From Chromatiales bacterium (GTDB lineage: Bacteria > Pseudomonadota > Gammaproteobacteria > CAMYNG01): a DNA stretch of 33,721 bases. This document shows, piece after piece, positions 1 through 33,721 of this stretch. The position numbers and the translations under genes were made by a program. Numbering within the stretch: the stretch's first letter is position 1; the number at the start of each line of letters is the position of its first letter. The notes below the pieces were generated by a model. That model did no database searches. It was given only the letters and a program-made list of their open reading frames with translations, and had not been told where the DNA came from. Location of the stretch: assembly GCA_027021685.1 (NCBI GenBank), contig JALUTW010000332.1, positions 1 to 33,721 on the forward strand, given 5' to 3'.

Positions 1-38
1 CAAAGGACCAACGAGGTATGTGAATGTGCGTTCCTGTC

Positions 39-62
39 AAAACGGCCCGCCCTGGTGCGGCC
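39..62 (-). terminator. candidate intrinsic terminator (bulged GC stem-loop followed by T-run)
   Basis: GGCC(C)GC at 44-50 pairs with GCGGCC at 57-62, with a 6-nt loop. On the minus strand the stem is followed directly by GTTTTG (43-38). A T-run also follows on the plus strand (68-71), so it could act in both directions. It lies about 170 nt downstream of the stop of the 230..718 gene. Confidence 0.3.
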
Positions 63-115
63 TCGCATTTTCACGCCCGTTATCCAGGAGGCAACATTTT
101 CAAATTCCGTTCACA

Positions 116-148
116 CTCTGCGTCCTCTGCGTCTTTGCGTCTCTGCGT
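116..148. repeat. four tandem 8-9 bp direct repeats, consensus CTCTGCGT
   Basis: Read directly: CTCTGCGT (116-123), CCTCTGCGT (124-132), CTTTGCGT (133-140), CTCTGCGT (141-148). A fifth CTCTGCGT lies at 187-194, with related CTGCGG/CTGCGC at 174-186. Confidence 0.85.
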
Positions 149-229
149 TGGGATCGCGTGGCCGGAACAGGATCTGCGGGCTGCGCCTCTGCGTTGAAGA
201 TTTTTCCCTTCCTGCTATTGAATGACCGT

Positions 230-718
230 TCAGTCCGGGTCGCGGTCCAGGCCCAGGCGTGCGGCGAAGTCGTCCAGGGCCTTGCGGATGTGTTCCTTGA
301 TGTCGGCCTCGAGCTGGACGATGCCGTGGATGAGGGTGTCGTGGATCTCCTTTTCCAGGGCGGCGCGGAAGTCCTCGATGGTCTCGGCCAGTTCCTCGGG
401 CGCGGCGGCGGGCGGCGGCATGGCGGGGTTGTCCTCCAGGGGTTGTTCTCGTCCGGCGCCGGTGCCGGGGGCGGGCACCACCACGTCTTCCAGCACCGGC
501 ACTGAGTCTTCGTCGCCCGGCGCCGGCGGTTCCGGTGCCGGGGCGGGATCGGCGGCGGGCCTGCGGTGGCCCGACATGCCGGCCCGGGCGATGCTCTCCT
601 TGGCCGCGGAGATCTTGCTCTCGCTCTGCAGCAGCAGCTCCTTGATGGACTCCAGCGAGCGCACCAGCGTCTCGTGGGCGTCCTCCTGGATGGTCTTCTT
701 GGGCCGGTCTTCCGCCAT
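230..718 (-). CDS. hypothetical protein: helical ends joined by a Pro/Ala-rich acidic linker
   Basis: 162-aa ORF. Its ATG (716-718) lies 5 nt after the holC stop, so it is probably co-transcribed with pepA-holC. I recognise no catalytic motif. The central segment PAADPAPAPEPPAPGDED is low complexity. Confidence 0.6.
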   Translation of the reverse strand: MAEDRPKKTIQEDAHETLVRSLESIKELLLQSESKISAAKESIARAGMSGHRRPAADPAPAPEPPAPGDEDSVPVLEDVVVPAPGTGAGREQPLEDNPAMPPPAAAPEELAETIEDFRAALEKEIHDTLIHGIVQLEADIKEHIRKALDDFAARLGLDRDPD

Positions 719-723
719 GGCGT

Positions 724-1149
724 TCAGAGCTGGTGGGTGTGCAGCGGGTAGCCGCGCTCGCGGTAGAAGCGGTAGCGCTCGCGGGCCTGCGTGCGCTGGG
801 GTTCCACCGGGGGCACCACCTCCGCCACCCGCTCGAACCGGGTGAAGCCCTCCGGCACCGAGTCCGAGAGGTTGACCAGCACCTCGGCCCCGGGGTTCTC
901 CGGCGCTTGGTGGCCGATGTGGACGGGCACGGTGTCATCGTCCCCGGCACCGGCCAGGGCGTGGGGCACGAAGCTGCCGGCGCGGAAGGTCCACAGCAGG
1001 TCGTCCAGGCGCCGGGCCTGGTCCTCGGACGCGGCGTGGACGAAGACCCGGTGCCCCAGGGTGTAGGCCTTCTCCACCAGGCGGCAGGCCAGGCGCTCGT
1101 GGGCGTCGGCGCCGCCCTCGGCCAGGATGTAGAAGTCGATGCGGGTCAT
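724..1149 (-). CDS. holC: DNA polymerase III subunit chi
   Basis: The last 141 aa of the 724..2736 ORF (MTRIDFYILAEGG...RERYRFYRERGYPL) match the chi-subunit pattern. ATG 1147-1149 overlaps the pepA stop (ATGA). pepA-holC adjacency is the classical arrangement. Confidence 0.85.
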   Translation of the reverse strand: MTRIDFYILAEGGADAHERLACRLVEKAYTLGHRVFVHAASEDQARRLDDLLWTFRAGSFVPHALAGAGDDDTVPVHIGHQAPENPGAEVLVNLSDSVPEGFTRFERVAEVVPPVEPQRTQARERYRFYRERGYPLHTHQL

Positions 1150-2657
1150 TTGTGCCCGGCCCGTTCCAGCACGAAGCGGGTGAGCAGCGGCACCGGCCGG
1201 CCGGTGGCGCCCTTGCTGTTGCCGCTCTCCCAGGCGGTGCCGGCGATGTCCAGGTGGGCCCACTTGTGCTTCTCCACGAAGCGGGCCAGGAAGCAGGCGG
1301 CGGTGATGGTGCCGGCCTCGCGCCCGCCGATGTTGGCCATGTCGGCGAAGTTGCTCTTGAGCTGCTCCTGGTATTCCTCCCACAGCGGGAGCTGCCACGC
1401 GCGATCGTCGGCCGCCTCGCCGGCGGCCAGGAGCTGGTCCACCAGGGCCTGGTCGTTGCCCAGCAGGCCGGAGGCGTGTTTGCCGAGGGCGATGACGCAG
1501 GCCCCGGTGAGCGTGGCGATGTCCACGATGGCGCGGGGCTGGTAGCGCTCCGCGTAGGCCAGGGCGTCGCACAGGATGAGCCGGCCCTCGGCATCGGTGT
1601 TGAGCACCTCGATGGTCTTGCCGGCCATGGAGGTGATGATGTCGCCCGGCTTGTTGGCGGCGCCGTCGGGCAGGTTCTCGCAGGTGGGGATGAGGCCCAC
1701 CAGGTTGACGGCGGGCTTGAGCCGGCTCACCGCGAGGAAGGTGCCCAGTACGCTGGCGGCGCCGCACATGTCGAACTTCATCTCGTCCATGGCCTGGGCC
1801 GGCTTGATGGAGATGCCGCCGGAATCGAAGGTGATGCCCTTGCCCACCAGCACCAGCGGCTTCGCCCGGGCACCCTGGGTGCCGCGGGGCAGGCCGCGGT
1901 ATTCCAGCACGATGAACTTGGGCGGCTGTCGGCTGCCCCTGGCCACCGCCAGCAGGGCGCCCATGCCCAGTTTTTCCATTTCCTTCCGGCCCAGCACGGT
2001 GCAGCGCAGGCGGCTGTCCGCGGCCGCCAGCTTGCGCGCCCGGGCGGCCAGGTACGAAGGCGTGCAGACGTTGCCGGGCAGGTTGCCCAGGTCGCGGGCC
2101 AGATCCATGCCGTCGGCCACCGCGGTGCCCTCGGCCAGGCCCGCGGCGGCCCGCTTGAGGTCGCGTTGCGAGGGCACGTTGAAGGTGAGCTTCTTCAGCG
2201 GCCGCGCAGGCTCGTCGGCCTCCGATTTCATGGCGGTGAAGCGGTACACCGCCGCGCGCGCATGGCGGGCCGCCTGGCGCATGCGCCAGGCCATGTCGCG
2301 GTCCTCCACCTCGAGGTCGGTGAGGTAGATCACCGCGTCCCGGGCGCCACTGGCATCCAGCGTCCGCACCGCCGCTTCCAGCGCCTGGCGGAAGCGGCGG
2401 GCGTTGAAGTCCCGTTCCCGGCCGCAGCCCACCAGCAGTATCCGCTCGGCGCCGGTGCCGTCGGCCTCGGGCAGCAGGAGTGTCTGGCCGGGCTTGCCCT
2501 CCAGGTCGCCGCGCTTGAGCAGGCGGGTGAGGCGCCCGCCCATGGCCTGGTCGAGGGCGGCGGCGGCGGCCGACAGGCGGCGTTTCTCGAACACCCCCAC
2601 CACGAGACAGGCACTGCGCTGGCGGGTGGGGTCGGTGACGCGGGCTTCCAGTTTCAT
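1146..2657 (-). CDS. pepA: leucyl aminopeptidase (M17 family)
   Basis: 503 aa with the M17 signature NTDAEGRLILCD and VGKGITFDSGGISIKP. It is divergent from lptF, as in E. coli and Pseudomonas. Confidence 0.95.
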   Translation of the reverse strand: MKLEARVTDPTRQRSACLVVGVFEKRRLSAAAAALDQAMGGRLTRLLKRGDLEGKPGQTLLLPEADGTGAERILLVGCGRERDFNARRFRQALEAAVRTLDASGARDAVIYLTDLEVEDRDMAWRMRQAARHARAAVYRFTAMKSEADEPARPLKKLTFNVPSQRDLKRAAAGLAEGTAVADGMDLARDLGNLPGNVCTPSYLAARARKLAAADSRLRCTVLGRKEMEKLGMGALLAVARGSRQPPKFIVLEYRGLPRGTQGARAKPLVLVGKGITFDSGGISIKPAQAMDEMKFDMCGAASVLGTFLAVSRLKPAVNLVGLIPTCENLPDGAANKPGDIITSMAGKTIEVLNTDAEGRLILCDALAYAERYQPRAIVDIATLTGACVIALGKHASGLLGNDQALVDQLLAAGEAADDRAWQLPLWEEYQEQLKSNFADMANIGGREAGTITAACFLARFVEKHKWAHLDIAGTAWESGNSKGATGRPVPLLTRFVLERAGHK

Positions 2658-2806
2658 GCGATCTCCCTGCTGCCAATGGGTTGCCGGCGGCGGGCCGCCG
2701 CGGGAAGGGGGCCGGCGCAGGCGCCGGACTGGTCAAATATACATCACGCAGGCGGGGAAGTTATACAATGCGGGCACCGGGCCTGTGGGCGCGGCCGGAA
2801 CCCGCC

Positions 2807-3907
2807 ATGATTATCGATCGCTACATCAGCCGCGAGGTCTCGGGGACCTTCGTTGCGGTGGCCCTGGTGCTGCTGCTCATCACCCTCAGCGCCAGCCTGG
2901 TGGCCCTGTTCCAGAAGGTGGCCACGGGCGTGCTGCCGGTGGATGCCATCCTGGTGGTGCTGGGACTCAAGGCCGTGGTCAATCTGGAGCTGGTGCTGCC
3001 CCTGTCGCTGTTTCTGGCCGTGCTGCTGGCACTGAGCCGGTTGTACAAGGACAGCGAGATGATCGCGCTGGCCGCCTGCGGCGTGGGCCCGGTGCGGGTG
3101 TTGCGCTCGGTACTGGGGTTGTCCCTCGTGTTTGCATTCCTGGTGGGGGCCGTGTCGCTGTGGCTCGCTCCGCTGTCCCAGGAGACCAGCGAGCGCATCA
3201 TCGCCCTGGCCGGGGCCAAGTCGGAGATCGCGGGTCTGGCGCCGGGCCGGTTCCGCGAACTCAAGTCGGGTATCGGTGCCGTGTACGTGGAGGAGGCCAG
3301 CGACGACCGCAGCGAGTTGCGCAACCTGTTCGGCCAGAAGCGGGAGGGCCGGCGCCAGGTGATCTTCACTGCCCGCTACGGCTACCAGCGCACCGATCCG
3401 GACACCGGGGACAAGTACCTGGTGCTGGAGGACGGTGCCCGCTACGAGGGCGAGCCGGGCAAACCCGACTTCACCATCATCGAGTTCCAGCGCCATACCC
3501 TGCGCCTGGAGGAGCGGCTGCCCGAGCTTGCCCGCCTGGACCTGCGGCGCAGCGCGCGCCCCACCCGCACGCTGCTGGCCAGTACCAGTCCGGCGGACCT
3601 GGCCGAGTTCCAGTCGCGGGTGTCGTCGGTGCTGGTGTGCGTGGTGTTCACGGTGCTGGCGGTGCCCCTGTCGCGCACCTCGCCGCGGCGCGGGCAGTAT
3701 GCGCGGCTGGCGGTGGCAGTGCTGGTCTACATCATCTACAGCAACCTGCTCAACGTGGCCCGGGCCTGGGTACAGCGCGAGGTGGTGCCGGCGTGGCTGG
3801 GCATGTGGTGGGTTCACGGCCTGATGCTGGCCGTTGCGCTGGTGCTGCTGGCGGCCCAGAGCGGGTTCCGGCCCTGGGCCGGCTGGCGGCCGCTGCCGGG
3901 GAGGTGA
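2807..3907 (+). CDS. lptF: LPS export ABC transporter permease LptF (YjgP/YjgQ family)
   Basis: The N-terminus MIIDRYISREV is typical of LptF, followed by multiple hydrophobic helices. I chose the ATG at 2807 rather than the ORF-track start at 2681, whose extension is Arg/Gly-rich. The gene is divergent from pepA and followed by lptG. Confidence 0.85.
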   Translation: MIIDRYISREVSGTFVAVALVLLLITLSASLVALFQKVATGVLPVDAILVVLGLKAVVNLELVLPLSLFLAVLLALSRLYKDSEMIALAACGVGPVRVLRSVLGLSLVFAFLVGAVSLWLAPLSQETSERIIALAGAKSEIAGLAPGRFRELKSGIGAVYVEEASDDRSELRNLFGQKREGRRQVIFTARYGYQRTDPDTGDKYLVLEDGARYEGEPGKPDFTIIEFQRHTLRLEERLPELARLDLRRSARPTRTLLASTSPADLAEFQSRVSSVLVCVVFTVLAVPLSRTSPRRGQYARLAVAVLVYIIYSNLLNVARAWVQREVVPAWLGMWWVHGLMLAVALVLLAAQSGFRPWAGWRPLPGR

Positions 3908-3917
3908 GACCGTGGCC

Positions 3918-5000
3918 ATGACCACCCTGGACAATTACATCGGCCGCAACGTCATCGCCGGCGTGCTCATGGCCCTGGTGGTGATCACGGCGCTGTTCGT
4001 GCTCATCAGCTTCGCCGGCGAGTTCGACGACGTGGGCCGGGCCCGGTACGACTACTGGACCGCCCTGGGCTACGTCCTGCTGCGGGCACCGCGGCGCATG
4101 TACGAGGCCTTTCCCGTGATCACGGTGCTGGGGGTCATGCTGGGGCTGGGCACGCTGGCCGGCCGCGGCGAGCTGGTGGCGGTGCGTGCCGCCGGCGTTT
4201 CCACCCTGCGTATCGTGCTGTCGGTGCTGCGCGCGGCCCTGCTGCTCATGGTGGCGGCCTTCATCCTCGGCGAGGTGGTGGCGCCGCCGGCGGAGCAGTA
4301 CGGGCAGCAGATGCGCCTCACGGCGCTGGCCAGCCGGGTGGGGCTCAACACCCGCTACGGCCTGTGGGTGCGTGACGGCAGCAACTTCGTCCACGTGCAG
4401 CAGGTGACCAACGACGGCCGGCTGGTGGGGGTGTACGTTTACACCTTCGATCGTTCCCGGCGCCTGGCCACCGTGACCTACGCCCGCGAGGCCCGGCCGG
4501 TGGAAGACGGCTGGCGCCTGCATCAGGTGCGCCGCAGCCATATCGGCCGCGAGCACGTGGAGACCGAGCGCCTGGCGGTGCTGGGGCCGGTGCCGCTGTT
4601 GCCGGCGGACGTGATCCGCACGGTGTCCCTGTCGCCGGACGTGTTGTCCGTCTGGCGCCTGCGCGATTACATCGACTACCTGGAGCAGAACGGCCTGGAC
4701 AAGCGTCCCTACGAGCTGGCGTACTGGAACAAGGTGATGATGCCGCTGGCCATCGCCGGCATGGTGCTGCTGGCCGTGCCCTTCGTCATGGGCTCGGTGC
4801 GCCACGTGCCGGTGGGACAGCGGGTGTTCACCGGCTTCATGCTGGGGCTGGGCTTCTTCGTCGTCTCGCGCCTGCTGGGGCAGATGGTGCTGGTGCTGGA
4901 GGTGCCGGTACTGGCGCCGTGGCTGCCGCTGCTGGGGGCGGTGGCGCCGGTGCTGCTGGTGATCGGGGTGGGCGTGGTGCTGTTACGCCTGCGCCTGTGA
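3918..5000 (+). CDS. lptG: LPS export ABC transporter permease LptG
   Basis: MTTLDNYIGRNVIAGVLMALVVI is a YjgP/YjgQ-type N-terminus. It is a paralog of the preceding gene. The ATG at 3918 lies 11 nt after the lptF stop; GTG 3912 is also possible. Confidence 0.85.
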   Translation: MTTLDNYIGRNVIAGVLMALVVITALFVLISFAGEFDDVGRARYDYWTALGYVLLRAPRRMYEAFPVITVLGVMLGLGTLAGRGELVAVRAAGVSTLRIVLSVLRAALLLMVAAFILGEVVAPPAEQYGQQMRLTALASRVGLNTRYGLWVRDGSNFVHVQQVTNDGRLVGVYVYTFDRSRRLATVTYAREARPVEDGWRLHQVRRSHIGREHVETERLAVLGPVPLLPADVIRTVSLSPDVLSVWRLRDYIDYLEQNGLDKRPYELAYWNKVMMPLAIAGMVLLAVPFVMGSVRHVPVGQRVFTGFMLGLGFFVVSRLLGQMVLVLEVPVLAPWLPLLGAVAPVLLVIGVGVVLLRLRL

Positions 5001-5519
5001 CGGCCGGGGGACGCACACCACCCGGGTCCGGGTGAGGCGATCGCGCCAGGTCCAGGGCGAGCACTCGTAGATCACCCAGGCCGCGCCCAGGGCCAGCAGG
5101 ACGCCCGGGGCCGGCCGCAGCAGCAGGTCCAGCGGCGGGCGCAGGTGGAAGGCGGCGCCGGTGGTGGCGCGCAGCAGCCCGAACACGAACAGCGACCACG
5201 CCGGCAGCGCAGTGACGAAGCGTGCCAGTGCCTGGGCCCAGCTCACCGGCCCGCCGTCGGCGCGTTGCAGGCGGATGCGCCACGCCCGCATGCCCGCGGT
5301 CTGGCCGCCGCGGGTCCAGAACCAGCCAAAGAAGGCGAAGGCGACGCCCAGGAAGTAGAGTGTGACCAGGGGATGGCCCGGGCGCACGGGCTCGCCGCCG
5401 GTGAGCGGCAGCAGCAGGGCCGCCGCCACCAGCCACAGGGCCAGCACCAGCAGGGCGTCGTAGATCACCGCCCCCAGCCGCCGCCACAGGCCGGCCGGCC
5501 GCAATGCGGATTCAGACAT
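4983..5519 (-). CDS. RDD family membrane protein
   Basis: 178 aa. It has N-terminal RRLGAVIYDALL, several hydrophobic helices and C-terminal WRDRLTRTRVV, which is the RDD-domain pattern. Its 3' end overlaps the lptG 3' end convergently by 18 nt. Confidence 0.7.
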   Translation of the reverse strand: MSESALRPAGLWRRLGAVIYDALLVLALWLVAAALLLPLTGGEPVRPGHPLVTLYFLGVAFAFFGWFWTRGGQTAGMRAWRIRLQRADGGPVSWAQALARFVTALPAWSLFVFGLLRATTGAAFHLRPPLDLLLRPAPGVLLALGAAWVIYECSPWTWRDRLTRTRVVCVPRPSQAQA

Positions 5520-5617
5520 GGATCGCCGTCCACTGCATCGAACGATGATGGCCGCGTGCCCGCCGCCGTGTCAACGCATGCCCGATGCTGCATGCAAGGT
5601 TGGGGCCGGGGCCGTGG

Positions 5618-5646
5618 TTGCAATGCGGGGACGTGCACGGTATTAA
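5618..5646 (+). promoter_or_regulatory. candidate sigma70 promoter for the three-gene DUF2173-like operon
   Basis: TTGCAA (5618-5623), an exact 17-nt spacer, then TATTAA(T) (5641-5647). This is one of very few AT-rich hexamer pairs with correct spacing in this GC-rich window. It is followed by a perfect 8-bp leader hairpin, ATGCCGCC-GGCGAG-GGCGGCAT (5657-5678), and GGAG at 5681-5684. Confidence 0.45.
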
Positions 5647-5696
5647 TGCCGCAAGGATGCCGCCGGCGAGGGCGGCATGCGGAGACAACAACAATC

Positions 5697-6053
5697 ATGA
5701 GCATCATCTCTGAACTGGCCGCCGTGCCCGGCGTCATCGCTGCCGGCGAGTATTCCTACCGCGGCGATCGCTTCACCTTCGAGGGACAACTGGACGAGGA
5801 CAAGGCCCGCATGGCCTCCATCATGTGCCGCGCCACCACCATGGCGGTGCACATGCAGGTGGACATGATGAAGGGCCTGGGCCGGGACTGCGGCTGCGCA
5901 CCGGCACGCGGCTGGGTGGTGCGCGGGGCCCGGTTCTCGGTATGCGTCATCGCCAACGTGTTCTGCTTCGTCGACAACGAGGCGGCCTCGCTCAACGAGG
6001 TCCTGGAACTGATGCGGGACAGGGTGCCGCACCAGGAAGGGGAGCTGGTCTGA
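5697..6053 (+). CDS. small protein, DUF2173/Roadblock-like paralog 1
   Basis: 118 aa from ATG 5697. It shares the C-terminal motif GW.VRG....SVC....N..C.VDN.EASLNEV with paralog 3, and has an N-terminal L..VPGV.AAGE.S..GD pattern. The family assignment is from memory of Pfam DUF2173 and is unverified. Confidence 0.65.
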   Translation: MSIISELAAVPGVIAAGEYSYRGDRFTFEGQLDEDKARMASIMCRATTMAVHMQVDMMKGLGRDCGCAPARGWVVRGARFSVCVIANVFCFVDNEAASLNEVLELMRDRVPHQEGELV

Positions 6054-6080
6054 CGCCGCCGGCGACACGAGGAAATCCAC

Positions 6081-6419
6081 ATGCCTGATCTCGACAGCCT
6101 GATGCAACTGGATGGGGCCATGGCCGCCTTCCGCTTTTCCGACAAGGGCGAGCTGCTGGAGCACCGCATCGCCCCCGGCAACGAGCTGACGCCGGACATC
6201 CTCGACCTGCTGTGCCACGTGTGCGTGGCCAACATGGCCATCGCCACCATGCAGGCCCGGGGCTGGGAGAAGATGACCGGCATGGGCGGGTTCTATCCCA
6301 TCCAGGGGTTCTCCATGGTGGGGTTCGAGTGGACGGCCATCACGGGGGACGGCTGGGGCGTGGTGGTGCCCAACGCCCGGGCGGACTTCGAGGCGGCCTA
6401 CGCCGCTCTCGGCCAGTAG
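6081..6419 (+). CDS. small protein, diverged DUF2173/Roadblock-like paralog 2
   Basis: 112 aa, starting 27 nt after paralog 1. It has the same N-terminal pattern (LMQLDGAMAAFRFSDKGELL), a CHVC motif, and lacks the VDN.EASLNEV tail. Confidence 0.6.
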   Translation: MPDLDSLMQLDGAMAAFRFSDKGELLEHRIAPGNELTPDILDLLCHVCVANMAIATMQARGWEKMTGMGGFYPIQGFSMVGFEWTAITGDGWGVVVPNARADFEAAYAALGQ

Positions 6420-6430
6420 GGCGGCGGGCC

Positions 6431-6763
6431 ATGATCAAGCGCCTGCTGGCTCTCGACGGCGTGCTGGTGGTGTGCCAGTTCCGTGACGACGGCGCCCTGG
6501 TGGGCGGCTACGGCATGATGGACGAGGCGCAGATGGCGGGCCTGGCCAAGTTCGCCCACGATTACAAGCGCATGGTCCAGGGCAACGCCGACCAGCTCTC
6601 CATGTTCACCCAGATGCGCGGCTGGACGCCGCCGGGCGGCTGGCTGGTGCGGGGCCCGGCCCTGTCCGTGTGCAGCGTGGGCAACCTGGTGTGCGTGGTG
6701 GACAACGCCGAGGCCTCGCTCAACGAGGTCATGCAGCAGCTCGCCGAGGCCGCCCACTGGTAA
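6431..6763 (+). CDS. small protein, DUF2173/Roadblock-like paralog 3
   Basis: 110 aa from ATG 6431, 11 nt after paralog 2. Contains LLALDGVLVVCQFRDDGALV and GWLVRGPALSVCSVGNLVCVVDNAEASLNEV, clearly homologous to paralog 1. Confidence 0.65.
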   Translation: MIKRLLALDGVLVVCQFRDDGALVGGYGMMDEAQMAGLAKFAHDYKRMVQGNADQLSMFTQMRGWTPPGGWLVRGPALSVCSVGNLVCVVDNAEASLNEVMQQLAEAAHW

Positions 6764-6853
6764 TCCGGCCCCGGCGCCTGCTGGTTCGGTCCCGGCGCAT
6801 CCGGTAAGATCGCGGCCCTGACTTCCGTCCCGAGCCACCACCGGAATCCGCCC

Positions 6854-9800
6854 ATGTTGCAGTTGCGAGGCGCGCGCGCCCTGTCGGACTTTCGCCGCGA
6901 CAAGCTGCTGCAGCAGATGCAGGCCCGGGTGCCGGCGGTCACGGGCGTCGAGGCCGAGTTCTGGCACTTCGTGCGCCTGGACCGGGCCCTCACCGAGCCG
7001 GAACGGGTCCTGCTGGACGAGGTGCTCACCTACGGCCCGCCACCGGCGGACGTGCCCGCGGCGGCCGCCCGCCTGCTGGTGGTGCCGCGGCCGGGGACCA
7101 TCTCGCCGTGGTCGTCCAAGGCCACCGACATCGCCCACAACTGCGGCCTCGAGGCCGTGGCCCGCATCGAGCGCGGCACCCTGTATCTGATCGGGGCGCG
7201 CGGCGCCCTGTCCGACCACGACCTGGCCCGGCTGCGCCCGCTGGTGCACGACCGCATGACCGAGGCGGTGCTGTCCGATCTCGACGAGGCCGAGGTCCTG
7301 TTCACCGAACACGAGCCGGCACCGCTGGGCACGGTGGACGTGCTGGGCGGCGGGCGCGAGGCCCTGGTGCGGGCCAACGCGGAGCTGGGCCTGGCCCTGG
7401 CCGAGGACGAGATCGACTACCTGGTGGACAGCTTCACCGGGCTGGGCCGCAACCCCACCGACGTGGAGCTCATGATGTTCGCCCAGGCCAACTCGGAGCA
7501 CTGCCGGCACAAGATCTTCCGTGCCGCGTGGCGCATCGACGGCCGCGAGCAGGATCGCGCCCTGTTCGACATGATCCGGCATACCTATGAGCGCCACCCG
7601 GACGGCATCCTCTCGGCCTACCACGACAACGCCGCGGTCATCGAGGGGCCCGAGGGCATGCGCTTCTTCCCCGACCCGGTGAGCGGCGAATACCGCGCCC
7701 GGCGCGAGCCGGTGCACATCCTCATGAAGGTGGAGACCCACAACCACCCCACCGCCATCTCGCCGTTTCCCGGCGCCGCCACCGGGGCCGGCGGCGAGAT
7801 CCGGGACGAGGCGGCCACCGGCCGCGGGGCCCGGGCCAAGGCCGGGCTGTGCGGGTTCTCGGTCTCCAACCTCCGCCTGCCCGGCTTCGTCCAGCCATGG
7901 GAGGTGGACCACGGCCGTCCGGCCCGCATCGACTCGGCCCTGGACATCATGCTGGAGGGGCCCATCGGTGCGGCGGCCTTCAACAACGAGTTCGGCCGGC
8001 CCAACATCTGCGGCTACTTCCGCACCTACGAGATGGAGGTCCCGGGGCCCACCGGGCGCGAGGTGCGCGGCTACCACAAGCCCATCATGCTCGCGGGCGG
8101 GGTGGGCAACGTGCGCGAGATGCACGTGACCAAGGGTGACATCCCGCCCGGGGCCCAGCTCATCGTGCTGGGCGGTCCCGCCATGCTCATCGGCCTGGGC
8201 GGCGGGGCCGCCTCCAGCATGAGCAGCGGCGAGAGCGAGGAGGACCTGGACTTCGCCTCGGTCCAGCGCGGCAACCCGGAGATGCAACGCCGCGCCCAGG
8301 AGGTCATCGATCGCTGCTGGCAGCTGGGCGAGGACAACCCCATCATCAGCATTCACGACGTGGGCGCGGGCGGCCTGTCCAATGCCTTTCCCGAGCTGGT
8401 GCACGACTCGGACCGCGGCGGCCGCTTCGAGCTGCGCGCGGTGCCCAGCGACGACCCCGGCATGTCCCCCATGGAGATCTGGTGCAACGAGGCGCAGGAG
8501 CGCTTCGTGCTGGCGGTGGCGCCCGAGGACCTGCCCCTGTTCAAGCGCATCTGCGAGCGCGAGCGCTGTCCCTATGCCATCGTGGGCGAGGCCACCGAGG
8601 ATCCGCAGCTGGTGGTGGGCGATGGCTACTTCGACAACACCCCCATCGACATGCCGCTGGAGCTGCTCCTGGGCAAGCCGCCCAAGATGCTGCGCGACGT
8701 GCATCACCATCCGTTCCCCAAGCCCGAGCTGGATCTCGCCGGGCTGGACGTGCGCGAGGCCGCCTACCGGCTGCTGCGCCTGCCCACGGTGGCGGCCAAG
8801 CAGTTCCTCGTCACCATCGGCGACCGCAGTGTCACCGGGCTCGTGGCCCGCGATCAGCTCGTGGGGCCGTGGCAGGTGCCGGTGGCGGACGTGGGCGTGA
8901 CGCTGACGGACTACCACGGTTACCGCGGCGAGGCCATGGCCGTGGGCGAGCGGACGCCGGTGGCGGTGCTGCACCATGCCGCCTCGGCGCGCATGGCGGT
9001 GGGAGAGGCCCTGACCAACCTCGCCGCGGCTCGCATCGACCGGTTGTCCGACGTGGTGCTGTCGGCCAACTGGATGGCGGCGGCCGGACATCCCGGCGAG
9101 GACGCGGGCCTGTACGACGCGGTGAAGGCGGTGGGCATGGAGCTGTGCCCGGCGCTGGGGCTGGCCATCCCGGTGGGCAAGGATTCCATGTCCATGAAGA
9201 CGGTGTGGGAGCAGGACGGCGAGCGGCGCGAGGTGACTGCGCCGTTGTCCCTCATCGTCTCCGCCTTCGCTCCGGTACTGGACGCGCGCGCCACTCTCAC
9301 GCCGCAGCTCAGGCGCGATGCCGGCGACACCGATCTGATCTTCATCGACCTGGGCAAGGGGCGCAACCGCCTGGGGGCCTCGTGCCTGGCCCAGGTCTAC
9401 GGCCAGGCCGGCCACCACCCGGCGGACCTGGACGACCCCAACGCCGTGCGTGCCTTCTTCGATCTCATTCAGTCGCTCAACGCCGAGGGGCTGCTGCTGG
9501 CCTACCACGACCGCTCCGACGGCGGCCTGTTCGCCACCGTGTGCGAGATGGCCTTCGCCGGCCACACCGGCGTGCGGGTGGCCCTGGACGACCTGGGCGA
9601 GGACCCGGTGGCGGCGCTGTTCAGCGAGGAGCTGGGGGCCGTGATCCAGGTGCGCCACTGCGACACCGAGGACGTCATCGCCCGCTGCCGCGAGGCGGGG
9701 CTGGGCCATCACAGCCACGTCATCGGCACCCTGGCCGAGGACGATCGCATCGTGTTCACCTTCGATCACGCGCCGCTGCTGGACGAGGCCCGGGTCGACC

Positions 9801-10747
9801 TGCAGCGGGCCTGGTGGGAGACCACCTGGCGCATGCAGGCCCTGCGCGACAACCCCGAGTGCGCGCAGCAGGAGTACGACAGCCTGCTGGATGCGGACGA
9901 CCCCGGCCTGCACGCTCACCTGACCTTCGACCCGGACGAGGACGTGGCCGCGCCCCTGGTGCGCACGGGGGCCCGGCCGCGCATCGCGGTGCTGCGCGAG
10001 CAGGGCGTCAACGGCCAGGTGGAGATGGCGGCGGCCTTCGCCCGGGCCGGCTTCACCCCGGTGGACGTGCACATGAGCGACATCCTGGCCGGGCGGGTGT
10101 CGCTGGGGGCCTTCCACGGCCTGGTCGCCTGCGGCGGCTTTTCCTACGGCGACGTGCTGGGTGCCGGCGGCGGCTGGGCCAAGTCCATCCTGTACAACCC
10201 CCGCGCGCGCGAGGAGTTCGAGGCCTTCTTCCACCGCGGCGACACCTTTGCCCTGGGCGTGTGCAACGGCTGCCAGATGATGGCCGCCCTGCGCGAACTC
10301 ATTCCCGGCACCGATCACTGGCCGCTGTTCGTGCGCAACCGCTCCGAGCAGTTCGAGGCCCGGCTGGTGATGGTGGAGGTGCTGGACTCGCCCTCGCCGC
10401 TGTTCGACGGCATGGCCGGCTCGCGCCTGCCCGTGGTGGTGGCCCACGGCGAGGGCCGGGCCGAGTTCAGTGCCCGCGACGGCGCCGCGGCGGCGCTGGC
10501 GGCCCGGCAGGTGACCCTGCGCTACGTGGACCACCGCGGCGCGGTGACCGAGATCTATCCCTTCAATCCCAACGGCTCGCCGCTGGGCATCACCGGCCTC
10601 ACCAGCACCGACGGCCGCTTCAACATCATGATGCCGCACCCGGAGCGCGTGTTCCGCACCGTGCAGCATTCCTGGCACCCGGATCAGTGGGGCGAGGACG
10701 GCCCCTGGCTGCGCCTGTTCCGCAACGCCCGCCGCTGGCTGGACTGA
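6854..10747 (+). CDS. purL: phosphoribosylformylglycinamidine synthase, single-chain large form
   Basis: 1297 aa with N-terminus [14 protein letters not shown]. It has the FGAM synthase core and a C-terminal glutaminase domain ([15 protein letters not shown]). Confidence 0.97.
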
Positions 10748-10748
10748 A

Positions 10749-10786
10749 CGGCCGGCCGGCGCTCAAGCCGCGGCCGCGGCCGGTCG
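10749..10786 (+). terminator. GC-rich stem-loop after purL (possible terminator)
   Basis: Positions 10749-10758 pair with 10777-10786 (10 bp including one G-U). The stem starts 2 nt after the purL stop, and a weak T-run (TGTTTC) lies 6 nt downstream. Confidence 0.3.
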
Positions 10787-10823
10787 ATAGCTGTTTCGTG
10801 GGGTGCGGGCGGAGTCCAGCGGC

Positions 10824-12077
10824 ATGAAGGAGAGGGTCAAGGTCTTCGCCGAAGATCTCGCCCGCGGCATGTTCGTGTGCGAGCTGGACCGGCCGTGGCT
10901 GGAATCCCCCTTCCTGTTCCAGGGTTTCCGCATCGAGACCGACGACGAGCTGGCGCAGCTGCGCGAAACCTGCCAGTACGTGTTCGTGGACGTGGAGCAG
11001 TCCAGCGACGAGGTGGTGCCACGCCTGCTCCAGCGGGCGGGACCGTCTCCGCCGCCACGGGCACCCCGCCGCTCCGGTTCACCCGGGGACCGGAACGAGG
11101 GCCTGGATCGGGCCCAGTTTCACGCCGAGCTGAAGCGGGCGCGCGGCCGCTACGACGAGACCCGCGCCTTCATCGTCCGCGCCCTGGAGGACAGCCGCCT
11201 GGGCCGCACCGTGGACTCGCGCGAGGCCTGCCGGCTGGTGGGGGAGCTGGCCGAGAGCATCGTGCGCAACGCCAATGCGCTGGTCTGGCTCACCCATCTC
11301 AAGAGCCGCGATGAGTACACGGTGACCCACTGCATCAATGTGTGCATCCTGGCGCTGGCCTTTGGCCGCTTCCTCGGCCTCGAGCGGGGTGCCCTGGAGA
11401 CCGTGGGTCTGGGCGCGCTGCTGCACGACCTGGGCAAGATGCGGATCCCGCCCGAGGTGCTGCACAAGCCGGGACGCCTCACCGCCGAGGAGTTCGATCT
11501 CATCAAGACCCACCCGGTGTGGGGCCACCAGATCCTGGCCGGGGCGCCCGGGCTGACGGGCGAGATCCTCGACATCGTCCGCCATCACCACGAGCGGCTG
11601 GATGGCCGCGGCTACCCCGACGGCCTGGCGGCGGAGCAGGTGGGGCTGTATACGCGCATCGTCTCCATCGTCGACATCTATGACGCCGTCACCTCGGACC
11701 GGGCGTACCGGGACGGGATCCCGCCCCACGAGGCGCTCAAGAACATCTATGACTGGGCGCCCGAGGGCCTCGACGAGGAACTGGTGGCGGCGTTCATCCG
11801 CTGTCTCGGCATCTATCCCATCGGCTCCCTGGTGGAGCTGGCCAGCGGCCACGTGGGCGTGGTGGTCCAGTCCAACCCGAAGCACCGCCTGCGGCCCGTG
11901 GTGCTGCTGGTGCTCAACCGGCGCAAGGAACCCTACGCCCGGCGCAAGCTCCTCAACCTGGCCTCGCCACGCTGGGAGGGCGAGGCGGAGCGGCCCGAGA
12001 TCGGCCGCATCCTCGGCCGCGGCGCCTATGGCCTCGATGTGCGCCGCATCATCGAGGCCGAGTGCCGGCTGGCCTGA
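10824..12077 (+). CDS. HD-GYP domain c-di-GMP phosphodiesterase with an N-terminal DUF3391-like region
   Basis: Contains HDLGK and HHERLDGRGYPDGL (HD and GYP motifs). I prefer ATG 10824 to the GTG at 10803. Confidence 0.9.
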   Translation: MKERVKVFAEDLARGMFVCELDRPWLESPFLFQGFRIETDDELAQLRETCQYVFVDVEQSSDEVVPRLLQRAGPSPPPRAPRRSGSPGDRNEGLDRAQFHAELKRARGRYDETRAFIVRALEDSRLGRTVDSREACRLVGELAESIVRNANALVWLTHLKSRDEYTVTHCINVCILALAFGRFLGLERGALETVGLGALLHDLGKMRIPPEVLHKPGRLTAEEFDLIKTHPVWGHQILAGAPGLTGEILDIVRHHHERLDGRGYPDGLAAEQVGLYTRIVSIVDIYDAVTSDRAYRDGIPPHEALKNIYDWAPEGLDEELVAAFIRCLGIYPIGSLVELASGHVGVVVQSNPKHRLRPVVLLVLNRRKEPYARRKLLNLASPRWEGEAERPEIGRILGRGAYGLDVRRIIEAECRLA

Positions 12078-12110
12078 TTCGGTCGTCGGCCCCGGCGTCC
12101 CGGCTCCCGG

Positions 12111-12173
12111 CCCCCAGCACCCAGCCCCCAGCACCCAGTCCCCAGCCCCCAGCCCCCAGCCCCCAGCACCCGT
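12111..12173. repeat. heptanucleotide tandem repeat (YMCCCAG, about 9 units); G-run-rich on the minus strand
   Basis: Read directly: CCCCCAG CACCCAG CCCCCAG CACCCAG TCCCCAG CCCCCAG CCCCCAG CCCCCAG CACCCGT. It lies between the HD-GYP stop (12077) and the ABC ATPase start (12195). Confidence 0.9.
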
Positions 12174-12194
12174 CATGTATACTGCCGCACCGCC

Positions 12195-13118
12195 ATGACC
12201 GTCCCTGCACTGGAAATCGAGAACCTCACCAAGACCTACCGCAACGGGGTCCAGGCCCTGCGCGGGGTGGACCTGCGGGTGGAGGAGGGCGAGTTCTTCG
12301 CCCTGCTGGGGCCCAACGGGGCCGGCAAGTCCACCACCATCGGGATCATCTGCTCCCTGGTGCGCAAGTCCGGCGGCCGGGTGGCGGTGTTCGGCCACGA
12401 CATCGACCGCGAGATGGAAGCGGCCAAGAGCTGCATCGGACTGGTGCCGCAGGAGTTCAACTTCAACCAGTTCGAGCCGGTGGAGGAGATCGTCATCAAC
12501 CAGGCCGGCTATTACGGCATCCCCCGCCGCCGCGCCCGGCCCCGGGCCGAGGCCTGCCTGAGGCAGCTGGGGCTGTGGGACCAGCGGCGGGTGATGGCGC
12601 GCGAGCTGTCCGGCGGCCAGAAGCGGCGCCTCATGATCGCCCGCGCCCTGGTGCACGAACCACGCATGCTGATCCTGGACGAGCCCACCGCCGGGGTGGA
12701 CATCGAGGTGCGCCGCTCCATGTGGGCCTTCCTGCGCGAGACCAACGCCCGCGGGACCACCATCATCCTCACCACCCACTACCTGGAGGAGGCCGAGGCC
12801 CTGTGCCGGCGGGTGGCCATCATCGATCACGGCCGCACCATCGAGAACAGCGCCATGCGCGACCTGCTCATGCAGCTCCACGTGGAGACCTTCATCCTCA
12901 ACACCCGCGAGGCCCTGGCCGAGGTGCCGGCGGTGGAGGGCTACACGCTGCGCCGGGTGGACGAGCACACCCTGGAGGCCGATGTGGAGCGCGAACGCAG
13001 CGTCAACGGCCTGTTCGAACAGCTCAGCCGCCAGGGCGTGCACGTCCTCAGCATGCGCAACAAGAGCAACCGGCTGGAGGAACTGTTCCTGCGCCGCGTG
13101 GGGAGGGCGCAACCGTGA
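12195..13118 (+). CDS. yadG: ABC transporter ATP-binding protein (ABC-2 type, YadG-like)
   Basis: 307 aa with Walker A GPNGAGKST, signature LSGGQKRRL and Walker B MLILDEPT. Its stop overlaps the permease start. Confidence 0.88.
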   Translation: MTVPALEIENLTKTYRNGVQALRGVDLRVEEGEFFALLGPNGAGKSTTIGIICSLVRKSGGRVAVFGHDIDREMEAAKSCIGLVPQEFNFNQFEPVEEIVINQAGYYGIPRRRARPRAEACLRQLGLWDQRRVMARELSGGQKRRLMIARALVHEPRMLILDEPTAGVDIEVRRSMWAFLRETNARGTTIILTTHYLEEAEALCRRVAIIDHGRTIENSAMRDLLMQLHVETFILNTREALAEVPAVEGYTLRRVDEHTLEADVERERSVNGLFEQLSRQGVHVLSMRNKSNRLEELFLRRVGRAQP

Positions 13119-13888
13119 CGCCGTCGCAGCAGGCCGCGGCCTTCCTCACCCTGCTCATCAAGGAGTGCCTGCGCTTCATCCGCATCTGGGTGCAGACGGT
13201 GCTGCCGGCGGCGGTGACCATGTCCCTCTATTTCGTGATCTTCGGCGGGCTCATCGGGTCACAGCTGGCCGATGTCAAGGGCCTGCGCTACATGGACTAC
13301 ATCGTGCCCGGCATCATTCTCATGGCGGTCATCAACAACGCCTACGCCAACGTGGTGTCCTCGTTCTTCAGTGCCAAGTTCCAGCGCCACATCGAGGAGA
13401 TGCTGGTCTCGCCCATGCCCAACTGGCTCATCGTCGCCGGCTACACTGCCGGCGGCATGGCCCGCGGGCTGGTGGTGGGACTGGCGGTGACCGTGGTGGC
13501 GGCGTGGTTCACCGACCTCCAGGTGCACAGCTGGCCGGTGGTGGTCGCGGTGGTGCTGCTGACCACCATGCTGTTCGCCCTGGGCGGGCTCATCAACGCA
13601 GTGTTCGCCCGCAGCTTCGACGACATCTCCATCATTCCCACCTTCGTCCTCACTCCGCTGACCTATCTGGGCGGGGTGTTCTATTCCATCGACATGCTGC
13701 CCGGGTTCTGGCAGCAGGCCTCGCGCCTGAACCCGGTGCTGTACATGGTCAGCGCCTTCCGTTACGGCATGCAGGGGGTGGCCGACGTGCCGCTGGCGGT
13801 GTCCTTTGCCCTCATCATCGGCTTCGTGGTGATCCTGTTCGCCGCCGCCGTCTGGCTGCTGCACCGCGGGGTCGGCGTGCGCAGCTGA
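13115..13888 (+). CDS. yadH: ABC-2 type transporter permease (YadH-like)
   Basis: 257 aa from GTG 13115, which overlaps the ATPase stop (GTGA). Blocks RIWVQT, NAYANVVSSFFSAKFQRHIEE, PTFVLTPLTYLGGVFYS and LNPVLYM..FRYG match my recollection of E. coli YadH. Confidence 0.85.
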   Translation: MTPSQQAAAFLTLLIKECLRFIRIWVQTVLPAAVTMSLYFVIFGGLIGSQLADVKGLRYMDYIVPGIILMAVINNAYANVVSSFFSAKFQRHIEEMLVSPMPNWLIVAGYTAGGMARGLVVGLAVTVVAAWFTDLQVHSWPVVVAVVLLTTMLFALGGLINAVFARSFDDISIIPTFVLTPLTYLGGVFYSIDMLPGFWQQASRLNPVLYMVSAFRYGMQGVADVPLAVSFALIIGFVVILFAAAVWLLHRGVGVRS

Positions 13889-14071
13889 CCCCGGCATGCC
13901 GGGCCGCCGCCGGGCATCAGTGCTTTCGTGCTAGCCGGTCCGGCTCTTGTCCGCCCCGGCCCGCGCTGGGCTATACTCGATTGAACTGGGTCCAGGGGTG
14001 GGGCCGGGATCGACGGGTGGCGGGACGAGGGAAAGCGTGCGCCGCCGCCAGGCGCGACGACAAGGGGGACC

Positions 14072-16606
14072 ATGGCCCAGCGGGATGCCGCAGGCGGCGG
14101 GCCGGCCCGGCGGCGGGTGGCGAGCCTGCGCCGGCGCTATCTGGTCGTGGCCGGACTGCTCATCGTGGCAGTGGCGGTGTGCATCGGTGCCACCCAGTAC
14201 TATCTGAGCCGGGTGGGCGAGGCCGGCTTTCGCCACATCGCCCAGCGGGCCGCGGTGACCCGCGAGCTGCTCCACGCCAAGAACGCCCTGGTCCAGGCCC
14301 GGGACCTGCTGGACCTCTACCTGCTCTCGCCCTCGGCCCGTTACCGCGAGGCCTTCCATGTCGCGCTCAACGATGCCGAGGCGGCGGTGGCCCGGCTGGC
14401 CGGCCTGGAGTGGGTGCACGAGATGGGCCTGGCCGACGCGGTGAGGGCCCTGGCGCCGCAACTGGCGAGCCTGCACCAGCGCGGCGATCAGCTCATGAGC
14501 GTGCGCCTCGATGCGGTGGCCATGTATCCCGCCATGCGCCTGGCCAACGGCCGCATGCTGGCCGCCAACCGGGCCATCGCCTCGGCCCTGGAGCTGGCCA
14601 TCGTCGAGGCCCGCGAGGAGGACGACGGCGCCACCGAGACCCTGCTGGTGGAGACGCGCAACACCTGGAACCGGCTCATCAGTGCCTACCGCCTGTATCT
14701 CATCAACCGCCTGGGTTCGCTGTTCGAGGATGCCCTCCCCGGGCAGCTGGGCGACGTGGAGACTCTCTACGCCCAGCTCGACGGCCAGCTCCGGCGTCTG
14801 GCCGCGGTCCGGCGGGCCGGCCGCCTGGGCCTGCAGGGTGAGGAAAGCGTCGAGACCCTGCTGCGGCTGGCGCCGCAATGGTACCGGGACTACCAGGTGG
14901 TGGTGGGCATCAACAGCGGCGAGACCTGGCGCGGGGACGTTCCGCTCATTCGCGACATCATTCAGCCCGGTTTCCGCCACCTGCGCGAGCACCTGGGACG
15001 GCTGGACCGCCGGCTCAGCGAACATGCCCAGGCGGACGTGGTCGCCCAGCAGCAGGCAGTGCAGCTCAGCGGCTACGTGTTGTGGCTGCTGGCCGCCTTC
15101 ATCGCCCTGGTGGTGGCCGGGGGGTACCGGACGTTTTCCCGCCGTCTGCTGGCGCCGGTGGCCCAGGTGGTGCGCCAGCTTCACGCCGAGGCCGGCGGTC
15201 GCGGCGGCGGGGCCCTGCCGCCCGCGGACACGGCGGAGGTGCAGGCCCTGGTGAGCGCCTTTGCCCAGATGCGCGACCAGGTGCACCGCCGGCAGCGGGC
15301 GCTGGAGTACCAGGCCCTGCACGACGATCTCACCGGGCTGCCCAACCGCACCCTGCTCCAGGACCGGCTGCAGCGGGCGATGCTGGCGGCCCACCGCGAT
15401 GGCACCGGCCTGGCCCTGGTCCTGCTGGATCTCAACCGGTTCAAGGAGATCAACGACACCCTGGGCCACCAGGCGGGGGATCGCCTGCTGCAGCAGGTGG
15501 CCGCGCGCCTGGCCGGAACCCTGCGCGAGAGCGATACCGTGGCCCGGCTGGGGGGCGACGAGTTCGCCATGGTCCTGCCGGAGATCCGGCGCGAAGGTGT
15601 GGAAGCGGTGGCGCGCAAGATGCTGGAGGCGCTGGAGGAGGTGTACGCGGTGGAGGACCACCGTCTCTATATCGGCGCCAGCCTGGGCATCGCCCTGTAT
15701 CCGGAGCACGGTACCACCACCGAGGAACTCATGCGCCATGCCGACGTGGCCATGTACCTGGCCAAGCGCTCCAACAGCGGCGTCGCCGTGTACGAGGCCG
15801 AGCGCGACCGGCACAGCGTGGGCCAGCTGGCCCTGCTGTCGTCACTGCGCCGCGCGCTGGAAAGCGGGCAGATGGAACTCCACTACCAGCCCAAGGTGGC
15901 CGCGGGCGGCGGCACGCTGATGGGGTTCGAGGCGCTGCTGCGCTGGCACCATCCCGACCGGGGCCTGGTGCCGCCGGACGAGTTCATTCCACTGGCGGAG
16001 CAGACCGGACTCATTCGCAAGCTGTCGCGCTGGGTGGTGGACCGGGCCCTGGAGCAGTCCCGCCGCTGGCAACGGGCGGGCACGCCGGTGCCGGTGGCGG
16101 TCAACCTGTCGGTGTGGGATCTCCAGGATGCCGACTTTCCCGCCTGGGTCGAGGAGCGGCTCCGGCACTGGGATGTCGGTGCCGGGCACCTGGAGCTGGA
16201 GATCACGGAAAGCGCCATGATGCTGGAGCCCGAGCGGGCCCACGAGGTGGTGGCGGCCCTGGCGGGCCTGGGCCTGCGGGTCTCCATCGACGACTACGGG
16301 GCCGGTTTTTCCTCCCTGGCCTACCTCAAGCGCCTGCGCCTGGCGGCGCTCAAGATCGACAAGTCCTTCGTGCTGGACATGCTCTCCAACGAAAACGACG
16401 CCATCATCGTGCGTTCCACCATCGACCTGGCCCACAACCTGGGGCTCAAGGTGGTGGCCGAGGGTGTGGAGGACGGCGAGACCGCGGCCCTGCTGGAGGC
16501 GCTGGGCTGCGACCTGTTGCAAGGTTTCTACATCGCGCGGCCGGCCGCCGCCACCGAGGTGGAGGCGTGGATGGCGGCGCGCCCGGCCAGGGCGACCAAC
16601 GCCTGA
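14072..16606 (+). CDS. membrane sensor diguanylate cyclase/phosphodiesterase (TM - periplasmic helical domain - TM - HAMP - GGDEF - EAL)
   Basis: 844 aa with two hydrophobic segments. It has RESD (I-site-like RxxD) 5 residues before GGDEF. EAL motifs are intact: EALLRW, DDYGAGFSSL, KIDKSF, EGVED, QGFY. AAGGGGGA lies before ATG 14072. Confidence 0.92.
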   Translation: MAQRDAAGGGPARRRVASLRRRYLVVAGLLIVAVAVCIGATQYYLSRVGEAGFRHIAQRAAVTRELLHAKNALVQARDLLDLYLLSPSARYREAFHVALNDAEAAVARLAGLEWVHEMGLADAVRALAPQLASLHQRGDQLMSVRLDAVAMYPAMRLANGRMLAANRAIASALELAIVEAREEDDGATETLLVETRNTWNRLISAYRLYLINRLGSLFEDALPGQLGDVETLYAQLDGQLRRLAAVRRAGRLGLQGEESVETLLRLAPQWYRDYQVVVGINSGETWRGDVPLIRDIIQPGFRHLREHLGRLDRRLSEHAQADVVAQQQAVQLSGYVLWLLAAFIALVVAGGYRTFSRRLLAPVAQVVRQLHAEAGGRGGGALPPADTAEVQALVSAFAQMRDQVHRRQRALEYQALHDDLTGLPNRTLLQDRLQRAMLAAHRDGTGLALVLLDLNRFKEINDTLGHQAGDRLLQQVAARLAGTLRESDTVARLGGDEFAMVLPEIRREGVEAVARKMLEALEEVYAVEDHRLYIGASLGIALYPEHGTTTEELMRHADVAMYLAKRSNSGVAVYEAERDRHSVGQLALLSSLRRALESGQMELHYQPKVAAGGGTLMGFEALLRWHHPDRGLVPPDEFIPLAEQTGLIRKLSRWVVDRALEQSRRWQRAGTPVPVAVNLSVWDLQDADFPAWVEERLRHWDVGAGHLELEITESAMMLEPERAHEVVAALAGLGLRVSIDDYGAGFSSLAYLKRLRLAALKIDKSFVLDMLSNENDAIIVRSTIDLAHNLGLKVVAEGVEDGETAALLEALGCDLLQGFYIARPAAATEVEAWMAARPARATNA

Positions 16607-16621
16607 ACCGCCGTTCCCGCG

Positions 16622-16641
16622 CCCCCCGGCACCGGCGGGGG
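16622..16641. terminator. GC-rich bulged stem-loop between convergent genes
   Basis: The C-run at 16622-16627 pairs with the G-run at 16637-16641. It sits between the GGDEF-EAL stop (16606) and the SDR stop (16651). There is no T-tract. It shares the 10-mer CCCCCCGGCA with the hairpin at 19202. Confidence 0.25.
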
Positions 16642-16650
16642 CGGGCGGCT

Positions 16651-17514
16651 TCAGCGCCGGCCGCCGCCGCCGATGGAGGCCAGCAGGGCGTCCAGCATCC
16701 GGTCGGGCAGAACCCGGCGCAGGCGGGCCAGCAGGTGGGTGGGCACGGTGACGTAGTAGCGGGTGCGCGGGCGGCGGCTCTCCAGGGCATGGATCACCTT
16801 GCGCAGCACGGCCTCCGGCGGCAGGGTGAAGGGGGCGGCGTCGCCCTCGTGCGCCAGCCGTTCCGCGACTCCGGCATAGTGGTCGCGGAACGGGCTGCTG
16901 GCGACGTCGATGTTGCGGCGGAAGTGCTCCATGGCGTTGGCCCGGAAGCGGCTGCGGATGGGGCCCGGCTCGATGAGGCTGACATGGATGCCGGTGCCGC
17001 GCAGCTCCAGGCGCAGGGTGTCGGTGAGTCCCTCGAGGGCGAACTTGGAGGCGTTGTAGGCGCCGCGGAAGGGCAGGGCCACCAGGCCGAGGATGGAGCT
17101 GTTCTGGACGATGCGCCCGTGGCCCTGGCGCCGCATCACCGGCAGCACCCGGTTGGTGAGGTCCACCCAGCCGAACAGGTTGGTCTCGAACTGCGCCCGC
17201 AGGACCTCCCGGCGCAGGTCCTCCACCGCACCGGGCTGGCCGTAGGCGCCGTTGTTGAACAGGGCGTCCAGGCGCCCGCCGGTGCGCACGAGCACCGCCT
17301 CCACCGCGGCGGCGACGGAGTCGGGGTCGTCGAGATCCAGGCACAGGCTCTCCAGCCCCGGCTGTTGCAGGGCATTGAGCCGCTCCACGTCGGCGGCGCG
17401 GCGCGCGGTGGCGAACACGCGCCAGCCGCGCCCGGCCAGGCCGCGTGCCACGCATTCCCCGATGCCCGACGAGCAGCCGGTGACGAGGACGCTGCGCCGG
17501 CCGTCCGTACTCAT
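16651..17514 (-). CDS. short-chain dehydrogenase/reductase (SDR) family oxidoreductase
   Basis: 287 aa with VLVTGCSSGIG (TGxxxGIG), NNG and YNASKFALEG (YxxxK). Its start overlaps the upstream gene's stop (ATGA at 17511-17514). Confidence 0.9.
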   Translation of the reverse strand: MSTDGRRSVLVTGCSSGIGECVARGLAGRGWRVFATARRAADVERLNALQQPGLESLCLDLDDPDSVAAAVEAVLVRTGGRLDALFNNGAYGQPGAVEDLRREVLRAQFETNLFGWVDLTNRVLPVMRRQGHGRIVQNSSILGLVALPFRGAYNASKFALEGLTDTLRLELRGTGIHVSLIEPGPIRSRFRANAMEHFRRNIDVASSPFRDHYAGVAERLAHEGDAAPFTLPPEAVLRKVIHALESRRPRTRYYVTVPTHLLARLRRVLPDRMLDALLASIGGGGRR

Positions 17515-18182
17515 GCCAGCAGCACGGCCACGATGCCGGTGATGAAAATGCCGTCGAAGGTGCCGGCGCCCCCGATGGAGGCCACCGGCGTGCCCATGCG
17601 GCGGATGTCCTTGAGCCGCAGCAGGTCGGCGCCGATGAGCACGCCCAGGGTGCCGCTGATATAGGCCAGCGGTGCGCTGGCCTCGGGGGCCAGCAGCAGC
17701 GCCGTCAGGGCCGCGGTGACGGGGGCGATGAGCACGGGCATGCCGATGCCCACGCCGGGCACCGGGCGGCTGAAGGCATAGCTCACCCCGCCGACGATGG
17801 TGATGCCGGTGATCACCGTGGCCGCCGGCAGTGGGGCGTGGTGGAGCAGGAACAGGGAAAACAGCACCGGGGCCAGCCCGCCGCCCACGTTGATGGCGAT
17901 GACGGTGCGGCCCTGGAAGGGCCGCCGCGGTGGTGGCAGCAGGCCGCGGTAGGGCAGGGGGACCGGCGGCGGTGCCGGCGGCGCCTCGGCCTCCACCGAA
18001 AACAGCGGGACGTTGATGAGGCTGCCCACGAGGAACACCAGCAGCAGGAGTGCGGCACTGCCCGGCGACAGCCCCAGCTTGTCCAGCACGATGGTGATGA
18101 CCCCGAGCTGGATGAAGGTCACCAGCAGGATCAGCCCCAGCAGGAGCAGCAGCAGCGTGAACAGTGACGGCAACGGACGCAT
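17511..18182 (-). CDS. integral membrane protein, DUF1614-like
   Basis: 223 aa and very hydrophobic. The C-terminal IGGAGTFDGIFITGI motif resembles what I remember of DUF1614. It is translationally coupled to the SDR gene. Confidence 0.6.
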   Translation of the reverse strand: MRPLPSLFTLLLLLLGLILLVTFIQLGVITIVLDKLGLSPGSAALLLLVFLVGSLINVPLFSVEAEAPPAPPPVPLPYRGLLPPPRRPFQGRTVIAINVGGGLAPVLFSLFLLHHAPLPAATVITGITIVGGVSYAFSRPVPGVGIGMPVLIAPVTAALTALLLAPEASAPLAYISGTLGVLIGADLLRLKDIRRMGTPVASIGGAGTFDGIFITGIVAVLLA

Positions 18183-18213
18183 GGCCGTGGGGAATGATGA
18201 GACAGGTGCCGAT

Positions 18214-18591
18214 TCAATAGGTGAGGGTCAGGACCCCGTCCTCGATGGCGGCGCCGATGAAGGCGGCTCCCCCGCGCACGCCGTCCAGCTCCGGAATGGC
18301 GGTGTCCGCGGTGATGCCGTTTTCCTCCATGGCGCCGCCGCACAGGTAGAAGCGGGCGCCGGCCTGGTGGGCGTCCTGCATGAAGGCATAGAGCGACTTG
18401 CTGCGATCGCGGCCGGGGAACAGGTTCTCGGCCACGCCCTTGCGCAGCAGGGCCGCGGTGCGCGAGGCGAAGTAGATCTCCACCTCCAGGTCCATGGCCG
18501 CGGCCACCGTGGCCTGGAAGAAGGGCGCCCCCAGGGTGGCCGGCACCTCGGGGCTGGCGTTGAGCAGCATGATGACGACTTTGTGGGCCAT
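18214..18591 (-). CDS. DsrE/DsrF-like family protein
   Basis: 125 aa from ATG 18589-18591 (MAHKVVIMLLNASP...FYLCGGAME...). Size and pattern fit the DsrE-like fold family. The longer 174-aa ORF version has an Arg/Pro-rich N-terminus and was not used. Confidence 0.55.
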   Translation of the reverse strand: MAHKVVIMLLNASPEVPATLGAPFFQATVAAAMDLEVEIYFASRTAALLRKGVAENLFPGRDRSKSLYAFMQDAHQAGARFYLCGGAMEENGITADTAIPELDGVRGGAAFIGAAIEDGVLTLTY

Positions 18592-18825
18592 GGGTGACTT
18601 GCGGCGCCGGGTGGCGGCTATTCTCGCACAGGGGCAAGGGCGGTGCACGGTGCGCCGTGGAACCTGTCCCGGGATCATCCGCGGCGCCGCATCGCCGGCC
18701 CGTACAATGGGGACTGTGCCGAGCGGCGCGAAGCCCACCGTGACGCCGAGGACACCTTCGGCCTTGGATAGGCGCCGGGTGTCCCCATTTTAGGCCGAGG
18801 CGGCCGCAGGCCGGACGGGGTGGGC

Positions 18826-18831
18826 TATAAT
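18826..18831 (+). promoter_or_regulatory. perfect TATAAT hexamer upstream of fmdB (candidate -10 box)
   Basis: TATAAT at 18826-18831, 64 nt upstream of the fmdB ATG. There is no convincing -35 element. Confidence 0.25.
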
Positions 18832-18894
18832 GCGCCGTCCCGGCCGTTGCGGCCCGCGGACAGGAATTCACTGGCAGACGCGCGAGGTTGAGCG

Positions 18895-19188
18895 ATGCCC
18901 ATATATGAATATGCATGCGACGCTTGTGGGCACACTCTGGAGGCCCTGCAGAAGCTGTCGGACGACCCCCTCACCGACTGCCCGTCGTGCAATGCCCCGG
19001 CCCTGCGCAAGCTGGTGTCGGCGGCGGCCTTTCGCCTCAAGGGCAGCGGCTGGTACGAGACCGACTTCAAGTCGGGCAACAAGCGCAACGTGGCCGATTC
19101 CGGCGACGGCGGCGCCAAGTCCGAGACCAGGAAATCCGGTGACGGCGGCGGCTGCGGCGGTGGCGCCTGCGGCTGCAAGTCCGGCTGA
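18895..19188 (+). CDS. FmdB family zinc-ribbon protein
   Basis: MPIYEYACDACGH...CPSC gives CxxC-x21-CxxC, the typical FmdB/CxxC_CxxC_SSSS N-terminus. It has a Gly/Cys-rich tail (GGGCGGGACGCKSG) and sits directly upstream of aspS. Confidence 0.85.
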   Translation: MPIYEYACDACGHTLEALQKLSDDPLTDCPSCNAPALRKLVSAAAFRLKGSGWYETDFKSGNKRNVADSGDGGAKSETRKSGDGGGCGGGACGCKSG

Positions 19189-19201
19189 AGACCCTCCCGC
19201 T

Positions 19202-19226
19202 CCCCCCGGCAAGTTGCGCCGGGGGG
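19202..19226 (+). terminator. perfect 8-bp GC stem-loop between fmdB and aspS (possible terminator/attenuator)
   Basis: CCCCCCGG (19202-19209), a 9-nt loop, then CCGGGGGG (19219-19226). No adjacent T-tract. Confidence 0.3.
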
Positions 19227-19281
19227 CGCCCTTCCGTAAGATTGCCGCCTTCGACCGCGGCAGACGGATTCCGGCCCAGCC

Positions 19282-21069
19282 ATGCGCACCCACTACTGCG
19301 GGGAGCTTCGCCCCGACCACATCGACGAGGAGACGACCCTCTGTGGCTGGGTGCACCGCCGGCGCGATCACGGCGGGGTGATCTTCATCGACCTGCGCGA
19401 TCGCAGCGGGCTGGTGCAGGTGGTCTACGACCCCGACCGGCCCGAGGTCTTCGCCGAGGCCGAGCGGGTGCGGTCGGAGTACGTGCTGCAGGTGCGCGGC
19501 CGCGTGCGCCGGCGGCCGGCCGGCACCGAGAACCCGGACCTGCCCACGGGCGAGGTGGAGGTTCTGGGCCACGATCTGGTGGTGCTCAACCGGGCCGAGA
19601 CCCCGCCGTTCCAGCTCGACGACGACTCGGTGTCCGAGGAGCACCGCCTGCGCTTCCGCTACATCGACCTGCGCCGGCCCGAGATGTACCGGCGCCTGGC
19701 CCTGCGCTCGGCCATCACCCGCGAGTTGCGCCGGTTCCTCGACGATCACGGCTTCATCGACATCGAGACCCCCATGCTCACCAAGGCCACGCCCGAGGGG
19801 GCGCGCGACTACCTGGTGCCCAGCCGCACCCATCCCGGCAGCTTTTTCGCCCTGCCGCAGTCGCCGCAGCTGTTCAAGCAGCTGCTCATGATGTCCGGGG
19901 TGGATCGCTACTACCAGATCGTGCGCTGCTTCCGCGACGAGGACCTGCGCGCGGATCGCCAGCCCGAGTTCACCCAGCTGGACATCGAGACCTCGTTCAT
20001 GGACGAGGACGCCATCATGGCCCTGATGGAAGCCATGCTGCGCCAGGTCTTCGCCCGGGTGCTGGAGGTGGCGCTGCCCGATCCCTTCCCGCGCATGACC
20101 CACGAGGAGGCCCTGCGCCGCTACGGAACCGACAAGCCCGACCTGCGCATTCCGCTGGAGCTGGTGGACGTGGCCGACCTGGTGCGCGATGCCGATTTCA
20201 AGGTCTTCGCCGGACCGGCCGCCGACCCCGCCGGGCGGGTGGCGGCGCTGCGCCTGCCGGGCGGCGGCAGCCTGACGCGCAAGGAGATCGATGACTACAC
20301 CGCCTTCGTCGGCGTCTACGGGGCCAGGGGCCTGGCCTATATCAAGGTCAACGACGTGGCGGCGGGCCGGGAGGGACTGCAGTCACCCATCCTCAAGTTC
20401 CTGCCCGATGCGGCCGTCGACGGCATCCTCCAGCGCACCGGCGCCGCCGACGGCGACCTCATCTTCTTCGGTGCCGACAAGGCGCGGGTGGTCAACGAGG
20501 CCCTGGGCGCGCTGCGGGTGCGCCTGGGCCACGACCGCGGCCTGCTGGAGCCCGGCTGGCGTCCCTTGTGGGTGGTGGATTTTCCCATGTTCGAGTGGGA
20601 CGAGGAGGGCAGGCGCTGGGTGGCCCTGCATCACCCCTTCACCTCGCCCCGGGAGGAGGACCTGGAGCTCCTGCACACCGATCCCGGCCGCTGCCGCTCG
20701 CGGGCCTACGACCTGGTGCTCAACGGCACCGAGGTGGGGGGCGGGTCCATGCGCATCTACCGCAAGGAGGTGCAGCAGGAGGTGTTCCACCAGCTGGGCA
20801 TCGATCGCGAGGAGGCGGTGGAGAAGTTCGGCTTCCTGCTGGATGCCCTCAAGTACGGCTGCCCGCCCCACGGCGGCATCGCCTTCGGCCTCGATCGCCT
20901 GGTGATGCTCATGACCGGCGCCGCCTCCATCCGCGAGGTCATGGCCTTTCCCAAGACCCAGACCGCCGCCTGCCTGCTCACCCGCGCCCCGGCGCCGGTG
21001 AGCGAGACCCAGCTGCGCGAGCTGCACATCCGCCTGCGGCCGCCGCCCAAGGATTCCGCCAGGGGTTGA
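19282..21069 (+). CDS. aspS: aspartate--tRNA ligase
   Basis: 595 aa with class II motifs [25 protein letters not shown] and AFGLDRLVM. Confidence 0.97.
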
Positions 21070-21227
21070 GCCCGGCTCATGTCGGGGCCCCTTGCAGCCG
21101 ATATAGGGGCCTGAAAGCGACAAGGCTTGCCCCCGGGGGAGGCGGCCGGTAACATCCTAGGTTTCTGATTTCACGGAACTTTTGTCCGGGGCAGCGCCCC
21201 GGTGGCGACCGGGGCGGCGGCACGCGA

Positions 21228-23753
21228 GTGAGACAATACTGGAAATCGGACTGGTTCATCGGTCTGCTGGTGGCCCTGGCGTTCCTCGCCCTGTCCGCCG
21301 CCGGCGGACTGGAGACCCTGGAGTGGAAGGTCTACGACCTCGGAGTACGCTTCTCCTCGGCCCGTCCGGCCAGCACCGAGGTGGTGGTGGTGGCGGTGGA
21401 CGATTCCTCGCTCCAGGCCCTGGGGGCCTGGCCCTGGCCCCGGGACATGCTGGCCCGGGTGGTGGCCCGGATCAGCGCCGCCCGGCCCCGGGCCATCGGC
21501 CTGGCCCTGCCCCTGGACACCCGCCAGAGCACCCGCGGGCTGGAGTACATCAAGGCCCTGCGCGAGGTGTTCCGCCGCAACTGGGGGGCCACCGGGGACT
21601 CCATCAAGCGCCTCCTGCGCCAGGCCGAGACCGGCCTGGACACCGACCGGGTGCTGGCCGAGGCCCTGCAACGGGCCCGCGGCGTGGTGCTGGCGCTGCC
21701 CTACCGCAGCGGTGAGGCGGCCACGGGCGGGACCCCGGTGGAGCTGGGCCCGGAGGTGGGCGCCCGCCTGCTCCACAACGTGACCGGCGAAACGGACGGT
21801 GGCTGGTGGCGGCGGCTGCGCGGCATGGGCGTGCCCGAGGCGACGGTGGTCTATCCGCCCCTGCCCGAGTTCGCGCGCCACAGCCGGGCCGTGGGGCATT
21901 TTCCCGCCTTCGCCGACAGCCGGCCCAACGCCCGCTACGAACCCCTGGTGCTGCGCTACGGGGAGCACTACATCCCGTCCTTTTCCCTCGTGCTGGCGGC
22001 CCTGGCCCAGGGGCTGAAGCCCTCCGACCTCAAGGTGGACCTGGAGCGGGGCGTGGCGACCCTGGGCCGCACGGCACTGCCCAGCGACGGCCGCCTGCGG
22101 GTCTACCCCTATTTCTACTCGCGGCGCGAGGGCCGGGCCGCCTTCGCCCAGTATTCCATCCGCGACGTGTTCCGGCGCAAGGTGCCGGCCCGGGCCTTCC
22201 GCGGCAAGACCGTGATCATCGGCCTGGTGGCCAGCCAGCAGGTGATCCCGCTGGAGACCCCGGTGGGGCGCCAGCCGCCGGTGCTGGTGGCGGCGCACAC
22301 GGTCTCGGCCCTGCTCAACGGGGACCTCTACCGGCTGCCGCCCTGGGCCGGGGGCCTGCGCCTGGGCCTGCTGGCCGTGGTGGCGCTGTACCTCATGTTC
22401 GCCCTGCCGCGGTTCCGCATCGGCACCGGGCTGGCGCTGTCCATGCTGCTGCTGTTCGCGCTGCTCAACGTCCATTTCATTCTCATGATCTCCCAGTCCC
22501 TGTGGCTGCCGCTGGCGCTGCCCATGCTGGCGCTGGTGGTGGGGCACGGCGTGCTCGGGGCCAAGCACCTGCTGGAGGAACGCCTGGGGCGGGTGCGCTC
22601 GGAGCTGTCCGAGGCCAACCGCATGCTGGGCCTGTCGTTCCAGAGCCAGGGCCAGCTCGACATGGCCTTCGACAAGTACCGCCAGTGCATCGTGGACGAG
22701 CCGCTGCTGGACCAGCTCTACAACCTGGGCCTGGACTACGAGCGCAAGCGCCAGTTCAACAAGGCCGAGTCGGTGTTCAAGTACATCCTCAGCCACCGCG
22801 AGAAGTTCCGCGACGTGCAGGAGCGCCTGTACCGCAACAAGGAGATCTCCCAGGCCTTCGCCCTCGGGACCTCCAGCGCCGGCAACGGCAACAGCACCCT
22901 GATCCTCCACACCACCGGCATCCAGAAGCCCATGCTGGGCCGCTACCAGATCGAAAAGGAGCTGGGCCGCGGCGCCATGGGCATGGTCTACCTGGGCCAG
23001 GATCCCAAGATCGGCCGCACCGTGGCCATCAAGACCATGAGCCTGTCGCAGGAGTTCGAGGGCGAGAAGCTGGACGACGTGCGCAAGCGTTTCTTCCGCG
23101 AGGCCGAGACCGCGGGCCGGCTCAACCATCCCAACATCGTCACCATCTACGACGTGGGCGAGGACCAGGAGCTGGCCTATATCGCCATGGACTACCTCAA
23201 GGGCGAGTCGCTGCTCGCCTACTGCAAGCCGGACAAGCTGCTGCCCGCGCCGGAGGTCTTCGACCTCATGATCCAGGTGGCCGAGGCCCTGGACTACGCC
23301 CACAGCCAGAACGTGGTCCACCGCGACATCAAGCCCGCCAACATCATGTATGACCGCGAATCGGGCAGTCTCAAGGTGACCGACTTCGGCGTCGCCTGCC
23401 TCACCGATGCCAGCAAGACCAAGACCGGCACCATCCTGGGCAGCCCCTCGTACATGTCGCCCGAGCAGCTGGCGGGGAAGAAGGTGGACGGGCGCTCGGA
23501 TCTGTTCTCCCTGACCATTACCTTCTATCAGCTGCTGACCGGCGAGCTGCCCTTCATCGGTGAATCGCTGGCCAGCCTGATGTACAAGATCGCGAACGAG
23601 AAGCACCCGGACGTGCGCATGTTCAGGCCCGACCTGCCGTCCTGCGTGAGCAAGATCATCAACAAGGGGCTGCACAAGGATGTCGAGCGGCGGTTCCAGT
23701 CGGGACAGCAGATGGCCAATGCGCTACGGCGCTGCCGCGAGCGCCTGGAGTGA
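21228..23753 (+). CDS. CHASE2 sensor domain-containing serine/threonine protein kinase
   Basis: 841 aa from GTG 21228. Order of domains: N-terminal TM; CHASE2-like extracytoplasmic region; three hydrophobic helices (about residues 365-440); TPR-like segment; C-terminal Hanks kinase with GRGAMGMVY, VAIK, HRDIKPANIM, DFG and SPSYMSPE. Confidence 0.9.
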   Translation: MRQYWKSDWFIGLLVALAFLALSAAGGLETLEWKVYDLGVRFSSARPASTEVVVVAVDDSSLQALGAWPWPRDMLARVVARISAARPRAIGLALPLDTRQSTRGLEYIKALREVFRRNWGATGDSIKRLLRQAETGLDTDRVLAEALQRARGVVLALPYRSGEAATGGTPVELGPEVGARLLHNVTGETDGGWWRRLRGMGVPEATVVYPPLPEFARHSRAVGHFPAFADSRPNARYEPLVLRYGEHYIPSFSLVLAALAQGLKPSDLKVDLERGVATLGRTALPSDGRLRVYPYFYSRREGRAAFAQYSIRDVFRRKVPARAFRGKTVIIGLVASQQVIPLETPVGRQPPVLVAAHTVSALLNGDLYRLPPWAGGLRLGLLAVVALYLMFALPRFRIGTGLALSMLLLFALLNVHFILMISQSLWLPLALPMLALVVGHGVLGAKHLLEERLGRVRSELSEANRMLGLSFQSQGQLDMAFDKYRQCIVDEPLLDQLYNLGLDYERKRQFNKAESVFKYILSHREKFRDVQERLYRNKEISQAFALGTSSAGNGNSTLILHTTGIQKPMLGRYQIEKELGRGAMGMVYLGQDPKIGRTVAIKTMSLSQEFEGEKLDDVRKRFFREAETAGRLNHPNIVTIYDVGEDQELAYIAMDYLKGESLLAYCKPDKLLPAPEVFDLMIQVAEALDYAHSQNVVHRDIKPANIMYDRESGSLKVTDFGVACLTDASKTKTGTILGSPSYMSPEQLAGKKVDGRSDLFSLTITFYQLLTGELPFIGESLASLMYKIANEKHPDVRMFRPDLPSCVSKIINKGLHKDVERRFQSGQQMANALRRCRERLE

Positions 23754-23785
23754 CGTGAACCGGAACCGACGATGAAGCGGGGAAC

Positions 23786-24574
23786 ATGATTTTGAAGGCA
23801 GCCTTTCACGGTCTCACGGACGTGGGCCTCATGCGCGAGCACAACGAGGACAGCATCCTGTGGGACACCGACCTGGGGATGGCCCTGCTGGCCGACGGCA
23901 TGGGTGGCCACAATGCCGGCGAGGTGGCCTCGGCCATGGCAGTGGAGCAGGTCCGGGCGGCCCTGCGCGAGGCCTTCCTCGCCCGCGACTGTGAGGAGAA
24001 GGCCGACTGCAGCGAGGTGGTGCGCCAGGCCATCCACACCGCCAACCAGCGCATCTGGGACGCCTCGCAGGAGAATACCGAGTGCGCCGGCATGGGAACC
24101 ACCCTGGTGCTGGCCCTGCTGCACGACGGCGACATGGTCACCGCCCACGTGGGGGATTCCCGTATCTACCGCCTGCGTGACGGCGTGCTGGAGCAGATCA
24201 CCTCCGACCACTCGCTGGTCCAGGAGCTGGTGGACAACGGTTACCTCAGCCAGGAGGAGGCGAAGCTGTCGGTGAGCCGCAACCTCATCACCCGGGCCCT
24301 GGGCATCGGGGCCGAGGTGGAGGTGGAGGTGAGCCAGGAACCGGCCCAGCCCGGCGACCTCTACCTGTTGTGCTCCGACGGGCTGTCGGACATGGTCACC
24401 GACTCCGAGATGGGGGCCATCCTGCAGGAGCCGGATCCGGACCTGGACGAGACCGCCCGGCGCCTGGTGGACCTGGCCAACCGCAAGGGCGGAAACGACA
24501 ATATTTCCGTGATCCTCATGACGGTCCGGGAGGCCTTCTCGGATGACAAGGGATTGACCGATTCGGTAGGATAG
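23786..24574 (+). CDS. PP2C-family Ser/Thr protein phosphatase
   Basis: 262 aa containing REHNEDS, ADGMGGH, GDSR, LCSDGL and GGNDNIS. Confidence 0.9.
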   Translation: MILKAAFHGLTDVGLMREHNEDSILWDTDLGMALLADGMGGHNAGEVASAMAVEQVRAALREAFLARDCEEKADCSEVVRQAIHTANQRIWDASQENTECAGMGTTLVLALLHDGDMVTAHVGDSRIYRLRDGVLEQITSDHSLVQELVDNGYLSQEEAKLSVSRNLITRALGIGAEVEVEVSQEPAQPGDLYLLCSDGLSDMVTDSEMGAILQEPDPDLDETARRLVDLANRKGGNDNISVILMTVREAFSDDKGLTDSVG

Positions 24575-24578
24575 ACCC

Positions 24579-25271
24579 ATGGCGAAGCTGATTCTGGTGC
24601 ACGAGGGGGCGGTGATCCGCGAGTATCCGCTGGACAAGGAGCGGGTCACCATCGGCCGCAAGCCCTCCAACGACATCCAGCTGGACGACCCCACGGTCAG
24701 CGGCCAGCACGCGGTGGTGCTGACGCTCCAGAACGTCTATGTCGAGGACCTGGGCAGCACCAACGGCACCCTGCTCAACGGCAAGCGCATCAACAAGCAG
24801 ATGCTCAAGCACGGGGACGTGGTGCGCATCGGCCGCCACGAGTTCCGGTTCGTGGACGAGCGCGCGGCCGACTTCGACAAGACCATCGTCATCTCGCCCG
24901 GCGCCGTCCCGCCGCCCCCGCCGCGGCCGGCGGCCGGTCCCGGCGTCACCCGGCCGGAAGGGGCGGCCCCGCCGCCGGCCCAGCCCGCCAGGGGCCGCAG
25001 CGCCATGGTCAAGGTCATCAGCGGTCCCAAGACGGGGCAGAACATCGTTCTCAACAAGCCCTATACCACGCTGGGCTCACCCGGGGTGCAGGTGGCGGTC
25101 ATCGCCCGGCGCGGGACCTCCTATTATCTGATGCCCATGGGCGGCATCGGGCAGCAGGACAACCCGCCGCGTCTCAACGACAAGGCGGTGGGGGCCCAGA
25201 GCCTGCCGCTCAAGGAGGGCGACGTCATCGAGGTGGCGGGCAGCAAGCTCCAGTTCACCCTCAACGGCTGA
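24579..25271 (+). CDS. FHA domain protein (N-terminal FHA, Pro-rich linker, C-terminal FHA-like domain)
   Basis: 230 aa. Contains TIGRKPSNDIQLDDPTVSGQHA...[13 protein letters not shown]...RIGRHEFRF. The linker is PPPPPRPAAGP. The C-terminal approx. 90 aa have a degenerate FHA-like pattern. The start lies 4 nt after the phosphatase stop. Confidence 0.85.
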   Translation: MAKLILVHEGAVIREYPLDKERVTIGRKPSNDIQLDDPTVSGQHAVVLTLQNVYVEDLGSTNGTLLNGKRINKQMLKHGDVVRIGRHEFRFVDERAADFDKTIVISPGAVPPPPPRPAAGPGVTRPEGAAPPPAQPARGRSAMVKVISGPKTGQNIVLNKPYTTLGSPGVQVAVIARRGTSYYLMPMGGIGQQDNPPRLNDKAVGAQSLPLKEGDVIEVAGSKLQFTLNG

Positions 25272-25281
25272 GGGCGGGGCC

Positions 25282-25641
25282 ATGGCGCGTCTCGTGCTCA
25301 GCCACGCCGGGGTGGTCCTCAAGACCTACGAGCTGGAGAAGGAATCCACCAGCATCGGCCGCCGCAGCGGGGCCGACATCCAGCTCGACGACGCCGTGGT
25401 GAGCAGCCAGCACGCCCGCGTGTTCCGCGTGCCCAGCGATTACCTGGAAGGTCACTACGATTACTGGATCGAGGACCTGGGCAGCACCAACGGCACCGTG
25501 GTCAACGACAAGAAGATCACCCAGCCGGTGATGTTGAAGAACGGTGACACCGTGCGCATCGGCCGCCACCGGTTCACCTTCGACTCGGGGCAGGGCACCG
25601 GCCACGAGCAGACCGCCATCTACCTCCCCGACAGCGATTGA
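25282..25641 (+). CDS. FHA domain protein
   Basis: 119 aa containing [22 protein letters not shown]...[13 protein letters not shown]...RIGRHRFTF. It is a close paralog of the N-terminal domain of the preceding gene. Confidence 0.85.
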
Positions 25642-25709
25642 GGGGCCGCCCCGCGGCCGTTGCAGGCAGACGTTCCAACCCCGCAGGACTTTCGGAGCAG
25701 GTTCCAGTC

Positions 25710-26453
25710 ATGGCAGGACACAGCAAGTGGGCCAACATCCAGCACCGCAAGAAGGCGCAGGACGCCAAGCGCGGCAAGCTGTTCACCAAGCTCATCCGCG
25801 AGATCACCGTGGCCGCCCGCCTCGGCGGCGGTGATCCGGCGGCCAACCCGCGCCTGCGTGCCGCCATCGACGCAGCGCTGTCGGCCAACATGGCCAAGGA
25901 CACCATCGAGCGCGCGGTCAAGCGCGGCAGCGGCGAGCTGGAGGCCGATGCCTACGAGGAGGTGCGCTACGAGGGCTACGGTCCCAACGGCGTCGCCATC
26001 ATGGTGGACTGCCTCACCGACAACCGCAACCGCACCGTGGCCGAGGTGCGCCACGCCTTCAGCAAGCACGGCGGCAACCTGGGCACCGACGGCTCGGTGG
26101 CCTACCTGTTCACCAAGCAGGGCGTGCTCAGCTACCCCCCGGGCACCGACGAGGACCGCCTCATGGAGGTGGCGCTGGAGGCCGGGGCCGAGGACGTGGT
26201 CACCAACGACGACGGCAGCGTGGACGTCATCACCACGCCCGAGGACTTCATGAACGTCAAGGAGGCCATGATCGCCGCCGGGCTGGAGCCGGCCCACGCC
26301 GAGGTCACCATGCAGCCGTCCACCAGCGTGGAGCTGGACCTGGAGGACGCGGAGAAGGTGATGAAGCTGGTGGACGCGCTGGAGGACCTGGACGACGTCC
26401 AGCACGTCTACACCAACGCCGATTTCAGCGAGGAAGTCGCCGCGCAGCTCTGA
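25710..26453 (+). CDS. yebC: YebC/PmpR family DNA-binding transcriptional regulator
   Basis: 247 aa from ATG 25710. [14 protein letters not shown] is the diagnostic N-terminus. It is followed by ruvC, as in E. coli and Pseudomonas. Confidence 0.93.
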
Positions 26454-26456
26454 CAG

Positions 26457-26498
26457 CAGATTTCGGATGTCAGATTTCGGGTGCCAGTTTTCGGGCGG
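26457..26498. repeat. three tandem 14-bp direct repeats (CAGWTTTCGGRYGY)
   Basis: CAGATTTCGGATGT (26457-26470), CAGATTTCGGGTGC (26471-26484), CAGTTTTCGGGCGG (26485-26498). The array begins 4 nt after the yebC stop and is followed by GATAAT at 26504-26509. Confidence 0.85.
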
Positions 26499-26561
26499 TG
26501 AGGGATAATGACCCGGCCGGGCCGCCGCCGGCATCCGACCGTTGACCTCTGAGATCTGAAC

Positions 26562-27086
26562 ATGATCCGCATCCTCGGCATCGATCCCGGCTCCCAGGTC
26601 ACCGGCTACGGTCTCATCGATGCCGGACGGGGGCAGGCGGTGTGCGTGACCTTCGGCTGCATCCGGCCCCGGGGTGGAACCCTGGCCGAGCGCCTGCACG
26701 GGATCCAGGCGGCGCTGGAAGCACTGGTGGACGAACACCGGCCACAGGAGGCCGCGGTGGAGCGGGTCTACGTGCACCGCAACGTGGAATCGGCACTCAA
26801 GCTGGGCCAGGCCCGGGGGGCCGCCCTGGCGGCGGTGGCCGGGTGCGGCCTGCCGGTGCACGAGTACACCCCGGCCCAGATCAAGCAGGCCGTCACCGGC
26901 CGTGGCAACGCGGCCAAGGTGCAGGTCCAGCACATGGTGAAGGCCCTGCTGGGGCTGCATCGCTCGCCGGCGGCCGACGCCGCCGATGCCCTGGCCATGG
27001 CCCTGTGCCACGGCCACCTGCGCGAGACCCTGGCCCGGTTGCCGGCCGGCACGCGCCGCGGCCGTGCCCGCGGGCGCCGGCGCTGA
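26562..27086 (+). CDS. ruvC: crossover junction endodeoxyribonuclease RuvC
   Basis: 174 aa with MIRILGIDPGSQVTGYG and a C-terminal DAADALA motif. Confidence 0.95.
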   Translation: MIRILGIDPGSQVTGYGLIDAGRGQAVCVTFGCIRPRGGTLAERLHGIQAALEALVDEHRPQEAAVERVYVHRNVESALKLGQARGAALAAVAGCGLPVHEYTPAQIKQAVTGRGNAAKVQVQHMVKALLGLHRSPAADAADALAMALCHGHLRETLARLPAGTRRGRARGRRR

Positions 27087-27096
27087 GGGGGCGGAT

Positions 27097-27702
27097 GTGA
27101 TCGGGCGCCTGCGCGGCATCCTGCTGGAGAAGCACCCTCCCCGGCTGCTGGTGGAGGCCGGGGGAGTGGGGTACGAGCTGGAGGCGCCCATGTCCACCTT
27201 CTACCGGCTGCCGGCCACGGGCAGCGAGGTGGTGCTGCACACCCACCTGGTGGTGCGGGACGACGCCCACCTGCTGTTTGCCTTTGCCAGCGAGGCCGAG
27301 CGCAGCCTGTTCCGCAGCCTCATCCGGGTCAACGGCGTGGGGGCCAGGCTGGCGCTCACCATCCTGTCCGGCATGGAGGCCGGCGACTTCGCCCGTTGCG
27401 TGCAGGAGGGCGATGCCGCGGCGCTCACCCGGCTGCCCGGCGTGGGCAAGAAGACCGCCGAGCGGCTGGTGGTGGAGATGCGCGACCGGCTGGACGACTG
27501 GCAGCCGGTGCCCGCGGCCGCCGCCGCCGCCGGGCCGGTCCCGGCCGCCGCCCCGGACCCGGAGCGCGAGGCGGTCGATGCCCTGGTGGCCCTGGGCTAC
27601 CGGCCGGCCGAGGCCGCGCGCATGGTCTCGCGGCTGGACATCGAGGGGATGGCCAGCGAAGATATCATCCGTGCGGCATTGAAGGCCTCGCTCAAGGGCT
27701 GA
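27097..27702 (+). CDS. ruvA: Holliday junction branch migration complex subunit RuvA
   Basis: 201 aa from GTG 27097, giving (M)IGRLRGIL. It has the HhH motif [12 protein letters not shown] and a C-terminal domain III. Confidence 0.92.
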
Positions 27703-27727
27703 GGTCCCGCCGGCGGGGGAGGAGCGG

Positions 27728-28773
<1,046 letters not shown>

Positions 28774-28774
<1 letters not shown>

Positions 28775-28835
28775 AACCGGTTCCGGTGCGGCGCGGATTC
28801 ACGGCGCAGCCCGCACCCCATTTCGGAACCGGTTC
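28774..28835 (+). other. two-part stem-loop formed by two GAACCGGTTC palindromes flanking a GGTGCGG/CCGCACC stem (possible ruvB terminator or paired operator)
   Basis: 28774-28784 pairs with 28825-28835 (11 bp), and 28785-28791 pairs with 28811-28817 (7 bp). The structure starts at the last base of the ruvB stop codon. No T-tract follows. Confidence 0.4.
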
Positions 28836-28925
28836 CTGAGTCCGCCCCGAGCCCGCCACCATTCGCCACCTTTGGGTTTCGCCGGGCCATTTCGCGGCCT
28901 CATCCTCCCGGCCATGGACAGGTTC

Positions 28926-29201
28926 TATAGAACCTATCTCAGAATTCCGCGCGTGTCGCGTTGTGAGTCCACGGCCGCGCCGGCAAGGCGCGCCGCGCAG
29001 CACAGTACTCGTTGTACGGGCCAGCGGTGCAACGCCGCCGGCGTGGGCGTGGCTCGCAACCCCTTGGGGCGCCGGCGATTTTCTCCCGGGTCTCCGCCGT
29101 GGCGAAACCTGCCGGTATTGTCTCCAGCCAGACCACGTTCGTGGCGCTCTCCGAAAATCGCCAGGCGCGCGGCCGTGGGGAATTTTGAGATAGGTTCTAT
29201 A
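28926..29201. mobile_element. 276-bp non-coding element bounded by 23-bp terminal inverted repeats (MITE-like, or a long-stem structured RNA)
   Basis: The left arm TATAGAACCTATCTCAGAATTCC (28926-28948) matches the reverse complement of GGAATTTTGAGATAGGTTCTATA (29179-29201) at 22 of 23 positions. A second, perfect 12-bp arm pairs 28969-28980 with 29167-29178. Both ends carry TA. No credible ORF lies inside. Confidence 0.45.
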
Positions 29202-29203
29202 AT
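29198..29203 (+). promoter_or_regulatory. perfect TATAAT hexamer spanning the right inverted-repeat/flank junction (candidate -10 box for ybgC-tol)
   Basis: TATAAT at 29198-29203, 32 nt upstream of the ybgC ATG at 29235. There is no consensus -35 element. Confidence 0.25.
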
Positions 29204-29234
29204 GGTGCGGATTCGACAGCGCCACGGGGTGGGC

Positions 29235-29666
29235 ATGAGCGAAAGCGTGAAGCCGTTCCTATGGGAGGTGCGGGTATATTACGAAGATACGGACGCCGGC
29301 GGGGTGGTGTACTACGCCAACTACCTGCGGTTCATGGAACGGGCCCGTACCGAGTGGCTGCGCCAGCTCGGCTTCGAACAGGATGAACTCATCGAAAAGA
29401 CCGCGGTCCTATTTGCCGTGCGCTCGGCCCGCCTGGAGTTTCTCCGCCCCGCGCATTTCAACCAGTTGCTGCAGGTGAGCGTGGAGCCGGTCCGGGTGGG
29501 GCGGGCCAGCATGACGTTCCGCCAGCAGGTGCGCGTGGCCGGGACCGACACCGTCTGCTGCGAAGGGGAGGTGCGCGTCGCCAGCCTCGATGCACGGACG
29601 CTGCGGCCGCGCCCCATCCCCCGGTTCGTGCACGAGCGCCTGCCGGCCGCCCATGAGGAAAACTAA
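29235..29666 (+). CDS. ybgC: tol-pal system-associated acyl-CoA thioesterase (4HBT family)
   Basis: 143 aa with RVYYEDTDAGGVVYYANYLRFMERAR, sitting directly upstream of tolQ. An alternative ATG at 29202 would add 11 aa. Confidence 0.85.
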   Translation: MSESVKPFLWEVRVYYEDTDAGGVVYYANYLRFMERARTEWLRQLGFEQDELIEKTAVLFAVRSARLEFLRPAHFNQLLQVSVEPVRVGRASMTFRQQVRVAGTDTVCCEGEVRVASLDARTLRPRPIPRFVHERLPAAHEEN

Positions 29667-29675
29667 GGAGAAGCG

Positions 29676-30347
29676 GTGACTGCGGATCTCTCGGTATTCA
29701 ATCTCATCCTGCACGCCAGCCTGGTGGTGCAGATCGTGATGGTCCTGCTGCTGGTGGCCTCGGTCCTCTCCTGGACCGCCATCGGCGCCAAGTGGTCCAC
29801 CCTGCGGCGGGCCCGGGCCGAGGCGGACGACTTCGAGCGCCGCTTCTGGTCGGGCGCCGAGCTGGGCGAGCTGTACAAGAAGATCAGCGGCCGCGGCCGG
29901 CGCCTGGGCGGCATGGAGGTGATCTTCGAGGCGGGCTTCCGCGAGTTCGCGCGCCTGCGCCAGAAGGCCGGGATGGCGGCGGAGACGGTGCTGGCCGGGG
30001 CCCAGCGCGCCATGCGCGTGGCGCTCAACCGCGAGGTGGACGGCCTGGAGACCCACCTGTCCTTTCTCGCCACGGTGGGATCCACCAGCCCCTACGTGGG
30101 GCTGTTCGGCACCGTGTGGGGCATCATGAACTCGTTCCTGGCCCTGGGCGGCAAGGACCACGTCACCATCGCCACCGTGGCGCCGGGCATCGCCGAGGCG
30201 CTCATTGCCACCGCCATGGGGCTGTTCGCCGCGATACCCGCGGTCATCGCCTACAACCGGTTCTCCAGCGAGGTGGACCGGCTGGTGGGGCGCTACGACA
30301 CCTTCGTGGAGGAGTTTTCCTCCATCCTGCAGCGCCAGGCCCAGTGA
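29676..30347 (+). CDS. tolQ: Tol-Pal system protein TolQ
   Basis: 223 aa from GTG 29676, preceded by AAGGAG at 29665-29670. MotA/TolQ/ExbB pattern: SPYVGLFGTVWGIM and APGIAEALIATAMGL. Confidence 0.93.
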   Translation: MTADLSVFNLILHASLVVQIVMVLLLVASVLSWTAIGAKWSTLRRARAEADDFERRFWSGAELGELYKKISGRGRRLGGMEVIFEAGFREFARLRQKAGMAAETVLAGAQRAMRVALNREVDGLETHLSFLATVGSTSPYVGLFGTVWGIMNSFLALGGKDHVTIATVAPGIAEALIATAMGLFAAIPAVIAYNRFSSEVDRLVGRYDTFVEEFSSILQRQAQ

Positions 30348-30381
30348 GGAAACCCCAGGTGGACGCGGCGGCGTTTGAACC

Positions 30382-30819
<438 letters not shown>

Positions 30820-30826
30820 TGCCGAT

Positions 30827-31708
30827 ATGATTGCATTCATCCGCCAGCATCCCGTGGCCCTGGCCGTGGCCATCGTGATCCACGCGGTGTTCTTCGCCAT
30901 CCTGGTGCTGAGCTTCCGCTACTCCCGGCCCACCACCGCCGAGCAGCCGCAGGTGGAGGTGGTGCAGGCGGTGGCGGTGGACGAGGCCAGGGTCAAGCGC
31001 GAGCTGGAGCGGATCAAGGCCGCCGAGCGCAGGCGCGAGCAGAAGGTCAAGGCCATGGAAGCGGCGCGCAAGCGCGAGGAGAGGCGCCTGGCCGAGCTGC
31101 GGCGCAAGCGGGAGGCCGAGCGCAGGCGCCAGGCGGAGCTGGAGCGCAAGCGCCGGGCCGAGAAAAGGCGCCTGGCCGAGCTCAGGCGCAAGCAGGCCGA
31201 GGAGAAGAAGCGCCTGGCGAAGCTGGAGGCGGAGAAGAAGGCCCTGGCCGAGAAGCGGCGCCGGGAGCAGGAACGCCTCGCGGCGCTGGAGCGCCAGCGC
31301 CGGGAGGCCGAGCGGCGCCGGCGGGAGGAGGCCGCTCGGGCCCGGGCCGAGGCCGAGCTGAAGAAGAAGCTGGAGGCCGAGCAGCAGCGGCTGGCGGCCC
31401 TGCAGGCGCAGCAGCGCCAGTCGGAGATCGATCGCTACCAGCAGCTCATCTATGCCGAGGTCTACCGCAACTGGACGGTGCCGCCGGGGGCGCGCCAGGG
31501 CATGTCGGCCGAGCTGCGGGTGCGGCTGATTCCCAGCGGCGACGTGGTCACCGTGGACATCGCCCGCTCCAGCGGCGACGCGGTGTTCGACCGCTCCGCC
31601 ATGCAGGCGGTGCGCAAGGCCTCGCCCCTGCCGGTGCCGCCGGTGGATTCCGGCCTGTTCGAGGAGTTCAGACAGATCAACCTGGTGCTGAGAAAGAAGG
31701 AAACATGA
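30827..31708 (+). CDS. tolA: Tol-Pal system protein TolA
   Basis: 293 aa: an N-terminal TM helix, a long Lys/Arg/Glu/Ala-rich helical domain II and a globular C-terminal domain. Its stop overlaps the tolB start (ATGA). Confidence 0.85.
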   Translation: MIAFIRQHPVALAVAIVIHAVFFAILVLSFRYSRPTTAEQPQVEVVQAVAVDEARVKRELERIKAAERRREQKVKAMEAARKREERRLAELRRKREAERRRQAELERKRRAEKRRLAELRRKQAEEKKRLAKLEAEKKALAEKRRREQERLAALERQRREAERRRREEAARARAEAELKKKLEAEQQRLAALQAQQRQSEIDRYQQLIYAEVYRNWTVPPGARQGMSAELRVRLIPSGDVVTVDIARSSGDAVFDRSAMQAVRKASPLPVPPVDSGLFEEFRQINLVLRKKET

Positions 31709-33012
31709 CCCGTCATCTGCACATCTGGATGCTTGCCGCACTGCTGGCCTGGCCCCTGTCCGGCCGCGCCACCCTGACCATCGAGATCGAGAAGGGCGAG
31801 GCCGACGCCATTCCCATCGCCGTGGTGCCGTTCGGGTGGCAGGGCCCGCGCCGGGCGCCCCTGGACGTGGCGGCGGTGGTGCGCAGCGACCTGGCCCGTT
31901 CCGGCCGCTTCGCGCCGGTGCCGGTGGCGGATCTCGTGGCCCGGCCCACGACCGCGGCCCAGGTGCGCTATCCCGACTGGCGCGTGCTCAAGGTCAACAG
32001 CCTGGTGGTGGGGCGCATGGTGGAAACGGAGCGCAACCGCTTCCGCATCGATTTCCAGCTGCTGGACGTGGTCAACGGCCAGCAGATCGCGGGCTACAGC
32101 ATCCGCGCCGGCGTCCGCGACCTGCGCCGGGCCGCGCACCAGATCAGCGACCTGGTGTTCGAGGCCCTCACCGGCATCCCCGGCGCCTTCGACACCCGCA
32201 TCGCCTACGTCACGGTGACGGCCGACCGGCGCGGGCGCAAGACCTACCGCCTGGCCATCTCCGACGTGGACGGCTACAACGAACAGGTCCTGCTCACCTC
32301 GCCCAACCCCATCCTGTCCCCGGCCTGGGCCCCGGACGGGGAGCGCATCGCCTACGTCTCGGTGACGCCGAAGGGGCCGGTGATCTATATCCAGAACGTG
32401 TACAACCGCCGGGCGCGAAAGCTCAAGCGCTTCCCGGGGCTCAACAACGCCCCGGCCTTCTCGCCCGACGGGCGTACCCTGGCGGTGACCCTGTCCAAGG
32501 ACGGCAGCGCCGACATCTACCTGTACGATCTGAAGACCGACCGGGTCACCCGCATCACCCGCAGCCCCGCCATCGACGTGGAGGCGGCCTGGCTGCCCGA
32601 CGGCTCCGGCCTGGTGTTCACCTCGGACCGCGGCGGCACGCCCCAGCTCTACCGCATCGCCCTGCGCGGCGGTCGGCCGGCGGGCCGCCCGCAGCGGCTC
32701 ACCTTCAGCGGCAAGTACAATGCCCGCGCCTCGGTGTCGCCGGACGGCCGGCGCGTGGCCTTCGTCCACGATCACCGCATTGCCCTGCTGGACCTGGAGA
32801 CCCTGGCCATCAAGGTCCTCACCGAGACCCGGCTGGACGAGTCCCCCAGCTTCGCCCCCAACGGCGACATGGTGATCTATGCCACCCGGGACGGCAGCGC
32901 CGGGGTGCTGGCCGCCATCTCGGTGGAGGGGCGTGCGCCGCAGACGCTGAGCGTCACCCGGGGCGAGATCCGGGAGCCGGCCTGGTCCCCGCTGCGCCGG
33001 CGCAACTTCTGA
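31705..33012 (+). CDS. tolB: Tol-Pal system beta-propeller protein TolB
   Basis: 435 aa with a signal peptide and repeated PAWAPDG / PAFSPDG / SPDG propeller motifs. Confidence 0.93.
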   Translation: MTRHLHIWMLAALLAWPLSGRATLTIEIEKGEADAIPIAVVPFGWQGPRRAPLDVAAVVRSDLARSGRFAPVPVADLVARPTTAAQVRYPDWRVLKVNSLVVGRMVETERNRFRIDFQLLDVVNGQQIAGYSIRAGVRDLRRAAHQISDLVFEALTGIPGAFDTRIAYVTVTADRRGRKTYRLAISDVDGYNEQVLLTSPNPILSPAWAPDGERIAYVSVTPKGPVIYIQNVYNRRARKLKRFPGLNNAPAFSPDGRTLAVTLSKDGSADIYLYDLKTDRVTRITRSPAIDVEAAWLPDGSGLVFTSDRGGTPQLYRIALRGGRPAGRPQRLTFSGKYNARASVSPDGRRVAFVHDHRIALLDLETLAIKVLTETRLDESPSFAPNGDMVIYATRDGSAGVLAAISVEGRAPQTLSVTRGEIREPAWSPLRRRNF

Positions 33013-33047
33013 ATCCTGCACATGCCAAGACCCAAAGGAGACAAGCC

Positions 33048-33578
33048 ATGGACCGTCTGCTGAAAATCGTTTTCGTCACCGGGCTCATGCTGGGCCTGGC
33101 CGCCTGCGCCGGACCGGCGAAGGAAGGAGAGGGGGCGGCCGGAGGCGGCGGCCCCGCCGCGAGTGGTGGCGACACCCGCCGTGCGGCCGAAGCCGGCGGA
33201 CCCGTCGACGCCAAGACCCTGCTCAGTGATCCCAACAGCCCCCTGGCCAAGCGGGTGTTCTACTTCGATTTCGACAGCGCGGAAGTGAGTGCCGAGGACC
33301 GGGCGGCGCTGCGGGCCCATGCGGAGTTCCTCGCGGCTCATCCCGGGATCAGCGCGGTGCTGGAAGGCCATGCCGACGAGCGGGGCACGCGCGAGTATAA
33401 TATGGCCCTCGGCGAGCGGCGGGCCAAGGCGGTGGCCAAGCTGCTGGTGCTGCAGGGGGCCGACCGCGGCCAGCTCCAGACCATCAGCTTCGGCGAGGAA
33501 CGCCCGGTGGCGCTGGGCCACGACGAGGAGGCCTGGCGGCTCAACCGGCGGGTGGAGATTCTCTATTCGGGGTACTGA
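33048..33578 (+). CDS. pal: peptidoglycan-associated lipoprotein Pal
   Basis: 176 aa from ATG 33048, preceded by AAAGGAG. It has the lipobox LGLAAC and an OmpA-like C-terminus (GHADERGTREYNMALGERRA, NRRVEI). Confidence 0.92.
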   Translation: MDRLLKIVFVTGLMLGLAACAGPAKEGEGAAGGGGPAASGGDTRRAAEAGGPVDAKTLLSDPNSPLAKRVFYFDFDSAEVSAEDRAALRAHAEFLAAHPGISAVLEGHADERGTREYNMALGERRAKAVAKLLVLQGADRGQLQTISFGEERPVALGHDEEAWRLNRRVEILYSGY

Positions 33579-33690
33579 TTCCATGCACATGCGCACCTCA
33601 GGGATCCCCTCATTTTTCATGGTGGATAGTGCTTGCAAGTTATTGATTGGAGGATCATTGTTGGAGTCCTCAGAGCTGGGAGGACCGACG

Positions 33691-33721
33691 ATGAAGACAC
33701 CGAGTGGGCTGCGCCAGAGCG
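33691..33721 (+). CDS. 5' fragment of an ORF; by position possibly CpoB/YbgF
   Basis: ATG 33691 is preceded by GGGAGG at 33678-33683. Only 10 codons (MKTPSGLRQS) are visible. The call rests solely on the usual tol-pal-ybgF order. Confidence 0.25.
   Translation, partial: MKTPSGLRQS

Follow-up and report, generated by a model that had tools for sequence, protein, structure and literature searches.

Within the 33.7-kb window, by which we mean the whole stretch of DNA that was analyzed (33,721 nucleotides), three consecutive genes on the same strand encode small paralogous proteins of the DUF2173 family (Pfam PF09941), hereafter called P1, P2, and P3. These genes, their flanks, and the candidate control elements that precede P1 are as follows:

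4983-5519, minus strand: gene for an RDD protein, flanking the trio (annotation of the window).
5607-5622: weak sigma54-like string CGGGGCCGTGGTTGCA, overlapping the putative sigma70 promoter; score 16.5 of 20.5; not conserved across loci.
5618-5647, plus strand: putative sigma70-type promoter, TTGCAA-N17-TATTAA(T), matching 8 of 12 consensus positions.
5658-5680, plus strand: leader stem-loop ATGCCGCC-GGCGAG-GGCGGCAT, a perfect 8-bp inverted repeat.
5683-5696, plus strand: CA/A-rich leader element GAGACAACAACAAT, directly abutting the P1 start codon.
5697-6053, plus strand: P1, DUF2173 paralog 1; 118 aa; full-length PF09941 match, E 2.1e-36; GC3 0.89.
6081-6419, plus strand: P2, DUF2173 paralog 2, a diverged "A-like" subunit; 112 aa; PF09941, E 2.3e-32.
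6431-6763, plus strand: P3, DUF2173 paralog 3, the best conserved subunit; 110 aa; PF09941, E 1.2e-36.
6854-10747: purL, flanking the trio (annotation of the window).

The initial annotation, made from the sequence alone, had described three same-strand open reading frames of these lengths lying between an RDD gene and purL, and the coordinates, the spacing (27 nt between P1 and P2, 11 nt between P2 and P3), and both flanks were confirmed. The GC3 values of the three genes (0.89-0.96) are comparable to those of the flanking genes, and a GAGGA ribosome-binding site is present 7 nt upstream of P2. P1, P2, and P3 are native genes under strong purifying selection. They almost certainly constitute one operon of three ancient paralogous subunits that belong to DUF2173, a branch of the Roadblock/LC7 fold.

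Upstream of P1, the initial annotation had recognized a near-consensus promoter. The TTGCAA-N17-TATTAA string has the degree of match given above, and our promoter scan did not report it, since it lacks the final T. However, a TTGCAA-N17/18-TATT(T)AAT arrangement is also found upstream of P1 in loci L002 and L037, and this recurrence makes the promoter plausible. The stem-loop that follows is predicted to fold with a free energy of -19.5 kcal/mol (z -2.6 compared to shuffled sequences), and an Rfam search of the region including this element returned no family match. Leader elements resembling ACAACAA, ATAACAA, or ATAATAA are present in most of the aligned orthologous loci, and the CA/A-rich element of the window may resemble (ARN)n Hfq-type motifs. 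A sigma54 promoter was also considered as a general feature of the trio and was rejected, given that no general conservation was seen over 79 loci. The threshold for such a promoter is reached upstream of the trio in 18% of these loci, whereas the corresponding figures are 10% for the reverse strand and 4% for shuffled sequences. Near-perfect sites occur in a Thiohalobacter-type subset (L044, L062, and L063).

All three proteins align with PF09941 over model positions 2-105/106, with bit scores of 124.9 (P1), 111.9 (P2), and 125.7 (P3) relative to a gathering cut-off of 26.1 bits, and these full-length matches (E 1e-32 to 1e-36) bear out the earlier assignment to DUF2173. The further claim of a Roadblock-like domain gained nothing from profile searches with the window proteins, none of which matched Robl_LC7 (PF03259; gathering cut-off 23 bits) at E<=1, and a search of the PDB with the DUF2173 profile recovered no solved Roadblock protein by sequence. 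Likewise, single-sequence PDB and NCBIfam searches gave nothing beyond DUF2173, and the anti-phage defense models of PADLOC had no match for P1, P2, or P3 at E<=0.01. One distant DUF2173 subfamily member, P0320, does reach the Robl_LC7 gathering score (23.1 bits).

Because the Robl_LC7 model is not matched by sequence, the Roadblock assignment rests on structure. An AF2 model of P3 (pLDDT 87.8, pTM 0.81) has the topology a-b-b-a-b-b-b-a (H2-7 E11-17 E23-28 H32-60 E70-74 E78-83 E86-91 H97-108), and the top 50 Foldseek matches of this model in the PDB are all Roadblock/LC7, LAMTOR, or MglB proteins (TM 0.52-0.73). These matches uphold the claim of a Roadblock/LC7 fold for P3, and P1 and P2 are expected to adopt the same fold given their membership in the same Pfam family.

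The initial annotation had treated the triplet as a unit, and it is indeed kept as one in other genomes. The order P1-P2-P3 is present in 80 of 80 related loci, and exactly three copies are found in 81 of 81 sequences. P2 occupies the second position in every one of the 80 loci, and P1 the first in 78, with the remaining two loci being cut at a contig end or having a start that could not be called. In a distant lineage with unrelated neighboring genes, the same order is observed in 48 of 58 loci. Each class is recovered as monophyletic (bootstraps of 80% for P1, 92% for P2, and 86% for P3). Thus, the set arose once, and its order has persisted in two deeply diverged lineages whose neighboring genes differ. 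All named hosts of the trio are sulfur-oxidizing Gammaproteobacteria, including the cultured Thiohalobacter thiocyanaticus and Thioalkalivibrio denitrificans. The pattern used to scan metagenomes was designed from four sequences, and in plasmid records DUF2173 was seen only as a single copy in Methylocystis, in an uninformative context.

The degree of conservation is also unusual. P3 has a mean identity of 73%, compared to 67% for PurL and 41% for LptF, LptG, and RDD, and it exceeds PurL in 25 of 28 loci; the range for the trio is 64-73%. These values bear on the possibility that the trio has an envelope or housekeeping role implied by its synteny, acting either with RDD and LptFG or in purine synthesis via read-through into purL. 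A divergent RDD gene adjoins the trio in nearly all 80 gammaproteobacterial loci, with lptF-lptG just beyond it, purL lies 3' of the trio in about half of them, and a scan for intrinsic terminators found none in the interval between P3 and purL. However, the RDD and Lpt proteins are much less conserved than the trio, purL is displaced in the other half of the loci, and RDD, lptFG, and purL are all absent as neighbors in the distant trio lineage. This loss of synteny largely refutes a role of this kind, which we regard as very improbable.

A sister branch of the family is organized differently. In Aquificota, Rhodocyclaceae, and others, a DUF2173-A gene and a DUF2173-B gene are followed by a gene for an SCP2 carrier protein. 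These pairs occur in six lineages (locus L081 included), the A and B genes are always found together, and a gene for a PAS-sigma54 activator adjoins the pair in five of the six. The sigma54 promoters of these operons reach the maximal score (20.5/20.5) in L082/L083 and L084 and are strong in L086. In three protein clusters, A, B, and SCP2 are fused as one chain, for which a model based on a shallow alignment reached pLDDT 81 and pTM 0.62. P2 scores nearest to the first gene of the pair (A), and B is P1/P3-like. The relation of the sister branch to P1, P2, and P3 is weakly resolved, with deep bootstraps of 36% for P2 with pair-type A and 47% for P1 with P3.

The pair-type module shares with the trio its Pfam family, a "CAAN" Cys on helix alpha2, and an "SVC" Cys on strand beta4. 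In contrast to the trio, it has two subunits, is always accompanied by SCP2, and usually has a sigma54 activator and promoter, none of which the trio has in cis. Searches of the window and of the trio loci gave no SCP2 homologue (tblastn, E<=1e-4), no sigma54 activator (bEBP), and no Sox gene. The earlier view of an orphan, self-contained system therefore holds for the trio lineages, but not for the sister pairs with their SCP2 and activator partners. A literature search on Roadblock, SCP2, and sigma54 together yielded nothing relevant.

Textbook accounts of Roadblock/LC7 domains describe them as partners of dynein and of small GTPases (MglB-MglA, Ragulator-Rag). Pfam annotation revealed no small GTPase in the window, and tblastn probes with MglA and H-Ras (approximate sequences) had no match at E<=0.01 in 153 sequences (the window plus 152 loci) that total 1.83 Mb. 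Thus, the statement in the initial annotation that no GTPase is encoded nearby stands for the window and extends to the other loci. These results weigh on the possibility that the trio is MglB-like, forming a Roadblock dimer of the GAP or GEF type whose target, a Ras-like small GTPase, is encoded at another site in the genome. MglB, the GAP of MglA in Myxococcus and Thermus, is a small cytoplasmic dimeric protein of ~110-130 aa that regulates an NTPase, as Roadblock proteins (MglB, LAMTOR, LC7) classically do, and it resembles P1-P3 in size. It also resembles P3 in its alpha-beta-beta-alpha-beta-beta-beta(-alpha) fold (TM 0.65-0.72), including the extra C-terminal helix. However, MglB is a homodimer, and mglB normally adjoins mglA, whereas the trio comprises three fixed paralogs that have conserved Cys residues, lack a Robl_LC7 match, and have no such GTPase gene in their loci. 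Moreover, where the family does have conserved partners, these are SCP2 and a sigma54 AAA+ activator rather than a GTPase. We therefore consider an MglB-like function to be quite unlikely.

Another bacterial precedent is the Streptomyces conservon, whose CvnB protein is a Roadblock/LC7 signaling subunit; the best matches of the P3 model include a Roadblock structure from Streptomyces (3kye). In the CvnA-D systems, the Roadblock gene is accompanied by genes for a GTPase, a sensor kinase, and a DUF742 protein, but none of these is found beside the window trio, and clustering of the neighbors in the distant lineage revealed no set of this type.

We consider it probable that P1, P2, and P3 form a hetero-oligomer built on Roadblock-type dimers, with P2 as the "A-like" subunit and P1 and P3 as "B-like" subunits. 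This arrangement is suggested by the constant pairing of A and B, by the A-B-SCP2 fusions, and by the conservation of residues 41-60, which form the best conserved segment in every paralog and correspond to helix alpha2 in the P3 model. Helix alpha2 is the dimerization helix of solved Roadblock dimers, in which the edge strand beta3 also participates. The invariant residues of P3 cluster at positions 41-71, in the alpha2-loop region where the pLDDT of the monomer model drops. A hetero-oligomer, as the initial annotation had proposed, is also the most economical reading of the strict 1:1:1 co-occurrence, the fixed gene order, the tight or overlapping gene spacing, and the natural DUF2173 fusions in relatives.

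An architecture of this type has a eukaryotic counterpart in Ragulator, whose LAMTOR2-5 subunits (MP1-p14 type) provide the best Foldseek matches of the P3 model (5y39, 5y3a). Paralogous Roadblock subunits of Ragulator pair as obligate heterodimers within one scaffold, and the A-B pairs and fusions suggest the same for DUF2173. However, Ragulator docks Rag GTPases via their Roadblock domains and is anchored at the membrane by LAMTOR1, whereas the trio lacks such partners. Unlike the Ragulator subunits, the three bacterial proteins stem from an independent radiation within DUF2173.

P1 and P3 are 31% identical over 102 aa, with P2 being much more diverged. The common tail that the initial annotation had noted in P1 and P3 reflects a genuine likeness, and its C-x6-C pair is conserved among ~80 orthologues (C83 100% and C90 97% in P1; C81 88% and C88 99% in P3). 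In the P3 model, this is a cross-strand pair of the beta4/beta5 hairpin. The same orthologues retain a third Cys in each protein (C44 of P1, 100%; C15 of P3, 94%) as well as C65 of P1 (89%), and H43 of P3 is nearly invariant. Two other motifs, on which the earlier suggestion of a redox- or metal-linked function had leaned, had been overstated: the Cys residues of the "CHVC" sequence in P2 are conserved at only 46% and 73%, and those of the "CGC" sequence in P1 at 89% and 49%. P2 has no well conserved Cys.

Given these residues, it is conceivable that P1 (C44, C65, C83, and C90) and P3 (C15, H43, C81, and C88) each bind a metal or an Fe-S cluster, such that the complex would be a carrier, a scaffold, or an electron-transfer module. 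In addition to the highly conserved potential ligands, a sufC and SUFBD_core gene pair is located ~280 nt downstream of a distant trio. However, this adjacency is seen in a single lineage, and Pfam and NCBIfam searches gave no Fe-S or metal-binding signature. Furthermore, the ligand sets differ between the two trio lineages, in that the beta4 Cys is absent from g1 of the distant lineage and the alpha2 Cys is absent from gammaproteobacterial P3. No single Cys is common to every trio subunit, P2 would contribute none, and several DUF2173 subfamilies are entirely Cys-free. Metal or cluster binding is thus unlikely in our estimation.

A different role for the Cys residues would be sulfur trafficking, wherein the complex serves as a cytoplasmic carrier of persulfide or sulfane sulfur that feeds sulfur oxidation, in the manner of TusA, DsrE, or SoxYZ, without regulating anything. 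To our knowledge, however, no member of the Roadblock fold is a carrier. The hosts are sulfur oxidizers, and one Rhodocyclaceae pair-type operon runs directly into soxY-soxZ. In one lineage, a gene for a Rhodanese plus metallo-beta-lactamase protein lies 86 nt upstream of the trio on the same strand, although we have down-weighted this gene because it is limited to near-identical contigs and one other locus. Expression data are also suggestive, in that a gene of Sulfolobaceae labeled by its authors as carrying a DUF2173 domain, and called by them a membrane protein, was reported to be up-regulated 99-fold and 32-fold on elemental sulfur (PMC11323534). In contrast, the sox, dsr, and hdr clusters never enclose the trio in ~130 loci, where its neighbors are housekeeping or variable genes, and the family as a whole is linked chiefly to a transcription activator with its sigma54 promoter. 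We judge a pure trafficking function to be rather unlikely. Neighboring sulfur genes are each limited to one or two lineages.

The best explanation of the data as a whole, although one we hold with slightly less than even confidence, is that the trio is a hetero-oligomeric sensor or adaptor of Roadblock subunits that works independently of a GTPase and is plausibly linked to thiols or sulfur. The thiol- or sulfur-sensing role itself is a tentative proposal about which we have more doubt than conviction. Under this proposal, the complex would be a cytoplasmic sensor or adaptor rather than an enzyme. The C-x6-C pair and the third Cys of P1 and P3 might respond to a thiol-reactive signal (sulfane sulfur or the redox state, for example), and direct protein contacts could then relay it to a regulator whose gene lies elsewhere. 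By analogy with the pair-type modules, this regulator would most plausibly be an AAA+ sigma54 activator. Because the trio loci lack SCP2, a sigma54 activator, Sox genes, and a conserved sigma54 promoter, this regulatory link is borrowed from the sister branch, whose relation to the trio is weakly resolved. In favor of a regulatory role tied to sulfur are the activators and sigma54 promoters of the pairs, the operon with soxY-soxZ, the sulfur-oxidizing hosts, and the sulfur-induced gene of Sulfolobaceae; the Cys-free subfamilies and the lack of a Cys common to all trio subunits speak against it.

A known regulator of this general type is FisR of Cupriavidus and Acinetobacter, a sigma54 activator of sulfur-oxidation genes that senses sulfide and persulfide (PMC7315123). 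In one Woeseiaceae-like lineage (83-88% identity), genes for a FisR-like activator and an SQR-like protein are inserted beside P3, and the activator has a PAS domain with an aligned tri-Cys motif that is common to the pair-type activators. Because this insertion is confined to one lineage, we regard it as a hint only. FisR differs in that sensing takes place in its own regulatory domain, and the window trio has no such activator nearby. We know of no Roadblock or SCP2 accessory proteins for FisR.

More speculatively, the trio might be a bacterial "mini-Ragulator," a GTPase-independent heterotrimeric or hexameric scaffold whose cross-strand Cys pair serves as a sulfane-sulfur or redox switch. 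In chemolithotrophic sulfur oxidizers, this switch would control an AAA+ sigma54 activator or some other NTPase. We consider this full scheme doubtful, but if true, it would mark the first case of a Roadblock protein that senses thiols and of one that regulates an NTPase other than a GTPase.

The trio stands out for its three fixed paralogs, conservation above that of PurL, lack of a GTPase partner, conserved Cys residues, and a sister branch tied to the lipid-carrier protein SCP2 and a sigma54 AAA+ activator. In our literature search, the term "DUF2173" appeared in one paper only, and we know of no solved structure or phenotype for any member of the family, nor of a paper devoted to one. The function of DUF2173, once known, would widen the range of what Roadblock domains regulate, and could reveal an unrecognized signaling or sulfur-handling component in Aquificota and in sulfur-oxidizing Gammaproteobacteria, groups of environmental importance.

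The conclusion that P1, P2, and P3 constitute an ancient, operon-encoded set of three Roadblock-fold subunits that operates without a GTPase is well supported. The three same-strand ORFs described in the initial annotation are present at the sizes it gave, with gaps of 27 nt (P1-P2) and 11 nt (P2-P3), and are arranged as follows.

4983-5519, minus strand, RDD-family gene, divergent flank of the triplet
5697-6053, plus strand, P1, ORF of 118 aa
6081-6419, plus strand, P2, ORF of 112 aa
6431-6763, plus strand, P3, ORF of 110 aa
6854-10747, purL, other flank of the triplet

The GC3 values of P1-P3 (0.89-0.96) are similar to those of adjoining genes in a window of 70% GC, indicating that these are native coding genes. 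The surrounding window is core chromosome and also carries pepA, lptF, lptG, HD-GYP, GGDEF-EAL, aspS, yebC, ruvB, tolQ-tolB, and a Ser/Thr-kinase/PP2C/FHA cluster. This eukaryote-like signaling cluster (21228-25641, directly upstream of yebC) consists of consecutive genes for a CHASE2-sensor Ser/Thr protein kinase (841 aa), a PP2C phosphatase, and two FHA-domain proteins. Elsewhere (16651-18738, minus strand), consecutive genes encode a short-chain dehydrogenase, a DUF1614 membrane protein, and a DsrE/DsrF-like protein (174 aa); the last is consistent with the genome of a sulfur oxidizer, yet its gene lies 12 kb from the triplet.

The evidence that the triplet is conserved as a unit is strong. 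When one genome for each of 185,579 species was scanned with P3 as the reference, 208 relatives were recovered, and the best 80 of these 208 loci all carry P1-P2-P3 in the same order and orientation. An HMM search of six-frame ORFs found exactly three DUF2173 genes, with no extra copies, in each of 81 sequences. All hosts named below class level are sulfur-oxidizing Gammaproteobacteria, including Thioalkalispiraceae, Thiogranum, Thiohalobacter (among them T. thiocyanaticus), and Thioalkalivibrio denitrificans, as well as Thiohalomonadales, Woeseiaceae, and Chromatiales MAGs. In a distant triplet lineage, 48 of 58 metagenomic loci retain the order; the other 10 are truncated contigs or weak partial matches. 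Because each class (P1, P2, P3) is monophyletic over both lineages (neighbor-joining bootstrap values of 80, 92, and 86%), the set arose once and has been maintained. The only case of triplet duplication is on metagenomic contig L097, where a full set (496-1561) is followed 3 kb downstream by another that the contig end truncates (P1-P2, 4588-5359).

The constraint on the triplet is striking. Mean identities to the window are 64% (P1), 65% (P2), and 73% (P3), compared to 67% for PurL and about 41% for LptF, LptG, and RDD, and P3 is more identical than PurL in 25 of 28 loci; for locus L001, identity to the window is 97-99%. The synteny might imply an envelope or purine role, but this is largely refuted by the quite different neighbors of the distant lineage (sufC/sufBD; MgtC, a transposase, and a KaiC-like gene; GGDEF, methyltransferase, TauD, and PLD genes). 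In L087 (7006-8647) and L088 of this lineage, the triplet is followed on the same strand, about 280 nt downstream, by genes for a sufC-like ABC ATPase and a SUFBD_core protein, a possible Fe-S link in one lineage only.

The designation of these proteins as DUF2173/Roadblock-like is borne out at the level of both family and fold. Of the two profiles initially named, PF09941 (DUF2173) is matched over its full length by all three proteins (112-126 bits; cut-off 26.1) and Robl_LC7 by none; sequence searches likewise gave no match to NCBIfam, PADLOC, or any solved structure. A confident AlphaFold2 model of P3 (pLDDT 87.8, pTM 0.81) has the topology alpha-beta-beta-alpha-beta-beta-beta-alpha, and its best 50 Foldseek matches in the PDB all have the Roadblock/LC7 fold (TM 0.52-0.73, identity 11-20%), including LAMTOR/Ragulator subunits, MglB, dynein LC7, Asgard Roadblock, and Streptomyces 3kye. 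Moreover, one DUF2173 subfamily barely attains the Robl_LC7 gathering score. P1 and P3 share 31% identity over 102 residues, and P2 is much more diverged.

The family is small (208 clusters at 50% identity, from 1.84 billion representatives) and extends into Archaea. Contig L155, which encodes Cren7 and an SSO6904-like protein alongside a single-copy DUF2173 gene (2791-3126), is by its gene content crenarchaeal and probably from Sulfolobales. This gene may be the reported Sulfolobaceae DUF2173-domain gene that elemental sulfur induces 99-fold and 32-fold, and whose product was described by the authors as a membrane protein (PMC11323534).

Given the match to MglB, P1-P3 might regulate a distantly encoded GTPase in an MglB-like manner. 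Arguing against this, no small GTPase is among the annotated genes of the window, and no MglA/Ras-like GTPase was found in 1.83 Mb of loci, window included, as the initial annotation had held for the immediate vicinity.

Among about 80 orthologues, the paired tail cysteines are well conserved in both P1 (C83 100%, C90 97%) and P3 (C81 88%, C88 99%), as are P1 C44 (100%) and C65 (89%) and P3 C15 (94%), with P1 C67 at 49%. The cysteines of the P2 CHVC motif, also highlighted initially, are poorly kept (46% and 73%). In the model, each tail pair brackets the two-residue turn of the beta4-beta5 hairpin, and from this secondary structure the paired residues should be direct cross-strand neighbors. 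The alpha2 “CAAN” and beta4 “SVC” cysteines also occur in pair-type A/B proteins and the distant triplet, although none of the cysteines is universal and certain DUF2173 subfamilies are Cys-free. A metal or Fe-S protein is an alternative reading of P1-P3.

Sequence entropy is lowest in all three paralogs at residues 41-60; in the P3 model this segment is helix alpha2, and 11 of its P3 positions are invariant. This helix mediates dimerization in solved Roadblock dimers (MglB, LC7, LAMTOR). The pLDDT minimum of the P3 monomer (56-68, residues 51-70) adjoins this segment, the pattern one would expect if an interface became ordered upon binding a partner.

The claim that no partner is encoded nearby fails for the family at large. 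More distant DUF2173 genes form pairs in Aquificota-like genomes, Rhodocyclaceae, and others, with a P2-like first gene (A) and a P1/P3-like second gene (B); this relation is supported by HMM scores and weakly by the tree (36-47% bootstrap). Six lineages have a gene for an SCP2-domain protein directly after the pair, five of the six have an adjacent PAS-sigma54 enhancer-binding protein, and the Rhodocyclaceae operon runs on into soxY-soxZ. Sigma54 promoters precede the first DUF2173 gene at four pair loci.

L082 and L083, TGGCACGGCCATTGCT, maximum score
L084, TGGCACGGTTATTGCT, maximum score
L086, TGGCATTATATTTGCC, strong match

Upstream of the L085 pair operon (7480-7540), four TGCAACA(A/T) copies within about 55 nt (TTGCAACATACTATGCAACAATTTTAAAGCATGCAACAATTTTTGCAACATC) are probably enhancer (UAS) sites for the adjacent sigma54 activator, and a degenerate TGGCATG-N4-TTTAT lies closer to the start codon. 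Three independent protein clusters (74-78% identical) are single-chain A-B-SCP2 fusions in operon order. Their model (pLDDT 81, pTM 0.62) contains two Roadblock domains and an SCP2 domain that matches Thermus SCP2 (TM 0.8) and UbiJ-SCP2. Of the evidence available, these fusions argue most strongly for physical contact between two different DUF2173 subunits.

Across the window and triplet loci, we found no SCP2 or SoxYZ gene, no conserved sigma54 activator, and no generally conserved sigma54 promoter. Two single-lineage hints were noted. In a Woeseiaceae-like lineage (L065, truncated; L067; L068, 10398-13167; L077), a PAS-sigma54 activator and a divergent SQR-like flavoprotein gene are inserted between P3 and purL, resembling the FisR-sqr sulfide-response pair (PMC7315123). 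The Cys-rich sensor domain of this activator (Cys71, Cys82, Cys89, Cys94) has a tri-Cys motif that aligns with activators of DUF2173-SCP2 modules (L084-L086). A Rhodanese-metallo-beta-lactamase fusion gene, similar in architecture to persulfide-dioxygenase/rhodanese fusions, precedes P1 by 86 nt on the same strand in L100, L101 (6742-7956), L104, and L118, and downstream of the triplet in L123; these near-identical contigs represent effectively one or two lineages. P1-P3 might alternatively be a persulfide carrier.

The proposed near-consensus promoter (TTGCAA-N17-TATTAA, 5618-5646) agrees with the consensus at only 8 of 12 positions and was not reported by a promoter scan. A similar arrangement upstream of P1 in L002 and L037 makes it a plausible putative promoter. 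The P1 leader contains, within 5658-5696, a perfect 8-bp stem-loop (ATGCCGCC-GGCGAG-GGCGGCAT; dG -19.5 kcal/mol, z -2.6) and, after it, a CA/A-rich tract (GAGACAACAACAAT) also present in most aligned orthologous leaders. We take this tract to resemble (ARN)n/AAnAAnAA Hfq-type motifs, a likeness that would point to post-transcriptional regulation. Across the 90 nt separating P3 from purL (6764-6853), no intrinsic terminator was detected, and therefore read-through into purL is possible in this genome.

The case is reasonably strong that the triplet products form a hetero-oligomer, in which P2 would pair with P1 and/or P3. More tentatively, host range, sister-branch partners, scattered sulfur-gene neighbors, the conserved Cys pair, and one transcriptomic report suggest that this complex may be a thiol-based sensor/adaptor tied to the physiology of reduced sulfur or redox state. 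Its signaling target would be a regulator whose gene lies elsewhere, perhaps a sigma54 AAA+ activator like those of the sister modules.

DUF2173 is already on record as a domain of unknown function, and its fold superfamily is known, so the triplet is not categorically new. In the searchable literature, we found no report of its fixed architecture, extreme conservation, or GTPase independence, or of the DUF2173 link to SCP2 and sigma54 activators. Thus, the triplet is a well-defined and experimentally tractable unknown with cultured hosts, whose mechanism is inferred.

Follow-up and report, generated by a model that had tools for sequence, protein, structure and literature searches.

The four genes between aspS and yebC in the window (the whole stretch of 33,721 nt analyzed here) are best read as a vertically inherited Ser/Thr phospho-signaling operon with a proposed phospho-relay among its products. 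We assign this reading, relay included, a probability of roughly 0.7. Taken separately, the identity of the operon and its evolutionary history appear highly probable, and we give about even chances to the relay among the kinase, the FHA proteins, and the PP2C, whose acceptor sites are proposed from conservation only. By comparison with related loci, the operon can be classified as a cyclase-less derivative of a widespread CHASE2 kinase/PP2C/tandem-FHA cassette.

Table 1. Features of the aspS-yebC region in the window.
Feature	Position	Strand	Basis or remark
aspS	19282-21069		Pfam
Promoter-like element TTGCCC-N17-TAACAT	21127..21155	+	73 nt upstream of kinase start
Conserved block CCTAGGnTTCTGATTT	21156..21171	+	Directly after the -10-like hexamer
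CHASE2-receptor Hanks Ser/Thr kinase, 841 aa	21228-23753	+	Pfam, AF2
PP2C-type Ser/Thr phosphatase, 262 aa	23786-24574	+	Pfam, NCBIfam
FHA1 adaptor, 230 aa	24579-25271	+	Pfam, AF2, hhalign
FHA2, 119 aa	25282-25641	+	Pfam, ortholog alignment, tree
GC-rich hairpin GGCCGC-CCC-GCGGCC	25644..25658	+	Read from sequence; 2 nt past FHA2 stop
yebC	starts 25710		Followed by ruvC, ruvA, ruvB, later tolQ, tolR, tolB

Gene content and predicted protein architecture

The four co-directional genes of the cassette (21228-25641), each called with Pfam backing, are separated by gaps of only 32, 4, and 10 nt, with spacers of 158 bp upstream of the kinase and 68 bp between FHA2 and yebC. These figures, read from the sequence, agree with those of the initial annotation, as do the downstream hairpin and the domain calls for every gene (CHASE2, kinase, PP2C, and two FHA proteins). 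The initial annotation had also reported that no T6SS, secretion, or cell-division partners accompany the cassette, and Pfam searches and inspection of the neighbors likewise found no such genes within the window.

The kinase matches the Pfam models CHASE2 (PF05226; 143 bits, cut-off 26.3, residues 16-385) and Pkinase (188.7 bits, cut-off 31.7, residues 573-827). In its AlphaFold (AF2) model (pLDDT 89.8), an N-terminal TM helix (8-25) is followed by a mixed alpha/beta periplasmic CHASE2 domain (about 29-370), three TM helices (membrane segment 374 to about 450; helices 374-395, 398-423, and 430-473), and the output domain, which is the layout of a CHASE2 receptor. The TPR-like linker proposed in the initial annotation is seen in the model as a strongly conserved juxtamembrane module of four short helices (477-545), within which the Pfam TPR_2 match (residues 497-523) is sub-threshold. 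A disordered linker (546-563) containing T557 (T-L-I-L) then leads to the kinase domain (573-840). The Gly-rich loop, VAIK Lys, HRD loop, DFG, and SPE elements of Hanks kinases are all present; G580-x-G582, K602, H698-R-D700-x-K702, N705, D719-F-G, and P745-E are invariant or near-invariant in 59-85 orthologs, which all keep the catalytic K602, D700, N705, and D719 as well as T731 and T733 of the activation loop. In 57 of 85 orthologs, Thr also occupies position 557, with a hydrophobic residue at +3, and a second linker motif has Thr in 51 of 85 and Ala in this genome. The Hanks catalytic core of the protein is intact and follows a periplasmic CHASE2 sensor. Membership in the PknB/Stk1 PASTA kinases was rejected, as the NF033483 score of 301 bits is below the cut-off of 450 and the kinase core alone aligns.

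The phosphatase matches Pfam PP2C_2, PP2C, and SpoIIE, scores 270.6 bits against the NCBIfam Stp1/IreP model NF033484 (cut-off 230), and has the DGMGGH and GG-D-N motifs; we assign it as a Stp1-type PP2C.

FHA1 (Pfam FHA, 89.5 bits) contains a canonical FHA domain (residues 1-95), then a conserved D-F-x-K-T102 motif, a Pro-rich disordered linker, and a degenerate FHA-like domain (about 140-230). The residues of the pThr pocket (G26, R27, S41, H44, N62, and G63) are invariant in 48 orthologs; conservation of T102 in the same set is 90% or higher. The AF2 model (pLDDT 87.7) has two beta-sandwich domains, and the closest PDB folds, which are the FHA domains of GarA, OdhI, EmbR, FhaA, and DgcB, all match the N-terminal one. 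In hhalign, the C-terminal domain, whose Arg/Ser/His loop is deleted, aligns with the N-terminal domain (98% probability, E 1.5e-13); it does not qualify as a pThr reader because it lacks Arg, Ser, and His. FHA1 combines a canonical pThr-binding FHA domain with a degenerate one.

FHA2 (Pfam FHA, 78 bits) has one FHA domain, into which a loop is inserted. It has the same pThr-pocket residues as FHA1, and both canonical domains have the features of FHA readers. Its C-terminal tail reads E-Q-T111-A-I-Y-L-P-D, and all nine orthologs end in x-T-A-I-[YL]-[LI]-P-D. In the tree, the FHA2 sequences make up one clade (99, starred), nested together with FHA1 heads from the same lineage (95, starred), which points to one tandem duplication; FHA2 is a copy of the FHA1 head that is specific to this lineage. 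The tail resembles the GarA/OdhI switch, a likeness that would lie in the way of working only. Assignment to the GarA/OdhI family itself was rejected (NF041660 scores of 61.8 and 53.3 bits against a cut-off of 200; Thr motif C-terminal), as was assignment to TagH/T6SS Fha1 (TIGR03354, 49.9 bits against a cut-off of 120.25; neighbors aspS, yebC, ruvCAB, and tol). The second, degenerate domain of FHA1 and the conserved Thr tail of FHA2 were absent from the initial annotation.

The conserved threonines suggest how these proteins may work together. An envelope signal at the CHASE2 domain would switch on the kinase, which would autophosphorylate at T731 and T733 of the activation loop and at T557 of the linker. 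The canonical FHA domains would dock on pT-x-x-[ILV] sites of the kinase, and the kinase would then phosphorylate similar motifs at T102 of FHA1 and T111 in the tail of FHA2. These phosphorylated motifs may be bound in cis or in trans, as in GarA/OdhI, so that target proteins would be released or recruited, and the PP2C would reset the relay.

Among the flanking elements, the promoter-like hexamers match the consensus at 8 of 12 bases, which is under the threshold of the scan tool. An alignment of five family genomes shows no change at their bases TTGC-CC and TA-CAT, although the rest of the spacer diverges; the element may serve as a promoter. The block that follows it is almost invariant across the same genomes, has no Rfam match, and could be a transcript start or an operator. 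The hairpin past FHA2 has no T-run, and an intrinsic-terminator scan gives no call for it. A GC-rich stem of different sequence occupies the same place in four of the five aligned genomes (the window, G001, G004, and G005).

The aspS-yebC junction and the age of the insertion

In one-genome-per-family samples of the class, we found 94 cases with aspS and yebC on the same contig. In 82 of these, yebC directly follows aspS at a distance of no more than 9 kb, and the gap is at most 500 bp in 32. The earlier proposal that the cassette interrupts a conserved aspS-yebC-ruvCAB-tol block is thus borne out. In other families, the gap contains genes for NUDIX, NadA, alpha/beta hydrolase, SSF transporter, and M1 peptidase proteins. 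Since the pair is conserved and its gap variable, the cassette is an insertion, though an old one, and the junction can be regarded as a long-lived insertion site in Gammaproteobacteria.

The four-gene cassette was found at this junction in all six genomes of the GTDB order, including G002, in which a gapped assembly splits the cassette. The four genes are also present there in three further families (G100, G112, and G120), and a three-gene form is present in G030 and G144. In the kinase tree, which follows the carrier lineages, the four-gene kinases form one starred clade, and the main junction clade does not include the three-gene kinases of G144/L028. Resolution is poor in the host-marker tree, where cassette-free genomes are interspersed among the carriers; G114, the sister of G030, is one of them and has a gap of 19 bp. 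Such interleaving requires losses or more than one gain. Subject to this pattern and to the placement of G144, we consider it highly probable, jointly with the identity of the operon, that several gammaproteobacterial families inherited the cassette from an ancestor in which it had entered the gap a single time, and that it has stayed there since. The initial annotation had suggested that relatives be compared at this junction; with the same four genes throughout the order, the result falls largely on the side of an ancestral module, and the part of its view that stands is the insertion itself.

Related cassettes and the output of the pathway

The kinase family is very widespread, with at least 600 matches in the genome scan. 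Of 66 independent named loci whose downstream sequence is long enough, 52 carry the kinase-PP2C-FHA triad with its gene order unchanged, and this recurrence indicates that the arrangement is not due to chance. The carriers represent at least five phyla, namely, Pseudomonadota (gamma, beta, and zeta), Thermodesulfobacteriota, Myxococcota-labelled MAGs, Nitrospirota, Acidobacteriota, and Elusimicrobiota, and kinase identity across the loci is 35-57%. A CHASE2 adenylate cyclase is found downstream in 22 of 53 loci and a phosphodiesterase (PDE)-like gene in 20 of 53, the cyclase being usually accompanied by the cAMP-phosphodiesterase-like gene. Our literature search found no paper on this CHASE2 kinase/PP2C/FHA/cyclase/PDE cassette. 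The output of the triad in these relatives is most likely cAMP. The initial annotation had seen nothing to explain the role of the module, a view that for the most part no longer holds given the linkage elsewhere to a CHASE2 adenylate cyclase and a class-II cAMP-phosphodiesterase-like gene. In the window, both an adjacent CHASE2 class III cyclase and an MBL-type cNMP phosphodiesterase are absent. Furthermore, no ortholog of the linked CHASE2 cyclase was found in the junction-type genomes, including the present one (G000), so the cAMP link is not simply transferable to this genome.

The source organism is an uncultured MAG. An alternative for the output, compatible with a vertically inherited operon, is that the cassette feeds cAMP signaling here via unlinked cyclases, which we regard as conceivable but doubtful. 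Beyond the linkage in many relatives, this genome encodes two candidates: a fusion of FHA and class III cyclase on contig C220, for which the phosphorylated kinase could be a direct docking site, and its sole other CHASE2 protein, a cyclase on contig C313 beside a cNMP-binding Crp-type regulator. It also retains a PDE ortholog 46% identical to the linked phosphodiesterase (unlinked, on contig C266 next to ffh), and orthologs of the FHA-cyclase fusion were found in the carriers G100, G120, and G144. However, the fusion was not found in the carriers G112 and G030, and the C313 cyclase is a paralog, being just 28-29% identical to the linked cyclases. With at least five Hanks kinases and 10 FHA hits in this genome, any kinase-cyclase pairing is a guess. 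A broader and rather speculative reading is that of an undescribed multi-phylum signaling system in which a tandem FHA/pseudo-FHA adaptor couples the CHASE2 kinase to a second output (cAMP from a sister CHASE2 cyclase in most proteobacterial carriers) and which has been rewired here by loss of the cyclase and gain of the GarA-like FHA2, whose C-terminal tail would be phosphorylatable. Under such rewiring, FHA2 would control a target, possibly the FHA-cyclase fusion or a neighbor such as YebC.

Other explanations concern the origin and targets of the cassette. A recently acquired accessory island within the housekeeping block, as the initial annotation had implied, would fit the variable gap with its unrelated genes in other families and the drop of total GC to 0.64-0.69 across the cassette. 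However, this drop is due to amino-acid composition (GC1 and GC2), and the cassette does not differ from the flanks in GC3 (0.91-0.95 vs. 0.90-0.96) or in synonymous codon use, so that the codon comparison it had proposed does not favor recent acquisition. The shared site in the whole order and three further families, the kinase tree that follows the lineages, and the lack of integrase, tRNA, or repeat boundaries in the cassette spacers also argue against an island, which is largely refuted and very improbable. Control of the neighbors YebC, RuvCAB, or AspRS by threonine phosphorylation seems very unlikely as well: adjacency to yebC-ruvCAB is retained in at least six families, and the short 68-bp spacer to yebC without a T-run terminator makes read-through possible, but the spacer reaches >200 bp within the family, the triad has other neighbors, without yebC or aspS, in dozens of loci, and adjacency conserved within one clade can be simple inheritance. 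Lastly, the kinase domain matches the PADLOC models PD-T4-6 and mad6, and the FHA domains match the TagH model weakly, as might be expected of an anti-phage kinase module (PD-T4-6, Stk2, or MADS-like) or a T6SS threonine-phosphorylation pathway. These PADLOC matches span residues 565-838 only, the core common to kinases in general; PADLOC gives no hit for the FHA proteins, which score far below the TagH cut-off; no T6SS or defence genes are nearby; and a periplasmic sensor at a conserved housekeeping location fits a defence island poorly. This explanation is disfavored and hardly credible.

Comparison with known systems

Actinobacterial kinase/PP2C/FHA triads and those that control T6SS are well understood. 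For most Proteobacteria, we know of no signals or targets for such triads, and to our knowledge the CHASE2 domain acting on its own has no established ligand. The cassette in the window changes no major concept. It shows that the triad is a self-sufficient unit, cyclase-free over long evolutionary time, and it provides a natural variant with an added GarA-like switch. Its conserved juxtamembrane module and repeated T-x-x-[ILV] motifs offer testable candidate phospho-sites.

The PknB/PknG-PstP-FhaA/FhaB-GarA/OdhI systems of mycobacteria and corynebacteria likewise encode a Hanks receptor kinase, a PP2C, and FHA readers together, and GarA, OdhI, EmbR, and FhaA are the nearest structural matches to the FHA domains of FHA1 and FHA2. 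However, the sensor of PknB is PASTA instead of CHASE2, and the window differs in its tandem FHA arrangement, in the degenerate FHA domain of FHA1, and in having no linked cell-wall or TCA-cycle genes. GarA and OdhI are characterized by an N-terminal ETTS phospho-motif and by binding to 2-oxoglutarate enzymes. FHA2 is also a one-domain FHA protein with a conserved Thr motif, but this motif is C-terminal. In Pseudomonas aeruginosa, PpkA-PppA-Fha1 follows the same logic of receptor Hanks kinase, PP2C, and FHA protein. That set serves a T6SS pathway, whereas the window has no T6SS genes and its FHA proteins do not satisfy the TagH/Fha1 model; the sensor of PpkA is a periplasmic vWA domain, not CHASE2.

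The closest relative is the CHASE2 kinase/PP2C/tandem-FHA/cyclase/PDE cassette of Beta- and Gammaproteobacteria, whose kinase, PP2C, and FHA1 are orthologs (42-50% identity) of those in the window, arranged alike and sharing the conserved TPR-like module and Thr motifs. The window differs from it by the lack of a cyclase and PDE in the operon, by the extra FHA2, and by the fixed aspS-yebC location. In Bdellovibrio DgcB (FHA-GGDEF; PDB 6HBZ/6HC1), a structural match to the FHA1 head, the FHA domain binds a phosphorylated tail and gates a second-messenger enzyme. It offers a precedent for the C220 FHA-cyclase fusion, although its output enzyme differs and the FHA proteins of the window are fused to no enzyme.

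For the receptor, CyaD1/CyaD2/CyaK of Sinorhizobium meliloti are CHASE2 receptor adenylate cyclases in a signal route that starts from the plant protein uL2 and in which NsrA, an outer-membrane protein, mediates the sensing (PMC13001267); we found no other CHASE2 receptors with a studied signal route in the literature. They share the periplasmic CHASE2 domain and three TM helices with the window kinase, but their output is a cyclase instead of a kinase, and no PP2C/FHA partners are described for them. CHASE2 Ser/Thr kinases have also been catalogued in cyanobacteria, where no PP2C + FHA operon was described (PMC2176072). Likened by architecture alone, these proteins have the N-terminal CHASE2 domain and Hanks kinase of the window protein, so the combination of CHASE2 with a Hanks kinase was already known.

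Gene content and boundaries of the cassette

The window, contig C332 of the MAG (G000; 2.67 Mb in 537 contigs, 70% GC), was placed in Gammaproteobacteria based on named relatives. Every gene call of the initial annotation was backed by Pfam, and the sequence agreed with the intergenic gaps described within the cassette (32, 4, and 10 nt), the spacers of 158 bp upstream and 68 bp downstream, and the hairpin at 25644-25658. This GC hairpin, located 3' of FHA2, lacks a T-run, and transcription could conceivably continue past it into yebC. Scanning both spacers for sigma-70 promoters and intrinsic terminators yielded nothing at tool threshold, and no structured RNA or riboswitch was found in them (zero Rfam matches, E up to 1). 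A conserved promoter-like element in the upstream spacer, which is a weaker match seen by alignment only, suggests that the cassette may have its own promoter.

An antisense open frame of 834 aa lies opposite the kinase gene (window 21171-23675, minus strand). It was rejected as a gene. Shadow frames of this kind are a common feature of DNA with 70% GC, and clusters of such ORFs also turned up in the neighbor analysis. Two genes for c-di-GMP enzymes, namely, an HD-GYP-type protein (DUF3391 and HD_5; window 10803-12077) and a GGDEF-EAL protein (window 14072-16606), are located 5-10 kb upstream of the cassette, with an ABC transporter, a DsrE/DUF1614/SDR operon, fmdB, and aspS in between. Two functional classes were considered for the cassette and rejected. 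The PADLOC matches cover the generic kinase core only, which argues against an anti-phage defense system. For a T6SS pathway, the TagH model was under its cut-off and T6SS genes are absent from the neighborhood.

Coordinates of the cassette, of the parts of its kinase, and of related loci
Feature	Location	Basis or remark
aspS	19282-21069	Pfam
Promoter-like element TTGCCC-N17-TAACAT	21127-21155	Conserved; alignment
CHASE2 + Pkinase protein, 841 aa	21228-23753	Pfam
PP2C	23786-24574	Pfam
FHA1	24579-25271	Pfam
FHA2	25282-25641	Pfam
yebC	start 25710	Followed by ruvC, ruvA, ruvB, then tolQ, tolR, tolB
Kinase, TM helix	residues 8-25	AlphaFold model
Kinase, periplasmic alpha/beta domain	after TM helix 8-25	AlphaFold model
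Kinase, three TM helices	residues 374-~450	AlphaFold model
Kinase, four short helices	residues 477-545	AlphaFold model
Kinase, disordered stretch	residues 546-563	AlphaFold model; followed by kinase domain
Cassette halves of G002 (single-contig family member)	C1, about 847 kb and about 1177 kb	L017, L142
GAF-MshEN-T2SSE ATPase, example locus	L030:14598-17006	Plus 17 other betaproteobacterial loci
Locus of the CHASE2 cyclase (741 aa) of G000 with its neighbors, contig C313	L118:1-5645	The cyclase is the only other CHASE2 protein of G000
FHA-class III nucleotide cyclase fusion of G000, contig C220, 322 aa	L113:386-1354	Minus strand

Age of the insertion between aspS and yebC

We looked for the positions of aspS, yebC, and the kinase in a sample of 150 genomes of the class, each representing a different family. 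yebC lies directly downstream of aspS, on the same strand and within 9 kb, in 82 of the 94 cases with both genes on one contig. Of these 82, 32 have a gap of at most 500 bp, and the larger gaps are filled in different families by unrelated genes, for NUDIX, NadA, alpha/beta hydrolase, SSF transporter, and M1 peptidase proteins. Among the loci L125-L138, the shortest gap is 8 bp and the longest about 9 kb. This gap is a long-lived variable site of the class. Occupying such a variable gap within an ancestral aspS-yebC pair, the cassette is an insertion, as the initial annotation proposed for this conserved block, but the recent accessory origin implied there did not hold.

A compositional comparison with the flanking genes did not set the cassette apart. 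Its GC3 of 0.91-0.95 is equal to that of the flanks, its synonymous codon use is the same, and the dip in total GC over the cassette stems from first and second codon positions. The GTDB order of G000 consists of six genomes in one family; the cassette is found in all six and is intact between aspS and yebC in five. In the sixth, G002, aspS and the kinase gene are at one place, and a partial PP2C gene, FHA1, FHA2, yebC, and ruvCAB are 330 kb away. The break falls within the 3' end of the kinase gene and the 5' end of the PP2C gene, with runs of N at both loci, and may represent a rearrangement or a scaffolding artifact. Beyond this order, the four genes occupy the same junction in three further families (G100, G112, and G120), and a three-gene form occurs there in G030 and G144. 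The matching GC3 and codon use, the presence in all six genomes of the order, and the junction copies of further families indicate that the insertion is not recent. Recent horizontal transfer was rejected because of GC3, codon use, and conservation across the order.

A single starred clade of the kinase tree unites all junction copies of the four-gene form with two unplaced MAG contigs. In a tree of five housekeeping proteins from the flanks, all carriers are in one weakly supported group, within which families without the cassette are interleaved; the sister of G030, for example, is G114, where the gap measures 19 bp. Because of this interleaving, losses of the cassette, or a second gain for G144/L028, are needed under this host-marker tree, which did not resolve the deep branches.

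Related cassettes and candidate partners

When 185,579 species genomes were scanned for the pattern, at least 600 matches were obtained. The best 80 loci belong to Gamma-, Beta-, and Zetaproteobacteria, Desulfobacteraceae and relatives, Nitrospirota, Terriglobia, and Elusimicrobiota. Among the matches listed, 66 loci extend at least 1.8 kb downstream; in 52 of these, PP2C and a two-domain FHA1 follow in the same order. Of the 53 listed loci that extend at least 4.5 kb downstream, 22 have, in addition, a CHASE2 class III cyclase and 20 a class-II cAMP-phosphodiesterase-like MBL protein. The linked cyclase retains its metal-coordinating Asp residues as well as the specificity pair Lys/Thr, which we take to indicate ATP as substrate, as in class IIIb cyclases. 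In Betaproteobacteria, 18 loci have sucCD and a TerC gene before the cassette and a GAF-MshEN-T2SSE ATPase of the pilus or secretion motor type after it. Culturable hosts of a related cassette include Acidovorax delafieldii DSM 64 (locus L072) and strains of Polaromonas, Rhodoferax, and Nevskia. CHASE2 kinases have been cataloged in cyanobacteria (PMC2176072) and CHASE2 cyclases are described in S. meliloti (PMC13001267); no paper on the kinase/PP2C/FHA and cyclase cassette was found in the open-access full-text literature. The cassette of G000 is derived from this widespread one; it is a vertically inherited receptor kinase/PP2C/FHA module that has gained FHA2 and is without the cyclase.

Neither G000 nor five other genomes with the cassette at the junction yielded an orthologue of the linked CHASE2 cyclase. 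The C313 cyclase of G000 was rejected as such an orthologue, being a paralogue with 28-29% identity; its neighbors encode an NHL-repeat protein, a FecR-domain protein, and a divergently transcribed Crp-type cNMP-binding regulator. An orthologue of the phosphodiesterase (46%) adjoins ffh on contig C266. The FHA-cyclase fusion on C220 may be a phospho-threonine-gated cyclase. Orthologues with 50-56% identity are present in G100, G120, and G144 and were not found in G112 or G030. Present in just three of these five junction-type genomes, the fusion was rejected as a constant partner, and is a candidate output of the cassette, not an established one.

Overall, G000 has five or more Hanks kinases and at least ten FHA hits. 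Further modules consist of a kinase and PP2C (C501), a kinase, PP2C, and FHA (C217), and a kinase and FHA (C84), a phospho-threonine network that is rich for a small genome. Another CHASE2 kinase, a paralogue with 41-43% identity, occurs in two family members (G004:C96 and G005:C90; L024 and L025), has no adjoining PP2C or FHA genes, and was not found in G000.

Protein features and proposed working

Judged from sequence, the cassette proteins are intact and conserved as a unit, with the residues for catalysis and pThr binding. Across 59-85 kinase orthologues, all Hanks catalytic residues and the activation-loop residues T731 and T733 are invariant. The linker initially annotated as TPR-like corresponds to the four short helices of the AlphaFold model (pLDDT 89.8); its Pfam TPR_2 match is sub-threshold, and these helices are among the best-conserved stretches of the family in orthologue alignments. 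The adjacent disordered stretch contains T557 in a T-L-I-L motif; of 85 orthologues, 57 have Thr at this site. A second linker motif, E-T-V-I-L, is present in most orthologues, and its Thr is replaced by Ala in G000. The PP2C clears the NCBI Stp1/IreP cut-off.

The head of FHA1 is a canonical FHA domain with pThr-pocket residues invariant across 48 orthologues. It is followed by a D-F-x-K-T102-x-V-[IL] motif (at least 90% conserved among the 48) and then a variable Pro-rich linker. Profile-profile comparison (hhalign probability 98%, E 1.5e-13) identified the C-terminal beta domain as a degenerate FHA, from which the loop bearing Arg, Ser, and His is deleted. The closest solved folds are the FHA domains of GarA, OdhI, EmbR, FhaA, and Bdellovibrio DgcB; the search used whole models, and all matches are to the head domain. 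FHA2 has a single FHA domain, an extra loop, and a C-terminal tail that ends in T-A-I-[YL]-[LI]-P-D in all nine orthologues. In the tree of FHA heads, FHA2 sequences form one clade (99*) nested with the FHA1 heads from their own lineage (95*), which fits an origin by a single tandem duplication.

We propose that a periplasmic signal at CHASE2 would switch on the kinase, leading to phosphorylation of the activation loop and linker T557. The canonical FHA heads would then dock on pT-x-x-[ILV], and the kinase would phosphorylate FHA1 T102 and FHA2 T111. The degenerate FHA domain of FHA1 may be its partner-binding end, the partner in relatives probably being the CHASE2 cyclase, and PP2C would reset the system. 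This mechanism is testable. The phospho-motifs of FHA1 and FHA2 may be bound in cis or in trans, changing the cargo of these adaptors, a step for which GarA and OdhI, with their cis/trans binding of a phospho-motif, may provide the model.

Follow-up and report, generated by a model that had tools for sequence, protein, structure and literature searches.

The wide gap between ruvB and the tol-pal cluster in this Chromatiales bacterium most probably (we put the probability at roughly 0.88) contains one copy of a 268-bp MITE, inserted at a TA dinucleotide and bearing ends of the IS5-family, IS427-group type. The family to which the copy belongs is a previously undescribed one from an uncultured Chromatiales-like lineage, and it is tied to IS5/IS427-type ISs. 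We propose that the element, which is non-coding, would be moved by a DDE transposase supplied in trans, that this enzyme would recognize the terminal inverted repeats of about 24 bp, and that integration would take place at a TA dinucleotide, which would thereby become duplicated.

The analysis concerned a contig stretch of 33,721 nt (hereafter the window), whose relevant features are collected in Table 1. The unusual distance between the two genes, pointed out in the first-pass annotation, was confirmed by the gene ends and by the Pfam assignments: the spacer measures 460 bp, from the end of ruvB at 28774 to the start of ybgC at 29235, compared with about 45 bp in a genome of the same family. 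As a separate observation, the ruvB-tolQ interval of a same-family genome (G004:C3, locus L017, 2280-2560) is too short for an intact ybgC and holds a ybgC-like start alone (GTGACCGGGTTCCTTTGG...), so that ybgC may be degraded there.

Table 1. Features of the ruvB-ybgC region, in window coordinates
Feature	Start	End	Strand	Basis
ruvB	27728	28774	+	Pfam RuvB_N, AAA_lid_4, RuvB_C
Putative older decayed copy of the same family (TA-GAACCGG...GGACAGGTTC-TA), filling the remaining spacer	28772	28927	-	Terminal motifs match the terminal inverted repeat; orthologue in the congener G001
Left copy of the duplicated TA target	28928	28929	.	One TA more than the congener's empty site
MITE core, 268 bp (GAACC...GGTTC)	28930	29197	+	Boundaries common to about 20 full-length copies in the own genome; missing at the orthologous site of G001
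Left terminal inverted repeat, GAACCTATCTCAGAATTCCGCGCG	28930	28953	+	Repeat-finder pair; near-invariant in 20 copies; first 17-22 nt equal the ends of IS5-family ISs
Arm 1, G+C-rich internal hairpin, highly conserved	28960	29060	.	Paired in the consensus fold (alignment columns 35-139)
Arm 2, conserved closing stem of the variable segment (CGCCGGCGATTTTC / GAAAATCGCC.AGGCG)	29069	29168	.	Consensus-fold columns 148-161 with 236-250
Hypervariable internal segment	29084	29152	.	Mean pairwise identity 74.9% vs 94.8% elsewhere
Right terminal inverted repeat, reverse complement GAACCTATCTCAAAATTCCCCACG	29174	29197	-	Repeat-finder pair; matches the left inverted repeats of ISs
Right copy of the duplicated TA target	29198	29199	.	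Comparison of filled and empty sites
TATAAT hexamer, 32 nt before ybgC, pre-existing and not element-borne	29198	29203	+	Same TATAAT at the congener's unoccupied locus
ybgC-like thioesterase, first gene of the tol-pal cluster	29235	29666	+	Pfam 4HBT, 4HBT_2

The inverted repeat lies where it was originally placed, since a repeat finder returned arms at 28926-28953 and 29174-29201 that are 28 nt long and 89% complementary, and the second pair of arms (28969-28980 with 29167-29178) was likewise recovered as a perfect match of 12 nt. When the copies found in the same genome were aligned together with 40 nt of flanking sequence, they showed common boundaries, GAACC...GGTTC, and similarity ended there. 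Inside these boundaries the alignment and the consensus fold define two hairpin arms, the first of which is 96-98% conserved among copies and carries no compensatory changes, while the stem of the second was also called as an inverted pair by the repeat finder. The earlier remark that the interval holds no believable ORF stands, as the open frames across the 268-bp core are broken by single-base indels among the copies.

The genome from which the window comes (G000) is a MAG whose 537 contigs add up to 2.67 Mb. The BLAST search for additional copies that the first-pass annotation had suggested gave 86 matches to the interval within this genome; about 20 of them are full-length and 80-90% identical, and several others are cut by contig ends. 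Since several contigs end inside copies, repeats of the element explain part of the fragmentation of the MAG. The copies are scattered over about 25 unrelated loci, mostly intergenic, with one inside a coding gene, and on contigs C239 and C531 tandem copies have one TA in common. In this high-G+C genome a crude open-frame test for disrupted genes was uninformative apart from one clear case, in which a full-length copy on contig C458 splits a gene of the Oxidored_FMN type (old yellow enzyme) at a point about 26 codons from its start; deleting the element and one TA brings the two parts back into frame. The split gene occupies positions 282-1258 of that contig (locus L007), and as C458 is only 1260 bp long, the disrupted gene may be a variant present in just part of the population.

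Scanning the own genome with the terminal 17-mer gave 92 sites, which pair at spans of about 270, 91, 70 and 50-54 nt. The forms of about 91, 70 and 50-54 nt, with these ends in common, are internal-deletion derivatives. At least four loci have the 91-nt form, hence its spread followed the deletion. These 91-nt derivatives are without the conserved 100-nt hairpin, yet they spread, so the hairpin is dispensable for transposition. A pair of terminal repeats 2.4 kb apart on contig C22 was considered as a possible autonomous element and rejected, because it consists of two relics flanking host genes. Elsewhere in the window, another intergenic stretch (18659-18740) contains a decayed, truncated relative of the family (GAACCTGTCCCGGGAT...) that is 82% identical to element positions 64-113.

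The mobility of the family is apparent from a comparison with a congeneric MAG, also a 'Chromatiales bacterium' (G001), whose ruvB and ybgC share 96-97% identity with those of the window. An empty ruvB-ybgC site in a relative, which the first-pass annotation had proposed to look for, is present in this genome and is exact (GGTTCTATATAATGG). The congener's locus reads GGTTC-TA-TA-TAAT, i.e., GGACAGGTTC-TA-TA-TAATGG, and the element is absent, while the locus of the window reads GGACAGGTTC-TA-TA-[268 bp]-TA-TAATGG; removal of the element and one TA from the latter leaves a sequence that aligns perfectly with G001 through the junction. The filled site thus differs from the empty one by one additional TA, in agreement with the TA target duplication suggested at the outset.

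To extend this comparison, the joined flanks of 27 copies were searched in G001. Four more sites, those of the copies on contigs C444, C361, C15 and C3, proved to be empty there, and in each case what is missing amounts to the element plus 2 bp. At C3, AT stands on both sides of the element and once in G001, and at C444 TG stands on both sides, with TA in G001; both loci point to a genuine direct duplication of 2 bp and not to bases carried by the element itself. The C361 copy, with CA...TG flanks and CG in G001, fits a simple TA duplication less well; two copies have such CA...TG flanks, one of them having CG at the empty site. Across the full copies, the dinucleotides flanking the core are TA on both sides in 10 of 20, and most of the others are one base off TA. 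One insertion (G001:C260 and G000:C215) is orthologous and common to both species, which shows that the family is older than the species split; it was active before the two species separated and has been active since.

The duplication of TA does not by itself tell the source family, and the first-pass annotation had compared the element to MITEs of the IS630/mariner type. According to this explanation, the element would be an IS630/Tc1-mariner derivative moved by a DDE_3 transposase, and both the TA target duplication and inverted repeats of 20-30 bp, which are typical of IS630 derivatives as well, are in line with it. To find autonomous relatives, we scanned species-representative genomes with a pattern of the terminal repeat. 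As this pattern was too degenerate (an estimated 140 or so chance matches were expected), only matches with an inverted partner were used. Inverted pairs spanning 830-867 bp in five genomes proved to be ISs with TA on both sides, whose transposase, of about 256 aa, matches NF033580 (IS5 family) with 224 bits and has the domains DUF4096 and DDE_Tnp_1. Among annotated plasmid genes, the nearest relatives of this transposase belong to the IS5 family, and most of the matches fall into two pieces, as frameshifted ORFs would give.

A second scan, in which the terminal repeat had to precede the beginning of the transposase gene, gave at least 120 metagenome loci, 80 of which were read. Among these 80 the modal IS length is 832 bp, TA is found on the left in 77/80 and on the right in 21/22, and the target context has C at -3 in 60/80 and G at +3 in 18/22; the target of these ISs is therefore C-TA-G with the TA duplicated. 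Published ISs of the IS5/IS427 group measure 832-865 bp and have 2-bp direct repeats, e.g., IS1248 and ISPpa2 (PMC3281130, Table 2). The placement of the recovered ISs in the IS427 group follows from their size, direct-repeat length and transposase family, not from an ISfinder comparison.

The element and the 830-834-bp ISs encoding NF033580 transposases have GAACCTATCTCAAAATT(CC) in common, and the right end of the element equals the left inverted repeat (IRL) of the ISs over 19 nt at loci L108 and L057 and at 21 of 22 nt when compared with L057, L180 and L210. The identity is limited to the terminal 17-22 nt, with no internal likeness. At the flanks of the MITE copies, Y at -3 (12/16) and R at +3 (11/16, both hand counts) show the same Y-TA-R tendency, although the C(-3)/G(+3) preference is weaker than in the ISs. 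Unlike these ISs of about 832 bp (NF033580; DUF4096 + DDE_Tnp_1), the element has no transposase gene, is 268 bp long and has a G+C-rich double-hairpin interior, and the cognate IS was not found in this organism's MAG. All of the autonomous elements recovered with the shared GAACCTRTCTCARAATT ends encode an IS5-family transposase and are about 832 bp in length, whereas IS630 members are about 1.1-1.2 kb, and no match to DDE_3 (PF13358) was detected in the own genome. Hence, despite the TA target duplication that it shares with IS630/Tc1-mariner MITEs, a derivation from that family is very improbable, and on its termini the element is best assigned to an IS5-family source of the IS427-group type. 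As its ends are those of such ISs, we infer that a transposase of this type (that of the ISs of about 832 bp that duplicate TA inside C-TA-G) would be the enzyme that mobilizes it in this organism.

Short elements (130-175 bp) that share the GAACCYATCTCAAAATT ends were also observed in MAGs of Saccharibacteria, Nitrospirae, Thermodesulfovibrionales and Gammaproteobacteria (loci L060, L061, L068, L072, L076, L077, L094, L105 and L114), and this IS group thus appears to have spawned MITEs repeatedly.

Searches of G000, G001 and the four other genomes of the order detected neither an NF033580-type transposase nor any relative of the L108 protein. The completeness of G000 and G001 is 90% and 85% (537 and 430 contigs, respectively), so the partner is either unassembled or truly absent; MAGs commonly lose multi-copy ISs, and given that these are incomplete, the failure to find a matching transposase is absence of evidence. 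The only weak IS5_3 match of the own genome, an IS1634 transposase on contig C193, was considered as a partner and rejected, being unrelated to the element. This intact IS1634-family gene (locus L155, 733-2460, minus strand; 348 bits on NF033559) lies on a short low-G+C contig, and as its codon usage looks A+T-rich for the genome, it may be a recent acquisition or a binning contaminant.

Two departures from this account, taken together, seem to us quite unlikely. The element could be a truly orphan MITE, active after the species split with no IS5-type transposase in the six genomes, which would imply cross-mobilization by an unrelated or unrecognized enzyme. Otherwise, its build could be host-selected, that is, the 100-nt hairpin (96-98%), standing beside a cassette of about 70 nt that differs almost wholly between copies and is enclosed by a conserved closing stem, would not be neutral filler. 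The cassette corresponds to alignment columns 161-235. Inside it, the copy of the window is 53-61% identical to the others, and outside it 93-99%, except for C392, which is the most diverged copy and stands at 89%. When the segment was folded separately for each copy, no shared shape emerged.

The other interpretation raised for the interval, a structured RNA, was not upheld. Such an RNA would be either a dedicated non-coding gene or a cis-regulatory leader of ybgC/tol-pal, with the long closing stem as its functional unit, and two points favor it: the 28926-29201 interval reaches -167.5 kcal/mol on the plus strand (z = -8.4, with 0 of 200 shuffles as good), and the element is placed in the 5' region of the operon. 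However, the minus strand folds about equally well (z = -6.7 against shuffles), which is the behavior expected of a DNA palindrome and alone gives no pointer to RNA. An Rfam search, which had been recommended initially, gave no match at the gathering score in the whole window, and in a permissive search of 28700-29300 no hit with E <= 1 touched the element. When 20 copies were folded to a consensus, covariation contributed -0.07 kcal/mol; only 5 of 94 pairs show any double change, and most pairs are invariant. Moreover, the congener carries the same locus without the element, and the unrelated positions of the other copies, one of them within a coding gene, likewise speak against a dedicated RNA. 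We therefore give this interpretation very little credence.

Palindromes of the REP/BIME type, which owe their dispersal to a RAYT (IS200/IS605-like) enzyme or to recombination and not to a DDE transposase, are also G+C-rich, highly palindromic and mostly intergenic, as is the repeat described here. To our knowledge, REPs have neither defined terminal inverted repeats with a target duplication nor the termini of a DDE-transposase IS, whereas the present element has terminal inverted repeats, a 2-bp target duplication confirmed by empty sites, and termini identical to those of a DDE-transposase IS; an origin of this kind is scarcely credible.

Returning to the MITE in the ruvB-ybgC spacer, the first-pass annotation had also noticed a partial copy of the right end adjoining the left end. 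This direct match is indeed present and measures 13 nt (GACAGGTTCTATA at 28917-28929, GATAGGTTCTATA at 29189-29201); we read it as the terminus of an older copy, now decayed and oppositely oriented, which would fill 28772-28927. The relic status of this stretch follows from its terminal motifs and from its orthologue in G001, which matches element positions 17-71 on the opposite strand with 80% identity (E = 3e-7); the stretch is common to both species, and BLAST of the upstream spacer (28760-28935) against the own genome gave no other copy. The present element entered the TA beside the end of this putative relic, immediately 5' of a pre-existing TATAAT, and its insertion enlarged the spacer from 190 to 460 bp.

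Two further observations concern this spacer. Inside the relic, identical palindromes (GAACCGGTTCC) lie at 28774-28784 and 28826-28836, 52 bp apart, and each has the appearance of a left end joined to a right end (GAACC|GGTTC). Collapsed ends of the element, or a site bound by a protein, are two possible readings. In addition, G001 contains dozens of copies of another repeat family, unrelated to the MITE and about 150 nt long (GCAGGCTGTTGAAAAACGGCC ... GGCCTTTTTCAACATCCTGC; e.g., G001:C150, locus L021, at about 2330-2450), and there are several in G000 (right flanks on contigs C239 and C348, as well as C312, C145 and C507). One of its copies sits in the ruvB-ybgC spacer of G001 and is absent from that of the window, hence the spacer has been struck independently by two repeat families.

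The position of the element raises the question of its influence on ybgC. The right junction had been thought to create the TATAAT and the element to supply the promoter of the tol-pal operon. However, G001 has the hexamer without having the element, which is therefore not the source of the -10; the insertion entered the TA just 5' of TATAAT, and the duplication re-forms the hexamer. No -35 could be called at 16-18 nt from TATAAT in the filled or the empty allele, and thus no -35/-10 pair was called with or without the element.

A weaker proposal, which would add to the MITE reading and not replace it, is that this copy has been co-opted, either to separate the transcription of tol-pal from that of ruvB or to provide ybgC with promoter elements. 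It draws on the insertion point directly 5' of TATAAT and 32 nt before ybgC, on the replacement of everything upstream of the hexamer, and on the upstream 35-nt region being now an A+T-rich end of the element (GGAATTTTGAGATAGGTTC). Against this stand the pre-existing -10 and the missing -35 noted above, as well as a closing stem without a terminator-like T-run after it, and we consider co-option unlikely. Any effect of the element on tol-pal transcription would be hypothetical.

The element is reminiscent of the Correia elements of Neisseria and the RUP elements of Streptococcus pneumoniae, being short, non-coding, TIR-bounded, TA-flanked, multi-copy and mostly intergenic. Correia and RUP MITEs can adjoin promoters and form long hairpins when transcribed. 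The sequences are unrelated, and the element differs from them in length (268 bp vs about 100-155 bp) and in its ends, which point to an IS5-family source. RUP, by comparison, is linked to an IS630 member, and we know of no source for the Correia elements.

The enlarged ruvB-ybgC spacer of this organism is accounted for by stacked transposon insertions. Beyond the spacer, the family attribution and the fragmentation of the MAG, the biology is ordinary and the element is of a known kind, a MITE. The two alleles form an exact filled/empty pair in which the influence of a MITE placed against a -10 box on tol-pal expression could be tested.
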